Source of the DNA: Thermoanaerobaculia bacterium
GTDB taxonomy: Bacteria; Acidobacteriota; Thermoanaerobaculia; Multivoradales; Multivoraceae
Reading direction: 5' to 3'
Length of the DNA: 64,000 nt
NCBI GenBank assembly: GCA_963666565.1
Contig: OY762911.1
Coordinates: 1,312,001-1,376,000, forward strand
In this document: piece by piece, positions 1 to 64,000 of the stretch
How positions within the stretch are numbered: position 1 is the stretch's first letter
How the letters are laid out: each line of letters starts with the position of its first letter
Notes under the pieces: model-generated
Databases searched by the model: none
Seen by the model: the letters and a program-made list of their open reading frames with translations, nothing else
Told to the model about the DNA's origin: nothing
Made by a program: the position numbers and the translations under genes

Positions 1-679
1 CGTCGCTCGACACTTCGTCACTGCGCAGCAACTCGGAGTAGGCCTCCGCCTCGGGAAGATCGTCCAGCGCATCTTCGCAGCGTGGCCCCGTGAATGAGCC
101 CGTCGCAGCGCAGAGCACTTGGGGTCTGGGGTAGTCGGGCAGGGGCATGTCGCTCCGGGCGCCGATCAGGAACAGCCGCTCCCGGTTCTGCGGGACATCG
201 AAGTGGGCCGCATTGAGAACCTGCCAAGGCGTCCGAACGCGATAGCCCCGGCCGTTCAGAGCATCGACGAGCTCCTCGAGGAACTGGCGGTGCCTGCCGA
301 TGGTCAGTCCCTTGACGTTCTCGAAGACGAAGAACCTGGTGTCGAGCTCGGCCACCAGCCGAACGAACTCGCTTACCAAGGCGTTACGCGGGTCGTCGAG
401 CGCCCGCTGCCCGATGAGGGAAAAGCCCTGGCACGGCGCACCGCCGAACACGACGTCGACCGGACGCGAATCTGCGTTCGCCAGCCGGCGCAGTTCGTCC
501 CCGGTCAAGCCAACAACCGAGCGTGGAAGGGTCGTGGAATAGGGAAAGTTGAATTTGTGCGCAGCGGCATGAACAGGGTCGACCTCGACCGTCGCGGCAA
601 TGTCGAAACCGGCTTGTTCGAAACCCAAGCTAAGGCCGCCTACACCGCCGAACAGGTCGATGCCGACGGGTCTGGTCAC
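1..679 (-). CDS. dcm: C5 DNA cytosine methyltransferase (3' end runs off window)
   Basis: Manual minus-strand translation from GTG 679: motif I IDLFGGVGG, catalytic GAPCQGFS, motif VI FVFENVKG, motif VIII VPQNRERLF. Absent from the ORF track because it is truncated. Confidence 0.93.
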   Translation of the reverse strand, partial: MTRPVGIDLFGGVGGLSLGFEQAGFDIAATVEVDPVHAAAHKFNFPYSTTLPRSVVGLTGDELRRLANADSRPVDVVFGGAPCQGFSLIGQRALDDPRNALVSEFVRLVAELDTRFFVFENVKGLTIGRHRQFLEELVDALNGRGYRVRTPWQVLNAAHFDVPQNRERLFLIGARSDMPLPDYPRPQVLCAATGSFTGPRCEDALDDLPEAEAYSELLRSDEVSSD

Positions 680-754
680 GCCTCGGATCCCGTCCTACTG
701 CGCATGGGCAGGAGAGCCCTGCCGGCGCCCGTGCGGCACGAGCGGAGCGCGGCC

Positions 755-1165
755 TCAGTCGGCCTCGGGGAATCGCACGATCTTGTCGATTGCCGTTGGC
801 TTGTCGCGCAATTCACATTGCCAAACGACGAGGACGGCCCAGCCGTCGGCCTGGAGATCCCTGACGTTCCTCTCATCGCGCTTCCGATTGGCCTCGATCT
901 TGGGTTGCCAGTACTCGATCCGCGACTTGGGAAGATTGCCCCAACGGCAGGAGTGACCATGCCAGAAACAGCCGTGAACGAAGAGGATCTTCCGCCGACT
1001 CGGGAAGACGATGTCCGGCGATCCCGGAAGGTCGCGCCGGTGCAGGCTGTACCTGAAGCCGCGACGGTGCAACGCGCGCCGCACGGCCATTTCGGGACCC
1101 GTGTTGGCGGTGCTGACGCTCCGCATGATCCGGCTCCGACGCTGCGCCGTGACGTGGTCCACCAT
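755..1165 (-). CDS. vsr: Very short patch repair endonuclease
   Basis: MVDHVT..RSRIM..NTGPE, LPGSPDIVF, FVHGCFWHGH; directly upstream of dcm. Confidence 0.95.
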   Translation of the reverse strand: MVDHVTAQRRSRIMRSVSTANTGPEMAVRRALHRRGFRYSLHRRDLPGSPDIVFPSRRKILFVHGCFWHGHSCRWGNLPKSRIEYWQPKIEANRKRDERNVRDLQADGWAVLVVWQCELRDKPTAIDKIVRFPEAD

Positions 1166-1600
1166 GGTCAGGGCGCGGGTACCCGCAAGGCGAGGATGCC
1201 GGGCGGTTGTGCCAGCCCCGACGTGCACGCTGCGGCACAGTCGGCGGCAAGGGCCGGAGGACATCTCGGAGCGGCGAACGGAGGTCGAGCATCGGATGGA
1301 GTGTAACCCGCCATCGGGGCCGTCTGCGACCGGTTGAGCCCTGGTTTCCGCAGCTTGCCGGTAGCGTCCGAGCGGGACGGTCCGCCGGTCGAGTGGGCTC
1401 GCGGCTCCGACTGCCGCTCCCGGCTGAACAGGCAGGCGAACAGAGCGAGAAGGTCGGCTCGTTCCCGACCGACGTCTACGACAACTGGCATGAGTGAGTG
1501 AAGGCAGTCTATCGTCGCGTCTCCGAGGGCCGACTGCGGCTTCAGGAGAGCGTCCTGAGGACGCGCTGCCCTCGGAGGAGCTGGTATTGGAGAATCGCCC

Positions 1601-2824
1601 ATGATCGACCGAATCGCCGTCACAGGCTTCAAGAACCTACGGGACGTAACCGTCGACCTCGGCCGACTGAACCTGTTCGTCGGCGCGAATGCCAGCGGCA
1701 AGTCGAACTTCTTCGAGGCGCTCCGCGTGCTGCAGGGGATCGGCAGCGGTCTGGCGGTGGGCGAGATCCTGGACGGCCAACCGGATACCGCGGCCGGGGA
1801 AAGGTGGCAGGGTGTCCGAGGCGGGAGTGCGAAGGCGTGTTTCGAGGGGCCTGAGCGATCGGAGACGTTCTCCATAGCGGCCGCCGGCAAGCTGAGTGCA
1901 GGAGAGGCGACGAGGCGATGGGAGTATTCGGTGAGTCTCTCGCCTCGGCTCGGGCGCGTGACCGGGGAGAGTCTGCGGTTCGGAGGCCATGACGTCTTTG
2001 CCGCTGTGCGCGGTGCCGACGCCGGAGTCGGGAATGGCACTGTCGAGGTCGAGTACCGGCGAGGAGGACGGCTTCCGCCCCTGCCCCTGTCGTTCGACCG
2101 TTCCCGGCCGGTTCTGTCGCAGTTCAAGGCCTCGGATCGCGTCGAGTCGCGGCATCGCAGGTACGCCGCGGGCGTGGCGGACGCGTTGGCCGACGTGCAG
2201 CGTGTCGCTCCGGCGCCGGCAGTGCTGAGGGGTTACTCGCAGACGCGCCAGGCGGACCGCTTGGGCGAACAGGGCGAGAACTTTGCCGCCCTGGTCAGGG
2301 CGATCTGCGCCGACCCCGAAGGGGAAGCCGCGTACCTCGACTGGCTTCGCCAGTTGCTGCCGGCGAAGGTGGACGGAGTGGGGACCTTGTCGGGTGCCAT
2401 GGGCGAGCCGCTCTTCATGCTGCGTGAGCGGGGCAGGGGGTTCCCTGCACCGGTGTTGAGCGACGGGACGCTCCGGTTCGCCGCGATCGCCGCGGCCTTC
2501 TTTCAGCCCGACATGCCTCGGATCATGACGATCGAGGAGATCGAACGCGGCGTACACCCGAGTCGGACCCGTCTGATCCTGGAGCTTCTCCAGACCAATG
2601 CCGCGACTGGCTCGACGCAGATTCTGGCGACGACTCACTCGCCGGCAGTTCTGGCGTGGCTGGAACTGTCGGAGTACGCGTCGACGTACGTCTGCCGGCG
2701 CGATGCGGCTACGGGTGAAGCGACGATCAGGCGGCTCGGCGACCTTCCTGGCTTCGGGAGGGCTGCCGAGACCGGCTCGCTTCCCGAGATGTTCGCGGAA
2801 GGCTGGCTGGAGGCGGCCCCGTGA
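1601..2824 (+). CDS. AAA_21/ABC-type predicted ATPase (defence-associated family)
   Basis: Walker A GANASGKS, signature LSDGTLRF, Walker B IEEIERGVHP, H-loop TTHSP. Confidence 0.88.
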   Translation: MIDRIAVTGFKNLRDVTVDLGRLNLFVGANASGKSNFFEALRVLQGIGSGLAVGEILDGQPDTAAGERWQGVRGGSAKACFEGPERSETFSIAAAGKLSAGEATRRWEYSVSLSPRLGRVTGESLRFGGHDVFAAVRGADAGVGNGTVEVEYRRGGRLPPLPLSFDRSRPVLSQFKASDRVESRHRRYAAGVADALADVQRVAPAPAVLRGYSQTRQADRLGEQGENFAALVRAICADPEGEAAYLDWLRQLLPAKVDGVGTLSGAMGEPLFMLRERGRGFPAPVLSDGTLRFAAIAAAFFQPDMPRIMTIEEIERGVHPSRTRLILELLQTNAATGSTQILATTHSPAVLAWLELSEYASTYVCRRDAATGEATIRRLGDLPGFGRAAETGSLPEMFAEGWLEAAP

Positions 2825-2924
2825 GTGGGCCGAATCCGGTCGTTCCTAAGGAACCCTCGGTCGCCGGTCCGCCGTAGTGGCGGCTACCAGGATGAGCTAC
2901 GGGCTGCTCGACGACTGACGGCGC

Positions 2925-3893
2925 TTACCCGTCGACCGGCTCGAACCGTGCTCTTTGGCCTTCGATCTCTACTCTCGCCTCCGGCAGTGCCTCGACGGCG
3001 CGCCGTGCCAGCAGGGCGAGACCGATGGCGGTGTCGTCGCGGGAAGACCGAGACACGCTGGTGACCGTCCCGGCGGTTCGGCCGTCGTACTGGATCTCGG
3101 TGCCGGCGTCCGGCGTGTGCCCGGGCTCGAAGACGATCCGGCACATCCGCCGGGCCGGCTGGCCGCGGTAGTGGAGCCGGGCGACGATCTCCTGGCCCAG
3201 GTAGCAGCCCTTCTCGTAGTCGACGGCGTCCGGGATGCCGGTCTCCTGGGGCAGGTTCGAGTCGTCGTAGTCGACGCCCCAGAGCGGGTGGCCGTGCTCG
3301 ATGCGGAGCGCTTCGGTGGCTTCGGCGCCGACACTCGGGATGCTGGCGTCAGCAAGGTCTTCGGCCAGCAGCGGAGCGATGGCGGAGGACTGCCAGAGGG
3401 AGAAGGCAGGCACGGCGCTGTGGCCTTCGCGGACCAGGCGGGCCTGGTAGTCGAGGAGCTCGACCTGGGCGTGGGACCAGGGTTCGGCCAGCTCGCCGGC
3501 CGCGCCGGCGCCCAGGTCGGCGAGAACACCGACGGCCCTGGGGCCGGCGACGCGTACAGCGGCCATGTCGCCGAGCGGCAGGACCTCAACCCGGTCGGTG
3601 ACGACGTACTTCTCCAGGTGCTCGATGATCGTCCGGCCGCGGCCCTTCGGAATCTCCAGCCACAGGCGGTCTTCGAGCGCCAGCACGGCGGCACTGGCGA
3701 GGATCCGGCCGCGGACGTCGGTGATGAAGCCGAAGCGGCCGTTTCCGGCGGCCAGGCCTTCGACCGCCGCAGTCACCATGCCGCCGAAGAACCGTTCGCG
3801 GTCGGGACCCATGAGTTCCAGCCGGGAGGCCGGAGTTGGCTCGCAGAGGGCCGCTTCGGCGGTAAGCAGCCGGATGTCGCGTTCGAAGCTCAT
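2925..3893 (-). CDS. ygfZ: Folate-binding YgfZ/GcvT-like protein
   Basis: KGCYLGQE signature; start trimmed to MSFERD. Confidence 0.9.
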   Translation of the reverse strand: MSFERDIRLLTAEAALCEPTPASRLELMGPDRERFFGGMVTAAVEGLAAGNGRFGFITDVRGRILASAAVLALEDRLWLEIPKGRGRTIIEHLEKYVVTDRVEVLPLGDMAAVRVAGPRAVGVLADLGAGAAGELAEPWSHAQVELLDYQARLVREGHSAVPAFSLWQSSAIAPLLAEDLADASIPSVGAEATEALRIEHGHPLWGVDYDDSNLPQETGIPDAVDYEKGCYLGQEIVARLHYRGQPARRMCRIVFEPGHTPDAGTEIQYDGRTAGTVTSVSRSSRDDTAIGLALLARRAVEALPEARVEIEGQRARFEPVDG

Positions 3894-3989
3894 GGCTGCC
3901 CGCCGGCCGCCACGTTCATGGCGTGCGGCCGGTTGGACCGCGGCTCGGGGCGGCACTCGAAGCTCATGGGCGCCCGGCGGTCGGCACGT

Positions 3990-4742
3990 TCACGGTGCGC
4001 GGTCGGTTGGAACACGGCTCGCGGCGGCGTTCGAAGTTCGTGGCGTCCGCCGCGGGCGGCCGTGGCCGTCGAGGAGGATCTCCCGCACCGAGGCGTGGCG
4101 GAGGTCGGGCACGACCCAGCGAGCGCCGGCTTCCTCCAGTCGGTGGCCGGGGGTGAAGCCGGTGGCCACGGCCAGCACCGGCACGTCGTGAGCGTCGCCG
4201 CAAGCGACGTCGCGGACCGTGTCGCCGATGATGACGGCGTCCGCCGGCGCCGGTGAAGCGCCGAGACGCCGAGCGGCTCGTTCGACAGCCACCGGCACCA
4301 GTTCGTTGCGCCGGACTCCGTCCTCGCCGAACGCGCCGAAGTCGAAGAAGCGGTTGAGGCCGAACGGTTCGAGCTTGGCCCGGGCCCCGATCTCCCAGTT
4401 TCCGGTGAGCAGGGCCACGCAGGTGTCTTCCGCGCCGGCCAGCTCCTCGAGCAGCTCGACGACGCCGGGCAGAAGCCGCATCCGGTCCGGGTCGAGCCGC
4501 TCGAGCAGGTCGCCATAGTGCGAGCGCACCTCGCCGAGGCGGCCTTCGACCTCGGCGCGCGGGAGTCCGGCCTCGGTCATCAGGTCGATTACCGCCTCCG
4601 TATCGGTCCTGCCGCCGAAGTCGTAGGCGCGGACGTTGCCCGTCTGGCCGAAGGTGCGCTTGAGGGCGCCCATGAAGATGGGACCGATCTGGGGGCCGCA
4701 CCGAACGAGGGTGCCGTCGATGTCGAAGAGCAGGAGTCGCAT
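3990..4742 (-). CDS. HAD-superfamily phosphatase
   Basis: LFDIDGTL motif I, LLTGN motif II, IIGDT..D motif IV. Confidence 0.9.
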   Translation of the reverse strand: MRLLLFDIDGTLVRCGPQIGPIFMGALKRTFGQTGNVRAYDFGGRTDTEAVIDLMTEAGLPRAEVEGRLGEVRSHYGDLLERLDPDRMRLLPGVVELLEELAGAEDTCVALLTGNWEIGARAKLEPFGLNRFFDFGAFGEDGVRRNELVPVAVERAARRLGASPAPADAVIIGDTVRDVACGDAHDVPVLAVATGFTPGHRLEEAGARWVVPDLRHASVREILLDGHGRPRRTPRTSNAAASRVPTDRAP

Positions 4743-4802
4743 CGCTTGATCGGTGTCGCAGAGTGAGCGGTGAGACTATCCGCCCTGCTAGCCTTCCGCG
4801 TC

Positions 4803-5492
4803 TTGATCGTACGGGTGCTGAGCTTCGCCACCGCGCTGGACGCTGTAGGCAGCGCCGAGACGGAACACGACCTCCCGGACGGCAGTACGGTCGCCGATCT
4901 GGTGGAGCGCCTGACGGCGGCGTACCCCGGTCTGGAAGCCCTCTGGCCCCGTCTGGCCGTGGCCGTCGACGGGGAAGTCGCCGGCGATCGGACGGCGCCC
5001 CTTCACGACGGCGCCGAAGTGGCTCTCCTGCCCCCGGTTTCCGGCGGCTCATGCGGCGCCGGCGCCGGCCGGCTGCGGGACGGTCCCGTCGACGCGGACA
5101 CGGTGTCCTCCGTACGCGCCGGCGTGGAGGACGCCGGCAAGGGAGCGGTCGTCGTCTTCGTCGGCAACGTCCGCAACTCCTTCGGCGGCCGCCCCGTGGA
5201 GCGGATTACTTACTCGGCGTATCCGGCGATGGCGGAGAAGCGCCTCGAACGGATCGTGAATGAGCTTGAGGCCGCGCAGCCGGGTACCCGCGTCGAGATC
5301 GCGCACGGTCTTGGCACCTTGGAGGTGGGCGACGCCAGCGTCGCGATCGCCACCGCGTCGGCGCATCGTCAGCAGGCCTACGAGGTGAGTCGTCTCGCTC
5401 TCGAACGCCTCAAGGCCGAGGTGCCGATCTGGAAGCGCGAGCACTACGCCGACGGCAAGTCGGCATGGCGGGAAGAGGAACCGCTGGAGTAG
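4803..5492 (+). CDS. MoaD-MoaE fusion (molybdopterin synthase, MoaX-like)
   Basis: Ubiquitin-like domain ending LLPPVSGG, followed by a MoaE domain (GAVVVFVGNVR, LKAEVPIWKRE); TTG start. Confidence 0.88.
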   Translation: MIVRVLSFATALDAVGSAETEHDLPDGSTVADLVERLTAAYPGLEALWPRLAVAVDGEVAGDRTAPLHDGAEVALLPPVSGGSCGAGAGRLRDGPVDADTVSSVRAGVEDAGKGAVVVFVGNVRNSFGGRPVERITYSAYPAMAEKRLERIVNELEAAQPGTRVEIAHGLGTLEVGDASVAIATASAHRQQAYEVSRLALERLKAEVPIWKREHYADGKSAWREEEPLE

Positions 5493-5643
5493 AAGCCTCT
5501 CCGGCGTACTCCGAAGTGCCGCCTCCCTGACGGCCGGCGCGTCTCGAAGCGAGGAGGCCGGAGCACGCAGCCTGGACCGTCGAAGTCCTGAAGTGTTCTT
5601 CTGGAGCGCCGCAGTCGGTGCGGCCCGTCGCCGGTGCCTTCCC

Positions 5644-5679
5644 TTGAAGAATGTCAGAAAGATGGCTAGAGTTCCGACA
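5644..5679 (+). promoter_or_regulatory. sigma70-like promoter overlapped by inverted-repeat operator
   Basis: TTGAAG-N17-TAGAGT (5644-5672); inverted repeat TGTCAGAA (5652-5659) / TTCCGACA (5672-5679). Confidence 0.6.
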
Positions 5680-5695
5680 GTCGAGAGGTGTCGCC

Positions 5696-6289
5696 ATGGA
5701 ACGACTGAGCCAAACGGTACTGCAGTACGCGGAAGAACAGCCGGAAGGCGCCCCGGTGCTGGCGAAGGGGCTGTTGCATCTTGGCACTCGGGCGGCGGTC
5801 GACCAGGTCCTGTCGCGTCTTGTGCGGCGCGGCGCGCTGCTGCGGGTGGGGCGGGGCGTGTACGTCCTGCCGGTAGAGAGCCGTTTCGGCCGCCGCGCAC
5901 CGTCGGTCGAGAAGACAGTCATGGCGCTCGCGGCCGCGCGCGGTGAGCGGATTGCGAACAGCGGCGCGATGGCGGCCAACGTGCTCGGCCTGACTGAACA
6001 GGTGCCCGTCAGGCGCGTCTTTCTGACGTCTGGACCGAGCCGGACCTTGACGCTCGGCCGCGAGCGGATCGAGTTGCGCCATGCGCCTCCGTGGCAACTG
6101 GCGCTGGCCGGCCGGCGCGCCGGCGAGGCGATCAGGGCGCTCGCCTGGCTCGGGCGTGACCGGGCGGTTGAAGCGACGGGGCTGGTGCGGGAACGGTTGA
6201 GCGAGGATGAGCGCCGGGAACTCGGCAGCGTGAGCGCACGGATGCCGGGATGGCTGGCCGGTCCGGTGAACGCGGTGGCCTATGGCTGA
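5696..6289 (+). CDS. DUF6088 / AbiEi-like type IV TA antitoxin
   Basis: N-terminal wHTH RAAVDQVLSRL...RVGRGVY; AANVLGLTEQVP...FLTSGPSR. Confidence 0.85.
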   Translation: MERLSQTVLQYAEEQPEGAPVLAKGLLHLGTRAAVDQVLSRLVRRGALLRVGRGVYVLPVESRFGRRAPSVEKTVMALAAARGERIANSGAMAANVLGLTEQVPVRRVFLTSGPSRTLTLGRERIELRHAPPWQLALAGRRAGEAIRALAWLGRDRAVEATGLVRERLSEDERRELGSVSARMPGWLAGPVNAVAYG

Positions 6290-6385
6290 GCGGCTCGGTC
6301 TCGCTGGAGGCGCGCTGTCGGCCCTGGCCGACGACTGCGCGGGATAGTGGAGGGTCGGTGGCTACTCGACGAAGCCGTGTGCCGA
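6282..6385 (+). pseudogene. Collapsed remnant of AbiEii-like toxin
   Basis: Overlapping ATG (MAE..), then ALSALADDCAG / IVEGRWLLDEA across a frameshift; resembles the C-terminus of DUF6088-partner toxins as recalled. Confidence 0.45.
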
Positions 6386-6399
6386 ACGAAGTATGAACC

Positions 6400-9054
6400 T
6401 CAGTTCGTGAAACGTTCAACGAACCGTGCACAGTGTAGGTTCCCTGGCTCTCTCTCCAGCCCGATGCGGGCGACGTCAATACCTCGCTCGGGATGACCCG
6501 CGTTGACGTAGAGCCAAGCCAACCGAGAACAATCAGTGCCGCTCATCTCGTTCCGTCTCGCCTCTAGCGCTTCGATCACCTCAGACAGGATCGTCTCTCG
6601 ATCCAGACGCCATGCGTGATCGGTCCGGACGGTGGGGGACTGGTAGATCAGGTGGTTGATTCGATTCGCGAGTCTGCTGACGTCGACCAACTTCCTACCA
6701 GGAGAAACAGCCGCCTCACTGAGGGCCTGCACTTCGCCAACTCCGTCCCCGTCCTGACCTCGCAGGTCCGCCATCCTCTCCCAGGCCGGGCCTACGTTCT
6801 GTCCGTCCGCCTCCTGAATGTACCGCCGCAGATAGAACCGGGCACGCTTACGGGTCTCGGCGGTGTCCCTGCCGTCGGTGACCAGCTCGGCAAGCCGGAG
6901 ATAGACAAACGGGAACCTGTCAGCCAGATACTCAAGTACGGCCAGGTCCTCGGCCTCTACGAAGTCGTTTCCGTCGGAGGCCCGTCTCGCAACGCGGCGA
7001 ACCAAGTTGTCGATTCGCCGCCCGACGCCGTGTGACGGGCGGCCACTATCGGCCCCAAAGTCCATCAGCAGTTTCCGGTCTTCACGTACAGCGGCCTTCA
7101 GGGGGCTGGTCTTGAGTTCTCTCTTGCCGAAGAGGGAAGCGGCCAACGGGACGCTGACGAAGGCCGCGTGCGCCTCCCCGTCCTCGGAACGTTCCGCCAA
7201 CGAGTAGCCCACCACCTCCTGCAGGACCCCGTCTACATCCACGTCATCCTCGGGTCTACGGCGCATGACCGCCTCGACTGCAACCTCGGGTACCTCCACT
7301 CGCCAGCTGCTCAGGAGTAGAAACACGCGCTGGGAGGCAGCGCTCAGAGCGTCGAAGGTCCGTCGGAACAGAGCCTCAAGAACATCCTCGGAGGCTGGTA
7401 GCAGGGTGCGAGGGGTGACCTTTCGTCCGGCTGCCCTCGCTTCCCCCAATGCAAGTCTGATGATGTACGGATGTCCTTCGGACTGTTCGATGAGGGCCGC
7501 CCGGTAGTTGGGCGACACTTCCTCGAGACCCAGGTACTTGGCCCTGCGGTCAATGAGCTGCCTTGCCTCCTCTCGCGCCATTCCCGTCACTTTGAGCGGA
7601 AAGTCGCCCCGGAAGTCCCTGGATCTCGTCGTGATGAGGACCTTGTTTGGAGCACGGACGTGGGCATCGATCCACTCGAACACTTCTGTGGGGTCTTGGA
7701 GAGTCTCGAAGTTGTCGATCACGAACAGCGTAGGAACACCATCTGCTCCCTCACGGAGGTTTTGCTCGAACCATTCCCTCGCCCCGAGGGACGACGCCTG
7801 ACGGTCCGGAGCGTCCAGGATCTCGGCGGCGGCCCTAGCCACATCCAGCAGCCCGAAGACCCCCGGCGAAACGGGCTTCGGTCCTGAGTCGAGAAGATCG
7901 ACGTCCCTCGCACTCAGCCAAAGGACGACATCGTAGGGCGGCGAGTCCAGATCGCTGAGCCCGCGGATCACTGTAAGGGCCAAGGCCGTCTTTCCGATCC
8001 CCCCGCGACCGTTTAGTGTGACTATCCGGTGGCGAAAGGGCTCGAGCAGCTCACGCTGCAGGTCGGCTTCGAGCCGATGACGCTTCACGTAGCCTGACGG
8101 TGGCGGAGGAGAGTTGGTCAGGAGCGATCCGACAACCTCGAGTCCCTTCTGCCCCTGGGTCTCGCTTGCTGGAAGCTCGTTGGGCGGGGCCACCCAACGG
8201 CTTCCGTCCATCTCCCGACTGTCGTTGGAGCTGTAGGACAGCACCTGGAAGCTGGCCGAGTTCTTCCACCTCCCGTTGGGGACGTAGACATCGCGGAGAT
8301 CGATATCGCTAAAGACGAGTGGCACTGGCAGGTGAAGCGGCGCAGCAGCTCTCGACTCAAGGTGAAGATAGACGCCGTCAGCGAGGCGGGAGTTCTCCAC
8401 TTTCCTCTTGAGATACTCGAAAGACCCTGTCTCGCCGAGTAGGGGCGTTACCCTGTACTTGCCCGACAGGTTCTGCCGGAGGAAAGCCCACGGCAACCGC
8501 AACACGCCTGTAGTCTCCTCCACAAGATCCAGAGCCTTCGCCATGGATGGGCAGGCATCCCCCGCTTGGTCTGATCGCGTTGCTCCGTGTCCTCGTGTAC
8601 TACGGTTCCGTACTTGAACAGCAATCTGAAAGAACCTCCGCAACGGCTCCTTGGCGCCAACCGTCACGTCGATGTCCAGGGCTGAGGCAGCTTCGGCCAA
8701 CAGCCCGACCGCCTCTCGCCTCCAATCGTCGCCGCTCACCCGCTTCGTAAGGTCGTTTCTCAAGTTCCGGGCACCAGTTCGGAAGCACTGAGCTGCCGGC
8801 CCAACCAGTGCCTCCTGCAGCACTGCCGACCACTCCCCCAGCGAATCCGCACGAACCAGTCTCCGTTCGAGGGAGTAGCGGCTGCGATCCCTATCGTCGT
8901 CCAGGCAAGCGACCACAGCCGCCGTTACGACCTTCGTGACGAACTCCATCTTCAGCAGCAACGCTTGAAGGTACGCGATATCGCCTTCTTCCCTGTCGCG
9001 CTCGATTCGAGCGTTGATCTCGCTGAAGAGCGACTTGCTGTGCTGAACCTTCAT
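6400..9054 (-). CDS. NB-ARC/STAND NTPase with unknown N-terminal domain and helical/TPR-like C-terminus
   Basis: Walker A GRGGIGKT, Walker B LFVIDNFE, KVLITTR, EGHP; visibly lower GC than flanks. Confidence 0.85.
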   Translation of the reverse strand: MKVQHSKSLFSEINARIERDREEGDIAYLQALLLKMEFVTKVVTAAVVACLDDDRDRSRYSLERRLVRADSLGEWSAVLQEALVGPAAQCFRTGARNLRNDLTKRVSGDDWRREAVGLLAEAASALDIDVTVGAKEPLRRFFQIAVQVRNRSTRGHGATRSDQAGDACPSMAKALDLVEETTGVLRLPWAFLRQNLSGKYRVTPLLGETGSFEYLKRKVENSRLADGVYLHLESRAAAPLHLPVPLVFSDIDLRDVYVPNGRWKNSASFQVLSYSSNDSREMDGSRWVAPPNELPASETQGQKGLEVVGSLLTNSPPPPSGYVKRHRLEADLQRELLEPFRHRIVTLNGRGGIGKTALALTVIRGLSDLDSPPYDVVLWLSARDVDLLDSGPKPVSPGVFGLLDVARAAAEILDAPDRQASSLGAREWFEQNLREGADGVPTLFVIDNFETLQDPTEVFEWIDAHVRAPNKVLITTRSRDFRGDFPLKVTGMAREEARQLIDRRAKYLGLEEVSPNYRAALIEQSEGHPYIIRLALGEARAAGRKVTPRTLLPASEDVLEALFRRTFDALSAASQRVFLLLSSWRVEVPEVAVEAVMRRRPEDDVDVDGVLQEVVGYSLAERSEDGEAHAAFVSVPLAASLFGKRELKTSPLKAAVREDRKLLMDFGADSGRPSHGVGRRIDNLVRRVARRASDGNDFVEAEDLAVLEYLADRFPFVYLRLAELVTDGRDTAETRKRARFYLRRYIQEADGQNVGPAWERMADLRGQDGDGVGEVQALSEAAVSPGRKLVDVSRLANRINHLIYQSPTVRTDHAWRLDRETILSEVIEALEARRNEMSGTDCSRLAWLYVNAGHPERGIDVARIGLEREPGNLHCARFVERFTN

Positions 9055-9324
9055 CCGGGATCTCGGGTGCCGCCGGGGGCGGGCAATGAATCGGGCGCGG
9101 GCTTCCACGTCCCTACAGCCGAGCGGCGTCCCTCTTTCGGGGGACAGCCGCTGGCTGTCGCTCGCCGGGAGCGCCCACATTCTTCGGCACTTCGCCGGAT
9201 TCGGAGCGAGAAGGACTTGGCGGCGACACCCCATCCTCCAATCGAGTGCGAACGGCCGCACGGGGCCCTTCTGCAGGGTCTCTGGGCGGACGGGTAGGAC
9301 CTCCGTTGCGGCACCACTACGCAG

Positions 9325-9714
9325 CTAAACCGCGAACGACGACCCGCAGCCGCAGGTGCCGACGGCCTTCGGGTTCGAGAACTTGAACCCGGTGCCGGCG
9401 ACGCCGAGCTGGTAGTCGATCGTCGTGCCCTTGAGGTAGCGGGCGCTGATCGGGTCGACGTAGACGCGCAGGCCCTCGTAGTCGAAGACCTCGTCCGTCT
9501 CGCGGCGGTCCGTCTCGAAGTCCAGCGCGTACTCGAAGCCGCTGCAGCCGCCGCCGCGGACGGCGACGCGCAGGCCGTGGTCGGGCGAGAGGCCCTCGTC
9601 CTCGCGGGTGAGCTTGATCATCCGCACCGCCTTCCGGGTCAGGTGCAGCGTATCGGTCGCCTGCTGGGGCGCGGGCGTCGGCGTCGGCGGGGTCGGGAAG
9701 TCGATCTCGGGCAT
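9325..9714 (-). CDS. IscA/HesB/ErpA Fe-S carrier
   Basis: GGGCSGFEY and CGCGSSF motifs. Confidence 0.93.
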   Translation of the reverse strand: MPEIDFPTPPTPTPAPQQATDTLHLTRKAVRMIKLTREDEGLSPDHGLRVAVRGGGCSGFEYALDFETDRRETDEVFDYEGLRVYVDPISARYLKGTTIDYQLGVAGTGFKFSNPKAVGTCGCGSSFAV

Positions 9715-9831
9715 CTTTCCGGGGCGCGCCGTCGGCGCGGCTCGAACTCCTGCGGCCGGCCGTCTCGAACCTGGGACGGCGGCCTCGGCGTCCGAGAGTA
9801 TCATCGAGCCGTGCCGACCGGGACCTTGGAG

Positions 9832-9920
9832 GGTTCGATGCGGGCACGCGCGCGCAGCCATGCTCCCGGTCGATGACGACGACTTCATGGACGGTTCGAT
9901 GCGGGCACGCGCGGGCAGCC
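9832..9920. repeat. Two 28-bp direct repeats with a 33-bp spacer (61-bp period)
   Basis: GGTTCGATGCGGGCACGCGCG(C/G)GCAGCC at 9832-9859 and 9893-9920. Confidence 0.85.
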
Positions 9921-9942
9921 GCAGTTCAGGGAGCGAACGGCC

Positions 9943-10536
9943 GTGATCCGGGAGCAAGGCCGGGGCGACGGCGGCTGCATCGAGGTCATCACCGGCGGCA
10001 TGTTCTCCGGCAAGAGTGAGGAGTTGCTGCGCCGGCTCCGCCGCGCGCTGATCGCCCGCCAGCGCGTCCAGGTGTTCCGGATCGCCACCGACACCCGGGG
10101 CGGCGACGGCGACGTGCTGCGCACCCGCGACAACCGCAGCCTGTCCGCGGTGACCGTGGCGTCCAGCGACGAGATGCGAGAGAAGCTGACGCTCGGCGTG
10201 GAGGTCGTCGGCATCGACGAGGCCCAGTTCTTCGACGAGGGCCTGGTCGAGCTGGTGACCGAGCTCGCCGACCTGGGCGTGCGGGTGATCGTGGCCGGGC
10301 TGGACCTCGACTTCCGGCGGCGTCCCTTCGGGCCGATCCCGGAACTCATGGCGATCGCGGAGTACGTCGACAAGATGCACGCGGTCTGCGTGCGGTGCGG
10401 GGCCGCGGCCCAGTACTCGCTCCGGATCGCGAGCGGCGAGCAGCAGGTCCTGGTCGGCGACACGGAGGCCTACGAGGCGCGCTGCCGGCGTTGCTACAAC
10501 TCGTCGGGCGAGGCCGAGGGGGCTCGCGCCAGCTAG
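9943..10536 (+). CDS. tdk: Thymidine kinase
   Basis: GGMFSGKSEEL, IDEAQFF, AGLD.DF, CVRC...YEARCRRC. Confidence 0.96.
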   Translation: MIREQGRGDGGCIEVITGGMFSGKSEELLRRLRRALIARQRVQVFRIATDTRGGDGDVLRTRDNRSLSAVTVASSDEMREKLTLGVEVVGIDEAQFFDEGLVELVTELADLGVRVIVAGLDLDFRRRPFGPIPELMAIAEYVDKMHAVCVRCGAAAQYSLRIASGEQQVLVGDTEAYEARCRRCYNSSGEAEGARAS

Positions 10537-10546
10537 AGGAAGGCCA

Positions 10547-10680
10547 ATGAACGAGAACCACGACTCTACGCTTCAAGACTCTGAACCCGACACCGCGCCA
10601 GACCTCTCTACAGGCGATTGGCCGGAGAAGTTCGCCAAGGTGCCCGTACGGCGCGGCCAGCCGCGAGCTAGCGCCGCCAA
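10547..10680 (+). pseudogene. N-terminal remnant of a BrnA-like antitoxin
   Basis: RBS GAGGAAGG, then MNENHDST...DTAPDLSTGDWPEKFAKVPVRRGQPR; the RHH C-terminus is missing. Confidence 0.45.
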
Positions 10681-10690
10681 GGCTTCTGGA

Positions 10691-11332
10691 CTAGCTCCGG
10701 ATAAGGCCCTGAAGGGCTCGCCGGATGGTCGAGCCGAGCTCCGGCGAGGACAGGTCGTGGCCGGCGCCTGAGACCTCCAGGCTGGCGCCAAGCGAGGGCC
10801 AGCGTTTGGGCAGGCGGCGGATCATCGCGGGCGGCGTGAAGCCGTCGAGTTGGCCGTAGACGACGGCGACTGGCACGGCGGCGGTGGCGGCGGCCTCGAA
10901 GTCGTAGTGGGTCAATGGCGGCGCGATGAGCAGCAGGCCGACGGGCGGATCGCCGGCCGCTTCCGCCTGCGGCAGGCGCGCCATGGTGACGACGGCACCG
11001 AAGGAGTAGCCGATGCCGAGGCGCGGGAGCCGAGGGTACCGGCGCCGGAGTTCCTCCTCGCAGGCGGCGAGATCGTCCACTTCGCCGCGGCCCTCGTCGT
11101 GGCGGCCCTCGCTTCCGCCCGTGCCGCGGAAGTTGAAGCGAAGCGCCGCGCCGCCCAGGTCGACCGCGGCGTTCGCGGCGGTGGTGACGACGTGGTTGTC
11201 CATGTCGCCGCCGTAGAGAGGATGGGGATGCGCGACGGTCGCCGTGAACGACGGTAGCGCTTCCGGCTGGAGCAGTTCGGCTTCCAGCAGGCCGGCCGGG
11301 CCCTGCAGTTCGAGAGGCGTGATTCGAGGCAT
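10691..11332 (-). CDS. Alpha/beta hydrolase
   Basis: HPHPLYGGDMDN, LRFNFRG, GYSFG nucleophile elbow, GAGH. Confidence 0.9.
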   Translation of the reverse strand: MPRITPLELQGPAGLLEAELLQPEALPSFTATVAHPHPLYGGDMDNHVVTTAANAAVDLGGAALRFNFRGTGGSEGRHDEGRGEVDDLAACEEELRRRYPRLPRLGIGYSFGAVVTMARLPQAEAAGDPPVGLLLIAPPLTHYDFEAAATAAVPVAVVYGQLDGFTPPAMIRRLPKRWPSLGASLEVSGAGHDLSSPELGSTIRRALQGLIRS

Positions 11333-11537
11333 GTCCTGAACGGCGCTTTCCGCGAGGTGAGCGAAGCGGTGAGGCGCAAGTGCCCAGAGGGGCGGAAGCG
11401 CGGAATATACTCCGCGTCGTGCCGGATTGAGCTTCGCGCAGCCCATCGCGGCTTCGGCGTCGCTTCGGGCCTCTTGCGAACACACCGCCCTTCGCGCCCC
11501 GTAACTCAGTCCGGACGCTCATCAAGGAGTCCGTTCG

Positions 11538-12227
11538 ATGATCTTCGATCCCCTGTACTTCGCCTTCCTTGCGCCGGGCCTGCTGCTGTCCCTGTGGGCC
11601 AGCTTCCGGGTCAAGCGAGCGTTCAACAAGTACTCCAAGGTGCGCTCCGTCACCGGCATGACCGGCGCTCAGGCGGCGCAGCGGCTGCTCGCCTACGCCG
11701 GCATCACGGACGTCCAAGTCGTCGCCACGCGGGGCCGGCTGTCCGACCACTACAACCCGGTGACGAAGAAGCTCGCCCTCTCCGAGCAGGTCTACGGCTC
11801 GAACTCGGTGGCCGCGATCGGCATCGCCTGCCACGAGGCCGGGCATGCCATCCAGCACGCGAAGAAGTACGCGCCGCTGTGGCTCCGGTCGACCCTGGTG
11901 CCCATGGCCGGCATCGGCAGCAACCTGGGCTACTTCGTTATGTTCTTCGGCCTGATCCTCGGCTCGATGCAGATGTTCCTGGTCGGGGTCGTCCTCTTCT
12001 CGGCGGTCGTTCTGTTCCAGCTCGTCACGCTGCCGGTCGAGTTCGACGCCACGGCTCGCGCCAAGCGTCTCGCGGTGGACCAGGGACTCATCCTCCAGAC
12101 GGAACGAGTCGGGATGGACCGGGTGCTGAACGCGGCCGCGATGACCTACGTTGCCGCCGCGGTGTCGTCGCTGCTGACTCTGGTGTACTTCCTGCTGCGG
12201 GCGGGGCTTCTTGGGGGTCGGGATTAG
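11538..12227 (+). CDS. Membrane zinc metallopeptidase (YugP/Zn_peptidase_2)
   Basis: LSDHYNP, HEAGHAIQH, TLPVEFDA, AAAMTYVAA. Confidence 0.92.
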   Translation: MIFDPLYFAFLAPGLLLSLWASFRVKRAFNKYSKVRSVTGMTGAQAAQRLLAYAGITDVQVVATRGRLSDHYNPVTKKLALSEQVYGSNSVAAIGIACHEAGHAIQHAKKYAPLWLRSTLVPMAGIGSNLGYFVMFFGLILGSMQMFLVGVVLFSAVVLFQLVTLPVEFDATARAKRLAVDQGLILQTERVGMDRVLNAAAMTYVAAAVSSLLTLVYFLLRAGLLGGRD

Positions 12228-12266
12228 GCAGAAGCAGGCTCGCCGCTTCGCGGCATCGCGCTTGGT

Positions 12267-12314
12267 GCGGGTCGGAAGACCCGCGCACCCAGTGGCAAGA
12301 CCCGGGCACCCGGT
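12267..12314 (+). repeat. REP-like hairpin element plus partial second copy
   Basis: GCGGGTC-GGAA-GACCCGC-GCACCC between convergent genes. Confidence 0.85.
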
Positions 12315-12317
12315 GGT

Positions 12318-13712
12318 TCAGAGCGGATCGCCGAGCTGCGCTGTCAGTTCGGCCTGGCGGGCCGCGAGTTCTTCGGGCGTCGTCGCTTCCAGGACGAGGC
12401 GCAGCAAGGGTTCGGTGTTCGAGGGACGGACGTTGAACCACCAGTCGTCGAAGTCGATGCGGATGCCGTCGAGGCGGTCGAGTGCGCCGCCCCCTCGCGT
12501 GGCGTAGCGCTCGACCAGGGCTTCCATCGTTCCGTCCTTGTCCTCGACCTCGAAGTTGATCTCGCTGCTCTTGGCGTAGCGCCGGAGCGGCGCGGCGACT
12601 TCGGAGAACGGCTTGCCGGAGCGGCGGAGCAGGTTGAGGACGGCGACCACGGCGAGGATCGAGCTGTCGGCGCAGTAGTTCTGCCGGAAGTAGTAGTGGC
12701 CGGCGAGTTCGCCGCCGAAGATCGCGCCGGTGCGACGCATCGTCGCCTTGACGAAGGAGTGGCCGACCCGTTCCGGCAGCGGCTCGCCGCCACGTTCGCG
12801 GATGTACTCCGGCACCGCGCGCGAGGAGCGGATGTCGTGGATCACGATTCCGCCCGGTGCGTCGCCCAGCATTTGGCCGCCGATCAGGGCGGTGATCAGG
12901 TCGGAGCCGATCGGCTCGCCGCGTTCGTCGACGAAGGCGGCGCGGTCGCCGTCGCCGTCGAAGCTGACGCCGAGATCGGCCCGCTCCTCGACGACCAGGT
13001 CGCTCAGGTCGCGCAGGTTCTCCGGCAGCAGCGGGTTCGCCTCGTGGTTCGGGAACGTCCCGTCGAGCTCGAAGTAGAGCGGCAGCAACTCCACGCCGCA
13101 CGCCGTAAGCAGAGGCCGGTAGATCGTGCCCATGCCGTTCGCGGCGTCGGCGGCGAGGCGGAGCTTCGGGGCGCCGCCGCCGGCGTCGCTTGCCTCGAAC
13201 GACCGGTCGAGGAAGGAGAGGACGTGCTCGGCGTACTCCGTCTCGATGCTTCTCGCCTCGACCCGGCCGGGCGTTGCGGCCGGCGCCGGCTCTTCGCCCA
13301 GGGCGTGCCGCTCGACGATCGGGATGCCGTGGTCGCCGGACACCGGCACGGCGCCGGCCAAGCTGAACTTGAGACCGTTGTACTCGGCGGCGTTGTGGCT
13401 GGCGGTGACCTGGATGCCGCCGGCCGCGCCCAGCCGGCCGGTGGCGAAGTAGTTCATCGGCGTCGTGGCGAGGCCGATGTCGAGTACGTCCAGCCCGGCT
13501 GAGGTCAGTCCCGCGCAAAGCGCCGCTGACAGGGGCTCGCTGTGGGAGCGCATGTCCCGGCCGACCACGACGGTGCGAGGCAGAGCCGCGCCCTGGTCGC
13601 CTTCGAGCGTGACCAGGCGCTCGAACGCCATGCCGATCCTGTGCGCCAGTTCCTCGTTCAACTGGCCCGGATAGAGGCCGCGGACGTCGTATGCCTTGAA
13701 GATTCCTGCCAT
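12318..13712 (-). CDS. Phosphomannomutase/phosphoglucomutase
   Basis: IFKAYDVRG, TASHN, FDGDGDR, GELAGH, VRPSNTEP. Confidence 0.95.
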   Translation of the reverse strand: MAGIFKAYDVRGLYPGQLNEELAHRIGMAFERLVTLEGDQGAALPRTVVVGRDMRSHSEPLSAALCAGLTSAGLDVLDIGLATTPMNYFATGRLGAAGGIQVTASHNAAEYNGLKFSLAGAVPVSGDHGIPIVERHALGEEPAPAATPGRVEARSIETEYAEHVLSFLDRSFEASDAGGGAPKLRLAADAANGMGTIYRPLLTACGVELLPLYFELDGTFPNHEANPLLPENLRDLSDLVVEERADLGVSFDGDGDRAAFVDERGEPIGSDLITALIGGQMLGDAPGGIVIHDIRSSRAVPEYIRERGGEPLPERVGHSFVKATMRRTGAIFGGELAGHYYFRQNYCADSSILAVVAVLNLLRRSGKPFSEVAAPLRRYAKSSEINFEVEDKDGTMEALVERYATRGGGALDRLDGIRIDFDDWWFNVRPSNTEPLLRLVLEATTPEELAARQAELTAQLGDPL

Positions 13713-13899
13713 GCCGAGTCTCTTCGCTTCGTAGTCGGTCAGTGGCGGATGAGCCGGCCCACCGCGCTCGATGCAGGCAGGATGCCCGCCTTCCGGATGC
13801 GGGCCAGAAGGCCCGCGCACCGACAGTTGCGAGCTTCCCCGGCATGGTGAACCGCCGACTGCGGACGCCGACGGTCGTTCCCGCGATGCGAGCTAACGG

Positions 13900-16800
13900 T
13901 CATTCCACGGCACGCCTTTCCTCGTGGGGCTGGACTTCGATCGCCAGGGCGAAGGCCTGCCCTTCGATCGGGGCGTCCTCCAAGCCGCCGGCGTCGCTCT
14001 GCGCGCCCTCGTCGCTCACGGCTTGCAGCGTCACGGCGAGCGTTTCGCCGCGGATCCAGTCGCGGTGCGCGTCGATGGCCGCCTCGACGTCTTCGGCGGC
14101 GCGGTAGCGGACCGCGATGCGGTCGGCGTAGTCGAGGTCCGCGGCGCGCCGCCGGTTCTGGACCCGGTGGACGACCTCGCGGGCGAGCCCCTCGGCGATC
14201 AGGCCGTCGTCCAGTTCGACGTCGAGGGCGACCAGGAGCTCGCTGTCGCCGTGAACGGCAATCCCGGGTCGCTCCTCGAGCCGTACCTCGACCTCGTCCG
14301 GTCCGAGATACTCCGTGTCGCCGTCGAGCTCCACGGCGATGCGACCGGAATCGTCGAGTTCCCGCTTCAGATCGGCGCCGCTCCGGGCGGCGAGCGCGGC
14401 CTTCACCGCCGGCATGGCGCGGCCGAAGCGGGGCCCGCACTTCGGGTAGTGCGGCACGACGTCGAAGGACACGTACTCCGAACTGTCCGCCGCCCAGCCG
14501 ACTTCGTGCACGTTCAGTTCGTCCCGGAGCAGGTCGACGTAGGGCGCGACGAGTTCTTCCACGCCCGGATCGGCCGTGACCAGGGTGACGGACCGCAGCG
14601 GCTGCCGGATCCGGATGCCGTTCGCGTTGCGCGCGGAGCGGCCGTTGCGGGCGACCTGGAGTACGGTGGCCATCGCCGTCTCCAGCCGGTCGTCGGACCG
14701 GTCCGCGGGCGGCTCGGGCCAGGACTCCAGGTGGCAACTGACCGCGCCCCCGCCCTGGCCCGACAGGAGGCGTCGGTGCAGTTCCTCGGCGACGAAGGGC
14801 ACGAAGGGCGCGATCAGGAGGCGCAGCGAGGTGAGCACTTCGTAGAGCGTCTGGTAGGCGCTCTCCTTGTCCGCGCCCGGTCCGTCGGTCGCGGCGTCTT
14901 CGCTGGGCGCCCAGAACCGGTCGCGGCTGCGCCGGATGTACCAGTTCGTCAGTTCGTCCAGGAAAGTCTCGATGCCGCGCGCTGCGGGCGCGGTGCGGTA
15001 GCCGCTCAGGTGCTCCGTCGTCGCGCGTGCCAGCCGGTACAGGCGAAGCAGGATCCACCGGTCGAGCGAAGCCCGCTCGGCGAAGGGGATCTCCGCGCCG
15101 CCGGGCCGCCAGCCGTCCAGGTTCGCGTAGATCGTGAAGAACGAGAGAGCGTTCCACAGCGGCAGCAGGAAGGTCTGGGCCGCCTCGCGGACCAGCCGGG
15201 CCGAGAAGCGCGACGACTGCTCCGGGTTGTTGACGCAGAAGTACCACCGCAGCGCGTCGGCACCGGTCTCGGCCACCACCTCCATCGGCTCCACGACGTT
15301 GCCGAGCCGCTTCGACATCTTGCGGCCGTTCTCGTCGTTCACGTGGCCGAGGACGATGCAGTTGAGGTAGGCCGGACTGTCGAACAGCAGGCAGCCCAGG
15401 ACGTGCAGCAGGTAGAACCAGCCCCGCGTCTGGTCGACCGCCTCGGAGATGAAGTCCGCCGGGAAGCGCGAGCGGAAGGTCTCCTCGTTCTCGAACGGGT
15501 AGTGGTACTGCGCGAAGGGCATCGCGCCCGAGTCGAACCAGGCGTCGATGACGTACTCGACGCGCTGCATCGTGCCGCCGCACCCGGAAGCCGCGCATGG
15601 CCACCGGAAGTCGTCGATGAAGGGCCGGTGCGGGTCGAAGCGCTCGCGGTCGTACGGGTCGTCCGGGAGCGACCGGCCCGCCTTGCGAAAGAGCTCATCG
15701 AACGAACCGACGACGTCCACGGCGTCGCAGTCGCCGCACTTCCAGACCGGCAGTGGCGTGCCCCAGTAACGGCTCCGGGACACCGCCCAGTCCACGACGT
15801 TCGCGAGCCAGTCGCCGAACCGGCCCTCGCCGACATGCTCCGGATGCCAGCGGATCTGGCGGTTCTTCTCGATCATCAGGTCGCGGGCGGCGGTGGTGCG
15901 CACGAACCAGCTCCCTGTCGCGTAGTAGAGCAGCGGCTGATCGCAGCGCCAGCAGAAGGGGTAGCTGTGGCTGTAGCGCTCGCCGTGGAGCAGGCGGCCG
16001 CGCTGCCGCAGCGAGCGGACGATCTTCGGGTCGGCGTCCTTGAACCAGGCGCCGTCGATCTCTTCGATCAGGGTCCGGATGGAGGGATCGGCGGAACTTC
16101 TCTCCGCGTCGAGCGCGACGCGGCCCTCCCCGTCGACCGCCTGGAGCTCCGGCAGGCCGTACTCGCGGCCGGTGCGCTGGTCGTCTTCGCCGAACAGCGG
16201 CGCCGTGTGAACCGCGCCGGTGCCCTCGGCCAGGGTGACGTAGTCGGCGAGCAGAATGCGGAAGCCAGCCTCGTCCGACACCTCGGCGGGGCGGTACGGG
16301 CGGCTCGGCTCGACGGCGAACGGCCGGTCGTAGAGCGCGCCCTCCAGGGCCCTGCCGGATAAGCGGGCCACGGTCTCGGCTTCGCGGAGGTCGAGGCGGG
16401 CCGGCTTGCCGTCGCCGGGAACGAGCACCGGCACGGGCCGCTCAAGATCCTCGGCGATCAGCAGTAGCCGCTCCGGGTCGCCGGGGTCGGCCACCGCGCG
16501 GTAGATCAGTTCGGGATGCACGGCGATGCCGGCGTGCGAGAGCAGCGTCCAGGGCGTCGTCGTCCAGGCCACGATGTCGACCGGCCGGTCGGTGCTGAAC
16601 GCCGTGCCGGCGCCGTCGCTGGCATCGAGCGCGCGAAGCGTCTGCCCCGGCCGCAGCGGAAACCGCACCCAGATCGACGGATCCTCCGTGTCGCGGTAGT
16701 TCTGCGCCACTTCGTGGCTCGACAGCGTCGTTCCGCAGCGGGCGCAGTAAGGCAGGATCTTCCGGCCCTCGTACAGCAGGTCCTTCTTCCAGAGCTCGGC

Positions 16801-17340
16801 CAGCGCCCACCACACGGACTCGATGTAGGTGTTCCTGTAGGTCCGGTAGGCGCTGTCCATGTCGAGCCAGTAGCCGACCCGCTCGGTCATCCGCCGCCAA
16901 CGGCGCTCGTAGGTGCCGACGCTCTCCAGGCAGGCGTTGTTGAACTTCTCGATCCCGTAGTCCTCGATCTGCTGCTTGCCGGAGAAGCCAAGCTGCTTCT
17001 CCACCTCGATCTCGACGGGCAGTCCGTGCGTGTCCCAGCCGCCCTTGCGGGGCACCCGCCGGCCGGTCATCGTGCGGAACCGCGGGTAGAGGTCCTTCAC
17101 CACCCGCGTGACGACATGGCCGACATGGGGCACGTTGTTCGCGGTCGGCGGACCTTCGTAGAACGAGAACTCGCGCTCGTCGTCGTCGCCGGCGGCCAGC
17201 GAGGCTTCGAACACTTTCTCGCGCCGCCAGAACTCCAGCGTCTCGCGCTCCAGCTCGGGAAAGGGATAGCCGCCGGGTACGGGCGGGAACCCGGATGGTG
17301 CGTCCTGCTTCATCCCTGAACCGGTCCTCGCGTCCGTCAT
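13900..17340 (-). CDS. ileS: Isoleucine-tRNA ligase, type 2
   Basis: YEGPPTAN..PHVGH, GWDTHGLP, WTTTPWT, KMSKRLGN, PFAQYHYPFEN; start uncertain (17340 or 17313). Confidence 0.96.
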   Translation of the reverse strand: MTDARTGSGMKQDAPSGFPPVPGGYPFPELERETLEFWRREKVFEASLAAGDDDEREFSFYEGPPTANNVPHVGHVVTRVVKDLYPRFRTMTGRRVPRKGGWDTHGLPVEIEVEKQLGFSGKQQIEDYGIEKFNNACLESVGTYERRWRRMTERVGYWLDMDSAYRTYRNTYIESVWWALAELWKKDLLYEGRKILPYCARCGTTLSSHEVAQNYRDTEDPSIWVRFPLRPGQTLRALDASDGAGTAFSTDRPVDIVAWTTTPWTLLSHAGIAVHPELIYRAVADPGDPERLLLIAEDLERPVPVLVPGDGKPARLDLREAETVARLSGRALEGALYDRPFAVEPSRPYRPAEVSDEAGFRILLADYVTLAEGTGAVHTAPLFGEDDQRTGREYGLPELQAVDGEGRVALDAERSSADPSIRTLIEEIDGAWFKDADPKIVRSLRQRGRLLHGERYSHSYPFCWRCDQPLLYYATGSWFVRTTAARDLMIEKNRQIRWHPEHVGEGRFGDWLANVVDWAVSRSRYWGTPLPVWKCGDCDAVDVVGSFDELFRKAGRSLPDDPYDRERFDPHRPFIDDFRWPCAASGCGGTMQRVEYVIDAWFDSGAMPFAQYHYPFENEETFRSRFPADFISEAVDQTRGWFYLLHVLGCLLFDSPAYLNCIVLGHVNDENGRKMSKRLGNVVEPMEVVAETGADALRWYFCVNNPEQSSRFSARLVREAAQTFLLPLWNALSFFTIYANLDGWRPGGAEIPFAERASLDRWILLRLYRLARATTEHLSGYRTAPAARGIETFLDELTNWYIRRSRDRFWAPSEDAATDGPGADKESAYQTLYEVLTSLRLLIAPFVPFVAEELHRRLLSGQGGGAVSCHLESWPEPPADRSDDRLETAMATVLQVARNGRSARNANGIRIRQPLRSVTLVTADPGVEELVAPYVDLLRDELNVHEVGWAADSSEYVSFDVVPHYPKCGPRFGRAMPAVKAALAARSGADLKRELDDSGRIAVELDGDTEYLGPDEVEVRLEERPGIAVHGDSELLVALDVELDDGLIAEGLAREVVHRVQNRRRAADLDYADRIAVRYRAAEDVEAAIDAHRDWIRGETLAVTLQAVSDEGAQSDAGGLEDAPIEGQAFALAIEVQPHEERRAVE

Positions 17341-17443
17341 CGGGCGCATGGATGGCACGCGAGTGTGCCGTCGCGGTACGCGGAGGCGCGGCCGCAACGG
17401 GACATCGGTAGAGCGTGCGGGCTCGACACGGCGGCGCTCCGCT

Positions 17444-18457
17444 TCAGGCGGCAAAACGCTGGCGCTCGACGAACGCCGTCAGCGCTGCCGCGAACTTCGC
17501 CGGCCGTTCGACGTGGGGCAGGTTGCGGCAGCCGTCGAAGACGTCGAGGTCGGCGTTCGGCAGTTCCTGCAGCCAGAGGTCGGCCGTCTCGAGGGGAGGG
17601 TTGGTCGCCTGCCGGCCCCAGGCCAGCCACACCGGCTGGCCGATTCCGGCGCCGACGCCGGCCGGCAGCCGGTGGCCGAGGCGGCCGCAGAGGGACTCGA
17701 TCAGGGCGTGCCCGGCGCCGGGCAGATGGCTCGCGCGGTAGAGCTGCTCCACCACGGACTCGCCCAGGCCCTCGGCGCCGAACAGGGTCTCGCGGCGGAG
17801 GTGGTTCTCCAGCGCCCGCTCGCCGGTGACCAGGTTGAGCGCCGACTTGCCGAGCACGGGCGCCCGGAGCAGCGCGTGCATCACCGGGTCGCTGCGCTCG
17901 TCCGTGACCTCCGTGCCGATTCCCTGGGGACCGACGAGCGCCAGGGCCGCGACCAGGTCCGGCGCGTCCACCGCGACCTCGACCGCGTAGGCCGCGCTGC
18001 GGTGGGGGGCGACGAGCACCGCGCTCTCGCCCACGGCCTCTTCCAGGAACCGCCCGAGCAGGTCGATGTAGAGCCGGGCCGTGTAGCGCCGGTTCGAGCG
18101 TTCCGAGTCGCCCCAGCCGAGCCAGTCGGGCACGAAGCAGTCGTGGCTCCTCGCAAGGCGCTCGGCCGCCTCGCGCCACAGCAGGCCGGTGTGGCCGGGT
18201 CCGAACGTGTGGAGCAGGACCATCGGCGGTCTGCCGGCGCGGCCCGGGGACTCCAGGTGGACGAAGGCGATCCGGTGGCCGTCGACCTCGACGTGCCGGG
18301 TGTCGCCCCAGCGCGGCCGCGGCAGCCGCTTCGCCCTGCGCGCCACGATCGCGTTGAACAGGGCCGGGGCGCCCAGCGCGACGCCGCCGAGGAGCAGGCC
18401 GTTCGCCAGGCGCCGCCTGACCAGCCGCCGGCTTTCCTGGTTCGCGGAGCGGGCCAT
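17444..18457 (-). CDS. Alpha/beta-fold hydrolase-like protein with N-terminal TM segment
   Basis: PDWLGWGDS, C-terminal LPHVERP; nucleophile elbow atypical. Confidence 0.8.
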   Translation of the reverse strand: MARSANQESRRLVRRRLANGLLLGGVALGAPALFNAIVARRAKRLPRPRWGDTRHVEVDGHRIAFVHLESPGRAGRPPMVLLHTFGPGHTGLLWREAAERLARSHDCFVPDWLGWGDSERSNRRYTARLYIDLLGRFLEEAVGESAVLVAPHRSAAYAVEVAVDAPDLVAALALVGPQGIGTEVTDERSDPVMHALLRAPVLGKSALNLVTGERALENHLRRETLFGAEGLGESVVEQLYRASHLPGAGHALIESLCGRLGHRLPAGVGAGIGQPVWLAWGRQATNPPLETADLWLQELPNADLDVFDGCRNLPHVERPAKFAAALTAFVERQRFAA

Positions 18458-18532
18458 GCGGCGGAGGATAGCAGCGGCGCCAGCGGGTTTCGGCCCGTTC
18501 GGAGCGCGGCGCCGGGGGTGCATAATCGACCC

Positions 18533-19006
18533 GTGGCGTTCGAGATCGCGGTGGCCTGGGTGGGCCGTCGCCGGGAGCCCTGGGAGACGCTCTGCGGCGA
18601 CTATCGACGGAGAATCGAGCGGTTCGCGCCGGTACGCGAACTCGTCGTGCGCCCGGGTCGCGGCGACGACCGGACCCGGCTGCGAGTCGAAGGAAAGGCG
18701 ATCCGGTCCGCCCTGCCTGCCGGCGCCTGGACCGTCTGCCTCGACCGGCGGGGCCGCCGCCTCGGTTCGACCGAACTCGCGGCGGAGGTGGGCCGGCTGC
18801 GGTCCGAGTGGCCCCGGCCCGTCGCGTGGGTCGTCGGCTCGGACCTGGGGCTCGACCGGAACCTCCTGGAATCGTGCCGTTTGCGGCTCTCTCTGGGGCC
18901 GCTCACGCTCGCTCACGAGCTGGCCCGGCTGACCCTCTACGAGCAGATCTACAGAGCGTTCACCATCCTCGAGGGAATCAACTATCATCGGCGCCCGTTT
19001 CACTGA
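18533..19006 (+). CDS. rlmH: 23S rRNA pseudouridine-1915 N3-methyltransferase
   Basis: VGSDLGL, LSLGPLTLAHELARLTLYEQIYRA...YH. Confidence 0.95.
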   Translation: MAFEIAVAWVGRRREPWETLCGDYRRRIERFAPVRELVVRPGRGDDRTRLRVEGKAIRSALPAGAWTVCLDRRGRRLGSTELAAEVGRLRSEWPRPVAWVVGSDLGLDRNLLESCRLRLSLGPLTLAHELARLTLYEQIYRAFTILEGINYHRRPFH

Positions 19007-19026
19007 GCCGCGTGCGGAGGGATCAG

Positions 19027-20508
19027 GTGGCAAAGGCGGAAGAGACCTCTCGAACCGACGGATCGAACGACGTCAAGGAAGCGGCAGCCGCCGCGGCGCG
19101 GGAACTCGCGTCGGCGAGGGCCGTAGCCAAGAAGGCCCGGGCGGCTCGAGTCCGGAAGGTCGCCACCGCCGAGCGGACCGCGAAGGAAGTCGCCGGGAAG
19201 AAGACGGCGGCGCAGCAGGCGGTTCGCGAAGAGAAGGCCGCGGCCGCGGCGGCCGCCAGGGCGGCGAAGACCGCCGAGGCCAGGAAGGACGCGGCAGCCG
19301 CCGCGGCGAAGGATGCGTCGGCGAAGAGCGTTTCGGCGCGAACGGCCGAACGGAAGGCCACCGCCGACCGGAACGCGGCGTCGAAGGCTGCCGCGCTCGC
19401 CGAGGAGCGGACCGCCGCGGCGAAGCAGGCGGCAGCCGCCGGGAAGAGTGCCCGCGCGCTCGCCCTGAGGACGTCGAAGGCGGCCGAAGCGGCGAAGGCG
19501 GCCCACGAACTGGCGGCGAAGCAGGCGGCGGAGGCGAAGGAGAAGGCGCAGGCGGCCGCGCGCGAGGCCTCGGCCGGCAAGCGCGAGGCCGACAGGGCGG
19601 ACCGCGAGGCGGCAAAGGCCGGCGACGCCGCCGCGAAGGCGCGGGACGGGGCCGCCGCCACGAAGAAGGCCGCCGCCGAGTCCGCCCGGCTTGCCGCCTC
19701 GACCGGCAAGGCCGCGGCGAGCGCCGCCAGGCTGATGGCCACCCGCAAGGAGGCCGCGCAGGCGGCGGGCAGGGAGGCCGCGGCGAAGGAAGCCGCCGCC
19801 AGGAAGTCGGCGCGGACGTCCGCCTCGAGAGCGGCAGCCGCCGAGAAGGCCGTGCAGGCGGCGGCGGATGCGAAAGCCGCGATCGGGGGTGCAGAGCTCG
19901 CCGTGGCGGAGGTGGAGAAGCTGGTGGCCCAGGCGGTGGCCGGGAAGGAGGCCGCGGACAAGGCGGCCGAGGAGAAGGCGGCCGAGGCGCGGGCCGAAAG
20001 GGCTCGGGCGGAAGCCGCGGCGAAGGCGCGGGCGGCCCGGAAGGAGGCCGCGCGGAAGAAGCGTGAGCGCAAGCCGCCGACATTGCTGCTCCGGCCGGAG
20101 CGCGCCGGCGGCAACGGAGGCCCGGGCGCCCGGCGAAGAGACGCCGACGTCGACTTCGAGTGGGTGCGGGAGAAGCTGGAAGAGAAGCGCCGGGAGCTGT
20201 TCGGCCGCTACAACCGCGATCTCACCGCCGGCCTCAAGGCGTCGACCGGCGAGGGCGCCGAGGACCTGGTGGACCGGGCGAACCACGCCTACAGCCGGGA
20301 GTTGAACTTCTCGCTCTCGGACAGCGACGGCATCCTGCTGAACCGGATCGTCGAAGCGACGGCCCGCCTGGACGACGGCACCTTCGGCATCTGCGTCCAC
20401 TGCAGCAACGAGCTGGGCCGCGCCCGCCTGGAGGCGGTACCGTGGGCGCCCTACTGCATCGACTGCCAGGAACTCGAAGAGAAGGGCCGGCTCCCCGCGG
20501 ACGAGTGA
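19027..20508 (+). CDS. DksA/TraR family protein with long Ala/Lys-rich N-terminal extension
   Basis: RBS GGAGG at 19016; C-terminal EDLVDRA, CVHC...RLEAVPWA.YCIDC zinc finger. Confidence 0.88.
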   Translation: MAKAEETSRTDGSNDVKEAAAAAARELASARAVAKKARAARVRKVATAERTAKEVAGKKTAAQQAVREEKAAAAAAARAAKTAEARKDAAAAAAKDASAKSVSARTAERKATADRNAASKAAALAEERTAAAKQAAAAGKSARALALRTSKAAEAAKAAHELAAKQAAEAKEKAQAAAREASAGKREADRADREAAKAGDAAAKARDGAAATKKAAAESARLAASTGKAAASAARLMATRKEAAQAAGREAAAKEAAARKSARTSASRAAAAEKAVQAAADAKAAIGGAELAVAEVEKLVAQAVAGKEAADKAAEEKAAEARAERARAEAAAKARAARKEAARKKRERKPPTLLLRPERAGGNGGPGARRRDADVDFEWVREKLEEKRRELFGRYNRDLTAGLKASTGEGAEDLVDRANHAYSRELNFSLSDSDGILLNRIVEATARLDDGTFGICVHCSNELGRARLEAVPWAPYCIDCQELEEKGRLPADE

Positions 20509-22130
20509 CCGCGCCCGAAATCGACGCCGCCATCGAGCGAATCGAAGGCGGCGACCGCCTGCCGCTCTACCTCGTGATCGGTGAGCAGGTGCTGGCCACG
20601 CGGGAGGCGACGCGCATCGCCGAAGCGCTGGCTGCCGCGGCCGGCTGCGAGGTCGCGGTTCACAGGGGGACGGCCGGCGCGGAACTGCGGTCGATTCTGG
20701 CCGATCTGTTCACCTTCTCCCTGTTCGATTCGGCCAAGGTCGCCGTGGTCGCCGGCAGCGCGGCGTTCGCCGACAAGGATGCCGCGGCCGAGCTGATCGA
20801 CGAGACGGCCGCCGCACTGGACGAGGACCGCGGCCTGGCCGGCGGGGCCGGCGAGACGCTCTCCCCGGCGGAGCGGACCGCGGCGGGACGGCTTCTCCAG
20901 ACGCTGCGGCTGTTCGGGATCGACCCGTTCGCCGGCGAGGCGGAAGAGACGATCTCCTCCTTGCCCGACTCCGCGCTGGCGGGCGGCAGGAGCCAGCGAA
21001 GGGGCGGCCGCCGCGGCCGGCCGAAGAAGGAGAGGGTCGCGCTCGCCAAGGGACTGGCCGCTCTGCTGGAGGCGGCCCGGGCGGAAGGCCTGACCGGGTG
21101 GTCGGCCGACGATCTCGCGGAACTCGACCGGGCGGCGGGCGGCGGACTGCCGGAGGGCCACGCCATGGTTCTCGCCGAGAGGAACGCCGATCCCAAGCAC
21201 CCCCTCGTCAAGCGCCTGGTCGAGCGGAAGGCGGCGTTCGAGGTCGGTCAACTCGGGTTCGACCACAAGGGCAACTTCACCGGCCTCGGTCCGGTGGTCG
21301 CCGAACTGGAGCGCGAGACGGGCGTGCGAATCGATCCGGCGGCGGCCGGCGAACTGGCCCGGCGGACCCTGCGCAAGGAGGGCTGGGGGCCTTCCCAGGC
21401 GGATGCCGCCTCGGCCGCGCGCTTCGCGGCCGAGTACCGGAAGATCGCCGCCGGACTGCCCGATGGTTCCGGCCGGATCGACCGCGCCGCGGTGGAGGAG
21501 ATCGTCACCGACCGCGGCGAGCAGGACGTCTGGAAGATCGTCGGCGCGATCGAGCAACGCAGACCCGGTGACGTGCTGGCGCTGATGCGCCGCTACTTCG
21601 ACGGCGCGAAGGACCGGCAGGGCGAACGGTTCCGGTTCCTGAGCCTCCTGGCGGGACGGCTCCAGCAGTTGGCCGCGGTCCACGGGATCGCCATGGCCCA
21701 CGACCTGCGGGGAGAGCGGAACTTCAACGGCTTCAAGGCTCGCGTGCTGCCGACGCTGATGGCGGAGTGGCCCGCAGCGCTCAAGAAGCCCGCGCCCTAC
21801 GCGGTCTTTCGCGTCTACCAGGCCGCCATGGCCCGCCGCGGCTCGGAAGCGTCCGAGGAGCTCGCCCGGCTTCCGTGGCTGCTCCTGGAGACGGAGATGC
21901 GCCTGAAGGGAGGCAGCGACGACGGCGCCGCCGCGCTCGAGGCTCTCGTCCTCGCCGTCGCGGGGGCGGGCGGCGCCGGCCGGCGGCCGCGGCGCGGCGC
22001 CGGCGGCCCGGCAAGGCGCGGCGAAGGCGGCCCGCAACGGCGCGGCGCCGGCGGCGCCGGTCGGCCGATGCGGCCAGGACGGCGCCGTGGTCCGGCCCGC
22101 GGCCGCTCGCGTGCTGCCGGCCGGCGCTGA
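20505..22130 (+). CDS. holA: Probable DNA polymerase III delta subunit (divergent HolA-like)
   Basis: N-terminal LYLVIGEQ, FSLFDS, central DVWKIVGAI, C-terminal LLETEMRLKGG; GTGA-coupled to dksA-like gene. Confidence 0.6.
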   Translation: MTAPEIDAAIERIEGGDRLPLYLVIGEQVLATREATRIAEALAAAAGCEVAVHRGTAGAELRSILADLFTFSLFDSAKVAVVAGSAAFADKDAAAELIDETAAALDEDRGLAGGAGETLSPAERTAAGRLLQTLRLFGIDPFAGEAEETISSLPDSALAGGRSQRRGGRRGRPKKERVALAKGLAALLEAARAEGLTGWSADDLAELDRAAGGGLPEGHAMVLAERNADPKHPLVKRLVERKAAFEVGQLGFDHKGNFTGLGPVVAELERETGVRIDPAAAGELARRTLRKEGWGPSQADAASAARFAAEYRKIAAGLPDGSGRIDRAAVEEIVTDRGEQDVWKIVGAIEQRRPGDVLALMRRYFDGAKDRQGERFRFLSLLAGRLQQLAAVHGIAMAHDLRGERNFNGFKARVLPTLMAEWPAALKKPAPYAVFRVYQAAMARRGSEASEELARLPWLLLETEMRLKGGSDDGAAALEALVLAVAGAGGAGRRPRRGAGGPARRGEGGPQRRGAGGAGRPMRPGRRRGPARGRSRAAGRR

Positions 22131-22132
22131 GC

Positions 22133-22957
22133 GTGCCCGAGCTTCCCGAAGTCGAGGTGCTGCGCCGGAGCCTGGAGCGGCCGCTCGCCGGCGACCGCTT
22201 CGAGACGGTTCGGGTCCACTTCCCGACCCTGCGCGAGCCGCTCAGCGAGAAGCGACTGTGCCGCCTGGAGGGCCGCACGATTGCCGGCCTGCGGCGGCGC
22301 GCGAAGTATCTGCTGATCGACGCCTCGGGCGGAACAACCCTGGTGCTGCATCTCGGGATGAGCGGCCGGTTGACCCTGGTCGACCGGGCGGCGCCGCTCG
22401 GGGACCACGAGCACCTCGGCTTCGAACTCGCGTCGGGCCGCCGCCTGCGGTTCCGCGATCCGCGTCGCTTCGGCCTCGCCTTCGTCGCGCCGACGGACGG
22501 TCTGGACCGGGACCGGCACTTTCGCCATCTCGGCGTCGAACCCTTGGCGCCCGGCTTCGACGGCGCGATGCTGGCCGAGTGCGCCCGCGGTCGGACGGCG
22601 CCGGTCAAGAGCTTCCTGATGGACGCCTCGGTCGTCGTCGGCGTGGGCAACATCTATGCCTCCGAGGCTCTGTTCCGCGCGCGCATCCATCCCCGCCGGT
22701 CCGTGGCGCGGATCGCGCGCCGACGCTTCGACCGGCTGGCCGGGTCCGTGCGGGAGGTGCTCGCCGAAGCGATCGAGCAGGGCGGCACGACCCTCAACGA
22801 CTTCGCCGACGGCGAGGGCAACTCGGGCTACTTCCAGGTCTCGCTCGACGTCTACGACCGCGAGGGTGCGCCCTGCCCGACCGGCTGCGGCGCCCGCATC
22901 CGCCGGGTCAATCTGTCGAATCGCAGCACGTACTACTGCCCGCGCTGCCAGAGGTAG
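22133..22957 (+). CDS. mutM: Formamidopyrimidine-DNA glycosylase
   Basis: PELPEVE, HLGMSG, GVGNIYASE, C-terminal CPRCQ zinc finger. Confidence 0.97.
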   Translation: MPELPEVEVLRRSLERPLAGDRFETVRVHFPTLREPLSEKRLCRLEGRTIAGLRRRAKYLLIDASGGTTLVLHLGMSGRLTLVDRAAPLGDHEHLGFELASGRRLRFRDPRRFGLAFVAPTDGLDRDRHFRHLGVEPLAPGFDGAMLAECARGRTAPVKSFLMDASVVVGVGNIYASEALFRARIHPRRSVARIARRRFDRLAGSVREVLAEAIEQGGTTLNDFADGEGNSGYFQVSLDVYDREGAPCPTGCGARIRRVNLSNRSTYYCPRCQR

Positions 22958-23004
22958 CGGCGCCGGCCTGCGGCCGGCCGGTCTTCTGGCCGCCTTCGGC
23001 GGGA

Positions 23005-23139
23005 GCGGGTCGGAAGACCCGCGCACCCAGGGCGGGTCGGAAGACTCGCGCACCCAGGGCGGGTCGGAAGACCCGCGCACCCAGGGCGGGTCGGAAGACC
23101 CGCGCACCCGGGGCGGGTCGGAGGACCCGCGCACTCGGC
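23005..23139 (+). repeat. Tandem array of five 27-bp REP-like units
   Basis: (GCGGGTCGGAAGACCCGCGCACCCAGG)x5 starting 23005, 23032, 23059, 23086, 23113. Confidence 0.95.
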
Positions 23140-23140
23140 T

Positions 23141-24919
23141 CTACGTGAGCGGCCAGAACACCGGGATCAGCCACACCGACAGAGCGCAGCAGAGGATCTT
23201 GACCGGCGTACCGAACTTCACGTAATCCATGAAGCGGTAGCCGCCGGGGCCGAAGACCATGGCGTTGGTCTTGTAGCCCATCGGGGTCAGGAAGCTGGCG
23301 GAGGCGGCGAAGGCGACGGTCATCATGAACGGCTTCGGTTCGAGCCCCATCGACGCCGCGGCGGTGCCGGCGATCGGCACCATGAGCACGGCGGTCGAGT
23401 TGTTCGAGATGATCTCCGAGAGCAGGGCTGTCGCCACGTAGATCAGCGCAATGACCACCCAGGGCCCGTAGTCGGCGCCGGCATTCGCGATCGTCTCTCC
23501 GATCGTCGCCGCGAGGCCGGTCTTCTCCATCGCGATCCCCATCGGCAGGGTGCCGACGAGCAGGAAGATGACGGTCCAGTTGATCGCCTCGTATGCTTGC
23601 TGCACCGAGATGCCGCCGAAGGCGATCAGCGCCACGGCGCCCAGGATCGAGGCCTTCAGGATCGAGGTGGCGCCGGTGGCCGCGACGATGACGACGATCG
23701 GGACGATCAGCACGGCTAGCCACCAGCGCCGCGGCGTGACGAGGCGCAGCTTGACGTCCTGCTGCAGCGGGATGAAGTCCTCCGTCTCGTAGAGGGCCTC
23801 GATCCGGGAACGGGGGCCGAAGACGAGCAGCGTGTCCCAGTTGTGGAGGACGATGTGGGCCAGCTTCTCGCGGATCGGTTCGCCCGTGCGGTTGAGCGCC
23901 AGCACGAAGCAGCCGAAGCGGCGGCGGAAGTCCAGGTCGCGAATCGTCGAACCGGTGACCCGGGAGACCGGCGAGAGCTGGATCTCGGCCATGATGTTGT
24001 TCTTGTCGGAGAGGTCGCGGTCGCCGATCTTCGTTTCCGTGCGAAGGCGCAGGCCGTAGTGGTCGCGGAAGCTGACGATGTCGTCCATCCGGCCTTCGAC
24101 GATCAGCAGGTCGCCACCCTGCATCGGCGTGGAGCGGAGCTCGACGGCGATCCGCTCCTCGCCGCGCAGGATCTCGAGCACCGTCAGGCGGAACCGTTCG
24201 TTGATGTGCGCGTCGACCACGTTGCGGCCGACGAGCGAGCTACCCTCCGGTACCTGGACCTCGGTCAGGAACGAGGACAGTCGGTACTTGGTGGTCAGGT
24301 CGGCGGCGCCGACGCGATCCGGGAGGCGGCGCATCGGCACGAAGACGATGTAGGCGAAGCCGCCGACCAGGAGGATCAGTCCGAGCGCCACGAACTCGAA
24401 CATGCTGAAGACCCCATAGCCGTACTCCGCCGACATGGAGGCGACCAGCAGGTTCGTCGACGTGCCGATCAGGGTGCATGTGCCGCCCAGGATCGAGAGG
24501 TAGGAGAGAGGGAGCAGGATCCGCGACGGCGACACGCCGTAGTGCTTCCCGATCTGGATGGCGACCGGCATCAGGATCGCCAGGGCGGCGGTGTTGTTGA
24601 TGAAGGCCGAGAGCACGCCGCAGACCAGGATCAGGGTGATCGCGGCGGCCCAGTGCGTGTGGCCGGAGAGTTGCGCGAGCTTCTGGCCGAAGCGGTCGAT
24701 CAGGCCGGTATGGGTCAGCCCGTAGCTCAGGATGAACATCATCATCACCGTGATGACGGCGTCGTTGCTGAAGCCGCGGATCGCTTCCTGGGGCGTTACC
24801 AGCCCGAACAGGAGCAGCAGCCCCATGCTCGAGAGCGCGACCGCGTCGATCCGCAGCCACTCGAAGCTGAAGGCCAGGAACGTGAAGACGATGATGGCTG
24901 AGAGAATCCAGATGTCCAT
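23141..24919 (-). CDS. SLC13/CitMHS-type permease with two TrkA-C domains
   Basis: SAFINNT, GGTCTLIGTSTNL, SNNSTA, TPMGYKTN. Confidence 0.93.
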   Translation of the reverse strand: MDIWILSAIIVFTFLAFSFEWLRIDAVALSSMGLLLLFGLVTPQEAIRGFSNDAVITVMMMFILSYGLTHTGLIDRFGQKLAQLSGHTHWAAAITLILVCGVLSAFINNTAALAILMPVAIQIGKHYGVSPSRILLPLSYLSILGGTCTLIGTSTNLLVASMSAEYGYGVFSMFEFVALGLILLVGGFAYIVFVPMRRLPDRVGAADLTTKYRLSSFLTEVQVPEGSSLVGRNVVDAHINERFRLTVLEILRGEERIAVELRSTPMQGGDLLIVEGRMDDIVSFRDHYGLRLRTETKIGDRDLSDKNNIMAEIQLSPVSRVTGSTIRDLDFRRRFGCFVLALNRTGEPIREKLAHIVLHNWDTLLVFGPRSRIEALYETEDFIPLQQDVKLRLVTPRRWWLAVLIVPIVVIVAATGATSILKASILGAVALIAFGGISVQQAYEAINWTVIFLLVGTLPMGIAMEKTGLAATIGETIANAGADYGPWVVIALIYVATALLSEIISNNSTAVLMVPIAGTAAASMGLEPKPFMMTVAFAASASFLTPMGYKTNAMVFGPGGYRFMDYVKFGTPVKILCCALSVWLIPVFWPLT

Positions 24920-25007
24920 GCCGGCTCCGCCGTTGGAAGTCCGCCGATCGTAGCGCGCCCGCGGGCGGCGCCCCCCCGCCCGTCGCGCGTGGAACGGTCC
25001 TGGCGGA

Positions 25008-25841
25008 TCAGCCGACCGGCAGTCGGCGGTGCGAGGCGACCGGCATCGAGCGCCTGACCTCCGCGACGCGACGCCGGTCGATCTCGGCGATCGCGATGCC
25101 GGGCCCGTCGCCGGCGTCGGCCAGGACGTGGCCCCACGGGTCGATGATGACCGAGTGCCCGTAGCTGTGCCGGAGGCCGCGGTCGTCGTGGCGGCCGGTC
25201 TGGGCGGCGGCCAGCACGTAACACTGGGTCTCGATCGCGCGGGCGCGCAGCAGGGGGAACCAGTGGTCCTTGCCGGTCATCAGGGTGAAGGCGGAGGGGA
25301 CGGTCAGGACCTCGGCGCCGTCGCGGGCGAGCTTCAGGTAGAGCTCGGGGAAGCGCATGTCGTAGCAGATGGTGAGGCCGAGCCGGGCGAGCGGCGTATC
25401 GACCGTGACGACGTCTTCGCCGGGCACTGCCGTCTTCGACTCGAGGAAGCGCACTTCGGCCGAGACGTCGACGTCGAAGAGGTGGATCTTGCGGTAGGTG
25501 GCGACGATCTCCCCCTGCGGGTCGAACAGGACGCTGGTGTTGTAGCAGCGCTCGCTGTCGTCCGGCGCCTTCTCGTTGTAGGACCCGAGCAGGAGGTGGA
25601 TGCCCCGGTCGCGGGCCAGCGCCGCGAACCGGGCGCAGGTGGCGCCGGACGTCGGCTCGGCGAGCTGGACCTTCTCCTTGTGCGGCCCGAGGTAGTTCGT
25701 GTTCTCCGGCGTGGACACGAAGGTCGCCCCGCGATCCGCCGCGGTCTCGATCCAGTGCCGGGCGGTTTCCCAGTTCGCCTGCTCGTCCGAGGTGGAACCC
25801 ATCTGGACCACCGCGGCGAGGAATGTCGATGTGTCCTGCAT
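25008..25841 (-). CDS. Carbon-nitrogen hydrolase (Nit1-like)
   Basis: STPEN, YRKIHLFDV, ICYDMRFPE, RARAIETQCY. Confidence 0.93.
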   Translation of the reverse strand: MQDTSTFLAAVVQMGSTSDEQANWETARHWIETAADRGATFVSTPENTNYLGPHKEKVQLAEPTSGATCARFAALARDRGIHLLLGSYNEKAPDDSERCYNTSVLFDPQGEIVATYRKIHLFDVDVSAEVRFLESKTAVPGEDVVTVDTPLARLGLTICYDMRFPELYLKLARDGAEVLTVPSAFTLMTGKDHWFPLLRARAIETQCYVLAAAQTGRHDDRGLRHSYGHSVIIDPWGHVLADAGDGPGIAIAEIDRRRVAEVRRSMPVASHRRLPVG

Positions 25842-25894
25842 TCGTCGAGGCCCCCGGAGCGCGAGCTTACCGCTGCGGGATACACCCGCCCGTC

Positions 25895-26058
25895 TTGGGT
25901 CAGGAGGGGTCGGCGCCCAGGTGACGCTCGCGCTCCAGAGGAAGCACGGACGATTGCGCTCGCTCCGCTTCACTCGCTCCGGTTGGGCGTCGGTGAGTGC
26001 GAGGTCGTCGGCCGTCGCTCGTTCAGAGGCACCTGGGCGCCGACCCCTCCCGACCCGA
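25895..26058. mobile_element. MITE/REPIN-like element with 29-bp terminal inverted repeats
   Basis: TTGGGTCAGGAGGGGTCGGCGCCCAGGTG (25895-25923) vs CACCTGGGCGCCGACCCCTCCCGACCCGA (26030-26058), 2 mismatches. Confidence 0.6.
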
Positions 26059-26108
26059 CTGGGCTGGACGTCGTTGCCGGGCCGGTCGATCGGCGGGCCC
26101 ATGCAACT

Positions 26109-26176
26109 GGGTGCGCGGGTCTTCCGACCCGCCTGCCGCCGGAGGCGGCCAGGAAGCGCGCCGCGAAGCGGCGACC
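26109..26176 (-). repeat. Composite REP-like element (three hairpins)
   Basis: GGGTGCGCGGGTCTTCCGACCCGC + GCCGCC-GGA-GGCGGC + CGCCGC-GAA-GCGGCG. Confidence 0.85.
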
Positions 26177-26207
26177 GTTTTCGGTTCGGGCTAAGCTCTG
26201 AGCACCC

Positions 26208-29200
26208 ATGTGCGGGATCGTCGGCATCCTGATGCGCCCCCACCCCGGACCGGCGATCGGCTCGCGCGAACTGCTGGACGGTCTCGCAGCGGCTGGCCGC
26301 GCGGTCGAGGCGGCGGTGGGCGAGTGCGACCGCGCCGAGGCGGAGGCGCTGGCAGCGGCCCTGTCGGCTGCCGCCTCCGAGTTGGCCGACTGGGACCGGC
26401 GGTTGCGAGCCCGACCGGCGGTCCGGTCGCTGGTGCGGGACGAATCGCTGCGGGCGGCGACGGCCGATGCCCTGCGGCCCTGCTCGGCGGCCGTGCGGCG
26501 GCTGGAAGCGAGCCTCGACGCCGGCGCCGCGCGCTTCGGCAATGCCGGACTGGAGGCGGTGAACCGGGCCGCCGCCGCGCTGGCCGACGCGGAGTGGGCG
26601 ATCCGCCGCGACCGGCTGCGGACCGCCGCCGAGGTCGCGGCGCTTGTGCCGGCCGGCGGGAACGACGGGTTCGCCGGCAACGGCCGCGCCGGCGCCAGCG
26701 ACGCCGGGCTGGACGTCCTGATCGCTGTCCAGCAGACCTTCTCCTCCCTCGACCGGCTGGAGATCCGCGGCCGCGATTCGGCCGGCCTGTTCCTGCTGCT
26801 CTCGGGGCACGGCGTGGACCCGGACGCTAGGGCGATCCGTGCCGAGCTCGACGCGCGAACCGGGGACCCGCTGTTCGGTCATCGCGCCGTCCGGCTGCGC
26901 GGAGGGCGTCTCGGCCTCGTCTACAAGTGCGCGGAGGAGATCGGAGAACTGGGCGACAACGTCCGCTTCCTGCGGGCTGCGGTCGCCGCCGACCCGTTGC
27001 TGGCGGCGGCGCTCCGGAGCCCGGACGTGGAGGCGGCCGTCCTCGGCCACACCCGGTGGGCCAGCGTCGGCCGGATCAACGAGGCGAACGCGCATCCGCT
27101 GAACGACGCGGAGCGGCCGCCCCGGGTGATCGCGGCGATCAACGGCGACATCGACAATCACGCCGACCTGGCGGTGCTGGAGAAGCTGGACATCGACCCC
27201 CGCATCACGACGGACGCGAAGGTGATGCCGGTGCTCATGTCGCGCCGGCTGGCCGACGGCGACGCGCCCTTCGACGCCTTCCGCGACACGGTGGCCGCGT
27301 TCGAGGGTTCGCTCGCTCTCGGCGCGCTCGCCTGGGACGACCCGTCGCGGCTCTACCTGGCGACCCAGGGCAGCGGCCAGGGTCTCTACGTCGGGCTGGC
27401 CGATCGTGCTTTCGTGGTCGCCAGCGAGCCCTACGGTCTGGTCGAGGAGACCTCGACCTGGCTGCGGCTGGACGGCGAGGCGGAACCGGACCGCGCCGGC
27501 GCCGGTTGGGGCCAGATCGTCGTGCTCGATGCCGGTCGCGCCGGCGAACTGGAGGGCATCGAGCGGTACTCGGCCGGAGGCTCGCCGCTGCCGGTGACGC
27601 CGGAAGAGCTCGACCATGCCGAGATCACGACTCGCGACATCGACCGGGGCGAGTTCCCGCACTTCCTGCTCAAGGAGATCGGCGAGGCGCCGCGTTCCGT
27701 GCGCAACACGCTGCGCGGCAAGGTGCGGGAGGACGCGACCGGGCGCCTGCGGGTTTCGGTCGGCGAGCGGACGTTGCCGGAGGCGGTTGCGCGCGGCCTG
27801 CGGGAGGGGACGGTCGCGCGCATCGTCGTCACCGGTCAGGGCACGGCGGCCGTCGCCGGCCAGGGCATCGCCGCGGCGATCGAGGGACGGCTGCGCGAGC
27901 GTGGCCTCGGCCGCCCGCGGGTCGACGCGATGCCGGCCACGGAGCTCTCGGGCTTCCACCTGGTGGCTGACATGCACGACACGCTGGTCGTCGCGGTCAG
28001 CCAGTCCGGCACGACGACGGACACGCTGCGCACGGTCAACCTGGCGCAACGTCGGGGCGCCCACGCGATCGCGATCGTGAATCGCCGCAACTCCGATCTG
28101 GCGGACCGGGCGGACGGCGTGCTCTACACCTCGGACGGGCGGGACGTCGAGATGAGCGTCGCGTCGACCAAGGCCTTCTACTCCCAGATCGCGGCGGGGA
28201 TGCTGCTCGCCGTGGCGATCGCCGACCGGGTTGCGGGCGGGCCGGACGAGCGCCCCGCCGCCGACCGCCTCCTGCGGGAACTGCGGAACCTGCCCGGCGC
28301 GATGGAGCGCACCCTGGCATTGCGGCCCGCGATCGCTGCCGCCGCCAGGGAGTACGCGCCGCGATTGCGCGACTGGTCGGTGGTCGGCAACGGCCTCGAC
28401 CGCATCGCCGCGGAGGAAATCCGGATCAAGCTCTCGGAGCTCTGCTACAAGGCGATCGCCTGCGACGCGACGGAGGACAAGAAGCACATCGACCTGTCGT
28501 CCGAGCCGCTGATCCTGGTCTGCGCGACCGGAGTGCAGGGCTCGACGGCGGCCGACACCCGGAAGGAGATCGACGTCTACCGCGCCCACCGCGCGACGCC
28601 CATCGTCATCGCCTCCGAGGGCGCGGCGTTCCCGTCCGCGGCGGCTGTGATCGAAGTGCCCGAGGCGCCGCCCGAGCTGTCCTTCGTGCTGGCGACCGTG
28701 GTCGGTCACCTGTTCGGCTACCACGCGGCCCTGGCCATCGACGATCTCGCCGGGCCGCTGCGGGCGATCCGGAACGCGCTCGATCCGGTCGCGGACGCCG
28801 GGACGCCGAACGGACCGGCTCGCTGCGGGCCCGCTTCGCCGGACGCGCTGCAGGGCGGAGAGCAGTCGGCGGGCACGGCCGCGGGTACGGTCGCGCGACT
28901 CCGCGACGACGCTGGTCGTTTCGATCGAACCCATGGGGCGGGAACGGCCGCCGCGGCGGTCGCCCGGCTGCGCGAGGAGGCCGCCGCCGAGATCGCGGCC
29001 GTGCGCGAGGGCCTCGCGGCCGGCGGCTACGACGGCAACCTGCACGCCGGCAAGGCGGTGCGGCTGGCGGTGGCGCTCGACCGCCTCGAACGCGTTTCCG
29101 TTGCGGCCGGCGCGGACAGCGAGGCTGGCGTGGACGGCGAGGCCGGCGCGGGCGGCGAGGCCGGCGCGGGCGGCGAGGCAGGCGCGGGCGGCGAGGCCGG

Positions 29201-30041
29201 CGCGGAGGCGGCGCTTCAGGCCTTGCGGGATGCCCTGACCCCGGCCATCGACGACCTCACCCGGCACATCGACACGATCAAGCACCAGGCGAAGACGGTC
29301 ACCGTGGGCATCTCGCGCCACGACCAGACCCTCGGCCGGATGTCCTTGGACGCGGCGCTCAGCCAGGCCGGCGCGCCGGAGGAGTCCATCTCGACGGAAG
29401 ATCGGCGGACGATGAGCGCCCTCGATCCCTTCGTCGACCAGGTTCTCGGCTACGTCCGCTACCGGCTGTGGTCGGGCGGCCACGGCCCGCCACCCGGCGA
29501 CGGCGCCACGATCCGGGTCCTGCGCGCCGGCGGCCTGTGCCGCGACCTGCAGTCGCGCACGGTGCGGCAGCCGCTGCTACAGGGCACCAAGTACGCGGTC
29601 GCGGTCGAAGGCCGGTTGCTCGCGGCGCGTGGCCGGACGGACGGCCGGGTGTTCGTCGGTGTGCCGGAGTGGAGCGGCGGCGAGGTCTCGGCTCTCAACC
29701 TGGTCCACGTGCGTTTCCGCGAGCGGGCGCCGGCGGCCGAACTGCGCCGGCTGCTCTCCGGCTACCGCGAACGTTACGCCGGCCTTCGCCACCAGGTGCT
29801 CCGGCAGGCCGCGGAGTTCGACGACGGGCTGCTGGGCGAGCTCCCGGTCGAAAACCTCCTGATCGACCCCGTGCCCCAACTCGCGCAGCGCTGGCGGAGC
29901 GCCGGGAACGGCGGCATCCCGCCCACCTCCGCGGCCGCGAGCGGGGGCGGCGTCGCCGAAGCCGTGCGCGGGTGCCCGGGACAGGCGGCCGACGCCAGCG
30001 GCGAGAGCCCCGAGACGCTGCTCAAGGCGGGACGGCCTTGA
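26208..30041 (+). CDS. Extended (1277 aa) GlmS-like glutamine-fructose-6-phosphate aminotransferase
   Basis: MCGI, LEIRGRDSAG, GHTRWA..NAHP, SQSGTT.DT, SVASTKAF, internal AKTVTVG. Confidence 0.88.
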   Translation: MCGIVGILMRPHPGPAIGSRELLDGLAAAGRAVEAAVGECDRAEAEALAAALSAAASELADWDRRLRARPAVRSLVRDESLRAATADALRPCSAAVRRLEASLDAGAARFGNAGLEAVNRAAAALADAEWAIRRDRLRTAAEVAALVPAGGNDGFAGNGRAGASDAGLDVLIAVQQTFSSLDRLEIRGRDSAGLFLLLSGHGVDPDARAIRAELDARTGDPLFGHRAVRLRGGRLGLVYKCAEEIGELGDNVRFLRAAVAADPLLAAALRSPDVEAAVLGHTRWASVGRINEANAHPLNDAERPPRVIAAINGDIDNHADLAVLEKLDIDPRITTDAKVMPVLMSRRLADGDAPFDAFRDTVAAFEGSLALGALAWDDPSRLYLATQGSGQGLYVGLADRAFVVASEPYGLVEETSTWLRLDGEAEPDRAGAGWGQIVVLDAGRAGELEGIERYSAGGSPLPVTPEELDHAEITTRDIDRGEFPHFLLKEIGEAPRSVRNTLRGKVREDATGRLRVSVGERTLPEAVARGLREGTVARIVVTGQGTAAVAGQGIAAAIEGRLRERGLGRPRVDAMPATELSGFHLVADMHDTLVVAVSQSGTTTDTLRTVNLAQRRGAHAIAIVNRRNSDLADRADGVLYTSDGRDVEMSVASTKAFYSQIAAGMLLAVAIADRVAGGPDERPAADRLLRELRNLPGAMERTLALRPAIAAAAREYAPRLRDWSVVGNGLDRIAAEEIRIKLSELCYKAIACDATEDKKHIDLSSEPLILVCATGVQGSTAADTRKEIDVYRAHRATPIVIASEGAAFPSAAAVIEVPEAPPELSFVLATVVGHLFGYHAALAIDDLAGPLRAIRNALDPVADAGTPNGPARCGPASPDALQGGEQSAGTAAGTVARLRDDAGRFDRTHGAGTAAAAVARLREEAAAEIAAVREGLAAGGYDGNLHAGKAVRLAVALDRLERVSVAAGADSEAGVDGEAGAGGEAGAGGEAGAGGEAGAEAALQALRDALTPAIDDLTRHIDTIKHQAKTVTVGISRHDQTLGRMSLDAALSQAGAPEESISTEDRRTMSALDPFVDQVLGYVRYRLWSGGHGPPPGDGATIRVLRAGGLCRDLQSRTVRQPLLQGTKYAVAVEGRLLAARGRTDGRVFVGVPEWSGGEVSALNLVHVRFRERAPAAELRRLLSGYRERYAGLRHQVLRQAAEFDDGLLGELPVENLLIDPVPQLAQRWRSAGNGGIPPTSAAASGGGVAEAVRGCPGQAADASGESPETLLKAGRP
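29106..29207 (+). repeat. In-frame 18-bp VNTR, (EAGAGG) x ~5
   Basis: GAGGCCGGCGCGGGCGGC-type units inside the GlmS-like gene. Confidence 0.85.
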
Positions 30042-31009
30042 GAGTCCTGCTCACCGGCAGCGCCGGCTTCATCGGCTTCCACGTCGCTAGGGCGTTGCTC
30101 GCGCGCGGCGACGAGGTGATCGGCTACGACAACTTCAACCCGTACTACGACCCGGAACTCAAGGAGCGGCGCAACGCGATCCTCGAGGAACAGCCCGGCT
30201 TCCGACTGGTGCGGGCCGACATCGGCGACCGCCACGCCCTGCAGGAGGCCTTCGACGACCTCGTCCGCGGCGCCTCCGGCACGGAGACGAGGGTCTGCCA
30301 CCTCGCGGCCCAGGCCGGAGTGCGGCACTCGATCGACCATCCGAACCAGTTCGTGCGCGACAACGTGCAGGCCTTCACCTACGTCCTCGAACTGTGCCGC
30401 GACCACGAGGTCGGCGGCCTGATCTACGCCTCGAGCAGCTCGGTCTACGGCAACAGCACGCGCGAGCGGCTGAGCGAGACGGACGGCACGTCTTCCCAGT
30501 GTTCGCTCTACGGCGCGACGAAGAAGATGAACGAGCTGATGGCGTCCGTGTACCACCACCTCTACGGAATGCGCGTGACCGGGCTCCGCTTCTTCACGGT
30601 CTACGGCCCGTGGGGCCGGCCCGACATGGCCCTGTTCCTGTTCACCGGCGCGGTACTGCGCGGCGAGCGGATGAACGTCTTCGGGCACGGCCGGATGCAC
30701 CGGGACTTCACCTACATCGACGACATCGTCGCCGGCGTCGTCTCGGCGATCGACCGCAACCACGAGGAGCTCGTCTGCAACCTCGCCGCCGGCCGCACCG
30801 AGGAACTGATGGAGTTCATCCGCCAGATCGAAACGAGTTGCGGCCGCGAGGGCGAGAAGGAGTTCCTGCCCATGCAGCCCGGCGACGTCGTGCGGACCTC
30901 GGCCGACCTCACCCGCGCCCGCGAATGTCTCGGCTACGAGCCGACGACCGCGATCTCCACCGGCATCCCCCGCTTCGTCGACTGGTACCGCGACTACTAC
31001 CGCCTGTAG
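30038..31009 (+). CDS. NAD-dependent nucleotide-sugar epimerase (UDP-glucuronate 4-epimerase-like)
   Basis: TGSAGFIG, HLAAQAGVR, YGATK, RFFTVYGPWGRPDMA; TTGA-coupled. Confidence 0.92.
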   Translation: MRVLLTGSAGFIGFHVARALLARGDEVIGYDNFNPYYDPELKERRNAILEEQPGFRLVRADIGDRHALQEAFDDLVRGASGTETRVCHLAAQAGVRHSIDHPNQFVRDNVQAFTYVLELCRDHEVGGLIYASSSSVYGNSTRERLSETDGTSSQCSLYGATKKMNELMASVYHHLYGMRVTGLRFFTVYGPWGRPDMALFLFTGAVLRGERMNVFGHGRMHRDFTYIDDIVAGVVSAIDRNHEELVCNLAAGRTEELMEFIRQIETSCGREGEKEFLPMQPGDVVRTSADLTRARECLGYEPTTAISTGIPRFVDWYRDYYRL

Positions 31010-31013
31010 CCGC

Positions 31014-31124
31014 GTGCGAACCGGGTGCGAACCCGGTGCGAACCGGGTGCGCGCTGGGTGCGCGGGTCTTCCGACCCGCATGCCGCCGCAAGCGGCCAGG
31101 AAAACGCGCCGCGAAGCGGCGACC
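31014..31124 (-). repeat. 11-bp tandem repeat running into a composite REP-like element
   Basis: GTGCGAACC(G/C)G x3, then REP core at 31056-31079 and accessory hairpins. Confidence 0.85.
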
Positions 31125-31141
31125 GCCTCCCCGCCGCCGCG

Positions 31142-33031
31142 TCAGCCGCTCGAGGGAACCGAGATCGCCTCGCGCAGGACGGACATCGTCCCGCTTGGCT
31201 CGTCCACCACGCCCAGGACGACCGTGTAGTCCCCTTCCCAGAGCTTCACGCCCAGGTCGACGAAGTGATAGCCCGCGTGGGAGCTGAGGCCCCCGGGACC
31301 TCCGAGCTCGACAAGCATCCGCCGCGCCGGGGTCCGGTAGCCCTTGCTTCTCTCCACGGCCATCAGCCAGAGGCCCAGCGACCCCCTGTCGCCATCGGGT
31401 CCTGGCAGCAGCGTTGCCGCCAACTCGGGAATCGCCACCCGGACCACGAGTTCGTGAACGTCTTCGCGGTTCCTGCGTCTCCGCCGCCGATCCTCTTCCA
31501 CCTCGAGAAGCGTTGTCGGCTCGAAGCGCATCGCCACGCTCAAGGGGTTCGCCCCGTCGGCGAACCAATCCCCTTCCAGCCAGGCCGTACTGAGGAGCCT
31601 CTCGGCGATCGTCTGGTCGCGCGACTTGTCCTGCCAGGACCGGCGGTAGGCCAGGCGGTATCCCTGTTTGCGAAGGGATCGAGCCAGCTCCACCTCGATC
31701 TGCCTCAGCTCGCCGGGCTTGTGGTCCGCGGCCGTGACGGCCAGCTCGTAGGAAGCGTCCAGGTGCTCTTCCGCGTCGTCCAGCAAGGGGCCCAGGGCGT
31801 TCGAGTTGAAGAGCGTGCGACCGCCCGTCTCCCGGGACAGGTACGCCATCCCGCCTTGCCGGTTCAGTCTCCAGGAGCGCACCGATTCAAAGGGGGAGGG
31901 CACGCCGCCAGCGTCCAGCATGTAGAGCGTCATGTTGTTCGCGTTCGCGTGCGCGGCGACCCGGTCGAAGAGCCTGCTCAACTCCCCTCCCGGTCCCAGC
32001 AGGGCCGCTCCTCTGCCGGAACCCACGCCACGACAGAGCCGCTGTACGTACTCGTGGAGTTCTTCACCAGGCACTTGAGCGAAGCCGTTGCCGACGTAGA
32101 GCACTGCCTTCCTGCCTGGAACGCCGCTGAACGCCGTGACGACGTCCCAGAGGGCCTCGAGCCGCTCCGCCGTCCGCCGCCTCTCCCGCACTTCGTAACT
32201 CCTGATGAGGGCCGTCGCCTGCGGGAACCCCGAACCGCAGCCATCGGCATACGGCGCGAAGAGGATGTCCCTGACCTGCTCCTTTGCGCGTTCAAAGTGC
32301 AGCCCGGTCTGAATAGACCGCCACCGGGGCTTGGGCAACGCCTCGGCCGCGGCCAGTGCGGCGTCCAGATCTTCCGTCGGGGGCACCCGGATCTGCACGT
32401 GGTCTCCGGACGTGACCAGGGCGAACCGCGCGTTCCAGGCGCGGAGGGCCTCCGCTTCGCGCTGCACTCTGTGCAGAAAGCGCCGGCGGTCGAAGAACCG
32501 GGTACCGGCCTCGTCGAAGTAGACGATGACGTTGACGGGCGGTCCCGTCGGCGGGTCCGCCACGGCCGCGCCAGCGTCACCGTCCGTTGGCTGCTCACGC
32601 AGGAGCGTCCGCTGGAACCCCGTGATCTCGACCCGCTCGCCATCGAGGTGGACGATGAAGTCCTCCTGCTCCAGGTCTGTCACCGGGCCGCCGCCCCGAG
32701 CCGTCACCACGACGTGGACGAGTACCTCGGTCACGGACACCGTGTCCGCGAAGGTCTGTGCGGCGGCCGGCCCCGGGAACACGCCCGCGGCGACGCCCAG
32801 TACGACTCCCAGGAACAGGGTCCCGATCAGCCGTCTGGCAGGGTGCAGGCGCCTAACGGAGCGGGTTGCGCCGGCGCCGCTCTGGCACCGGCCTCGGCTC
32901 GTGCGGTCGCCGGCCTTTGGCCGGCGGCCCTTTCGTCCGGGCTGCGCCGCTCCGCGGCTCCGCCCGTGGGCGGGTCGGAAGACCCGCGCACCCAGCGGAA
33001 GGCTGGCTCGGCTGTGGGCAACCGGTTCCAT
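31142..33031 (-). CDS. Acidobacterial-type VWA-domain secreted protein (start uncertain)
   Basis: Signal-like segment ending AAA-QTFADTVSV, PVTDL...DF, VYFD, PGRKAVLYVGNG, LSRETGG. Confidence 0.8.
   Translation of the reverse strand: MEPVAHSRASLPLGARVFRPAHGRSRGAAQPGRKGRRPKAGDRTSRGRCQSGAGATRSVRRLHPARRLIGTLFLGVVLGVAAGVFPGPAAAQTFADTVSVTEVLVHVVVTARGGGPVTDLEQEDFIVHLDGERVEITGFQRTLLREQPTDGDAGAAVADPPTGPPVNVIVYFDEAGTRFFDRRRFLHRVQREAEALRAWNARFALVTSGDHVQIRVPPTEDLDAALAAAEALPKPRWRSIQTGLHFERAKEQVRDILFAPYADGCGSGFPQATALIRSYEVRERRRTAERLEALWDVVTAFSGVPGRKAVLYVGNGFAQVPGEELHEYVQRLCRGVGSGRGAALLGPGGELSRLFDRVAAHANANNMTLYMLDAGGVPSPFESVRSWRLNRQGGMAYLSRETGGRTLFNSNALGPLLDDAEEHLDASYELAVTAADHKPGELRQIEVELARSLRKQGYRLAYRRSWQDKSRDQTIAERLLSTAWLEGDWFADGANPLSVAMRFEPTTLLEVEEDRRRRRRNREDVHELVVRVAIPELAATLLPGPDGDRGSLGLWLMAVERSKGYRTPARRMLVELGGPGGLSSHAGYHFVDLGVKLWEGDYTVVLGVVDEPSGTMSVLREAISVPSSG
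32970..32994 (+). repeat. REP-like core
   Basis: GCGGGTCGGAAGACCCGCGCACCCA. Confidence 0.85.
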
Positions 33032-33063
33032 GCAAGAGTCGAGTCGAGCAGCCGACATGTCAA

Positions 33064-33101
33064 GGCATGTTAGCCGTCCAGCGGCATGTTAGCCGTCCAG
33101 C
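33064..33101. repeat. Exact 19-bp tandem duplication over a stop codon
   Basis: GGCATGTTAGCCGTCCAGC x2. Confidence 0.9.
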
Positions 33102-34450
33102 CGCGCCGCCCAGGCCGCGGCCCGCCGCCGCATCGCCGGCGCGTCCTCCGGCAGGACCATGCCCTGCTCGACGGCACGGTCCAGCGCCGCGTTCCAGGCA
33201 TCGAGATAGCTCTCGCTGTCCGGATACAGGGCCGCCAACTGCTCGCTGTCGAAGTCGGTCGCCGTGCCGTACAGGAAGCCGAACCGGTTCCCGTCCCGTT
33301 GCATGCCGGCGCCGCTGTGCGAGGCGGTCGGCGCCTCGAGATCCGGCAGGCGAATGCCGCCGACGGCGTTGCCGTGCTCGTCCCGGACGACTTCGGGACC
33401 GGAGTCGCCGGCCTTCATCTCCACGCGCGGCATTCGCGGCGGTTCGACGCCGTCCTTGATCCAGCGGTGCAGATGCCTGATCGCCGCCTCGTACACCGGG
33501 TTGTAGGCCAGCCAGTTCGAGCCTTCGACGGTGCGTTCCTTCGGCCTCGCCACGGATACGTGCGACGTTCCCGCTACCTCCCAGAGCCGGAAGCGGTCCG
33601 AGTCCGGCTCGCGCACGGGGTAGTACCGGGGCAGTTCGGTCTCGGAGTTCACGACGATGACGGGGACGTCCAGATCCGCCCTGATCGACGAGGCGCTGCG
33701 GCCCCGGCGTCCTCCGCCGCGCTCGGACGCGAACGGCACGACGCCGCCGAAGTCGATGTACGGCAGGAAGCCGTCGAACACTCCCTCCACCGGATGCACG
33801 CCGTTGATGTAGGTGCGGAGCCGCGCGGCCGACTGGGAAGCGCCCGCCGCGATCAGCCGCTCGACCTCCAGTCCGCCCATCGGGTCGAGGCCCTGCCGGT
33901 CGCGTTCCGGACCGATGGCGCGCGCCACCTGCGTGAAGATGTCGTAGGAGAAGGCGTCGCCGGGGTGCACGAGGGCGCCGTAACGTCCCGGGTCCCACGC
34001 CTTCAGTCCGCCGGGGTTGCCGGGAAAGCCGTCGATGCCGACCTTCTGCGCGGACACGCCCACCCAGGCGTAGCCGCGCAGGGCCTCGCCTCCCGCCGAA
34101 CCGAGCTCGAAGCCGGCGGTGACGTTCAGCCAGAACGCGATGACGGTGCCGTTGAACGCGGACGGGTCTTCGGGCCGGACCACCAGCATGCGCGTCCTGA
34201 AGTCCGCCTTGTCGGCGGACGCGCGGGTGTTCCACCGGCCGTCCGGGGTATGGGCGCCTTCGGTCAGTTCGTAGGCGGTCGCCTCGCCCTCGAGGAAGTA
34301 CTCCTCCGTCACGTAGCCGCGGTCGGCCACGTCCACCGCGTTGAACGGAGTCCCCCGTTCCCCGCCCGTGATGGGCCCGGACAGGGTCGCCGGATCCGAG
34401 GCGAACGCGAAGGCAAGGCTGAGCGCCGTCAGGATCGTTCCGATCGTCAT
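33089..34450 (-). CDS. Secreted alpha/beta hydrolase domain protein (Abhydrolase_10-like)
   Basis: Signal peptide; EEYFLEG, WLNVTAG, GASQSA, WEVAGTSH, GNAVGGIRLP. Confidence 0.85.
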   Translation of the reverse strand: MTIGTILTALSLAFAFASDPATLSGPITGGERGTPFNAVDVADRGYVTEEYFLEGEATAYELTEGAHTPDGRWNTRASADKADFRTRMLVVRPEDPSAFNGTVIAFWLNVTAGFELGSAGGEALRGYAWVGVSAQKVGIDGFPGNPGGLKAWDPGRYGALVHPGDAFSYDIFTQVARAIGPERDRQGLDPMGGLEVERLIAAGASQSAARLRTYINGVHPVEGVFDGFLPYIDFGGVVPFASERGGGRRGRSASSIRADLDVPVIVVNSETELPRYYPVREPDSDRFRLWEVAGTSHVSVARPKERTVEGSNWLAYNPVYEAAIRHLHRWIKDGVEPPRMPRVEMKAGDSGPEVVRDEHGNAVGGIRLPDLEAPTASHSGAGMQRDGNRFGFLYGTATDFDSEQLAALYPDSESYLDAWNAALDRAVEQGMVLPEDAPAMRRRAAAWAARLDG

Positions 34451-34673
34451 TGGCAGGTCCTCTCTCTGGCTCGTTGCGGTTGGCGGCCGGCAGCTTGGCG
34501 CTCGGCCCGGAAGACGGTCGCGTTCGCGCGGTGCGGCGCCGGCTCCCGGCGTCTCGCCGGTTCCGGGTATCGTAGCCGCCCCCCGACAACCCGGTCGGCG
34601 CGTCCACGCGCCAGCCGCGAACCCGTCCCCAGGTCCGTCATCGGGCGCGGGGATGGCACTCCAGGAGTTCAGC

Positions 34674-36314
34674 GTGAAGGTAGCCCAGGGCGTCGCCGAG
34701 TACCTCAAGCGGGAGGGCGTCGAGTTCATCGTCGCCTACCCGGTCAACCCGATCATCGAGGCCGCGGCCGTGGCGGACATCCGCACCGTGATCGTTCGCC
34801 AAGAGCGGATCGGGCTGCACATGGCCGACGCGGTCAGCCGGCTGAGTTCGGGCAAGCAGCTCGGCGTCTTCACGATGCAAAGCGGGCCGGGGACCGAGAA
34901 CGCCTTCGGCGGCGTGGCGCAGGCCTACGGCGAGTCGGCGCCCATCCTGGTCATGCCGATGGGCTACAGCCGCCGGGCGATGCACGTGGCGCCGAACTTC
35001 AACGCGGTGGCGAACTTCCAGCACGTGACGAAGTGGTGCGAGCCGCTCAGCATGGGCAAGGCGCTGCCCGAGGTGATGCGCCGGGCCTTCACCCAGTTGC
35101 GTTCCGGCCGGCCGGGCCCGGTGATGGTCGAGGTGCCGGCGGACGTCTTCGGCGAGGACGTGCCGGACGATCTGGGACCGCGGCCCAGCGGCACCGTGCG
35201 TGTCGGCCCCGATCCGGACCTGGTGAGCCAGGCGGCGGAGATGCTGGCGGCGGCCGAGCGGCCGGTGATCTACGCGGGCCAGGGTGTTCACTACGCGGAG
35301 GCCTGGGACGAACTGCGGCGCTTGGCGGAGCTGCTCAACGCGCCGGTGACGACCAGCCTCGGCGGCAAGAGCGCGTTCAACGAAGACCACCCGCTGTCGC
35401 TCGGCTCGGGCGGCCGCGCGGTTCCGAAGACGGTGCACGAGTTCCTGGGCGCCGCCGACGTGATCTTCGGCATCGGCTGCAGCTTCACGACCACCGCGTT
35501 CGGCATCTACTTCGGCAAGTACACGCAAGCGAAGTACGTTCACGCGACGCTCGACCCGGTCGACCTGAACAAGAACGTCGCCTCGGACTGCGTCGTCGCG
35601 GGCGACGCGAAGCTGACGCTGGCCGCCCTGATCGCCGAGCTGGAAGGCCGGTCGCTTCCGCACGCGGCCTCGCGGGCTGCGTCCGTGCCGGCCGAGATCG
35701 AGCGGATCCGCGCCGGCTGGCTCGACGAGTGGATGCCCAAGCTGACCTCCGACGGCACGCCGCTCTCGCCCTACCGCGTGCTGTGGGACCTGATGGACAA
35801 CGTCGACCGCGACAACGTGATCATCACCCACGACGCCGGCTCGCCGCGCGACCAGATCTCCCCGTTCTGGCGCAGCACGACCCCGCTCTCCTACATCGGC
35901 TGGGGCAAGACGACCCAGCTCGGCTACGGCCTCGGCCTGGCGATGGGAGCCAAGCTCGCCCAGCCCGACAAGCTCTGCATCAACGTCTGGGGCGACGCGG
36001 CGATCGGCTTCACCGGCATGGACTTCGAGACGGCGGTCCGCGAACGCCTGCCGATCCTCTCCATCCTGTTCAACAACTTCTCGATGGCGATCGAACTGCC
36101 GATCATGCAGGTGGCGACCGAGAAGTACCGCAGCACCGACATCTCCGGCCACTACGCCGACATGGCGAAGGCCTTCGGCGGCTACGGCGAGCGGGTGACC
36201 GAGCCCGGCGAGATCGTCCCGGCGATCCGCCGCGGCATCGAGGCGACGGAATCGGGGACGCCGGCCCTGCTGGAGTTCATCACGGAGAAGGAGATCGGGA
36301 TCTCCAGCTATTGA
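34674..36314 (+). CDS. Thiamine diphosphate-dependent enzyme (acetolactate synthase-like)
   Basis: RQER, GPGTEN, GRPGPV, GDAA...NN TPP motif; RBS AGGAG. Confidence 0.92.
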   Translation: MKVAQGVAEYLKREGVEFIVAYPVNPIIEAAAVADIRTVIVRQERIGLHMADAVSRLSSGKQLGVFTMQSGPGTENAFGGVAQAYGESAPILVMPMGYSRRAMHVAPNFNAVANFQHVTKWCEPLSMGKALPEVMRRAFTQLRSGRPGPVMVEVPADVFGEDVPDDLGPRPSGTVRVGPDPDLVSQAAEMLAAAERPVIYAGQGVHYAEAWDELRRLAELLNAPVTTSLGGKSAFNEDHPLSLGSGGRAVPKTVHEFLGAADVIFGIGCSFTTTAFGIYFGKYTQAKYVHATLDPVDLNKNVASDCVVAGDAKLTLAALIAELEGRSLPHAASRAASVPAEIERIRAGWLDEWMPKLTSDGTPLSPYRVLWDLMDNVDRDNVIITHDAGSPRDQISPFWRSTTPLSYIGWGKTTQLGYGLGLAMGAKLAQPDKLCINVWGDAAIGFTGMDFETAVRERLPILSILFNNFSMAIELPIMQVATEKYRSTDISGHYADMAKAFGGYGERVTEPGEIVPAIRRGIEATESGTPALLEFITEKEIGISSY

Positions 36315-36412
36315 CGGATTCGATGCGCCGGAGCGTGTGAGGGGCGTTGGACGTGTCGGGCCTTCCCGTGTATTCTTTCCGGCGCCAGGGAAAGATAACC
36401 GGAGAAGCTGCG

Positions 36413-37021
36413 ATGATACCCACTCTGTCGGCGAACGAGGCCGCGTGCGTCACCGGCGTGCCCCTCAAGCATGTGCATCGCATCATCGACGCTGGCCTTC
36501 TGGGCGCCGCCGAGCGCGGCGGTGAACGCGCTCGTGCCGTACATCGCGACGCACTGGTGGGGCTCAAGCTTGCCCATGACACGATGGACCTCCTGACCTT
36601 GGCCGGACGGAGGCGTCTCGTCCGCTATCTCCTCGACCATCCTCGTGCGGGGATGGCACGCGAGCGCAACGTGTCCGTGGATCTGCGAGCGATGAAGAGC
36701 GAGGTGCGCAGAGGCCTTTCCGTGCTTTCGAGCGCTCGCGACGCGGTCGAGTGCGATGAGGCCGTGCTGTCGGGGGTGCCTTGCTTCAAGGGGACCCGCA
36801 TTCCGGTTCACGACATCGCCGACATGCTGGCCAACGGCGACAGTGCCCGGGCCATTCACGAGGCGTTTCCGCGGCTCACGGAGAGAAAGATCGAGCTGGC
36901 GGCCTTCTATGCGCGGGCCTATCCCCGGCGCGGGCGACCCCGCCAAGCACCCGTCTGGCGCGCGCGCAAGCCAGCCGTGACGGGAGAAGCCGCCATGGAC
37001 GACTTGTCCGCTTCGCCTTGA
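36413..37021 (+). CDS. DUF433-domain antitoxin
   Basis: VLSGVPCFKGTRIPV...EAFPRLT. Confidence 0.85.
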   Translation: MIPTLSANEAACVTGVPLKHVHRIIDAGLLGAAERGGERARAVHRDALVGLKLAHDTMDLLTLAGRRRLVRYLLDHPRAGMARERNVSVDLRAMKSEVRRGLSVLSSARDAVECDEAVLSGVPCFKGTRIPVHDIADMLANGDSARAIHEAFPRLTERKIELAAFYARAYPRRGRPRQAPVWRARKPAVTGEAAMDDLSASP

Positions 37022-37407
37022 AGTTCCTGATCGACGAGTGCCTCAGCCCCAGTCTCGCGATCATCGCCCGCGAGCGCGGATTCGCGGAATCCACCCATGT
37101 GACCTGGTTGGGTCTCCGGTCCCGGCAGGACTGGGTCCTGGTCCGGCGCGCGCTGGATGACGGCTACGTCCTCGTGACTCACGACACGGCGGACTTCACG
37201 GTCTTGATGGAACGCGAACCGCTCCATCCCGGACTGATCTGCCTGAACGTGGCGCACGGCCTCATGCGCCTCGACGTCCAGCGGAACCTGTTCGAGTACG
37301 CACTGACGACCAACGGGGACGCGGACCTTGCCGGGCACGTGCTGGAGGTCACGCTGGCGGCCGACGGGACGGTTCGGGTGGAACGCTACGCGTCCGCTAC
37401 AGAGTAG
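37018..37407 (+). CDS. DUF5615 PIN-like toxin
   Basis: MKFLIDECLSP...D...VLVTHDTADF; TTGA-coupled to DUF433. Confidence 0.85.
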   Translation: MKFLIDECLSPSLAIIARERGFAESTHVTWLGLRSRQDWVLVRRALDDGYVLVTHDTADFTVLMEREPLHPGLICLNVAHGLMRLDVQRNLFEYALTTNGDADLAGHVLEVTLAADGTVRVERYASATE

Positions 37408-38008
37408 GGGGCCTTTCCTTCAGCCTGAGCGCGTGGCGCGCTTCGCGTTCGAAGATGTGGACGATGCGGGCCGGTCTGCTGGCGAGGGTCTTCAGGTCAC
37501 GTCCGTCGATCAGGACGATGGCCAGGTCGGAGTCGGCCATGACCCTCTTGGCGTAGCGACGCGCTCGAGCGTCCACTGCCCCCGTCGTCACGACGACGAT
37601 CACCTTGCCCTTGAGCAAGTGGGTCAGGCCGATTTCCTTGGCCACGTCGTCAATCGACATCCGCGCGCTGTTCTTGCACTGGATCTGCCAGCGGTTGAGA
37701 ACGAGACGGTTGCTCTGGAAGATCAGGCCCACTTCGGCACCGTCGGTCTGAGCGCCGCGCAGCCGAGTGCCGGCGTAGTCCATGTCGAGTATCCGCATGA
37801 GCTTGAATGCAAGAGCTTCCAGTGCAAGGCCCGCGAGGTCCCTGTCGGAGCTGTCGATGTCCGACAGGATTCCCTCAAGAGGTTGTCTGAGCAGGGCGAC
37901 CACTCCCGGATCGGCCCACACCGCCAGTCGCCTCAACTGGGGTTCCACGATCTCGGCCATCAGCTTCGCTGTCGGAGCGACGAGGAGAGTCGGTGCGTTA
38001 GTGTCCAT
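37397..38008 (-). CDS. Mrr-like restriction endonuclease domain, probably truncated and inactive
   Basis: GLALE...AEVGLI...WQIQCKN; the expected acidic residue (AEVD) reads Gly. Confidence 0.6.
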   Translation of the reverse strand: MDTNAPTLLVAPTAKLMAEIVEPQLRRLAVWADPGVVALLRQPLEGILSDIDSSDRDLAGLALEALAFKLMRILDMDYAGTRLRGAQTDGAEVGLIFQSNRLVLNRWQIQCKNSARMSIDDVAKEIGLTHLLKGKVIVVVTTGAVDARARRYAKRVMADSDLAIVLIDGRDLKTLASRPARIVHIFEREARHALRLKERPPTL

Positions 38009-38076
38009 GGCTTGAGAATAGCCTCTGGCGGACTCGCGCCCGTTCCGTCGTGGACGTGACCGGCTAGAGTGCTCCG

Positions 38077-39240
38077 TCAACCGGAACCCTGCACGCCGGC
38101 CGTCGATCTCGTGGCCGACTGAGACCAGCCGGAAGGAGGTCCAGGGCACGAAATCTCGTAACGGAGCGCGCGTCCCCGCCCGGAGGAAACGAGTGCGCCC
38201 ATGTCGCGCAGCGCGGCCAGATCCCGGGTGGCGGTCGCCGGCGAACACCTGGCGATCGATACGTAGTTCCTGGCGGACAGCCCGCCCGCGAACCCGGCCC
38301 GCCCCTGTGCGAAGACGCGGGCGATGACCTTGCGCTGACGCTCGTTCAACCGGTCGCCGTAGCGGTCGTGGAACCGGGTCTTGTCCAGAACGAACGCCAC
38401 TTCGGCCAGGGCGATCTCCTGTGCGTGGACGATGGCGGCGGTGAAGTAGTCGAAGAACCCGCCGAGGTCGAGGTTGCCCCGGCCGACGGCTTCGAGCGCA
38501 TCGTAGTAGCCGTCCCGGCTCGCATCGATGGCGGCCGCCAGGCAGGCGAACGTCGGTCGGCCAAGGGACTGCGAAAGCGCGTGGTCCGAGATCGCGCGGC
38601 CCACGCGCCCGTTGCCGTCCTCGAACGGGTGGATCTTCTCGAACCAGACGTGCGCGACGGCGGCGCGAACCGGTCCGGCGAGCTCCCCGCTGTCGCCGTT
38701 GTACCAGTCCAGGAAGCGCTCCATTTCGGCGGGCACCTGGGCGGCGGGCGGCGCTTCGTAGTGAACGGTGCGCGGCCGGCCCGCACACCGGCCGCTGACG
38801 ATCCGCATCGGCTCGGGATTGTTGCGGTAGGCCCCGCCCATGACCGTGCTCGTCAATCGGTCGACGACGATCAGCGACTGCCAATGGCCCAGCGTGTCGT
38901 GCGACAGCGGGCGATGCCAGTTCCGGCGAACGTCGACGATCAGCTCGGTGGCGCCGGCCGCCCGGTCATCGTGGCGGTGGGCGCCGGGGATCTCGCCGAA
39001 GTGCCTGAGCAGGGAGGAGCGCACGGAATCGCGGTCCAGGCGTTCGCCCTCGATCGCGCTGGTGGCGATCACTTCGGAGAGCATCAGTGCGATCTGTGCG
39101 TCGGTTCGGTAGGCCTGCGACAGCGCTTCGACGCGCCCGGAAAGGCGTTCGGCCGCGCGATGAAACGCCTCGACACGTTCCGGGAACGCGGCCGGGTCGA
39201 AGACGAAGTTCGGCCAGTCGGGGTGTTGCCAGATCCACAT
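38077..39240 (-). CDS. Fic family protein with N-terminal DUF4172
   Basis: MWIWQHPDWPNF, TSAIEGE, HPFEDGNGRVGR, C-terminal wHTH ATATRDL. Confidence 0.95.
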   Translation of the reverse strand: MWIWQHPDWPNFVFDPAAFPERVEAFHRAAERLSGRVEALSQAYRTDAQIALMLSEVIATSAIEGERLDRDSVRSSLLRHFGEIPGAHRHDDRAAGATELIVDVRRNWHRPLSHDTLGHWQSLIVVDRLTSTVMGGAYRNNPEPMRIVSGRCAGRPRTVHYEAPPAAQVPAEMERFLDWYNGDSGELAGPVRAAVAHVWFEKIHPFEDGNGRVGRAISDHALSQSLGRPTFACLAAAIDASRDGYYDALEAVGRGNLDLGGFFDYFTAAIVHAQEIALAEVAFVLDKTRFHDRYGDRLNERQRKVIARVFAQGRAGFAGGLSARNYVSIARCSPATATRDLAALRDMGALVSSGRGRALRYEISCPGPPSGWSQSATRSTAGVQGSG

Positions 39241-39241
39241 G

Positions 39242-39288
39242 TGAGGCGATTCTACTCGCCAATCGCCTCAAGAATCGGCGATTCTTGA
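39242..39288. promoter_or_regulatory. Two overlapping perfect inverted repeats over the fic promoter
   Basis: TGAGGCGATT-N9-AATCGCCTCA and TCAAGAATCG-G-CGATTCTTGA; minus-strand -10 TAGAAT at 39249-39254. Confidence 0.7.
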
Positions 39289-39369
39289 TTTGATTGTCCG
39301 TTGGAATCCCATCGCCCCTGGCGCTTGAAGCGCCGGCGGCTTCCATGGAACTGGCCGCCCACCAACGGA

Positions 39370-39432
39370 GCCGCTTCGCGGCGCGAACTCCTGGCCGCCT
39401 TCGGCGGCAGCGGGTCAGAAGACCCGCGCACC
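39370..39432 (+). repeat. Composite REP-like element
   Basis: GCCGC-TTC-GCGGC, GCCGCC-TTC-GGCGGC, GCGGGTCAGAAGACCCGCGCACC. Confidence 0.8.
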
Positions 39433-39474
39433 GACAGGGTGGCCAGTTCCCCGCGCGCCAGCGCTGGACGCTGT

Positions 39475-40884
39475 CTACCGCTCCGGCGGCCCCAGCAGGG
39501 ACGGCGCCGGCGCCTTGCGGGCGATGGCGCTGTCGATCGCCTTCGGCAGCACGGTGACGATCTTCTCGATCTCCTCCTCGCCGAGGATGAAGGGCGGGCC
39601 GAGGCAGACGACGTCGCGGGCCGGGTCGTTGCCGCCGGGGTAGAAGAAGACGTCCATCGAGAGTCCGGCGGCGGTCACCGCGTTGACGATCGCCAGATCG
39701 GCGGGGAACGGCTCCAGCGTCTCGCGGTCCTGGACGATCTCGATGCCGTAGAGCAGGCCGCGGCCGCGGACTTCGGCGACGTGGGGATGATCGGCGAAGG
39801 TCTCCCGCAGGCGCTCGCCCAGCGCCGCGCCGACGGTGGCGGCGCGTTCGACGAGGTCTTCGTCCTCGAGGATGCGGAGCACCTCGCTGGCCGCGGCGCA
39901 GGCGGGCGAGTGGGCGCCGTAGGTGAAGAACATGACGGAGTCGCCCGCCTCGGCGATGGGCGCGGTGACTTCCTCGCGGGCGCAGATGGCGACCAGGGGC
40001 GCGTAGCCGCCGGTCAGGCCCTTGCCGCCGACCAGGATGTCGGGCACGACGTCCCAGTGGTCCACGCAGAACTTGCGGCCGGTGCGGCCGTAGCCGGTCA
40101 TCACCTCGTCGGCGATCAGGAGCACGCCGTGGCGCCGGCAGATGCGGGCGACCCGCTCCAGGTAATCGCCGGGGGGCACGAGCGCACCGGCGTTCGAGCC
40201 GACGATCGGCTCGACGACAAAGGCCGCGATCTGCTCCGGGCCGATCTCCTCGAACACGCGCTCCACCTCGTCGGCGCAGGCGATGTCGCAGCCGGGATAC
40301 TCCTTGCCCAGCGGACAGCGCATGCAGTAGTGCGCCGGCGGCCGCGGCTGGTCGGTCCGGTCGTCGATCAGCCACGGCTCGAAGCCCGCGCGGCGGCCAT
40401 GGTGTCCGCCCACGGCGAGCGTCGCCATCGTGGCGCCGTGGTAGGAAAGCTGCCGCCCGAACACGCGCCAGCGCTCGGGGCGTCCGGCGGAAAGGTGGTG
40501 CTGGCGGGCGAACCGGATCGCCAGGTCCATCGCCTCGGAGCCGCCGCTGGCGAAGAGGACCCGGTCGATGTCGCCGGGCAGCCAGCGGGTCTTCATGCGG
40601 TGGACCAGGTCCGCCCGCGCCGGGGTCGCGAAGGGAGGCACGATGTAGTCCGTCTGCGCGGCGGCCTCCGCGTAGGCTTCCGCGACTTCGCGGCGGCCGT
40701 GGCCGATGTTGGAGACGATCGCGCCGCCGGCGGCGTCGAGGATCCGGCGACCGTCGGGCGCGATCATGTAGCAGCCTTCGGCGGACGCCACTTCCAGGGG
40801 CGATCTGCCCTGGCCGAGGAAGGGATAGTCGTGGGCGTGCGGGAACGGCACGCCGCTGGACGCTTCGGTATCGGCGGTGGTCAT
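39475..40884 (-). CDS. Class III PLP aminotransferase
   Basis: SGGSEA, YHGAT, DEVMTGYGRTG, GKGLTGGY. Confidence 0.93.
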   Translation of the reverse strand: MTTADTEASSGVPFPHAHDYPFLGQGRSPLEVASAEGCYMIAPDGRRILDAAGGAIVSNIGHGRREVAEAYAEAAAQTDYIVPPFATPARADLVHRMKTRWLPGDIDRVLFASGGSEAMDLAIRFARQHHLSAGRPERWRVFGRQLSYHGATMATLAVGGHHGRRAGFEPWLIDDRTDQPRPPAHYCMRCPLGKEYPGCDIACADEVERVFEEIGPEQIAAFVVEPIVGSNAGALVPPGDYLERVARICRRHGVLLIADEVMTGYGRTGRKFCVDHWDVVPDILVGGKGLTGGYAPLVAICAREEVTAPIAEAGDSVMFFTYGAHSPACAAASEVLRILEDEDLVERAATVGAALGERLRETFADHPHVAEVRGRGLLYGIEIVQDRETLEPFPADLAIVNAVTAAGLSMDVFFYPGGNDPARDVVCLGPPFILGEEEIEKIVTVLPKAIDSAIARKAPAPSLLGPPER

Positions 40885-41060
40885 GGGTTGAGACTAGCGC
40901 TACAGCGGGTCGGCACCCGGCTGGCGCGTCCCTGCGCCGGCCGCGTCACAGCCCGAGCGCCCGTCTTCGGGCGGTCGGATGTCAGACCCGCGCACCCGGC
41001 GGCACGGCGCCTTGTAGACTGCCGGCCGGCCCCGGCGGCTCTTCGGCGGTTCGCGACGCG

Positions 41061-41654
41061 ATGAACGGAATCCACGACATGGGCGGCATGCACGGCTTCG
41101 GGGCTGTGGAGCGCCGCCGGGACGAGGTCCTGTTCCCGGAGGCCTGGCAGGGCCGCGTCTGCGCCCTCGCCGGGTACGCGATGGGCGCCGGGCTGGCGAA
41201 CATCGACGCCTTCCGGCACGCGATCGAGCGGATGCCGGCGGACCGCTACCTCGCCGACGGCTACTACGGGCGCTGGCTCTACGCGCTGGAGACGCTGGTG
41301 CGGGAACGGCTTGAGGGCGAGAGCGTGCCCGAACGGCCCGAGCACGTGGGATCGGTGGCCCGCGAGGTCGACCGGGAACCCCGGCTCGCGGTCGGCGACG
41401 CGGTGCGCACCTGGAACCGGCACCCCGAAGGCCATACGCGCCTTCCGGGCTACGCGCGGAACCGTCGCGGCACGGTCGCCGACGTGCATCCGGCGTGCGT
41501 CTATCCCGACACGAACGCGGACGGGCGGGGCGAGTCGCCGGAGTACCTCTACACCGTCGGCTTCGAGAGCCGGGAACTCTGGGGCGAGGAGGCGGAGGCC
41601 GGCGCCACCGTCTACATCGATCTGTTCGAGCCGTATCTGGAGAAGCTCGCATGA
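41061..41654 (+). CDS. nthB: Nitrile hydratase beta subunit
   Basis: MNGIHDMGGMHGFG, FRHAIERM, GHTRLPGY, DLFEPYL. Confidence 0.92.
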   Translation: MNGIHDMGGMHGFGAVERRRDEVLFPEAWQGRVCALAGYAMGAGLANIDAFRHAIERMPADRYLADGYYGRWLYALETLVRERLEGESVPERPEHVGSVAREVDREPRLAVGDAVRTWNRHPEGHTRLPGYARNRRGTVADVHPACVYPDTNADGRGESPEYLYTVGFESRELWGEEAEAGATVYIDLFEPYLEKLA

Positions 41655-42229
41655 CTATCGATTCGCCGGAGATCCGCACCGAGGCGATCGAGGCCCTGCT
41701 CGTGGAGAAGGGCCTGGTCCAGTCCGCCGCCGTCGACGCCCTGGTCGAGCGCTACGAGCAGGACATCGGGCCGCTGCGCGGCGCCCGCGTGGTCGCCGAA
41801 GCCTGGACCGATCCGGCCTTCAGGGCGCGGCTGCTCGAGGACGGCATGCCGGCGATCCGCGAGTTGGGCTTCGGCGACAACACGGACTCCCACGTCGCCC
41901 GCCTGGTGGTCAAGGAGAACACGGACTCGGTCCACAACCTCGTCGTCTGCACGCTCTGCTCGTGCTACCCGTGGGCGGTGCTCGGACTGCCGCCGGCCTG
42001 GTACAAGTCGCCCGCCTACCGGTCGCGGGCGGTGCGCGAACCGCGGCGTCTGCTCGCCGAACTCGGGCTCGACCTGCCGCCGGAGGTCGAAGTGCGGGTC
42101 TGGGACTCCAGCGCCGAGGTGCGCTACATGGTCCTGCCGCAGCGGCCGCCGGACACGGACGGCCTGGACGTCGAGGAACTGACCGGCCTCGTCAGCCGCG
42201 ACTCGATGATCGGCGTCGAGCGCCCGTAG
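41651..42229 (+). CDS. nthA: Nitrile hydratase alpha subunit, cobalt type
   Basis: VCTLCSCY metal motif; WYKSPAYRSR. Confidence 0.96.
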   Translation: MTIDSPEIRTEAIEALLVEKGLVQSAAVDALVERYEQDIGPLRGARVVAEAWTDPAFRARLLEDGMPAIRELGFGDNTDSHVARLVVKENTDSVHNLVVCTLCSCYPWAVLGLPPAWYKSPAYRSRAVREPRRLLAELGLDLPPEVEVRVWDSSAEVRYMVLPQRPPDTDGLDVEELTGLVSRDSMIGVERP

Positions 42230-42237
42230 CGCGCGAC

Positions 42238-42675
42238 ATGAACCTTCCGGTCCGCCTGGACGAGGACGGTGCCGCCGCGCCCCCGCGCGAGAACGGCGAA
42301 CTGGCCTTCGAGGCGCCGTGGGAGAGCCGCCTGTTCGGCCTGACGATGGCGCTGGTCGAGGCCGGCCGGCTCGACTGGGAGGCCTTCCGCGAGCGGCTGA
42401 TCGCCGCCGTCGCGGCCTGGGAACGGCGGGCCGAGCGCGGCGCCCGTCACACCGGGGCGGTGGCGGCGAGGGAACCTTGGGACTACTGGCAACGCTGGCG
42501 GGAGGCGCTGGAGGCCTCGCTTGCGGCCGAAGACCTGGTGAGCCGACCGGAAATCGATGCCCTGACCTGCCGGCTGGCGGATCGGCCGCACGGTCACGAC
42601 CACGACTACCATCCGCATGAGCCCATGCACCACGAGCCCCTGCACAAATGGAGCGGCGGCGGACGCCGCGAGTGA
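42238..42675 (+). CDS. Nitrile hydratase accessory protein (P14K/NhlE-like) with His-rich tail
   Basis: PPRENGELAFEAPWESRLF, YWQRWREALE, HGHDHDYH. Confidence 0.85.
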   Translation: MNLPVRLDEDGAAAPPRENGELAFEAPWESRLFGLTMALVEAGRLDWEAFRERLIAAVAAWERRAERGARHTGAVAAREPWDYWQRWREALEASLAAEDLVSRPEIDALTCRLADRPHGHDHDYHPHEPMHHEPLHKWSGGGRRE

Positions 42676-42701
42676 TCGGGCCCTTCCGGGGAGATCGACC
42701 A

Positions 42702-43571
42702 ATGACAGCTCAACTCCTTGCAGGCGGTCCGGTGGCCGAGGCCGTGCTGGCCGAGGTCGGGTCCGAGGTCGCGCGACTCCGCGAGGCGGGCGTGCGGCCC
42801 GGTTTGGGCACCATTCTGGTCGGCGACGACGCGGCCTCGGCCGGCTACGTCCGCAAGAAGCACGAAACCTGCGAGCAGGTCGGCGTCGCCTCGTTCCATG
42901 AGCAGGTAGCGGCGGACGCCGGCCAGGAGGAGCTTCTTGCCGCCGTCGACCGCTTCAACGCGGACCCGGAAGTCGACGCCTACATCATCCAGCACCCGGT
43001 GCCGTCCGGCTTCGACTTCAACGAGGCCCTGGCGCGCATGGATCCGAAGAAGGACGCCGACGGCCTGCATCCGGTGAACCTGGGCAAGCTGGTGCTGCAG
43101 GAGAAGGGCCCGGTGCCCTGTACGCCGGCCGGCATCCAGGCGATGCTCCTGCACTACGGGATCGACGTGAGCGGCCGCGAGGTGGTCGTCCTGGGCCGGG
43201 GCCCGACTCTCGGACGGCCGCTGGCGCTGCTGCTGACGCTGAAGCAGCCGGGCGCGAACGCCGTCGTCACCGTCGTGCATACCGGCGCGAGCGACGTGAC
43301 TCCGTTCACCCGCCGCGCCGACATCGTGGTCGCTGCCCTTGGCGTGCCGCGCTTCGTCAAGCCGGAGATGATCGGGCCGGGCGCGGTCGTCGTCAGCGGC
43401 GGCATCAGTTGGGAGGGCAGGAAGCTGCTGCCCGACGTCGACGAGTCGGTGGCCGAGGTGGCGAGCTGGATCACCCCGCGGCTCGGCGGCGTCGGCCCGA
43501 CGACGGTGGCGATGCTGCTGCGGAACACGGTGCTCGCGGCCGCGGATCGGCCAGCGACGGAGGGAGGCTGA
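42702..43571 (+). CDS. folD: Methylene-THF dehydrogenase/cyclohydrolase
   Basis: YVRKK, KDADGLHP, PCTPAG, TP..GGVGP.T. Confidence 0.93.
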   Translation: MTAQLLAGGPVAEAVLAEVGSEVARLREAGVRPGLGTILVGDDAASAGYVRKKHETCEQVGVASFHEQVAADAGQEELLAAVDRFNADPEVDAYIIQHPVPSGFDFNEALARMDPKKDADGLHPVNLGKLVLQEKGPVPCTPAGIQAMLLHYGIDVSGREVVVLGRGPTLGRPLALLLTLKQPGANAVVTVVHTGASDVTPFTRRADIVVAALGVPRFVKPEMIGPGAVVVSGGISWEGRKLLPDVDESVAEVASWITPRLGGVGPTTVAMLLRNTVLAAADRPATEGG

Positions 43572-43572
43572 G

Positions 43573-45852
43573 ATGGCGCTGCGGAGACGCCGGCGCACCC
43601 GGTTTGCGCCGCAGAAGCTGCTGGTCGGGGCCTTGCCGCTCCTGCTAGCCGCGCCAGCGTTTCCGCAAGACTTGATCGGCTTCCATCCCGACCGCGTCGA
43701 AGCGCAGCGCGAGATGGAGCGGCGCGCCGACGAGCGGATCGTCGCGGACGAGCTGCTCGAGTGGAACCGGCTGATGACGCCGCGGCCTCACCACGCCGGG
43801 GCGCCGCAGACGGAGGCGAACGCGCGCTGGATGGTCGAGCGGTTCAGGGAGTGGGGCTTCGAAGCCGAGATCGAGACCTTCGACGTCCTCTTCCCGACGC
43901 CGCGGCTGCGGTCGCTGACCCTGCTCGAACCGACTCGCTTCGAGGCGTCGCTCGTCGAGGAACCGGCCCCGGGCGACGGCACCGCGGAGATCGCGGCGGC
44001 CGAAGGGTTGCCGCCCTTCAACGCCTTCTCGGCCGACGGCGACGTGACCGGGGAGCTGGTCTACGTCAACCGGGGCGTGCCCGAGGACTACGAGGTGCTG
44101 GAGCGGCTGGGAATCGACGTCCGGGGGAAGATCGTGATCGTTCGCTACGGCGGCTCCTGGCGCGGAATCAAGCCGAAGGTCGCCTGGGAGCGCGGCGCGA
44201 TCGGATGCCTCATCTTCAACGATCCTGGCGACGACGGCTACAGCCAGGGCGCCGGGTATCCGGACGGCTCGTTCAAGCACGCGAGCGCGGTGCAGCGGGG
44301 CTCGGTGCTCGACCTGCCGCTCCGCCCCGGCGATCCGCTGACCCCGATGCGGGGCGCCGTCGACGGCGAGCCGCGGCTCGCTCGGGAGGACGCGGAAACT
44401 CTGATGCGAATCCCCGTGCTGCCGATCGCCTGGCGGGACGCCCGGCCCCTGCTCGAGGCGCTGGGAGGCGAGACCGCGCCGCGGGAGTGGCGCGGCGGCC
44501 TGCCGATCACCTACCGGATCGGCCCGGGTCCCGCCCGGGTTCGGCTCCAGCTCGAGTTCGACTGGAGTCTGGCGCCGGCGCACAACGTGATCGCCCGCAT
44601 GGCCGGCGCGGAGAGGCCGGACCAGTGGATCCTGCGCGGCAACCACCACGACGCCTGGGTCATCGGCGCCCGCGATCCCATCAGCGGCCTGGCCGGCCTG
44701 ATGGCCGAGGCGAAGGCGCTCGGACAGCTGGCCCGGGAAGGCCACCCGCCGCGGCGCACGGTCGTTTACGCCGCCTGGGACGCCGAGGAGCCGGGTCTGC
44801 TCGGCTCGACCGAGTGGGCCGAGCACCACGCCGAGGCCCTGCGCGAGCACGGGGCCGTCTACATCAACTCGGACTCGAACAGCCGCGGCTTCCTGCGCGC
44901 GGGCGGCTCGCACGCCCTGGAAACCCTGGTCAACCAGGTAGCGGGGGAGGTCGAGGACCCGCAGACGGGCGTCAGCGTGGGCGAGCGTCTGCTCGCGTTC
45001 CGGCGGGTTAGCGGCAGCCGCGCCGAGTACGAGCGGCTCCAGTCGTCCGGCCGGCTTCGCATCGCCGCCCTGGGTTCGGGCTCGGACTACTCGCCGTTCC
45101 TCCAGCACCTCGGCGTGTCGTCGCTGAACGTCGGCTACGGCGGCGAAGGGGTCGGCGGCGAGTACCACACCGCCTTCGACACCTTCGACTTCTTCCGCCG
45201 CTTCGTCGACCCGGGCGCCGTGTACGGCGCCGCGCTCGCCCGCACCGGACTCCGCCTGACGCTGCGGCTTGCGAACGCCGACGTGCTCCCGTTCGAGTTC
45301 GGGACCACCGCTTCGACCGCCGGGCGCTACGTCGACGAGGTCGCGGACCTGGCTGACGAGGAGCGTCGCGAGATCGAGCGCGAGAACGAGCTTCTCGAGA
45401 GCGCCGCGCTGCGCCTGGCGGCCGACCCGACCGGGCCGTTCGTCGAGCCGGAGGCGACGCCGCCGGCGCCGCACCTGAGCTTCGCGCCGCTCAGGAACGC
45501 GCACGATCGTCTCTCACGGGCCGCGAAGGCGGCCGACCGCGCCCTGGCGGAGGCGGCGCGGAGCGGGGACGCGGCCGTCCAGGAGGCGCTCGACCGGCTG
45601 GTCGCCGGGAGCGAACGCCGGCTGACGCGGGACCACGGCCTGCCGCGGAGGCCATGGTTCCGGCACCACCTCTACGCGCCGGGCATGTACACCGGCTACG
45701 GCGTGAAGACGCTGCCGGGCGTGCGGGAGGCGATCGAGCAGCGCGACTGGGACGAGGCCCAGGAGCAGATCGGCATCCTGGCCGAGGTTCTGGCCGCCTT
45801 CGCGGACCAGTTGGAGCAGGTGGCGCGGGCTACGGGACCTTCGGAACCGTAG
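43573..45852 (+). CDS. M28B glutamate carboxypeptidase II-like peptidase (PA and TFR-dimer domains)
   Basis: GNHHDAW, WDAEE.GL.GSTEW, GSGSDY, YHT; signal peptide. Confidence 0.92.
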   Translation: MALRRRRRTRFAPQKLLVGALPLLLAAPAFPQDLIGFHPDRVEAQREMERRADERIVADELLEWNRLMTPRPHHAGAPQTEANARWMVERFREWGFEAEIETFDVLFPTPRLRSLTLLEPTRFEASLVEEPAPGDGTAEIAAAEGLPPFNAFSADGDVTGELVYVNRGVPEDYEVLERLGIDVRGKIVIVRYGGSWRGIKPKVAWERGAIGCLIFNDPGDDGYSQGAGYPDGSFKHASAVQRGSVLDLPLRPGDPLTPMRGAVDGEPRLAREDAETLMRIPVLPIAWRDARPLLEALGGETAPREWRGGLPITYRIGPGPARVRLQLEFDWSLAPAHNVIARMAGAERPDQWILRGNHHDAWVIGARDPISGLAGLMAEAKALGQLAREGHPPRRTVVYAAWDAEEPGLLGSTEWAEHHAEALREHGAVYINSDSNSRGFLRAGGSHALETLVNQVAGEVEDPQTGVSVGERLLAFRRVSGSRAEYERLQSSGRLRIAALGSGSDYSPFLQHLGVSSLNVGYGGEGVGGEYHTAFDTFDFFRRFVDPGAVYGAALARTGLRLTLRLANADVLPFEFGTTASTAGRYVDEVADLADEERREIERENELLESAALRLAADPTGPFVEPEATPPAPHLSFAPLRNAHDRLSRAAKAADRALAEAARSGDAAVQEALDRLVAGSERRLTRDHGLPRRPWFRHHLYAPGMYTGYGVKTLPGVREAIEQRDWDEAQEQIGILAEVLAAFADQLEQVARATGPSEP

Positions 45853-45887
45853 CCCGGCCACCTGAGAGCCGGCGGCAGCGGGTCGAC

Positions 45888-46991
45888 TTACGCGGCCGCC
45901 GAACGAACTGAGGAGCGCAGGATGTTGTAGCCGGTCGCGTCCACGCGGCCGCGGCTGGCAACGTCCCGCTCGATGTCCCGGGCCCAGGCGCCCTCGGCGG
46001 CGCGCGGCCCGGCGATCAGGGACAGGATCTCGGAACCGAAGCCCGAGCCGTAGGAGAAGGCCGCGACCTGCTCGCCGACGTCCAGCCCGCGGAGCGCGTT
46101 CGCCACCGCGATCCACAGCGACGCGGTGTACGAGTTGCCGGACAGCCGGTTCCAGTTCATCGACGGCTCGACCTTGTCCCGGTAAATCTGCTGGATCCGC
46201 TCGGCCGACCAGCCGGCGACTTCGCCGACGAGGTGGAAGGCCTTGCTGACCATCTTCGGGAACGGCACGTGGAAGCAGATCGCCGAGAACTGCTCCAGCA
46301 CCTCGGCCGGGTTCTCGCCCCTGGTCAGCGCGGAGAAGCACTCCTGGGCGGCCTTCTTGTAGCACTCCAGGCTCAGCTTGCCGTCGACCCGCGGGTAGGA
46401 CTCGCCGACCGGACGGTAGAAGTCGAACGCCGGCTGGCTCCAGGCATGGGACTCGACCCCGACCGAGGCGATCTCGGGGCGCTCCACGACGAAGGCGACG
46501 GCGCCGGCGCCCTGGGTCGGCTCGCCGGGGTCGCCCTGCTCGTAGAGGGCGATGTCGGCGGCGAGGACGAGGGCGGCCTTGTCGCGGGCGGCGCCGGACA
46601 TGCGCCACTCGCAGGCCTGGCGCAGCGCGAGTGTGCCGCCGTAGCAGGCGTGCTTGACCTCGTAGGAGCGGATGTTCCCGGCGAGGCCGAGCTCCTCGGC
46701 CACGAAGGCGGAGAGCGGCCGGCTCATGTCGACGGCGGTCTCCGTGCCGACGGCGATCATGCCGATGTCCTCGACGTCGCCGTCCCAGCGCGACAGGGCG
46801 CGACGGGCGGCTTCGGAAGCGAGGTCCACGATGCCGAACTCCGGCGGGCAGAGAGAGATCTCGGAGCAGCCGAGCCCGATCCGGTACTTGTCCGGGTCGA
46901 CGCCGCGGAGCGACGCGAGCTCTTCGACCGGCATGGCGAGCGGCGGCAGGTGCAGTCCGATGGAGGCGATTCCTGTCTCGATCCTGGTCAT
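45888..46991 (-). CDS. HMG-CoA synthase family protein
   Basis: GTETAVD, KHACYGGT, GEPTQGAGAVA, FHVPF, GNSYTAS, FSYGSG. Confidence 0.9.
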   Translation of the reverse strand: MTRIETGIASIGLHLPPLAMPVEELASLRGVDPDKYRIGLGCSEISLCPPEFGIVDLASEAARRALSRWDGDVEDIGMIAVGTETAVDMSRPLSAFVAEELGLAGNIRSYEVKHACYGGTLALRQACEWRMSGAARDKAALVLAADIALYEQGDPGEPTQGAGAVAFVVERPEIASVGVESHAWSQPAFDFYRPVGESYPRVDGKLSLECYKKAAQECFSALTRGENPAEVLEQFSAICFHVPFPKMVSKAFHLVGEVAGWSAERIQQIYRDKVEPSMNWNRLSGNSYTASLWIAVANALRGLDVGEQVAAFSYGSGFGSEILSLIAGPRAAEGAWARDIERDVASRGRVDATGYNILRSSVRSAAA

Positions 46992-47219
46992 GTCGTTTCC
47001 TCGTTGAAGCGGGAGGCTGGACGGCTGCCTCGCTGGCGACGGGCCGGGGCGAAGTGTCGCCGGTGCGGTCAGTACGAAAACAAAAGCAGGAGGACCGTAG
47101 CACAGGAAAGTGGCCCTGATGCGGTTTTTCTTTTTGAAACATGCCTGAACTGTTGGAACTTTCAGGAATCCGTGAACGCTCCGCGCCGGCGGCCACGTAC
47201 CGGGTGCGCCGGCGTGCCA

Positions 47220-47277
47220 TTCGTGCGCCCGGTTACGGGCGCACGAACTGGTTCGCATGTGGCGCGGGCCGCGCCAC
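47220..47277. terminator. Two strong hairpins (putative terminator)
   Basis: TTCGTGCGCCCG-GTTA-CGGGCGCACGAA and GTGGCGCG-GGC-CGCGCCAC downstream of the FGE gene; no clear U tract. Confidence 0.45.
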
Positions 47278-47357
47278 CTGGGTTCCCGCCGGCTGCCGCC
47301 GGAGGCGGCCAGGAACGCGCCCGCGAGCGGCGACGATCGCGCGCTGCGTTCAGGCGC

Positions 47358-48284
47358 TCAGCGCGGGCTGCGGGCGCAGCGGAAGCCGGTGTTGTCGAGG
47401 CCGGAGTCGGGCGCGGAGTCGTTCCGGTTCGCGTTCCGGTAGCCCTCGCAGTAGCTCGCCGCGCAGAGCCAGGACCCGCCCTTCAGGACCTTGTGGCCGC
47501 CGGCGCCGTCGGGCCGGTACCAGTCGTCGATCCACTCCCAGACGTTGCCGCCGAGGTCGAACACGCCGAGAGCGTTCGGCGGATAGGAACCGACGGGCGC
47601 CAGGTAGGCGTGGCCGTCGGCCGCGTCGTCCCGGGCGGGGAAGTCCCCCTGCCAGACGTTCGCCACCCACTCGCCCGCGGGGGCCGGCGCCTCGCCCCAC
47701 GGGTAGCGGGCGTGGCCCGCGCCGTCGTTGCCGGCCGCGGCTGCGAGGTCCCATTCCGCCTCGGTCGGCAGGCGCTTGCCGCGCCACTCGCAGTAGGCCC
47801 GGGCGTCGCCCCAGCTCACATGGACGACCGGCAGGTCGGCTTCCGCCTCGGAACCGGGTCCGCGCGGATGCTGCCAGTCGGCGTCTTCGACGGCCAGCCA
47901 CCAGGGAGTCCCCTGGGGCCGCTGCTCCAGCTCCGGGTTGGCGGTGGCCTGAGGGTGGAAGACCAGGGACCAGCCCCAGCGTTCGGCCTCGGTCACGTAG
48001 CCGGTTGCGTCGACGAAGGCGGCAAAGTCGTGGTTCGTCGCCTCGTATGGGTCCAGGTCGAAGGCGGCGACGGCGAGGTCGCCCCCCGGACGGGAAACCG
48101 CGCCGGCGGGCACGCGGACCATCCCTGCCGGCGGCGGTCCCGGCGCCGCCGCGGGCACCTGGGCAGGCGCCGGAGCCGGCGTCGCGGCTTCCGGCGGATC
48201 CGGGCCGGCGTCCCCGCAGGCCGCCGCGACGAGCAGCCCGATCGCCAGCAGCAAGCCGTAGCGGTGCGAGAGTCGGCTGCACAC
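47358..48284 (-). CDS. Formylglycine-generating enzyme family lipoprotein
   Basis: Lipobox VAAAC, RLPTEAEW, GNVWEW, GGSWLCAASYC with both catalytic Cys. Confidence 0.9.
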   Translation of the reverse strand: MCSRLSHRYGLLLAIGLLVAAACGDAGPDPPEAATPAPAPAQVPAAAPGPPPAGMVRVPAGAVSRPGGDLAVAAFDLDPYEATNHDFAAFVDATGYVTEAERWGWSLVFHPQATANPELEQRPQGTPWWLAVEDADWQHPRGPGSEAEADLPVVHVSWGDARAYCEWRGKRLPTEAEWDLAAAAGNDGAGHARYPWGEAPAPAGEWVANVWQGDFPARDDAADGHAYLAPVGSYPPNALGVFDLGGNVWEWIDDWYRPDGAGGHKVLKGGSWLCAASYCEGYRNANRNDSAPDSGLDNTGFRCARSPR

Positions 48285-48285
48285 C

Positions 48286-48345
48286 GGGTGCGCGGGTCTT
48301 CCGGCCCGCTGCCGCCGAAGGCGGCCGGACAAACGCGCCGGCCGG
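48286..48345 (-). repeat. Composite REP-like element
   Basis: GGGTGCGCGGGTCTTCCGGCCCGC + GCCGCC-GAA-GGCGGC. Confidence 0.8.
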
Positions 48346-48376
48346 AAGGCCGGCGTCCGCCACGTCCGCACTGCCC

Positions 48377-48712
48377 TCACGGCCTCCACCCGAACCGCTC
48401 CAGGTCGATGCAACCCCGCCGGTCGAACACGATCCCCTCTTCCTGAAGCAGAAACCGCTGCCGGTCGACGCTCTCGATCGGGTCGAACCCACGGTCGCTT
48501 ATCGACCCCTTCACGTTGACCACCCGGTGCCAGGGCACGCTCCCGTCCTCCAGCCGGGCCAGCACGTAGCCCACCTGCCGCGCGTTGCGCGGATGTCCCG
48601 CGAGGGCGGCAATCTGGCCGTAGGTCGCCACCCGGCCCTCGGGAATCAGCCGCACGAGCCGGCGGAAGGTCTCGTGCCGGGAGTCCGTTCGTTGGCGGCC
48701 AGCCGCATTCAT
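48377..48712 (-). CDS. Alkyltransferase-like (ATL) protein
   Basis: IPEGRVATYGQIA, ARQVG, PWHRV. Confidence 0.92.
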   Translation of the reverse strand: MNAAGRQRTDSRHETFRRLVRLIPEGRVATYGQIAALAGHPRNARQVGYVLARLEDGSVPWHRVVNVKGSISDRGFDPIESVDRQRFLLQEEGIVFDRRGCIDLERFGWRP

Positions 48713-48727
48713 CGCGTGAACCTTACC

Positions 48728-48808
48728 GGGTGCGCGGGTCTTCCGACCCGCTCGCCGCCGAAGGCGGACAGAAACGCGCCGGCCGTCAGGACGGCTCCGC
48801 TCGGCGGC
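48728..48808 (-). repeat. Composite REP-like element
   Basis: Core at 48728-48751 plus accessory hairpins; similar to the copy at 53566. Confidence 0.85.
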
Positions 48809-48832
48809 GTTCTGCTACCTTGCCGGCCAGGA

Positions 48833-50101
48833 ATGTCCTCCGCCGACCGAGGTCGCAGCCGCCTCGACCGGCGGCGCAACTACGCCGCGCTGCTCGCCCA
48901 CGGCCTGCTCGGCATGACGGGGTTCCGCCTGCTCCAGGCGCCGACCTTCCTGCCGACCTACATCAGCCTCCTGACCGGCGCCAACGCCGCGGTGGGCATC
49001 GCTTCGGCCTGCCAGAGCCTGGGCATGTTCGTGTCGCCGCTCCTGAGCGCCGCCCTCGTCGAGCACCGCCGCCACGTCAAGTGGGTCGCTCTGCTGTTCG
49101 GCGGCCTGATGCGGTTCCAGATGCTGCTGCTGGCCCTGGTGGCGCTGCTCGCCCCGGTCGAGGTGGCGGTCTTCCTGGTCTGGCCGGTGCTCCTGGTGTG
49201 GGGCGTCTCCAGCGGGATGCAGATGGTGGCGTTCAACCTGTTGTTCGCGAAGTCCGTGCCGGTCGGCCGCCGCGGTCGGCTCCAGGGAACGCGGAACCTG
49301 GCCGCCGGAATCTCCGTGATCCTGCTCTCCGTCGCCGCGGGCTGGGTGCTCGACCGCTACGGCTTCCCCCGCGGCTACGGCCTGACCTTCCTGGGCGCCG
49401 CGCTCCTGGCCGCGACCGGACTGGCGTTCATGGGCCTGATTCGCGAGCCCGCTGCGCTCGACGTCCACGACGCCGGGCTCAGCATGCGCGCCCGGTTGAG
49501 CAAGCTGCCCGTGCTGCTCCGCTCCGACCGGAACTACGCGAGCTTTCTCTCGGCGCGGCTGCTGGCCGGCGCCGCGCGGGGCGCCCTGCCGTTCTACGTT
49601 CTCCTGGTCGGCGAGCGGTTCGGCGTCAGCGGCGCGCGGCTGGCCGGGCTGACCGTCACCTTCGCGGCGGCGCAGTCGGCCGGCGCCCTGGTCTGGGGCC
49701 TGCTGGGCGACCGCTCGGGATACCGGGCGGTGTTCGTCCTGGCGCTCGTATCGTGGATTCTGGGCAGCGCGATCGTCCTGTGGGCGCCGGTCTTCCCGGT
49801 GGCCTACGCCGTCTTCCTGCTGGTGGGGGCGGGCTTCTCCGGCGTGATGCTCGCGTCCCAGAACCTCGTCCTGGAGTTCGGGCGGGAGCGAGACCGTCCC
49901 ATGCGCATCGCCGCCACGCAATCGCTGGCCGAGGCGTGCGCGGTGGCCGGTTTCGTGACGGCCGGCGCGGTGAGCCAGGTCGCGCCGGTCGAGAGCGTCT
50001 TCCTGCTGGCGACCGTGCTGCACGTGCTGGCGTTGCGGAAGCTGATCCGCATCGAAGACCCGCGCCGGACGGCGCGGGAAACGGTGGCCGACCGGGTATA
50101 G
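48833..50101 (+). CDS. MFS transporter
   Basis: About 12 hydrophobic segments; WGLLGDRSGYR motif A. Confidence 0.88.
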   Translation: MSSADRGRSRLDRRRNYAALLAHGLLGMTGFRLLQAPTFLPTYISLLTGANAAVGIASACQSLGMFVSPLLSAALVEHRRHVKWVALLFGGLMRFQMLLLALVALLAPVEVAVFLVWPVLLVWGVSSGMQMVAFNLLFAKSVPVGRRGRLQGTRNLAAGISVILLSVAAGWVLDRYGFPRGYGLTFLGAALLAATGLAFMGLIREPAALDVHDAGLSMRARLSKLPVLLRSDRNYASFLSARLLAGAARGALPFYVLLVGERFGVSGARLAGLTVTFAAAQSAGALVWGLLGDRSGYRAVFVLALVSWILGSAIVLWAPVFPVAYAVFLLVGAGFSGVMLASQNLVLEFGRERDRPMRIAATQSLAEACAVAGFVTAGAVSQVAPVESVFLLATVLHVLALRKLIRIEDPRRTARETVADRV

Positions 50102-50109
50102 GCCAGTCC

Positions 50110-50125
50110 TGGCACGCGTGTTGCT
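50110..50125 (+). promoter_or_regulatory. sigma54 (-24/-12) promoter
   Basis: TGGCAC-GCGTG-TTGCT, exact GG-N10-GC spacing. Confidence 0.75.
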
Positions 50126-50136
50126 TCCTCCCCACC

Positions 50137-50430
50137 GTGCCGGGACTGCAAGCGTCGTCCCGACAGATGTGGAATACACCGGAGGAGGTCCCTCACCAAC
50201 TCTCCCGCCCAGTTACCGAGAGCCGACCGGCGGCGCCGCAGCCGCGCTCACGACGCTTGTTCGAGCCGTTGCCCGCGCCACTTCTCGCCGGTTGAGCCTC
50301 CTGCTCGGATCTCCTTCTTGCCCGGCACCTTCGGGCGAGCCTTCCAGGATCCTCACCCCGGACCTCCTCCGCTTCCGCTTCCCCAGTCTGCCTTCCATGC
50401 GCCGTTGCCGCCGTCGACTGGCGGCGCCGG
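50137..50430 (+). ncRNA. Candidate sigma54-dependent structured sRNA
   Basis: Gene-free gap after the sigma54 promoter; serial hairpins with CTCCT/CCTCC loops; terminal GC-rich hairpin. Confidence 0.45.
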
Positions 50431-50456
50431 CACCGTACTGCGCCAGAATGGCGCGG

Positions 50457-51980
50457 TCAGAGGCTGAGACGCTCGTCCAGGTAGCGGGACACCGCGTCCA
50501 CGGACAGCCGATCCTGGGTGCCCGTGTCGCGGTCGCGGACGGTGACCGTCCGGTCGTCGAGGGTCTGTCCGTCGACGGTGAAGCAGAAAGGCGTGCCGGC
50601 CTCGTCCATGCGCGCGTAGCGCTTGCCGATCGACTGCTTCGCGTCGTACTGGATGCGGTAGCGCCGGCGCAGCTCGAGGTACAGGGACTCCGCGATCTCC
50701 GGCATGCCGCCCTTGTTGACCAGGGGGAAGACGCCGGCGTGGACCGGCGCCAGGCGGTGCGGGAAGCGCATCAGCTCGGAGGACGGCCGGCTCTCGTCGA
50801 CGGCGTACGCCTCGCAGAGCAAGGCGAGCACGCCGCGGGTCAGGCCGGCGGCAGGCTCGATCACGTGCGGCGTGAAGCGTTCCCGCGTCTGCTGGTCGAA
50901 GGTGGCCAGCTTGACGCCGCTCCACTCCTGGTGCTGGTCGAGGTCGAAGCTGCCGCGGTGGGCCACGCCCTCCAGCTCGCCGTATCCCGGGTCGGTGAAC
51001 GGGTACATGTACTCGATGTCGAAGGTGCCTTCCCCGCTCTGGGCGTAGTGGGCCAGTTCGGACGCCTCGTGGCGGCGCAGGCGCAGGCGATCGCCGGCGA
51101 GGCCGAGGCCGCTCCACCAGTCTCTCCGCGCTTCGGTCCAGAACTCGAACCAGACCTTCGCCTCGGAGGGGTGGCAGAACCACTCCATCTCCATCTGCTC
51201 GAACTCGCGGGTCCGGAAGATCCAGTTCCTGGGGGTCACCTCGTTGCGGAACGCCTTGCCGATCTGCGCGATGCCGAACGGCAGCCGGACCCTCGACGTG
51301 TCCAGCACGCCCTTGTAGTTCAGGAAGATGCCCTGGGCCGTCTCGGGCCGCAGGTAGGCGGCGTTGTCCTCGCCGGAGGCGGCGCCGATGAAGGTCCTGA
51401 ACATCAGGTTGAAGTCGCGCGCCTCCGTCAGGGTGCCGGGCTGCGAGGCGCCGGGGGCCCAGACTCGCGCCCGCGCTGCCTCGTCGAGTTCGGAGAGGGG
51501 CAGCGACTCGAAGTCGTCGAGGCCGGGCCGTCCGCGCATCGCCTTGCGGGCGGTCCGGAGCGCCGGTTCCGGTTCGCCTTCGAGGTAGGCGAAGTACGCG
51601 GGCGTCTCCAGTTCGCGCTTCGGCCGCAGGACGTGCAGGTGGTCGGCGCGGAAGCGGGCCTTCGTCTGGCGGCAGTCGACCATGGGGTCGGAGAAGCCGC
51701 CGACGTGGCCGCTCGCCTCCCAGGCCCTCGGGTTCTGGATGATCGAGGAGTCGATGCCGACGATCGAGAGCGGCGCGCCGTCGGGGCCGAGCGGCGGGCA
51801 CTCGACCATGTCGCGCCACCAGGCGTCGCGCAGGTTGTTCTTGAGCTGGACGCCGAGCGGCCCGTAGTCCCAGAAGCCGTTGATGCCGCCGTAGATCTCG
51901 GAGGCCGGGAACACGAATCCGCGGCGCTTCGCGAGCGCCACGATCCGTTCCATCCGTTCGTTGCCTGTGGGCTCGGACAT
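50457..51980 (-). CDS. glyS: Glycine-tRNA ligase, alpha2 type
   Basis: EIYGG..GFWDYGPLG, YLRPETAQG, FRNE, REFEQME, VIEPAAG. Confidence 0.96.
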   Translation of the reverse strand: MSEPTGNERMERIVALAKRRGFVFPASEIYGGINGFWDYGPLGVQLKNNLRDAWWRDMVECPPLGPDGAPLSIVGIDSSIIQNPRAWEASGHVGGFSDPMVDCRQTKARFRADHLHVLRPKRELETPAYFAYLEGEPEPALRTARKAMRGRPGLDDFESLPLSELDEAARARVWAPGASQPGTLTEARDFNLMFRTFIGAASGEDNAAYLRPETAQGIFLNYKGVLDTSRVRLPFGIAQIGKAFRNEVTPRNWIFRTREFEQMEMEWFCHPSEAKVWFEFWTEARRDWWSGLGLAGDRLRLRRHEASELAHYAQSGEGTFDIEYMYPFTDPGYGELEGVAHRGSFDLDQHQEWSGVKLATFDQQTRERFTPHVIEPAAGLTRGVLALLCEAYAVDESRPSSELMRFPHRLAPVHAGVFPLVNKGGMPEIAESLYLELRRRYRIQYDAKQSIGKRYARMDEAGTPFCFTVDGQTLDDRTVTVRDRDTGTQDRLSVDAVSRYLDERLSL

Positions 51981-52049
51981 CGCTCCTCCTGCTTCCCGGT
52001 TTCCGGCGGGCGCAAACCGTAGCAGCTTGCGGAGTGGCGCCGGTCGTGG

Positions 52050-52074
52050 GCGGGTCAGAGGACCCGCGCACCCA
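52050..52074 (+). repeat. REP-like core
   Basis: GCGGGTCAGAGGACCCGCGCACCCA. Confidence 0.8.
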
Positions 52075-52127
52075 GCGGACTACTTGGTACGATTCCTTTC
52101 CCCTCTTCCCGATCAGGAGCACCATCG

Positions 52128-53522
52128 ATGGCAACCGCGCCCGCAACCGTTACTCCGGAGCAGCCGCTGGCCCGGCCCCTTCATCCCGAAGGCGACTGGC
52201 GCCACGTCTTCTCGTACCACCCGATGGACGTGGAGATCGAGCGCGCCGAAGGCGTGTTCATCTACGACCGGGACGGCAACCGGTACTTCGACGTCTCGGG
52301 CGGGCCGATGGCGGTCAACCTGCCGCACAACCATCCGCGGATGAAGCGGGCGATCGCGGCGCAGCTCGAAGACTACGCCTACACCCATCCGTCTCTGGCC
52401 AGCCCGAAGCGGGCCGAGTTCTGCCGGCTGCTCGCCGAGATCACGCCCGGCGACCTCGATCACACCTACCTCGTGTCGGGCGGTTCCGAAGCGGTCGAGA
52501 CGGCGATCAAGCTGGCCCGCCAGGCGCAGATTGCGCTCGGCAACCCGGCGAAGTACAAGATCGTCAGCCACCGGGACTCCTACCACGGCATGACCCTCGC
52601 CACCCTCGGCGTCTCGCACAACCCCGCCAGCCAGTCGCGGTTCGAGCCGATGTTGCCGAAGTGGCCGGGCATCCGGCAGTACTCGGACTTCGACCGGCCG
52701 GAGGGGACGAGCCGGGAAGAGTGGGGCGTTCAGTGCGCCCAGGCGCTGGAGACCGCGATCCACTACGCCGGCCCGAAGACTGTCGCGGCGTTCCTGGCGA
52801 CGCCGCACGGCTGCGGCGCGGACTACGCCTGCGTGCCGCCGGAAGGCTACTGGCGCGCGATCCGGGAGATCTGCGACCGCCACGGCGTGCTGATCATCGC
52901 CGACGAGGTGGTCACCGGGTTCGGGCGCACCGGCAAGTGGTTCGCGATGGAGCACTTCGGCGTCGACCCCGACATCATGACGATGGCGAAGGGCATCACG
53001 AGCTGCTACGTGCCCTTCGGCGCGGTGTCGGTGTCCAGCAGGCTGAACGAGCCGTTCGAGAAGGGCTACTCGTTCGTTCACGGCTTCACGTTCGGCGGCC
53101 ACCCGCTGGGCTGCGCGGCGGCCTGCGAGGCGATCGACATCATCCGCGACGAGAAACTGATCGAAAACTGCAACGAGCAGAGCCCGCGGCTCTTCTCGTG
53201 GCGCGACGAACTGCTCTCCCATCCGACGGTCGCCGACGTCCGCGGCTGGGGCCTGATGATGGCCATCGAGCTTGTCGCCGACAAGGAGACGATGGCGTTC
53301 TTCGACAAGAGCGTCGACGCCCAGACGCTCTTCCAGTCCCTCGCGCTCAAGAACGGCCTGGCGATGTACAGCTCGCTCTACGGCGCGGCCCGCCACCCCG
53401 CGATGGCCCGCGGCCTGCCCATCTGGGTGGCGCCGCCCCTGTCCATCGACGCCGGCCAGGTCGACGAGATGATGGGACGACTGCTGACGATGCTCTCCGA
53501 GTGGGAGAGCGCCGTTCTGTAG
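52128..53522 (+). CDS. Class III PLP aminotransferase
   Basis: [36 protein letters not shown]. Confidence 0.93.
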
Positions 53523-53565
53523 CGGCGGCTTGGCACCCGCCGGCGGAGGGACGGCGTTGCCCGCT

Positions 53566-53645
53566 GGGTGCGCGGGTCTTCCGACCCGCTCCCGCCGCAG
53601 GCGGCCGGCAAACGCGCCGGCCGTCAGGCCGGCTCCGCTCTGGCG
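53566..53645 (-). repeat. Composite REP-like element
   Basis: Core at 53566-53589 plus accessory hairpins between convergent genes. Confidence 0.85.
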
Positions 53646-53646
53646 A

Positions 53647-54528
53647 TCAGTTCCCTTCGGCTCTCTCTTCCAGGCGGCTCTCCAATTCCGCCAGCCGCTC
53701 CTTCAGGCTCTCCAGCCGTTCCTCCAGCGCCTTCATGTCGGGGCGCCGCTCGTGAAGGAAGCGCTGCATCCGTTCATGCCGCTCTTTCCACTCGTCGCCG
53801 TCGAAGTACTCCTGGATCTTCTCCTGCAGGCCCTCGAGGTTGTCGGGGCCGATGAAGACGTCGACCTCGCCGTCGCCGTCGAGGTCTTCGCGACCGCGCG
53901 TGAAGTAGAAGGAGTTGGCCCGGAGGTCCGGTCGCGGCCGTTCGTCGAGGGTTGTACTGAGGGTCTCGACCTTGCCGTCGCGCCACACCTCGAGGTCGGC
54001 CGGATCCCCGGCTTCGGCCTTCCGCACCATGGTCGTCAGCTTCCGGGAGCTCGTCACGTCCTCGCCGTCGAAGCGGGTGACGATGTCGCCGACCTGCACG
54101 CCGGCGCGGGCCGCCGGGCTGCCGTCGACGACGTTGGAGACCAACACTCCGCTGCCTTCGGGCACGCCGAAATGAGCCCTCAGGGGCTCGTTCAGATTGA
54201 CGAGTTCGACGCCGAGATACGCGCCGCCCCAATGCAGGGCAAGTGTCGGTCGGCCTCGATAGGCGAACTCGCGGGCCACCTGGGCCTCGCGGGCCTCCCG
54301 CTGGGCCACGGCGGCGAGCTTCACCGCCAGCACGCGGTCGTCCTGGCCATCCTCGATGACTTCGACCTGCCCATCCCCGAGCACCATGACCCGGACGGAG
54401 CGGTCCTCCTCTTCGGGTTCCTGTGCGAAGGCCACGGTGCCCAGGCCTGCGGCGACGACCGCGGCCAGGGTCGTGACGAGAGTGAGTCGGGAGGGGAAAC
54501 CGGGGACGACGAAACTGCTCGTGGTCAT
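53647..54528 (-). CDS. Secreted PDZ-domain protein
   Basis: Signal peptide; YLGVEL, GVLVSNV..GSPAARAG..GD. Confidence 0.85.
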   Translation of the reverse strand: MTTSSFVVPGFPSRLTLVTTLAAVVAAGLGTVAFAQEPEEEDRSVRVMVLGDGQVEVIEDGQDDRVLAVKLAAVAQREAREAQVAREFAYRGRPTLALHWGGAYLGVELVNLNEPLRAHFGVPEGSGVLVSNVVDGSPAARAGVQVGDIVTRFDGEDVTSSRKLTTMVRKAEAGDPADLEVWRDGKVETLSTTLDERPRPDLRANSFYFTRGREDLDGDGEVDVFIGPDNLEGLQEKIQEYFDGDEWKERHERMQRFLHERRPDMKALEERLESLKERLAELESRLEERAEGN

Positions 54529-54540
54529 GACCAAATGCTC

Positions 54541-54954
54541 CTATTGGATTCTGCGGCTTCCGGTCGACGCAAGGCTGACGGGAAGCGGTTCGATGTCGCG
54601 GAGGTCGAAGAGGACCTCGGTTCGGGGATCGATGGAAACCGGTACGAAGGGCTGCGTGTCTTCGGCGAGTCGGTGGAAGGACTCCAGTTCCCGGCTCAGT
54701 TCCTCGTACTCCGACCTGAGCTGTTCAAGGCTCTCCGCGGTGACTGTCGCCGGTTCGGCTGGCGCGGATTGCCGTGTCCACCAGGCGCCGGCCGCGGTCG
54801 ATACGACCACGACGGCGACAGCGGCCACGGCCAGCCTGAGTCGCGGCGCGGGCTGGCGAGCCTGATCCGTCCGCACGCGACGCAGCACGCCGGCGGTGAA
54901 GCCGTCGGAGGCGTCGACACGGGGCAAGCGTTTCAGGTCGAGATGGTCGGTCAC
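54541..54954 (-). CDS. Putative single-TM anti-sigma factor
   Basis: Coupled to the ECF gene; short N-terminal domain plus TM segment. Confidence 0.65.
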   Translation of the reverse strand: MTDHLDLKRLPRVDASDGFTAGVLRRVRTDQARQPAPRLRLAVAAVAVVVVSTAAGAWWTRQSAPAEPATVTAESLEQLRSEYEELSRELESFHRLAEDTQPFVPVSIDPRTEVLFDLRDIEPLPVSLASTGSRRIQ

Positions 54955-55616
54955 TTCGATCCTCCGTTCCAGTATCCGCTCAGGTCGTCGCGGAGAAGGT
55001 CCTTGCCGCGGTGGACCCGCGACTTGACGGTTCCCTCGCGGCAGCCGAGCGCTTCGGCGATGCGGGCGTAGGGCCAGCCCTCGATCTCGCGGAGGACGAC
55101 GGCCGCGCGGTAGTGGAGGGGCAGGCGGCCGATAGCCTCGGTGACGGCGTCGACCGCTTCGCCGCTCAGGACCGCGCTCCTGGGCGACCGCGCCGTCGGC
55201 CGCCGCCGCTGCTCGGCGACGAGGGACGGCAGCAGGCCCCGCCAGCGGGCGGCGCGGCGCTGTTCGCTCCGCAACCGGTTCGTGGCGATCCGGAACAGGA
55301 ACGCCTGGAACTGGCCCCGTTCCCGGTAGCGCCCGGCCGACAGGTAGACGCGCACGAACGCGTCCTGCGCCAGGTCCTCGGCGCGTTCGCGGTCGCGGGT
55401 CATCCGGGTCAGGTAGTTCACGAGGGGGTTCTTGTAGCGGTCGACGAGATCGGCGAAAGCCCGTTCGTCGCCCTCCTTGACGCGGGCCATGAGGGCGCCG
55501 TCGTCCGGCGCGCGATCCGCCCGCGCCGCCGGCGTTGCGGCGGTCGTCTGCGCCGGGGCGCTTCGGGGTCTCCTCGGCGCCGCCAGCGGGTCGGGGCTCA
55601 GCGCGGCCACCGGCAT
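54951..55616 (-). CDS. ECF RNA polymerase sigma factor
   Basis: AEDLAQDAF, FLFRIATN, YARIAEALG..EGTVKSR; start uncertain. Confidence 0.92.
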   Translation of the reverse strand: MPVAALSPDPLAAPRRPRSAPAQTTAATPAARADRAPDDGALMARVKEGDERAFADLVDRYKNPLVNYLTRMTRDRERAEDLAQDAFVRVYLSAGRYRERGQFQAFLFRIATNRLRSEQRRAARWRGLLPSLVAEQRRRPTARSPRSAVLSGEAVDAVTEAIGRLPLHYRAAVVLREIEGWPYARIAEALGCREGTVKSRVHRGKDLLRDDLSGYWNGGSK

Positions 55617-55670
55617 CTCATCCCTTGTAACGCGCGAGGCGGCGAAGTGTTCCAGTCCAGCGCCCACACC

Positions 55671-55735
55671 GGGTGCGCGGGTCCTCCGACCCGCTGCCGC
55701 CGAAGGCGGCCGGAGACAACGCGCCGGTCGCGGGC
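55671..55735 (-). repeat. Composite REP-like element
   Basis: GGGTGCGCGGGTCCTCCGACCCGC + GCCGCC-GAA-GGCGGC. Confidence 0.85.
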
Positions 55736-55802
55736 CGGCGTCCGCTTCGCCGGGCTACACTCCGTCACTTCCCACAAGCATCACTCACCAGGAGGAGCGC
55801 GC

Positions 55803-56621
55803 ATGACCGTAGCCGAGATGAAGACCGCCCCCGAGCCGGAGTTCAAAGTCGACGTCCAGGACCGAGTCGCCCTGCTGACGCTGAACCGTCCGAAGAAGCT
55901 GAACGCCCTCTCCGCCGAGATCACGGCTGGCCTGCAGGAAGAGGTTCCCCGGCTCGCCGCCGACCCGGACGTCGGCGTCATCGTCCTCACCGGCGAAGGC
56001 CGCGCCTTCTGCGCCGGCGGCGACGTTTCCGGTATGGGCGGGTCGAGCGGCGCGCCGTCGACCCTCGAGGAGCGCATCGACAATCTTCGACGCGGCCAGG
56101 AAGCGGCCTGGCTCGTCCACTCGGTCCCCAAGGTCACGATCGCGGCGGTCAACGGCTTCGCGATGGGCGCCGGCCTCGGTCTGGCGGCCAGCTGCGACCT
56201 GCGCCTCGCCTCGAGCGCCGCGAAGTTCGGCACCGCCTACTCCAAGGTCGGCTTCGGCGGCGACTGGGGCACGACCTGGCAGCTCACTCGGCTGGTCGGC
56301 CCGGCTGTGGCCAAGGAGCTGTTCTTCACCGCCGACATCATCGACGCCGAGGAGGCGCGCCGCATCGGTCTCGTCAACCGCATCTACGACGCGGAGACCT
56401 TCCGCGCCGAGGCGATGGAGTACGCCTCGCGGCTCGCCCACGGGCCGCTCGTGAGCTACCGCTGGATGAAGGAGAACGTGAACCTCGCGGTCAACTCGGA
56501 CTTCCGGTCCACCCTCGACCGCGAAGCGATCTCGCACATCCGCTGCGGCCAGACGGAAGACCACAAGGAAGGCGTCACCGCCTTCATGGAGAAGCGGGCG
56601 CCGAAGTTCAGGGGCCGCTGA
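55803..56621 (+). CDS. Enoyl-CoA hydratase/isomerase family protein
   Basis: LNRP.KLNAL, AFCAGGD, AVNGFAMGAG; RBS AGGAG. Confidence 0.93.
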   Translation: MTVAEMKTAPEPEFKVDVQDRVALLTLNRPKKLNALSAEITAGLQEEVPRLAADPDVGVIVLTGEGRAFCAGGDVSGMGGSSGAPSTLEERIDNLRRGQEAAWLVHSVPKVTIAAVNGFAMGAGLGLAASCDLRLASSAAKFGTAYSKVGFGGDWGTTWQLTRLVGPAVAKELFFTADIIDAEEARRIGLVNRIYDAETFRAEAMEYASRLAHGPLVSYRWMKENVNLAVNSDFRSTLDREAISHIRCGQTEDHKEGVTAFMEKRAPKFRGR

Positions 56622-56679
56622 TCGAAGGCGCTTCCGACACGCTCCGGGTCGTGGCGCCCGTGAGTTACGATGGCTTACC

Positions 56680-59600
56680 GTGTTCGTCGCACATCGTCCG
56701 GTGACGTTCGCTCTCTCACGTACAGCATTCGGTCGCATTCGTGTCGCGTTGCGCGCGAGCGCGCCGTTTGCGGTGGCCTGCGGCCTGCTCCTCCTCCAAC
56801 TCGCCGGCGGCGGCGCCGCGGCCGCCGCCACGATCGACTCGCTGACGGTGGGCGACGCGAACCTCACCGTCAAGTGGTCCGAGGGCGGCGGAATCGACCC
56901 GGTCACGTCCAACGATCTCCGCTACATCCGCACGGACGCGGACGAGACGGTCGATGCGAACTGGACCGTCGTCACCGGGATCTGGAGTTCCGGCCCGCGC
57001 GAGTACGTCCTCACCGGGCTGACGAACGGCGTGGGGTACGACGTCCAGGTGCGACCGGTCACGACGAACGCGGGATTGTGGTCGGCCACCGTCGCGGCGA
57101 CGCCGATCGATCCCGGCAGCACCCGGGCGACGGCGACCGCCCTGTCGTTGACCGCCCCGTTCCTGGGCGCGATCTCCCCTGGCGACGACGTCGACTACTT
57201 CGAGATCGCGTTGAGCGGCGCCACCGGCCTCGCGGTCTACACGACGGGCGCCCTGGACACGGTCGGCGTACTCGAGAGCTCGACGGGAACGACGCTGGTC
57301 AGCAACGACGACGGCGGCATGGCGGGCGGTCCCAGGAACTTCCTGCTCCTCCATTCCGCGTCGGCGTCGGCGACCGTCTACGTCAAGGCGACGAGCTACG
57401 GTACGGCGACGGGCGCCTACGCGATCCACGCCCACGCCATCGCCGACACGAGCGGCACGTCGGACGCGAGCGACATCGCGCTGGGCGGCTCGACGCTGGG
57501 GATCATCGACCCCACGGGCGACGACGACTACTACAAGTTGACGCTCGCCGCGGCCGCCGACCTGGCGATCTGGACGACGGGCACCGTCGCCGACACGATC
57601 GGAGAACTCCAGAACACCGGCGGCACGAAGGTCGCCGGCAACGACGACGGCTATCTCCATACGGGCGAACGCCAGTTCCTGATCCGGGCGTCGGTCGCTT
57701 CGGGGACGTACTACGTCAAGGTCAGTCCCTACGGTGAGGCGACCGGGCTCTACCGGCTGCACGTCCGGGGGCTGACCGAACCGGGAAGCACGATCGGCGC
57801 CGCGGGCAGCCTCGGTCTCGGCGTGATGACAGGCGGCGCGATCGATCCGACGACGGACGAGGACTACTTCCGCATCGATCTGGCCTCGGACTCCTGGGTG
57901 TATCTGCGCGCCGTCAGCACGACGGTGGACATCGACGGCGCGCTGGTCGACAGCGGCGACAACGAGGCGACGACGAATCTCTACGAGCAGACCCTGGGCA
58001 GCGGCAACTCGACGACCTACGCCTTCACTCTCTCGGACCAACTTGCGGCCGGGACGCACTACCTCAAGGTCAGCCGGTCCGGCGGCGCGGCTACCGGGAA
58101 TTACGGCGTGCTCGGATTCGCCGACGCCGCGCAGGAGGGCCTGCTGACCGGGTGTTCGGGCGGCGCCGCCGGCAGCATCGAGGACCCCCAGTACAAGTGC
58201 CAGTGGCACCTGAAGAACACGGGCCAGCTCGGCGGGACGTCCGGCGAGGACATCGACATCGAGGGCGTCTGGGCCTCCGGCCGGCGCGGCGCCGGAGTCC
58301 GGGTCGTCGTCGTGGACGACGGCATGGACTACCGCCACGAGGACCTTGCGGCCAACGTCGACACGACGAGGAACCACGACTACGGCAGCGGCGACGTATT
58401 CGACCGCAAGGAGAACCACGGCACCGCGGTTTCCGGGATCGTCGCCGCGCGCGACAACGAGGTCGGGGGCCGGGGGGTCGCTCCCCGGGCGACCATCTTC
58501 AGCCACCGGCTGCTCGGGTTCACCACCGCGGCCAACGAGGCGGACGCGATGACGCGCAGTTCGGACGTCGCCGCGGTGTCCAACAACAGTTGGGGACCCA
58601 CGGACGATCCGGACCTGAATCCCGCCTTCGCGCTCTGGCGCCAGGCGATCGTCACGGGCGTCACGACCGGCTACGGAGGCAAGGGCGTCTTCTATGCGTG
58701 GGCCGCCGGCAACGGCGCCGGGGACGGCGACTACTCGAACCTGGACGAGTATTCGAATCACTACGGCGTCGCCGCGGTGTGCGCGGTGAACGACCTCGGC
58801 AAGAGGTCGTGGTATTCGGAGATGGGCTCGAACCTGTGGATCTGCGCCCCTTCGAGCGACGGCCAGCGGGACCGTCCGGGCATCTTCACGACGAACAACT
58901 ACAGCCGCCACACGGCGCGCTTCGGCGGCACCTCGGCGGCGACGCCGATCGTCTCCGGCGTGGCGGGGCTGGTCCGCAACTCCTACCCGAACCTGAGTTG
59001 GCGCGACGTCAAGCTGATCCTGGCCGGCTCGGCGCGCAAGGTCGACGCTGGCGATGGGGGTTGGGAGACGGGGGCCGCGAAGTACGGTTCGAGCGGCGGC
59101 AGGTACGAGTTCAACCACCAGTACGGTTTCGGCGCGGTCGACGCGGCGGCGGCGATGCGGCTGGCCGCCGGGTGGACAGGCGTGCCCGCCCAGTTGGACA
59201 CGACGTCGAGCACGGTGTCCTCGTCCCTGACCGTCCCCGACGCGGCCGTGGACGCCGATGGCACGACGGTCACGAGCAGCGTCGAGGTCGCGTCCCAGAT
59301 CGACTTCGTCGAGTACGTGGTGGTCGACGCCACCTTCGCGGCGCCCGCCTTCCGGCATCTGCTGTTCGAACTCGTCTCTCCGTCGGGCGCCGTCTCCAGG
59401 CTCTCGGTTCCCTACTTCCAGGCGACGGGGTTCCACGCTCTCGACGGGCAGTTCCGGTTCGGTTCGGCCCGGCACCTCGGCGAGCGGGCGTCCGGGGAGT
59501 GGACGCTGCGGCTGACGGATCAGGTGAATCTCGGAACGGAGAGCGAACTCACGTCGTGGAGTCTGAAGTTCTACGGCCACAAGTCGCGCCCGCGGACCGG

Positions 59601-60606
59601 CGGTCCCGGCGGTGCGGCGCCTCCGGCCATCGACTCGATCGGGCCGGGGCCCGGCTCGCTCACCGTGGCCTGGTCGGCGCCCCCGGGGGCGGGTTCCGCG
59701 GTCTCGTCCTGGGACCTGCGCCTGATCCGAACCGCTGCGACGGACCGAGCCGACGAGAACTGGACCGTGTTCAGCGGTCTGGCCGCCGACACGTTGAGGG
59801 TCACCTTGTCGGACCTGGCCGGGGAGACCTCGTACGACGTGCAGGTCCGGGCGGTGACCGGCGCCGGCGCCGGTCCCTGGTCGGAGACGGCCAGCGGGCG
59901 CACGGAGGCCGCCGGACCGCCGCCGCCGAGCGGTCCGCCCGAGGCGGCTTTCACGGTCGGCGTGGACTGCCCGGAAGATCTCTGCGGGGCCAGGACCGGC
60001 GAGCGCGTCCGGTTCCAGGACACGAGCGCCGGTGTCGTCAGGCGCCGGACCTGGGACTTCGGCGACGGACGGACGTCGACGAGCGCGTCGCCGTCCCATG
60101 TCTGGTCGTCGCCCGGCTTCTACACCGTGACGCTGACCGTCGGCGACGGGACGGTCGAATCGACCGCGAGCCGGGTCTTTCTGGTCGAGGCCAGCGAACC
60201 GGCGGGAAGCTGCGTGCCGGACCGGACGACCCGCTGCCTGCGGGACTCGCGCTACCAGGTGCGGGCCGAGTGGTGGACGGCGGCGGCCGCGGCCGAGGGC
60301 GAAGAGCCGGTCCCGGCGCGCGTCGTCCGGCTGGGGACGAACGACTCCGGCGTGTTCCAGTTCTTCGGCCGGGAGAACTGGGAGGTCCTGATCAAGGTGC
60401 TGGACGGCTGCGCCATCAACGGGCACGTCTGGGTGTTCGGCGCGTCGGCGACGGACCTCGGGCTCGCGGTCGAGGTGACGGACACGGTGACCGGGGCGAC
60501 CCGCCGCTACGCCAAGGAACCCGGCCCGGCGGCGTCGGCGATCGCCGACAACCGGGCCTTCGCCGGGAGCTGCGCGGCGGCCGTGCAGCGGGGCGGCGTG
60601 GGCTAG
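56680..60606 (+). CDS. Secreted kexin-like S8 protease: FN3, PPC-like repeats, S8, P-domain, FN3, PKD, C-terminal domain
   Basis: Triad VVDDG / HGTAVSG / GTSAATP, AAGN oxyanion, YGFG, WDFGDG PKD. Confidence 0.92.
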   Translation: MFVAHRPVTFALSRTAFGRIRVALRASAPFAVACGLLLLQLAGGGAAAAATIDSLTVGDANLTVKWSEGGGIDPVTSNDLRYIRTDADETVDANWTVVTGIWSSGPREYVLTGLTNGVGYDVQVRPVTTNAGLWSATVAATPIDPGSTRATATALSLTAPFLGAISPGDDVDYFEIALSGATGLAVYTTGALDTVGVLESSTGTTLVSNDDGGMAGGPRNFLLLHSASASATVYVKATSYGTATGAYAIHAHAIADTSGTSDASDIALGGSTLGIIDPTGDDDYYKLTLAAAADLAIWTTGTVADTIGELQNTGGTKVAGNDDGYLHTGERQFLIRASVASGTYYVKVSPYGEATGLYRLHVRGLTEPGSTIGAAGSLGLGVMTGGAIDPTTDEDYFRIDLASDSWVYLRAVSTTVDIDGALVDSGDNEATTNLYEQTLGSGNSTTYAFTLSDQLAAGTHYLKVSRSGGAATGNYGVLGFADAAQEGLLTGCSGGAAGSIEDPQYKCQWHLKNTGQLGGTSGEDIDIEGVWASGRRGAGVRVVVVDDGMDYRHEDLAANVDTTRNHDYGSGDVFDRKENHGTAVSGIVAARDNEVGGRGVAPRATIFSHRLLGFTTAANEADAMTRSSDVAAVSNNSWGPTDDPDLNPAFALWRQAIVTGVTTGYGGKGVFYAWAAGNGAGDGDYSNLDEYSNHYGVAAVCAVNDLGKRSWYSEMGSNLWICAPSSDGQRDRPGIFTTNNYSRHTARFGGTSAATPIVSGVAGLVRNSYPNLSWRDVKLILAGSARKVDAGDGGWETGAAKYGSSGGRYEFNHQYGFGAVDAAAAMRLAAGWTGVPAQLDTTSSTVSSSLTVPDAAVDADGTTVTSSVEVASQIDFVEYVVVDATFAAPAFRHLLFELVSPSGAVSRLSVPYFQATGFHALDGQFRFGSARHLGERASGEWTLRLTDQVNLGTESELTSWSLKFYGHKSRPRTGGPGGAAPPAIDSIGPGPGSLTVAWSAPPGAGSAVSSWDLRLIRTAATDRADENWTVFSGLAADTLRVTLSDLAGETSYDVQVRAVTGAGAGPWSETASGRTEAAGPPPPSGPPEAAFTVGVDCPEDLCGARTGERVRFQDTSAGVVRRRTWDFGDGRTSTSASPSHVWSSPGFYTVTLTVGDGTVESTASRVFLVEASEPAGSCVPDRTTRCLRDSRYQVRAEWWTAAAAAEGEEPVPARVVRLGTNDSGVFQFFGRENWEVLIKVLDGCAINGHVWVFGASATDLGLAVEVTDTVTGATRRYAKEPGPAASAIADNRAFAGSCAAAVQRGGVG

Positions 60607-60617
60607 AGTCGTTCCCG

Positions 60618-61273
60618 ATGGGCCTCAAGCGACGATTGGATGTAGCCGCCCGTCGCCCCCGGACTTGCGCTTTCGCGGCCGGTCTCGGTCTCCTGGCGGT
60701 CGCGACGGTCCATGCCCAGCCCGGGCAGACGCCCGCGAAGGCCCCGGAAAGTGCCCCCGCCGTCCAGGGCGAGCCGGCGCCGAAGCCGCTCGCGCCGCCG
60801 GCCGGGGTCGCCGCGCCGGCCCGGGTCCAGGGTCCCGTCTACACCTGGGAGGACGGGGACCGGACGATGCGCGCGAGGCTTCAGCCGGACCTGGTCGTCC
60901 GCGAGGACGGCGCCGTCGGCGAGCGTGAGACCTACGTCGCCAGGGCCGGCGACCGGACGATCGTGCGCTCCGGGAGCCGGGCCGCGGAGGGCGGCCAGCC
61001 GGTGTTCCGGTCCGAGTCCGGCAGGTTGATGACCCTGCCGGGCGGCGTGGTACTCATTCTCGACCCGGACTGGACGGAACCGGATCTCTCGGCCTTCTTC
61101 GCCGCGAACGGCGTCGGGATGGACCGGGTGTCCCGCTGGCCGGCATTCCGGGCGCCTGGTTCGTGGAGACGGCGCCGGGCTTCCCTTCCCTCGATCTCGC
61201 GAACGCGCTGGCCGGGCAGGACGGGGTCGAGGTCTCGAGCCCGAACTGGTGGAGGGAAGCCGTTCCCCGGTGA
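60618..61273 (+). pseudogene. Secreted protein, putative external chaperone of the S8 protease; frameshifted near 61133
   Basis: First frame reads to MDRVS; restoring 1 nt in TCCCG gives PLAGIPGAWFVETAPGFPSLDLANALAGQDGVEVSSPNWWREAVPR* (stop 61271-61273). Confidence 0.65.
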
Positions 61274-61382
61274 ACCGGCGGCCGCGGCACTGCCTGCGCC
61301 GGGTCGGTGAGGGTACGAGCCGGCGGCAGCGCGCCTCGCCGCCGCCGTCGGGCGCCGACGAGGCGTTCCGCCGCGTCTTCGG

Positions 61383-62075
61383 TCAGAACGAGAAGCCGAT
61401 GCCGGCCAGGAAGTCCACCGGCTGCTCCGGCAACGCGTCGCTGTCGAGCGCGTCGACGTAGCTGACGAACGCCGACCAGGCGCCGCCCGAGAGGCCGAAG
61501 GTGACGTTGCCGTCGTACATGCCGCCGCTCGTCCCGCCGTAGGCCGCGGCGAAGTCGTCGCCGGCCCAGCCGGCCGAGACGTCGACGCTCCAGGCCAGGG
61601 CGTCGCTCACGTCGCCGCCGAACGAGACGCCGACGTTGGCGTAGAAGTCCTTGACCTCGTCGATGTCGTAGTAGACGGAGACGCTGGGCGACGCGGTCAT
61701 GTCCCAGCCGACGGTCACGTAGAGCTCCCGCGTGCCGGCGAACGCCGTGTTCGGGAACAGGTACTCGATGAAGCCGACTTCGGCCGAGACCGCGTCGGTG
61801 CCGAAGCCGTAGGAAGCGGTGAGATCGATCTCGTTGAACTCGCCGCTCATGTCGTTCGCGTCGTCGATGTCCAGGTTGCCCCAGACGTTGATCGCGAAGC
61901 CGCTGGCGTTCGAGGCCGTGACCGAGGGCTGCCACACGGCCCCGTCGGTGAACGTGATGCCGCGCCACACGTAGGCGGAAGCGAAGTCGAGGGCGTACTC
62001 GGCATCGGCGGTTGCCGGAGCGGCCGCCAGGCCGAGCGCCGCGACGGTCAGGAGAATGGTCGATTTCCGGAACAT
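61383..62075 (-). CDS. Outer-membrane beta-barrel protein (TorF/TIGR02001-like)
   Basis: Signal peptide; SAYVWRG, EIDL..SY, C-terminal FSF. Confidence 0.75.
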   Translation of the reverse strand: MFRKSTILLTVAALGLAAAPATADAEYALDFASAYVWRGITFTDGAVWQPSVTASNASGFAINVWGNLDIDDANDMSGEFNEIDLTASYGFGTDAVSAEVGFIEYLFPNTAFAGTRELYVTVGWDMTASPSVSVYYDIDEVKDFYANVGVSFGGDVSDALAWSVDVSAGWAGDDFAAAYGGTSGGMYDGNVTFGLSGGAWSAFVSYVDALDSDALPEQPVDFLAGIGFSF

Positions 62076-62126
62076 TGGGTAGAACCTCCTTGTAGGGCGA
62101 ACGTTCGCCGGTTGCGCCGCTTCGGT

Positions 62127-62143
62127 AGCAACTCAGGTGCCAA
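62127..62143 (-). promoter_or_regulatory. sigma54 promoter for the beta-barrel gene
   Basis: Minus strand TTGGCAC-CTGAG-TTGCT. Confidence 0.85.
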
Positions 62144-62243
62144 CGATGCGGTTTGGTCTCAGAGGGATGAGAAGTCGTTGCCGGCCAAACCGTTTCCGAC
62201 ACCGTTCCCGGTCCCCCGAAACGCCCGTCCGACGGCGTCGATA

Positions 62244-62257
62244 CTACAATTCTGTAG
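62244..62257. promoter_or_regulatory. Candidate enhancer-binding site
   Basis: Palindrome CTACA-ATTC-TGTAG about 100 bp upstream of the sigma54 promoter. Confidence 0.5.
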
Positions 62258-62321
62258 CAGTCCGGGGTGACGACAGACAATCGTGAGTCTGACGCCGACC
62301 AGTCAGCGGCGCCGCCGCCGC

Positions 62322-63989
<1,668 letters not shown>

Positions 63990-64000
63990 GGAGGTCCGTC

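Follow-up and report, generated by a model that had tools for sequence, protein, structure and literature searches.

The gap between two convergent genes in the window (the whole stretch of DNA analysed, 64,000 nt from a Thermoanaerobaculia bacterium) contains an RNA gene that is real, conserved, structured, and non-coding, and that represents a new family of a known kind. Positions 50110 to ~50431 (+) very likely constitute an independent gene for a sigma-54-promoted, conserved, and structured non-coding RNA of ~295 nt. The promoter motif, the structure, and the distribution were observed in the genomes compared, and we infer transcription, both RNA ends, an activator, and targets. The original prediction of an undescribed sigma-54 riboregulator stands as far as it concerns an undescribed, structured, sigma-54-promoted RNA gene, but its serial hairpins with CCUCC loops and its nitrogen link do not, and the picture of serial anti-Shine-Dalgarno (anti-SD) hairpins was wrong in its key element. 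RNA regulators of Acidobacteriota are, to our knowledge, almost entirely uncharacterized, and this lineage is known solely from metagenome-assembled genomes.

Genomic setting and sigma-54 promoter

The window lies within one 4.79 Mb contig with 70% G+C. As originally described, the intergenic gap (50102-50456, 355 bp) is flanked by convergent genes. Upstream is an ORF with an MFS_1 domain (Pfam; ORF limits 47141..50101, +), which most species of the genus, though not all, have as neighbor. Downstream is glyS (50457..51980, -), which encodes a class II glycyl-tRNA synthetase with domains tRNA-synt_2b and HGTP_anticodon, is convergent with the RNA gene, and is its conserved neighbor within the family to which the window belongs. 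The 3' half of the gap is pyrimidine-rich, as had been noted (70% at 50291-50400 vs. 50% background).

The consensus TGGCAC-N5-TTGCT promoter said to point into the gap is present as an exact match (TGGCACGCGTGTTGCT, 50110..50125, +), with GG at 50111-12 and GC at 50123-24. The motif TGGCAC-N5-TTGCW occurs twice in the window vs. an expectation of 0.01, a count reached by 0/100 shuffles, and the whole 4.79 Mb genome has four such sites. Based on the usual sigma-54 spacing, transcription is predicted to start near 50135-50137. In the alignment of the genus, the -24 element TGGCA and the -12 element TGC are invariant in 42/42 species. When the gap was compared with the genomes of the genus by BLAST, similarity to the relatives began at the promoter. 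About 8 of the 42 species have unrelated sequence upstream and still keep the promoter; in most species of the genus, coding sequence occupies the region ahead of it.

The RNA gene itself was found by BLAST in 42/42 genomes of the genus, with one copy each and 65-84% identity; a first sample of the genus had yielded the gap in 24/24 genomes. A covariance model (R1), built on the promoter together with the first 60 nt, has a single match in each of the 42 genomes and no match in 15 genomes from 12 other genera of the family.

Among the genes of this genome are one rpoN and seven for strong sigma-54 activators. The invariant promoter would tie the RNA to one of ~7 activators per genome, which makes the controlling signal directly testable. 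A shared activator-site motif upstream of the promoter was not found among the 42 species, in which the common 8-mers are MFS coding sequence, and no activator for the RNA gene was found. The NifA-like gene 12 kb away, from which a nitrogen link had been proposed, encodes a GAF-type activator (62322-63989, -) that lies directly ahead of a perfect sigma-54 promoter of its own (62127-62142, -) and of a Gcw_chp gene, its adjacent target; no evidence links the RNA to this activator or to nitrogen. The palindrome T2 near the end of the gap was also considered as an enhancer site and rejected, as GCGCCA-N3-TGGCGC occurs 5 times in the genome vs. 2-10 times for control arrangements and is not enriched.

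No convincing protein gene had been seen in the gap, and the comparison with relatives agrees. Coding capacity, whether of a small protein gene or of an RNA with a dual function, would have to reside in a 42-codon ORF from the ATG at 50167 (+) or a 61-codon ORF at 50213-50398 (-), which is extremely improbable. These ORFs exist and the ATG is present in 37/42 species of the genus, but it is missing in the other five orthologues and is not preceded by a Shine-Dalgarno sequence. The peptides read from it diverge after ~5 codons (EEVP vs. GGGP) by 1-base indels that shift the frame, and have lengths of 27-99 codons; neither ORF has a Pfam match. The alignment of the 42 sequences contains many 1- and 2-base indels that are not multiples of three, and the relatives have no start codon at a comparable position in their interior. 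The gap is thus non-coding and contains no conserved ORF.

A structured RNA with a long-range closing helix

The folding check suggested in the original prediction gave -145 kcal/mol for 50137-50456 (z = -4.4), which is better than all 100 shuffles. Our proposed structure has eight helices, counted on the core alignment of the genus, in which 97.3% of 1922 cells are paired vs. 35-48.5% after shifting the partners by 1-3 columns. Changes on both sides are seen in four pairs, and most pairs never vary, such that the support within the genus comes mainly from conservation and little from covariation. G-U cells outnumber A-C cells (99 vs. 21), which favors the + strand. An all-against-all covariation scan in the genus was discarded because the two-clade tree gives many false covariations. 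A pairing of the -24 element with T2, which RNAalifold proposed when the alignment included the promoter, was rejected because the promoter is not transcribed.

P1 (50141..50162, +) is the 5' hairpin CGGGAC-UGCAAGCGUC-GUCCCG with the invariant loop sequence GCAAGCGUC. It matches the first hairpin predicted, is conserved in the genus, and is genus-specific, being absent from other genera; among 41 distinct sequences, 19 have CG and 19 have UA at its pair 12:23.

The fold also has a bipartite closing helix. Its 5' strands (50169..50191, +) are GUGGAA of P2a (50169-74) and CGGAGGAGGUCC of P2 (50180-91), and its 3' strands (50360..50378, +) are GGACCUCCUCCG of P2 (50360-71) and UUCCGC of P2a (50373-78). 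P2 is a 12-bp long-range helix between 50180-50191 and 50360-50371 that is 99.6% paired in the genus, and G-U wobbles appear in the closing helix where the 5' strand changes (G024 and G045). In G000, the duplex has an energy of -35.6 kcal/mol vs. -22.0 +/- 3.3 for shuffles. It is here that the earlier picture fails. The segment 50359-50371, described as a CGGA-CCTCC-TCCG hairpin, is instead the 3' strand of P2, and the strongest of the supposedly displayed CCUCC motifs, CCUCCUCC, is locked in a helix with the internal GGAGGAGG. The sole CCUCC that may lie in a loop is at 50298-50302, and it is altered in 3/42 species (G024, G045, and G051).

That remaining CCUCC lies in the central domain (50192..50316, +), which consists of a variable C-rich string, GC-rich helices, and the invariant string CUGCUCGGA (50301-50309). 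The helices P4 (50220-23/50303-06) and P5 (50226-31/50287-92), with P6 and P7 between them, are 95-99% paired. The P6 pair 107:152 is GC in 16, GU in 11, and AU in 6 sequences; the P5 pair 99:167 is broken in 5/41 sequences, and the P4/P5 pairing is tentative. The GAGC-CUCCU-GCUC hairpin predicted at 50294-50306 has a competitor, the distal GAGC at 50220-50223, for pairing with its GCUC. Its CCUCC may be looped as proposed, but the local stem has only 2-3 bp in some species.

Further hairpins of the original prediction were recovered with slightly different limits. The one at 50318-50338 is P3 (50317..50339, +), CUUGCCCGG-CACCU-UCGGGCGAG, which is supported by its fold energy and by changes on both sides, and which reaches -8 kcal/mol or better in 40/42 sequences, representing 26 different sequences. 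It is followed by the conserved C/U-rich string CCUUCCAGGAUCCUCACCCC (50340..50359, +), in which UCCAG is invariant and which is unpaired in the minimum-energy fold; this string is a candidate seed for base pairing. The final GCCGCC/GGCGGC hairpin is part of T1 (50401..50431, +), a long GC-rich hairpin without a U-run that is probably the 3' end or terminator of the RNA. A hairpin of 10-18 bp is found at this place in nearly all 42 sequences, keeping its shape while the sequence changes, and no canonical U-run terminator was found after the RNA of the genus. Beyond it lies T2 (50435..50458), a palindromic hairpin GCGCCA-GAA-UGGCGC with its core at 50440-54, which overlaps the glyS stop codon, shows sequence conservation across most of the genus, and may serve as a terminator for glyS or for both genes.

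High conservation with few informative covariations in the genus, together with the sequence conservation of T2, could also be expected of an untranscribed DNA element, for example, a protein-binding region near glyS in which the sigma-54 motif serves as a binding site. We consider this highly improbable. Compensatory changes keep the helices over >150 nt across genera and families, the excess of G-U over A-C cells is that of an RNA, and relatives have a promoter-RNA-terminator layout with T-runs.

An order-wide small-RNA family

For other genera of the same family, we examined the DNA beyond the 3' end of glyS at 12 loci; one further locus split over contig ends was left out, and two sister genomes (73% and 79% complete) had no glyS match. 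A C/U-rich RNA gene convergent with glyS was found at 9/12 loci, and the other three have nothing within 900-1400 nt. The strict motif TGGCAY-N5-YTGCW is present in 7/9 of these copies, one copy is cut by a contig end, and the copy in genus g28 has a sigma-70-like TTGCAG-N17-CATACT in place of the sigma-54 motif.

The closing helix covaries across genera; the hairpins P1, P3, and T1 were confirmed in the genus. The bipartite closing helix is present in 14/14 RNAs from nine genera (the nine sister loci and five representatives of the genus), with differing sequences and compensating changes. Variants include GAGGAGGCUUC/GAAGCCUCCUC, GAAGAGGUUCCG/CGGAACCUCUUC, GGGGAGGCUC/GGGCCUCCCC, and ACGGUGA/UCACCCGU. 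This helix was assessed by duplex folding, since the MAFFT alignment put the strands one column off. The 14 duplexes have energies of -28 to -43 kcal/mol vs. -14 to -22 kcal/mol with shuffled 3' strands.

R2, a sequence-only model of the 3' portion of these RNAs from sister genera, has matches in 38/151 genomes of the order. We inspected the top 19 loci, which come from seven families. A strict sigma-54 motif is located ~130 nt upstream of the match in 16/19 loci, and the other three have GGGCAC-N5-TTGCW. All 19 have a helix UACGAGGGAGGUUCC/GGAACCUCCCUCGUA (with variants), a variable hairpin, a CCCCU...ACAGGGGUA hairpin, and a C/U-rich interior. When these RNAs are aligned, 94.7% of cells in the closing helix and the last hairpin are paired vs. 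41-65.5% when slid, and five pairs change on both sides, including pair 15:167 (AU in 7 and GC in 7). A simple scan found a hairpin with a T-run after the RNA in 11/19, which also supports the strand assignment.

A covariance model built solely from these 19 RNAs of other families (R3) scores 8/9 of the glyS-linked sister RNAs at E = 1e-10 to 5e-4 with filters off, and an nhmmer profile of the sister-genus RNAs conversely matches 19/19 RNAs of other families. In a class-wide sample, R3 has matches in 12/13 genomes of the order from outside the family and in none of 114 genomes of other orders. In the order-wide sample, matches were found in 112/151 genomes, or 111/130 outside the family of the window (a count that includes the unpublished genome G181, which supports nothing else here), with 1-3 copies per genome and tandem pairs in one family. 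Such a near-universal RNA gene, with its promoter, a terminator in many members, and a covarying helix, is enough to seed a new RNA family. Rfam has no match at the RNA of nine related loci (E<=1).

These comparisons place the glyS-linked RNAs, very probably including that of the window, in the same small-RNA family as the mutY-linked RNAs of other families. The RNA of the window is very probably homologous to the order-wide family as a diverged member, a view based on position, promoter, and closing helix, and held with slightly more confidence than the gene assignment above. It has the family promoter TGGCAY-N5-YTGCW directly upstream (50110-50125), a 12-bp closing helix of the GAGGRAGG-type 5' and CCUYCCUC-type 3' strands, and the glyS-convergent slot seen at 9/12 sister loci, eight of which carry significant members; the mutY slot of other families is not shared. 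R3 has no match in the genome of the window at E<=10. With filters off, it gives weak matches at the right place in 5/5 loci of the genus (E = 0.1-2.8), and the best nhmmer match on the genus version has E = 0.002. The 42 sequences of the genus lack the CCCCU-loop-ACAGGGG hairpin followed by UARAYCC that sister genera and other families have; P3 occupies the place of the CCCCU/AGGGG hairpin.

RNAs of the order-wide family have ~150-200 nt and share with the genus version the TGGCAC-N5-TTGCW promoter, the helix with purine 5' and pyrimidine 3' strands, and a C/U-rich interior with small hairpins. The genus version differs in being ~100 nt longer, in having the extra P1 and a GC-rich central domain, and in its neighbor, which is glyS rather than mutY. 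The gene may thus have moved from mutY to glyS, gained ~100 nt, and exchanged internal motifs, with promoter and closing helix retained.

The neighboring genes raise the question of a cis role. Outside the family, mutY (HhH-GPD + NUDIX_4) is directly downstream on the same strand at 7/10 loci from seven families, with a terminator-like hairpin between in many, and dnaA is divergent upstream at 3/10. The RNA could accordingly be imagined as a leader or attenuator gating sigma-54 transcription into mutY, with read-through past T1/T2 acting as antisense or interference on glyS in the family of the window, where the RNA gene is convergent with glyS in nine genera and T2 overlaps the glyS stop codon. 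We regard this as quite improbable. A purely cis role is unlikely because the promoter and the RNA body are kept without a same-strand gene (42/42 in the genus; family f10), and because the neighbor is mutY in some lineages and glyS in others, which excludes either as the core function. Moreover, tandem copies each match the full R3 model, and the conserved part is the RNA body and not the junction with the neighboring gene.

Comparison with known RNAs and possible function

An Infernal/Rfam scan of the gap, as suggested in the original prediction, returned no known family at E<=10. A full-text literature search, which is no proof of unpublished status, gave among the titles listed no paper on a sigma-54 small RNA in Acidobacteria/Thermoanaerobaculia. 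With invariant promoter cores in 42/42 species, rpoN and seven activators in the genome, and no Rfam match, the proposal of a stand-alone, undescribed, structured RNA gene with a sigma-54 promoter is supported.

NrsZ of Pseudomonas is a sigma-54/NtrC-dependent small RNA with three repeated stem-loop modules. Both are stand-alone, sigma-54-driven, multi-hairpin RNAs of a few hundred nt, but the RNA of the window belongs to another phylum, has no Rfam match or repeated modules, and showed no nitrogen link. NrsZ-like modules were looked for and not found, the only direct repeat being a 15-nt GC-rich pair. The NfeR1/alpha-r14 "cuckoo" RNAs of alpha-proteobacteria carry anti-SD CCUCCUCCC motifs in hairpin loops, and RsaE/RoxS of Firmicutes are C-rich and act without Hfq, which was not found in the genome of the window either; a sigma-54 promoter is not a known feature of either group. 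All share with the RNA of the window C/U-rich unpaired motifs that could pair with Shine-Dalgarno regions. The difference from NfeR1/cuckoo RNAs is that the main anti-SD string of the window (50363-70) is paired internally and not in a loop, again with no Rfam match. Qrr, GlmY, and CrcZ have the same promoter type, which implies a dedicated activator, whereas the RNA of the window has no Rfam match to them and no A-rich Hfq/Crc motifs, and no Hfq gene was found in its genome.

The YrlA Y RNAs of Salmonella lie in a sigma-54/RtcR operon. Y RNAs resemble the RNA of the window in this sigma-54 link and in the pairing of the 5' and 3' ends in a long closing stem around a loop-rich interior, but the latter has no Rfam match or tRNA-like domain, and its genome yielded no Ro/TROVE gene. 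Y RNA identity was rejected on the lack of a TROVE match. A 6S RNA was likewise rejected; the 6S RNA of this genome is located at G000:C1:625720-625906 (69 bits), and a 6S rod-like fold with its central bubble is precluded by an interior that is purine-poor on both sides, leaving no rod possible. A CsrA sponge of the CsrB/RsmY type was rejected as well, as no CsrA was found and most of the seven GGA motifs in the RNA are in stems. For Hfq and CsrA, the searches without a match refer to a genome that is 97% complete.

We propose that the RNA would be a larger and diverged form, at a new locus, of an uncatalogued small RNA of the order that depends on sigma-54. Sigma-54 RNA polymerase with a putative enhancer-binding protein would start near 50136, and the transcript would end at the GC-rich hairpin T1. 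P1 stands at the 5' end, followed by the closing helix, in which a purine-rich, SD-like 5' strand (GUGGAA...CGGAGGAGGUCC) pairs with a pyrimidine-rich, anti-SD-like 3' strand (GGACCUCCUCCG.UUCCGC). This helix encloses the GC-rich central domain, P3, and the conserved unpaired C/U-rich strings.

As to what such an RNA might do, our tentative suggestion, plausible but short of a probable one, is that it works in trans and independently of Hfq. Once the activator fires, the unpaired C/U-rich strings of the RNA would base-pair with mRNAs at purine-rich ribosome-binding regions, and the closing helix would shield both RNA ends and hide one anti-SD string. When target sites complementary to the RNA were sought by BLAST, the search returned solely GC-rich low-complexity noise, and none of it qualified as a candidate in a translation-initiation region. 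We counted against the base-pairing reading that the best anti-SD string is tied up in the long-range helix. Protein binding would explain the strictly conserved unpaired strings just as well.

A protein-binding RNA, serving as a decoy, sponge, or scaffold for a pyrimidine-preferring protein (cold-shock, KH, or S1-type) or for the 30S subunit, is in our view rather unlikely. It would agree with unpaired strings that are conserved in sequence and not just in composition (CUGCUCGGA and UCCAG in the genus; ACAGGGGUA.A.C by the CCCCU/AGGGG hairpin elsewhere), with a helix that keeps its purine 5' and pyrimidine 3' strands even when covarying (as at 15:167), with a target search that found no specific mRNA complement, and with the housekeeping-like profile of a near-universal RNA in 1-3 copies. 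On the other hand, CsrA, Hfq, and Ro/TROVE were not found and no partner can be named, the RNA has no CsrB/CrcZ-style repeated motifs, and the conserved strings of the genus are not those of the remaining family members, whereas a single conserved protein partner would lead one to expect the same ones.

The base-pairing reading has a more speculative extension, which we judge unlikely, in which the closing helix is a working switch and more than a clamp. Its opening, caused by a signal, a protein, or a target, would expose a very strong Shine-Dalgarno mimic for the anti-SD of the 30S subunit, together with anti-SD strings masking the ribosome-binding sites of mRNAs. If so, the RNA would act across the order as a global brake on translation initiation, triggered by sigma-54 and independent of Hfq. 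In a variant of this idea, the polypurine-polypyrimidine helix would form a triple helix with the C/U-rich strands, and the RNA would then be unusually stable.

Possible alternative pairing in the RNA 3′ region

The window sequence contains a 15-nt direct repeat (50224–50238 and 50415–50429; 93% identical), through which the 3′ arm of T1, the GC-rich hairpin at the probable 3′ end of the RNA (50401–50431), duplicates the 5′ strand of the central-domain helices P5/P6. Because of this repeat, the 5′ arm of T1 could pair with either partner. From the window sequence alone, an alternative pairing of the terminator/antiterminator type could thus be envisaged for this arm.

Downstream of T1, a second hairpin, T2, is formed by the palindrome GCGCCA-GAA-TGGCGC (50440–50454), which overlaps the glyS stop region. 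Across most of the genus the sequence of T2 itself is kept, beyond its mere shape, and in other genera the interval from the RNA to glyS likewise contains similar GCGCCA...TGGCGC palindromes. No genome-wide enrichment of T2-type palindromes was found (5 copies vs. 2–10 for controls). In one species of the genus (genome G024, locus L010), an insertion of ~180 nt that contains repeated GACTGCATCG-like segments separates the 3′ region of the RNA from glyS.

Copy number and promoter differences in related genomes

One sister-genus genome harbors two copies of the RNA gene on different contigs (G060:C1:672802-672955 and L068:1188-1403), one linked to glyS and the other, a weak match (E = 1.3e-5), located elsewhere. 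Since both copies are present in this genome, the glyS-linked lineage may have originated as a duplicate. In family f8, the RNA gene occurs in tandem pairs or triplets spaced ~100–250 nt apart (e.g., G143:C1:3790736-3791154 and G163:C83:76134-77255).

The glyS-linked RNA of genus g28 (L151:1068-1342) lacks the sigma-54 motif and has a sigma-70-like TTGCAG-N17-CATACT in the corresponding position, a difference that suggests a promoter swap. This RNA scored below significance against R3, the covariance model built from 19 RNAs of other families.

A second sigma-54 promoter in the window

Another perfect sigma-54 promoter (62127–62142, minus strand) lies between two genes of the same strand, namely, a Gcw_chp-family gene (61383–62075) and an activator gene with GAF, sigma-54 AAA+, and HTH_8 domains (62322–63989). 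The latter, 12 kb from the RNA, is the activator that the original prediction described as NifA-like. The segment from 61383 to 63989 looks like a self-contained pair of an activator and its target.
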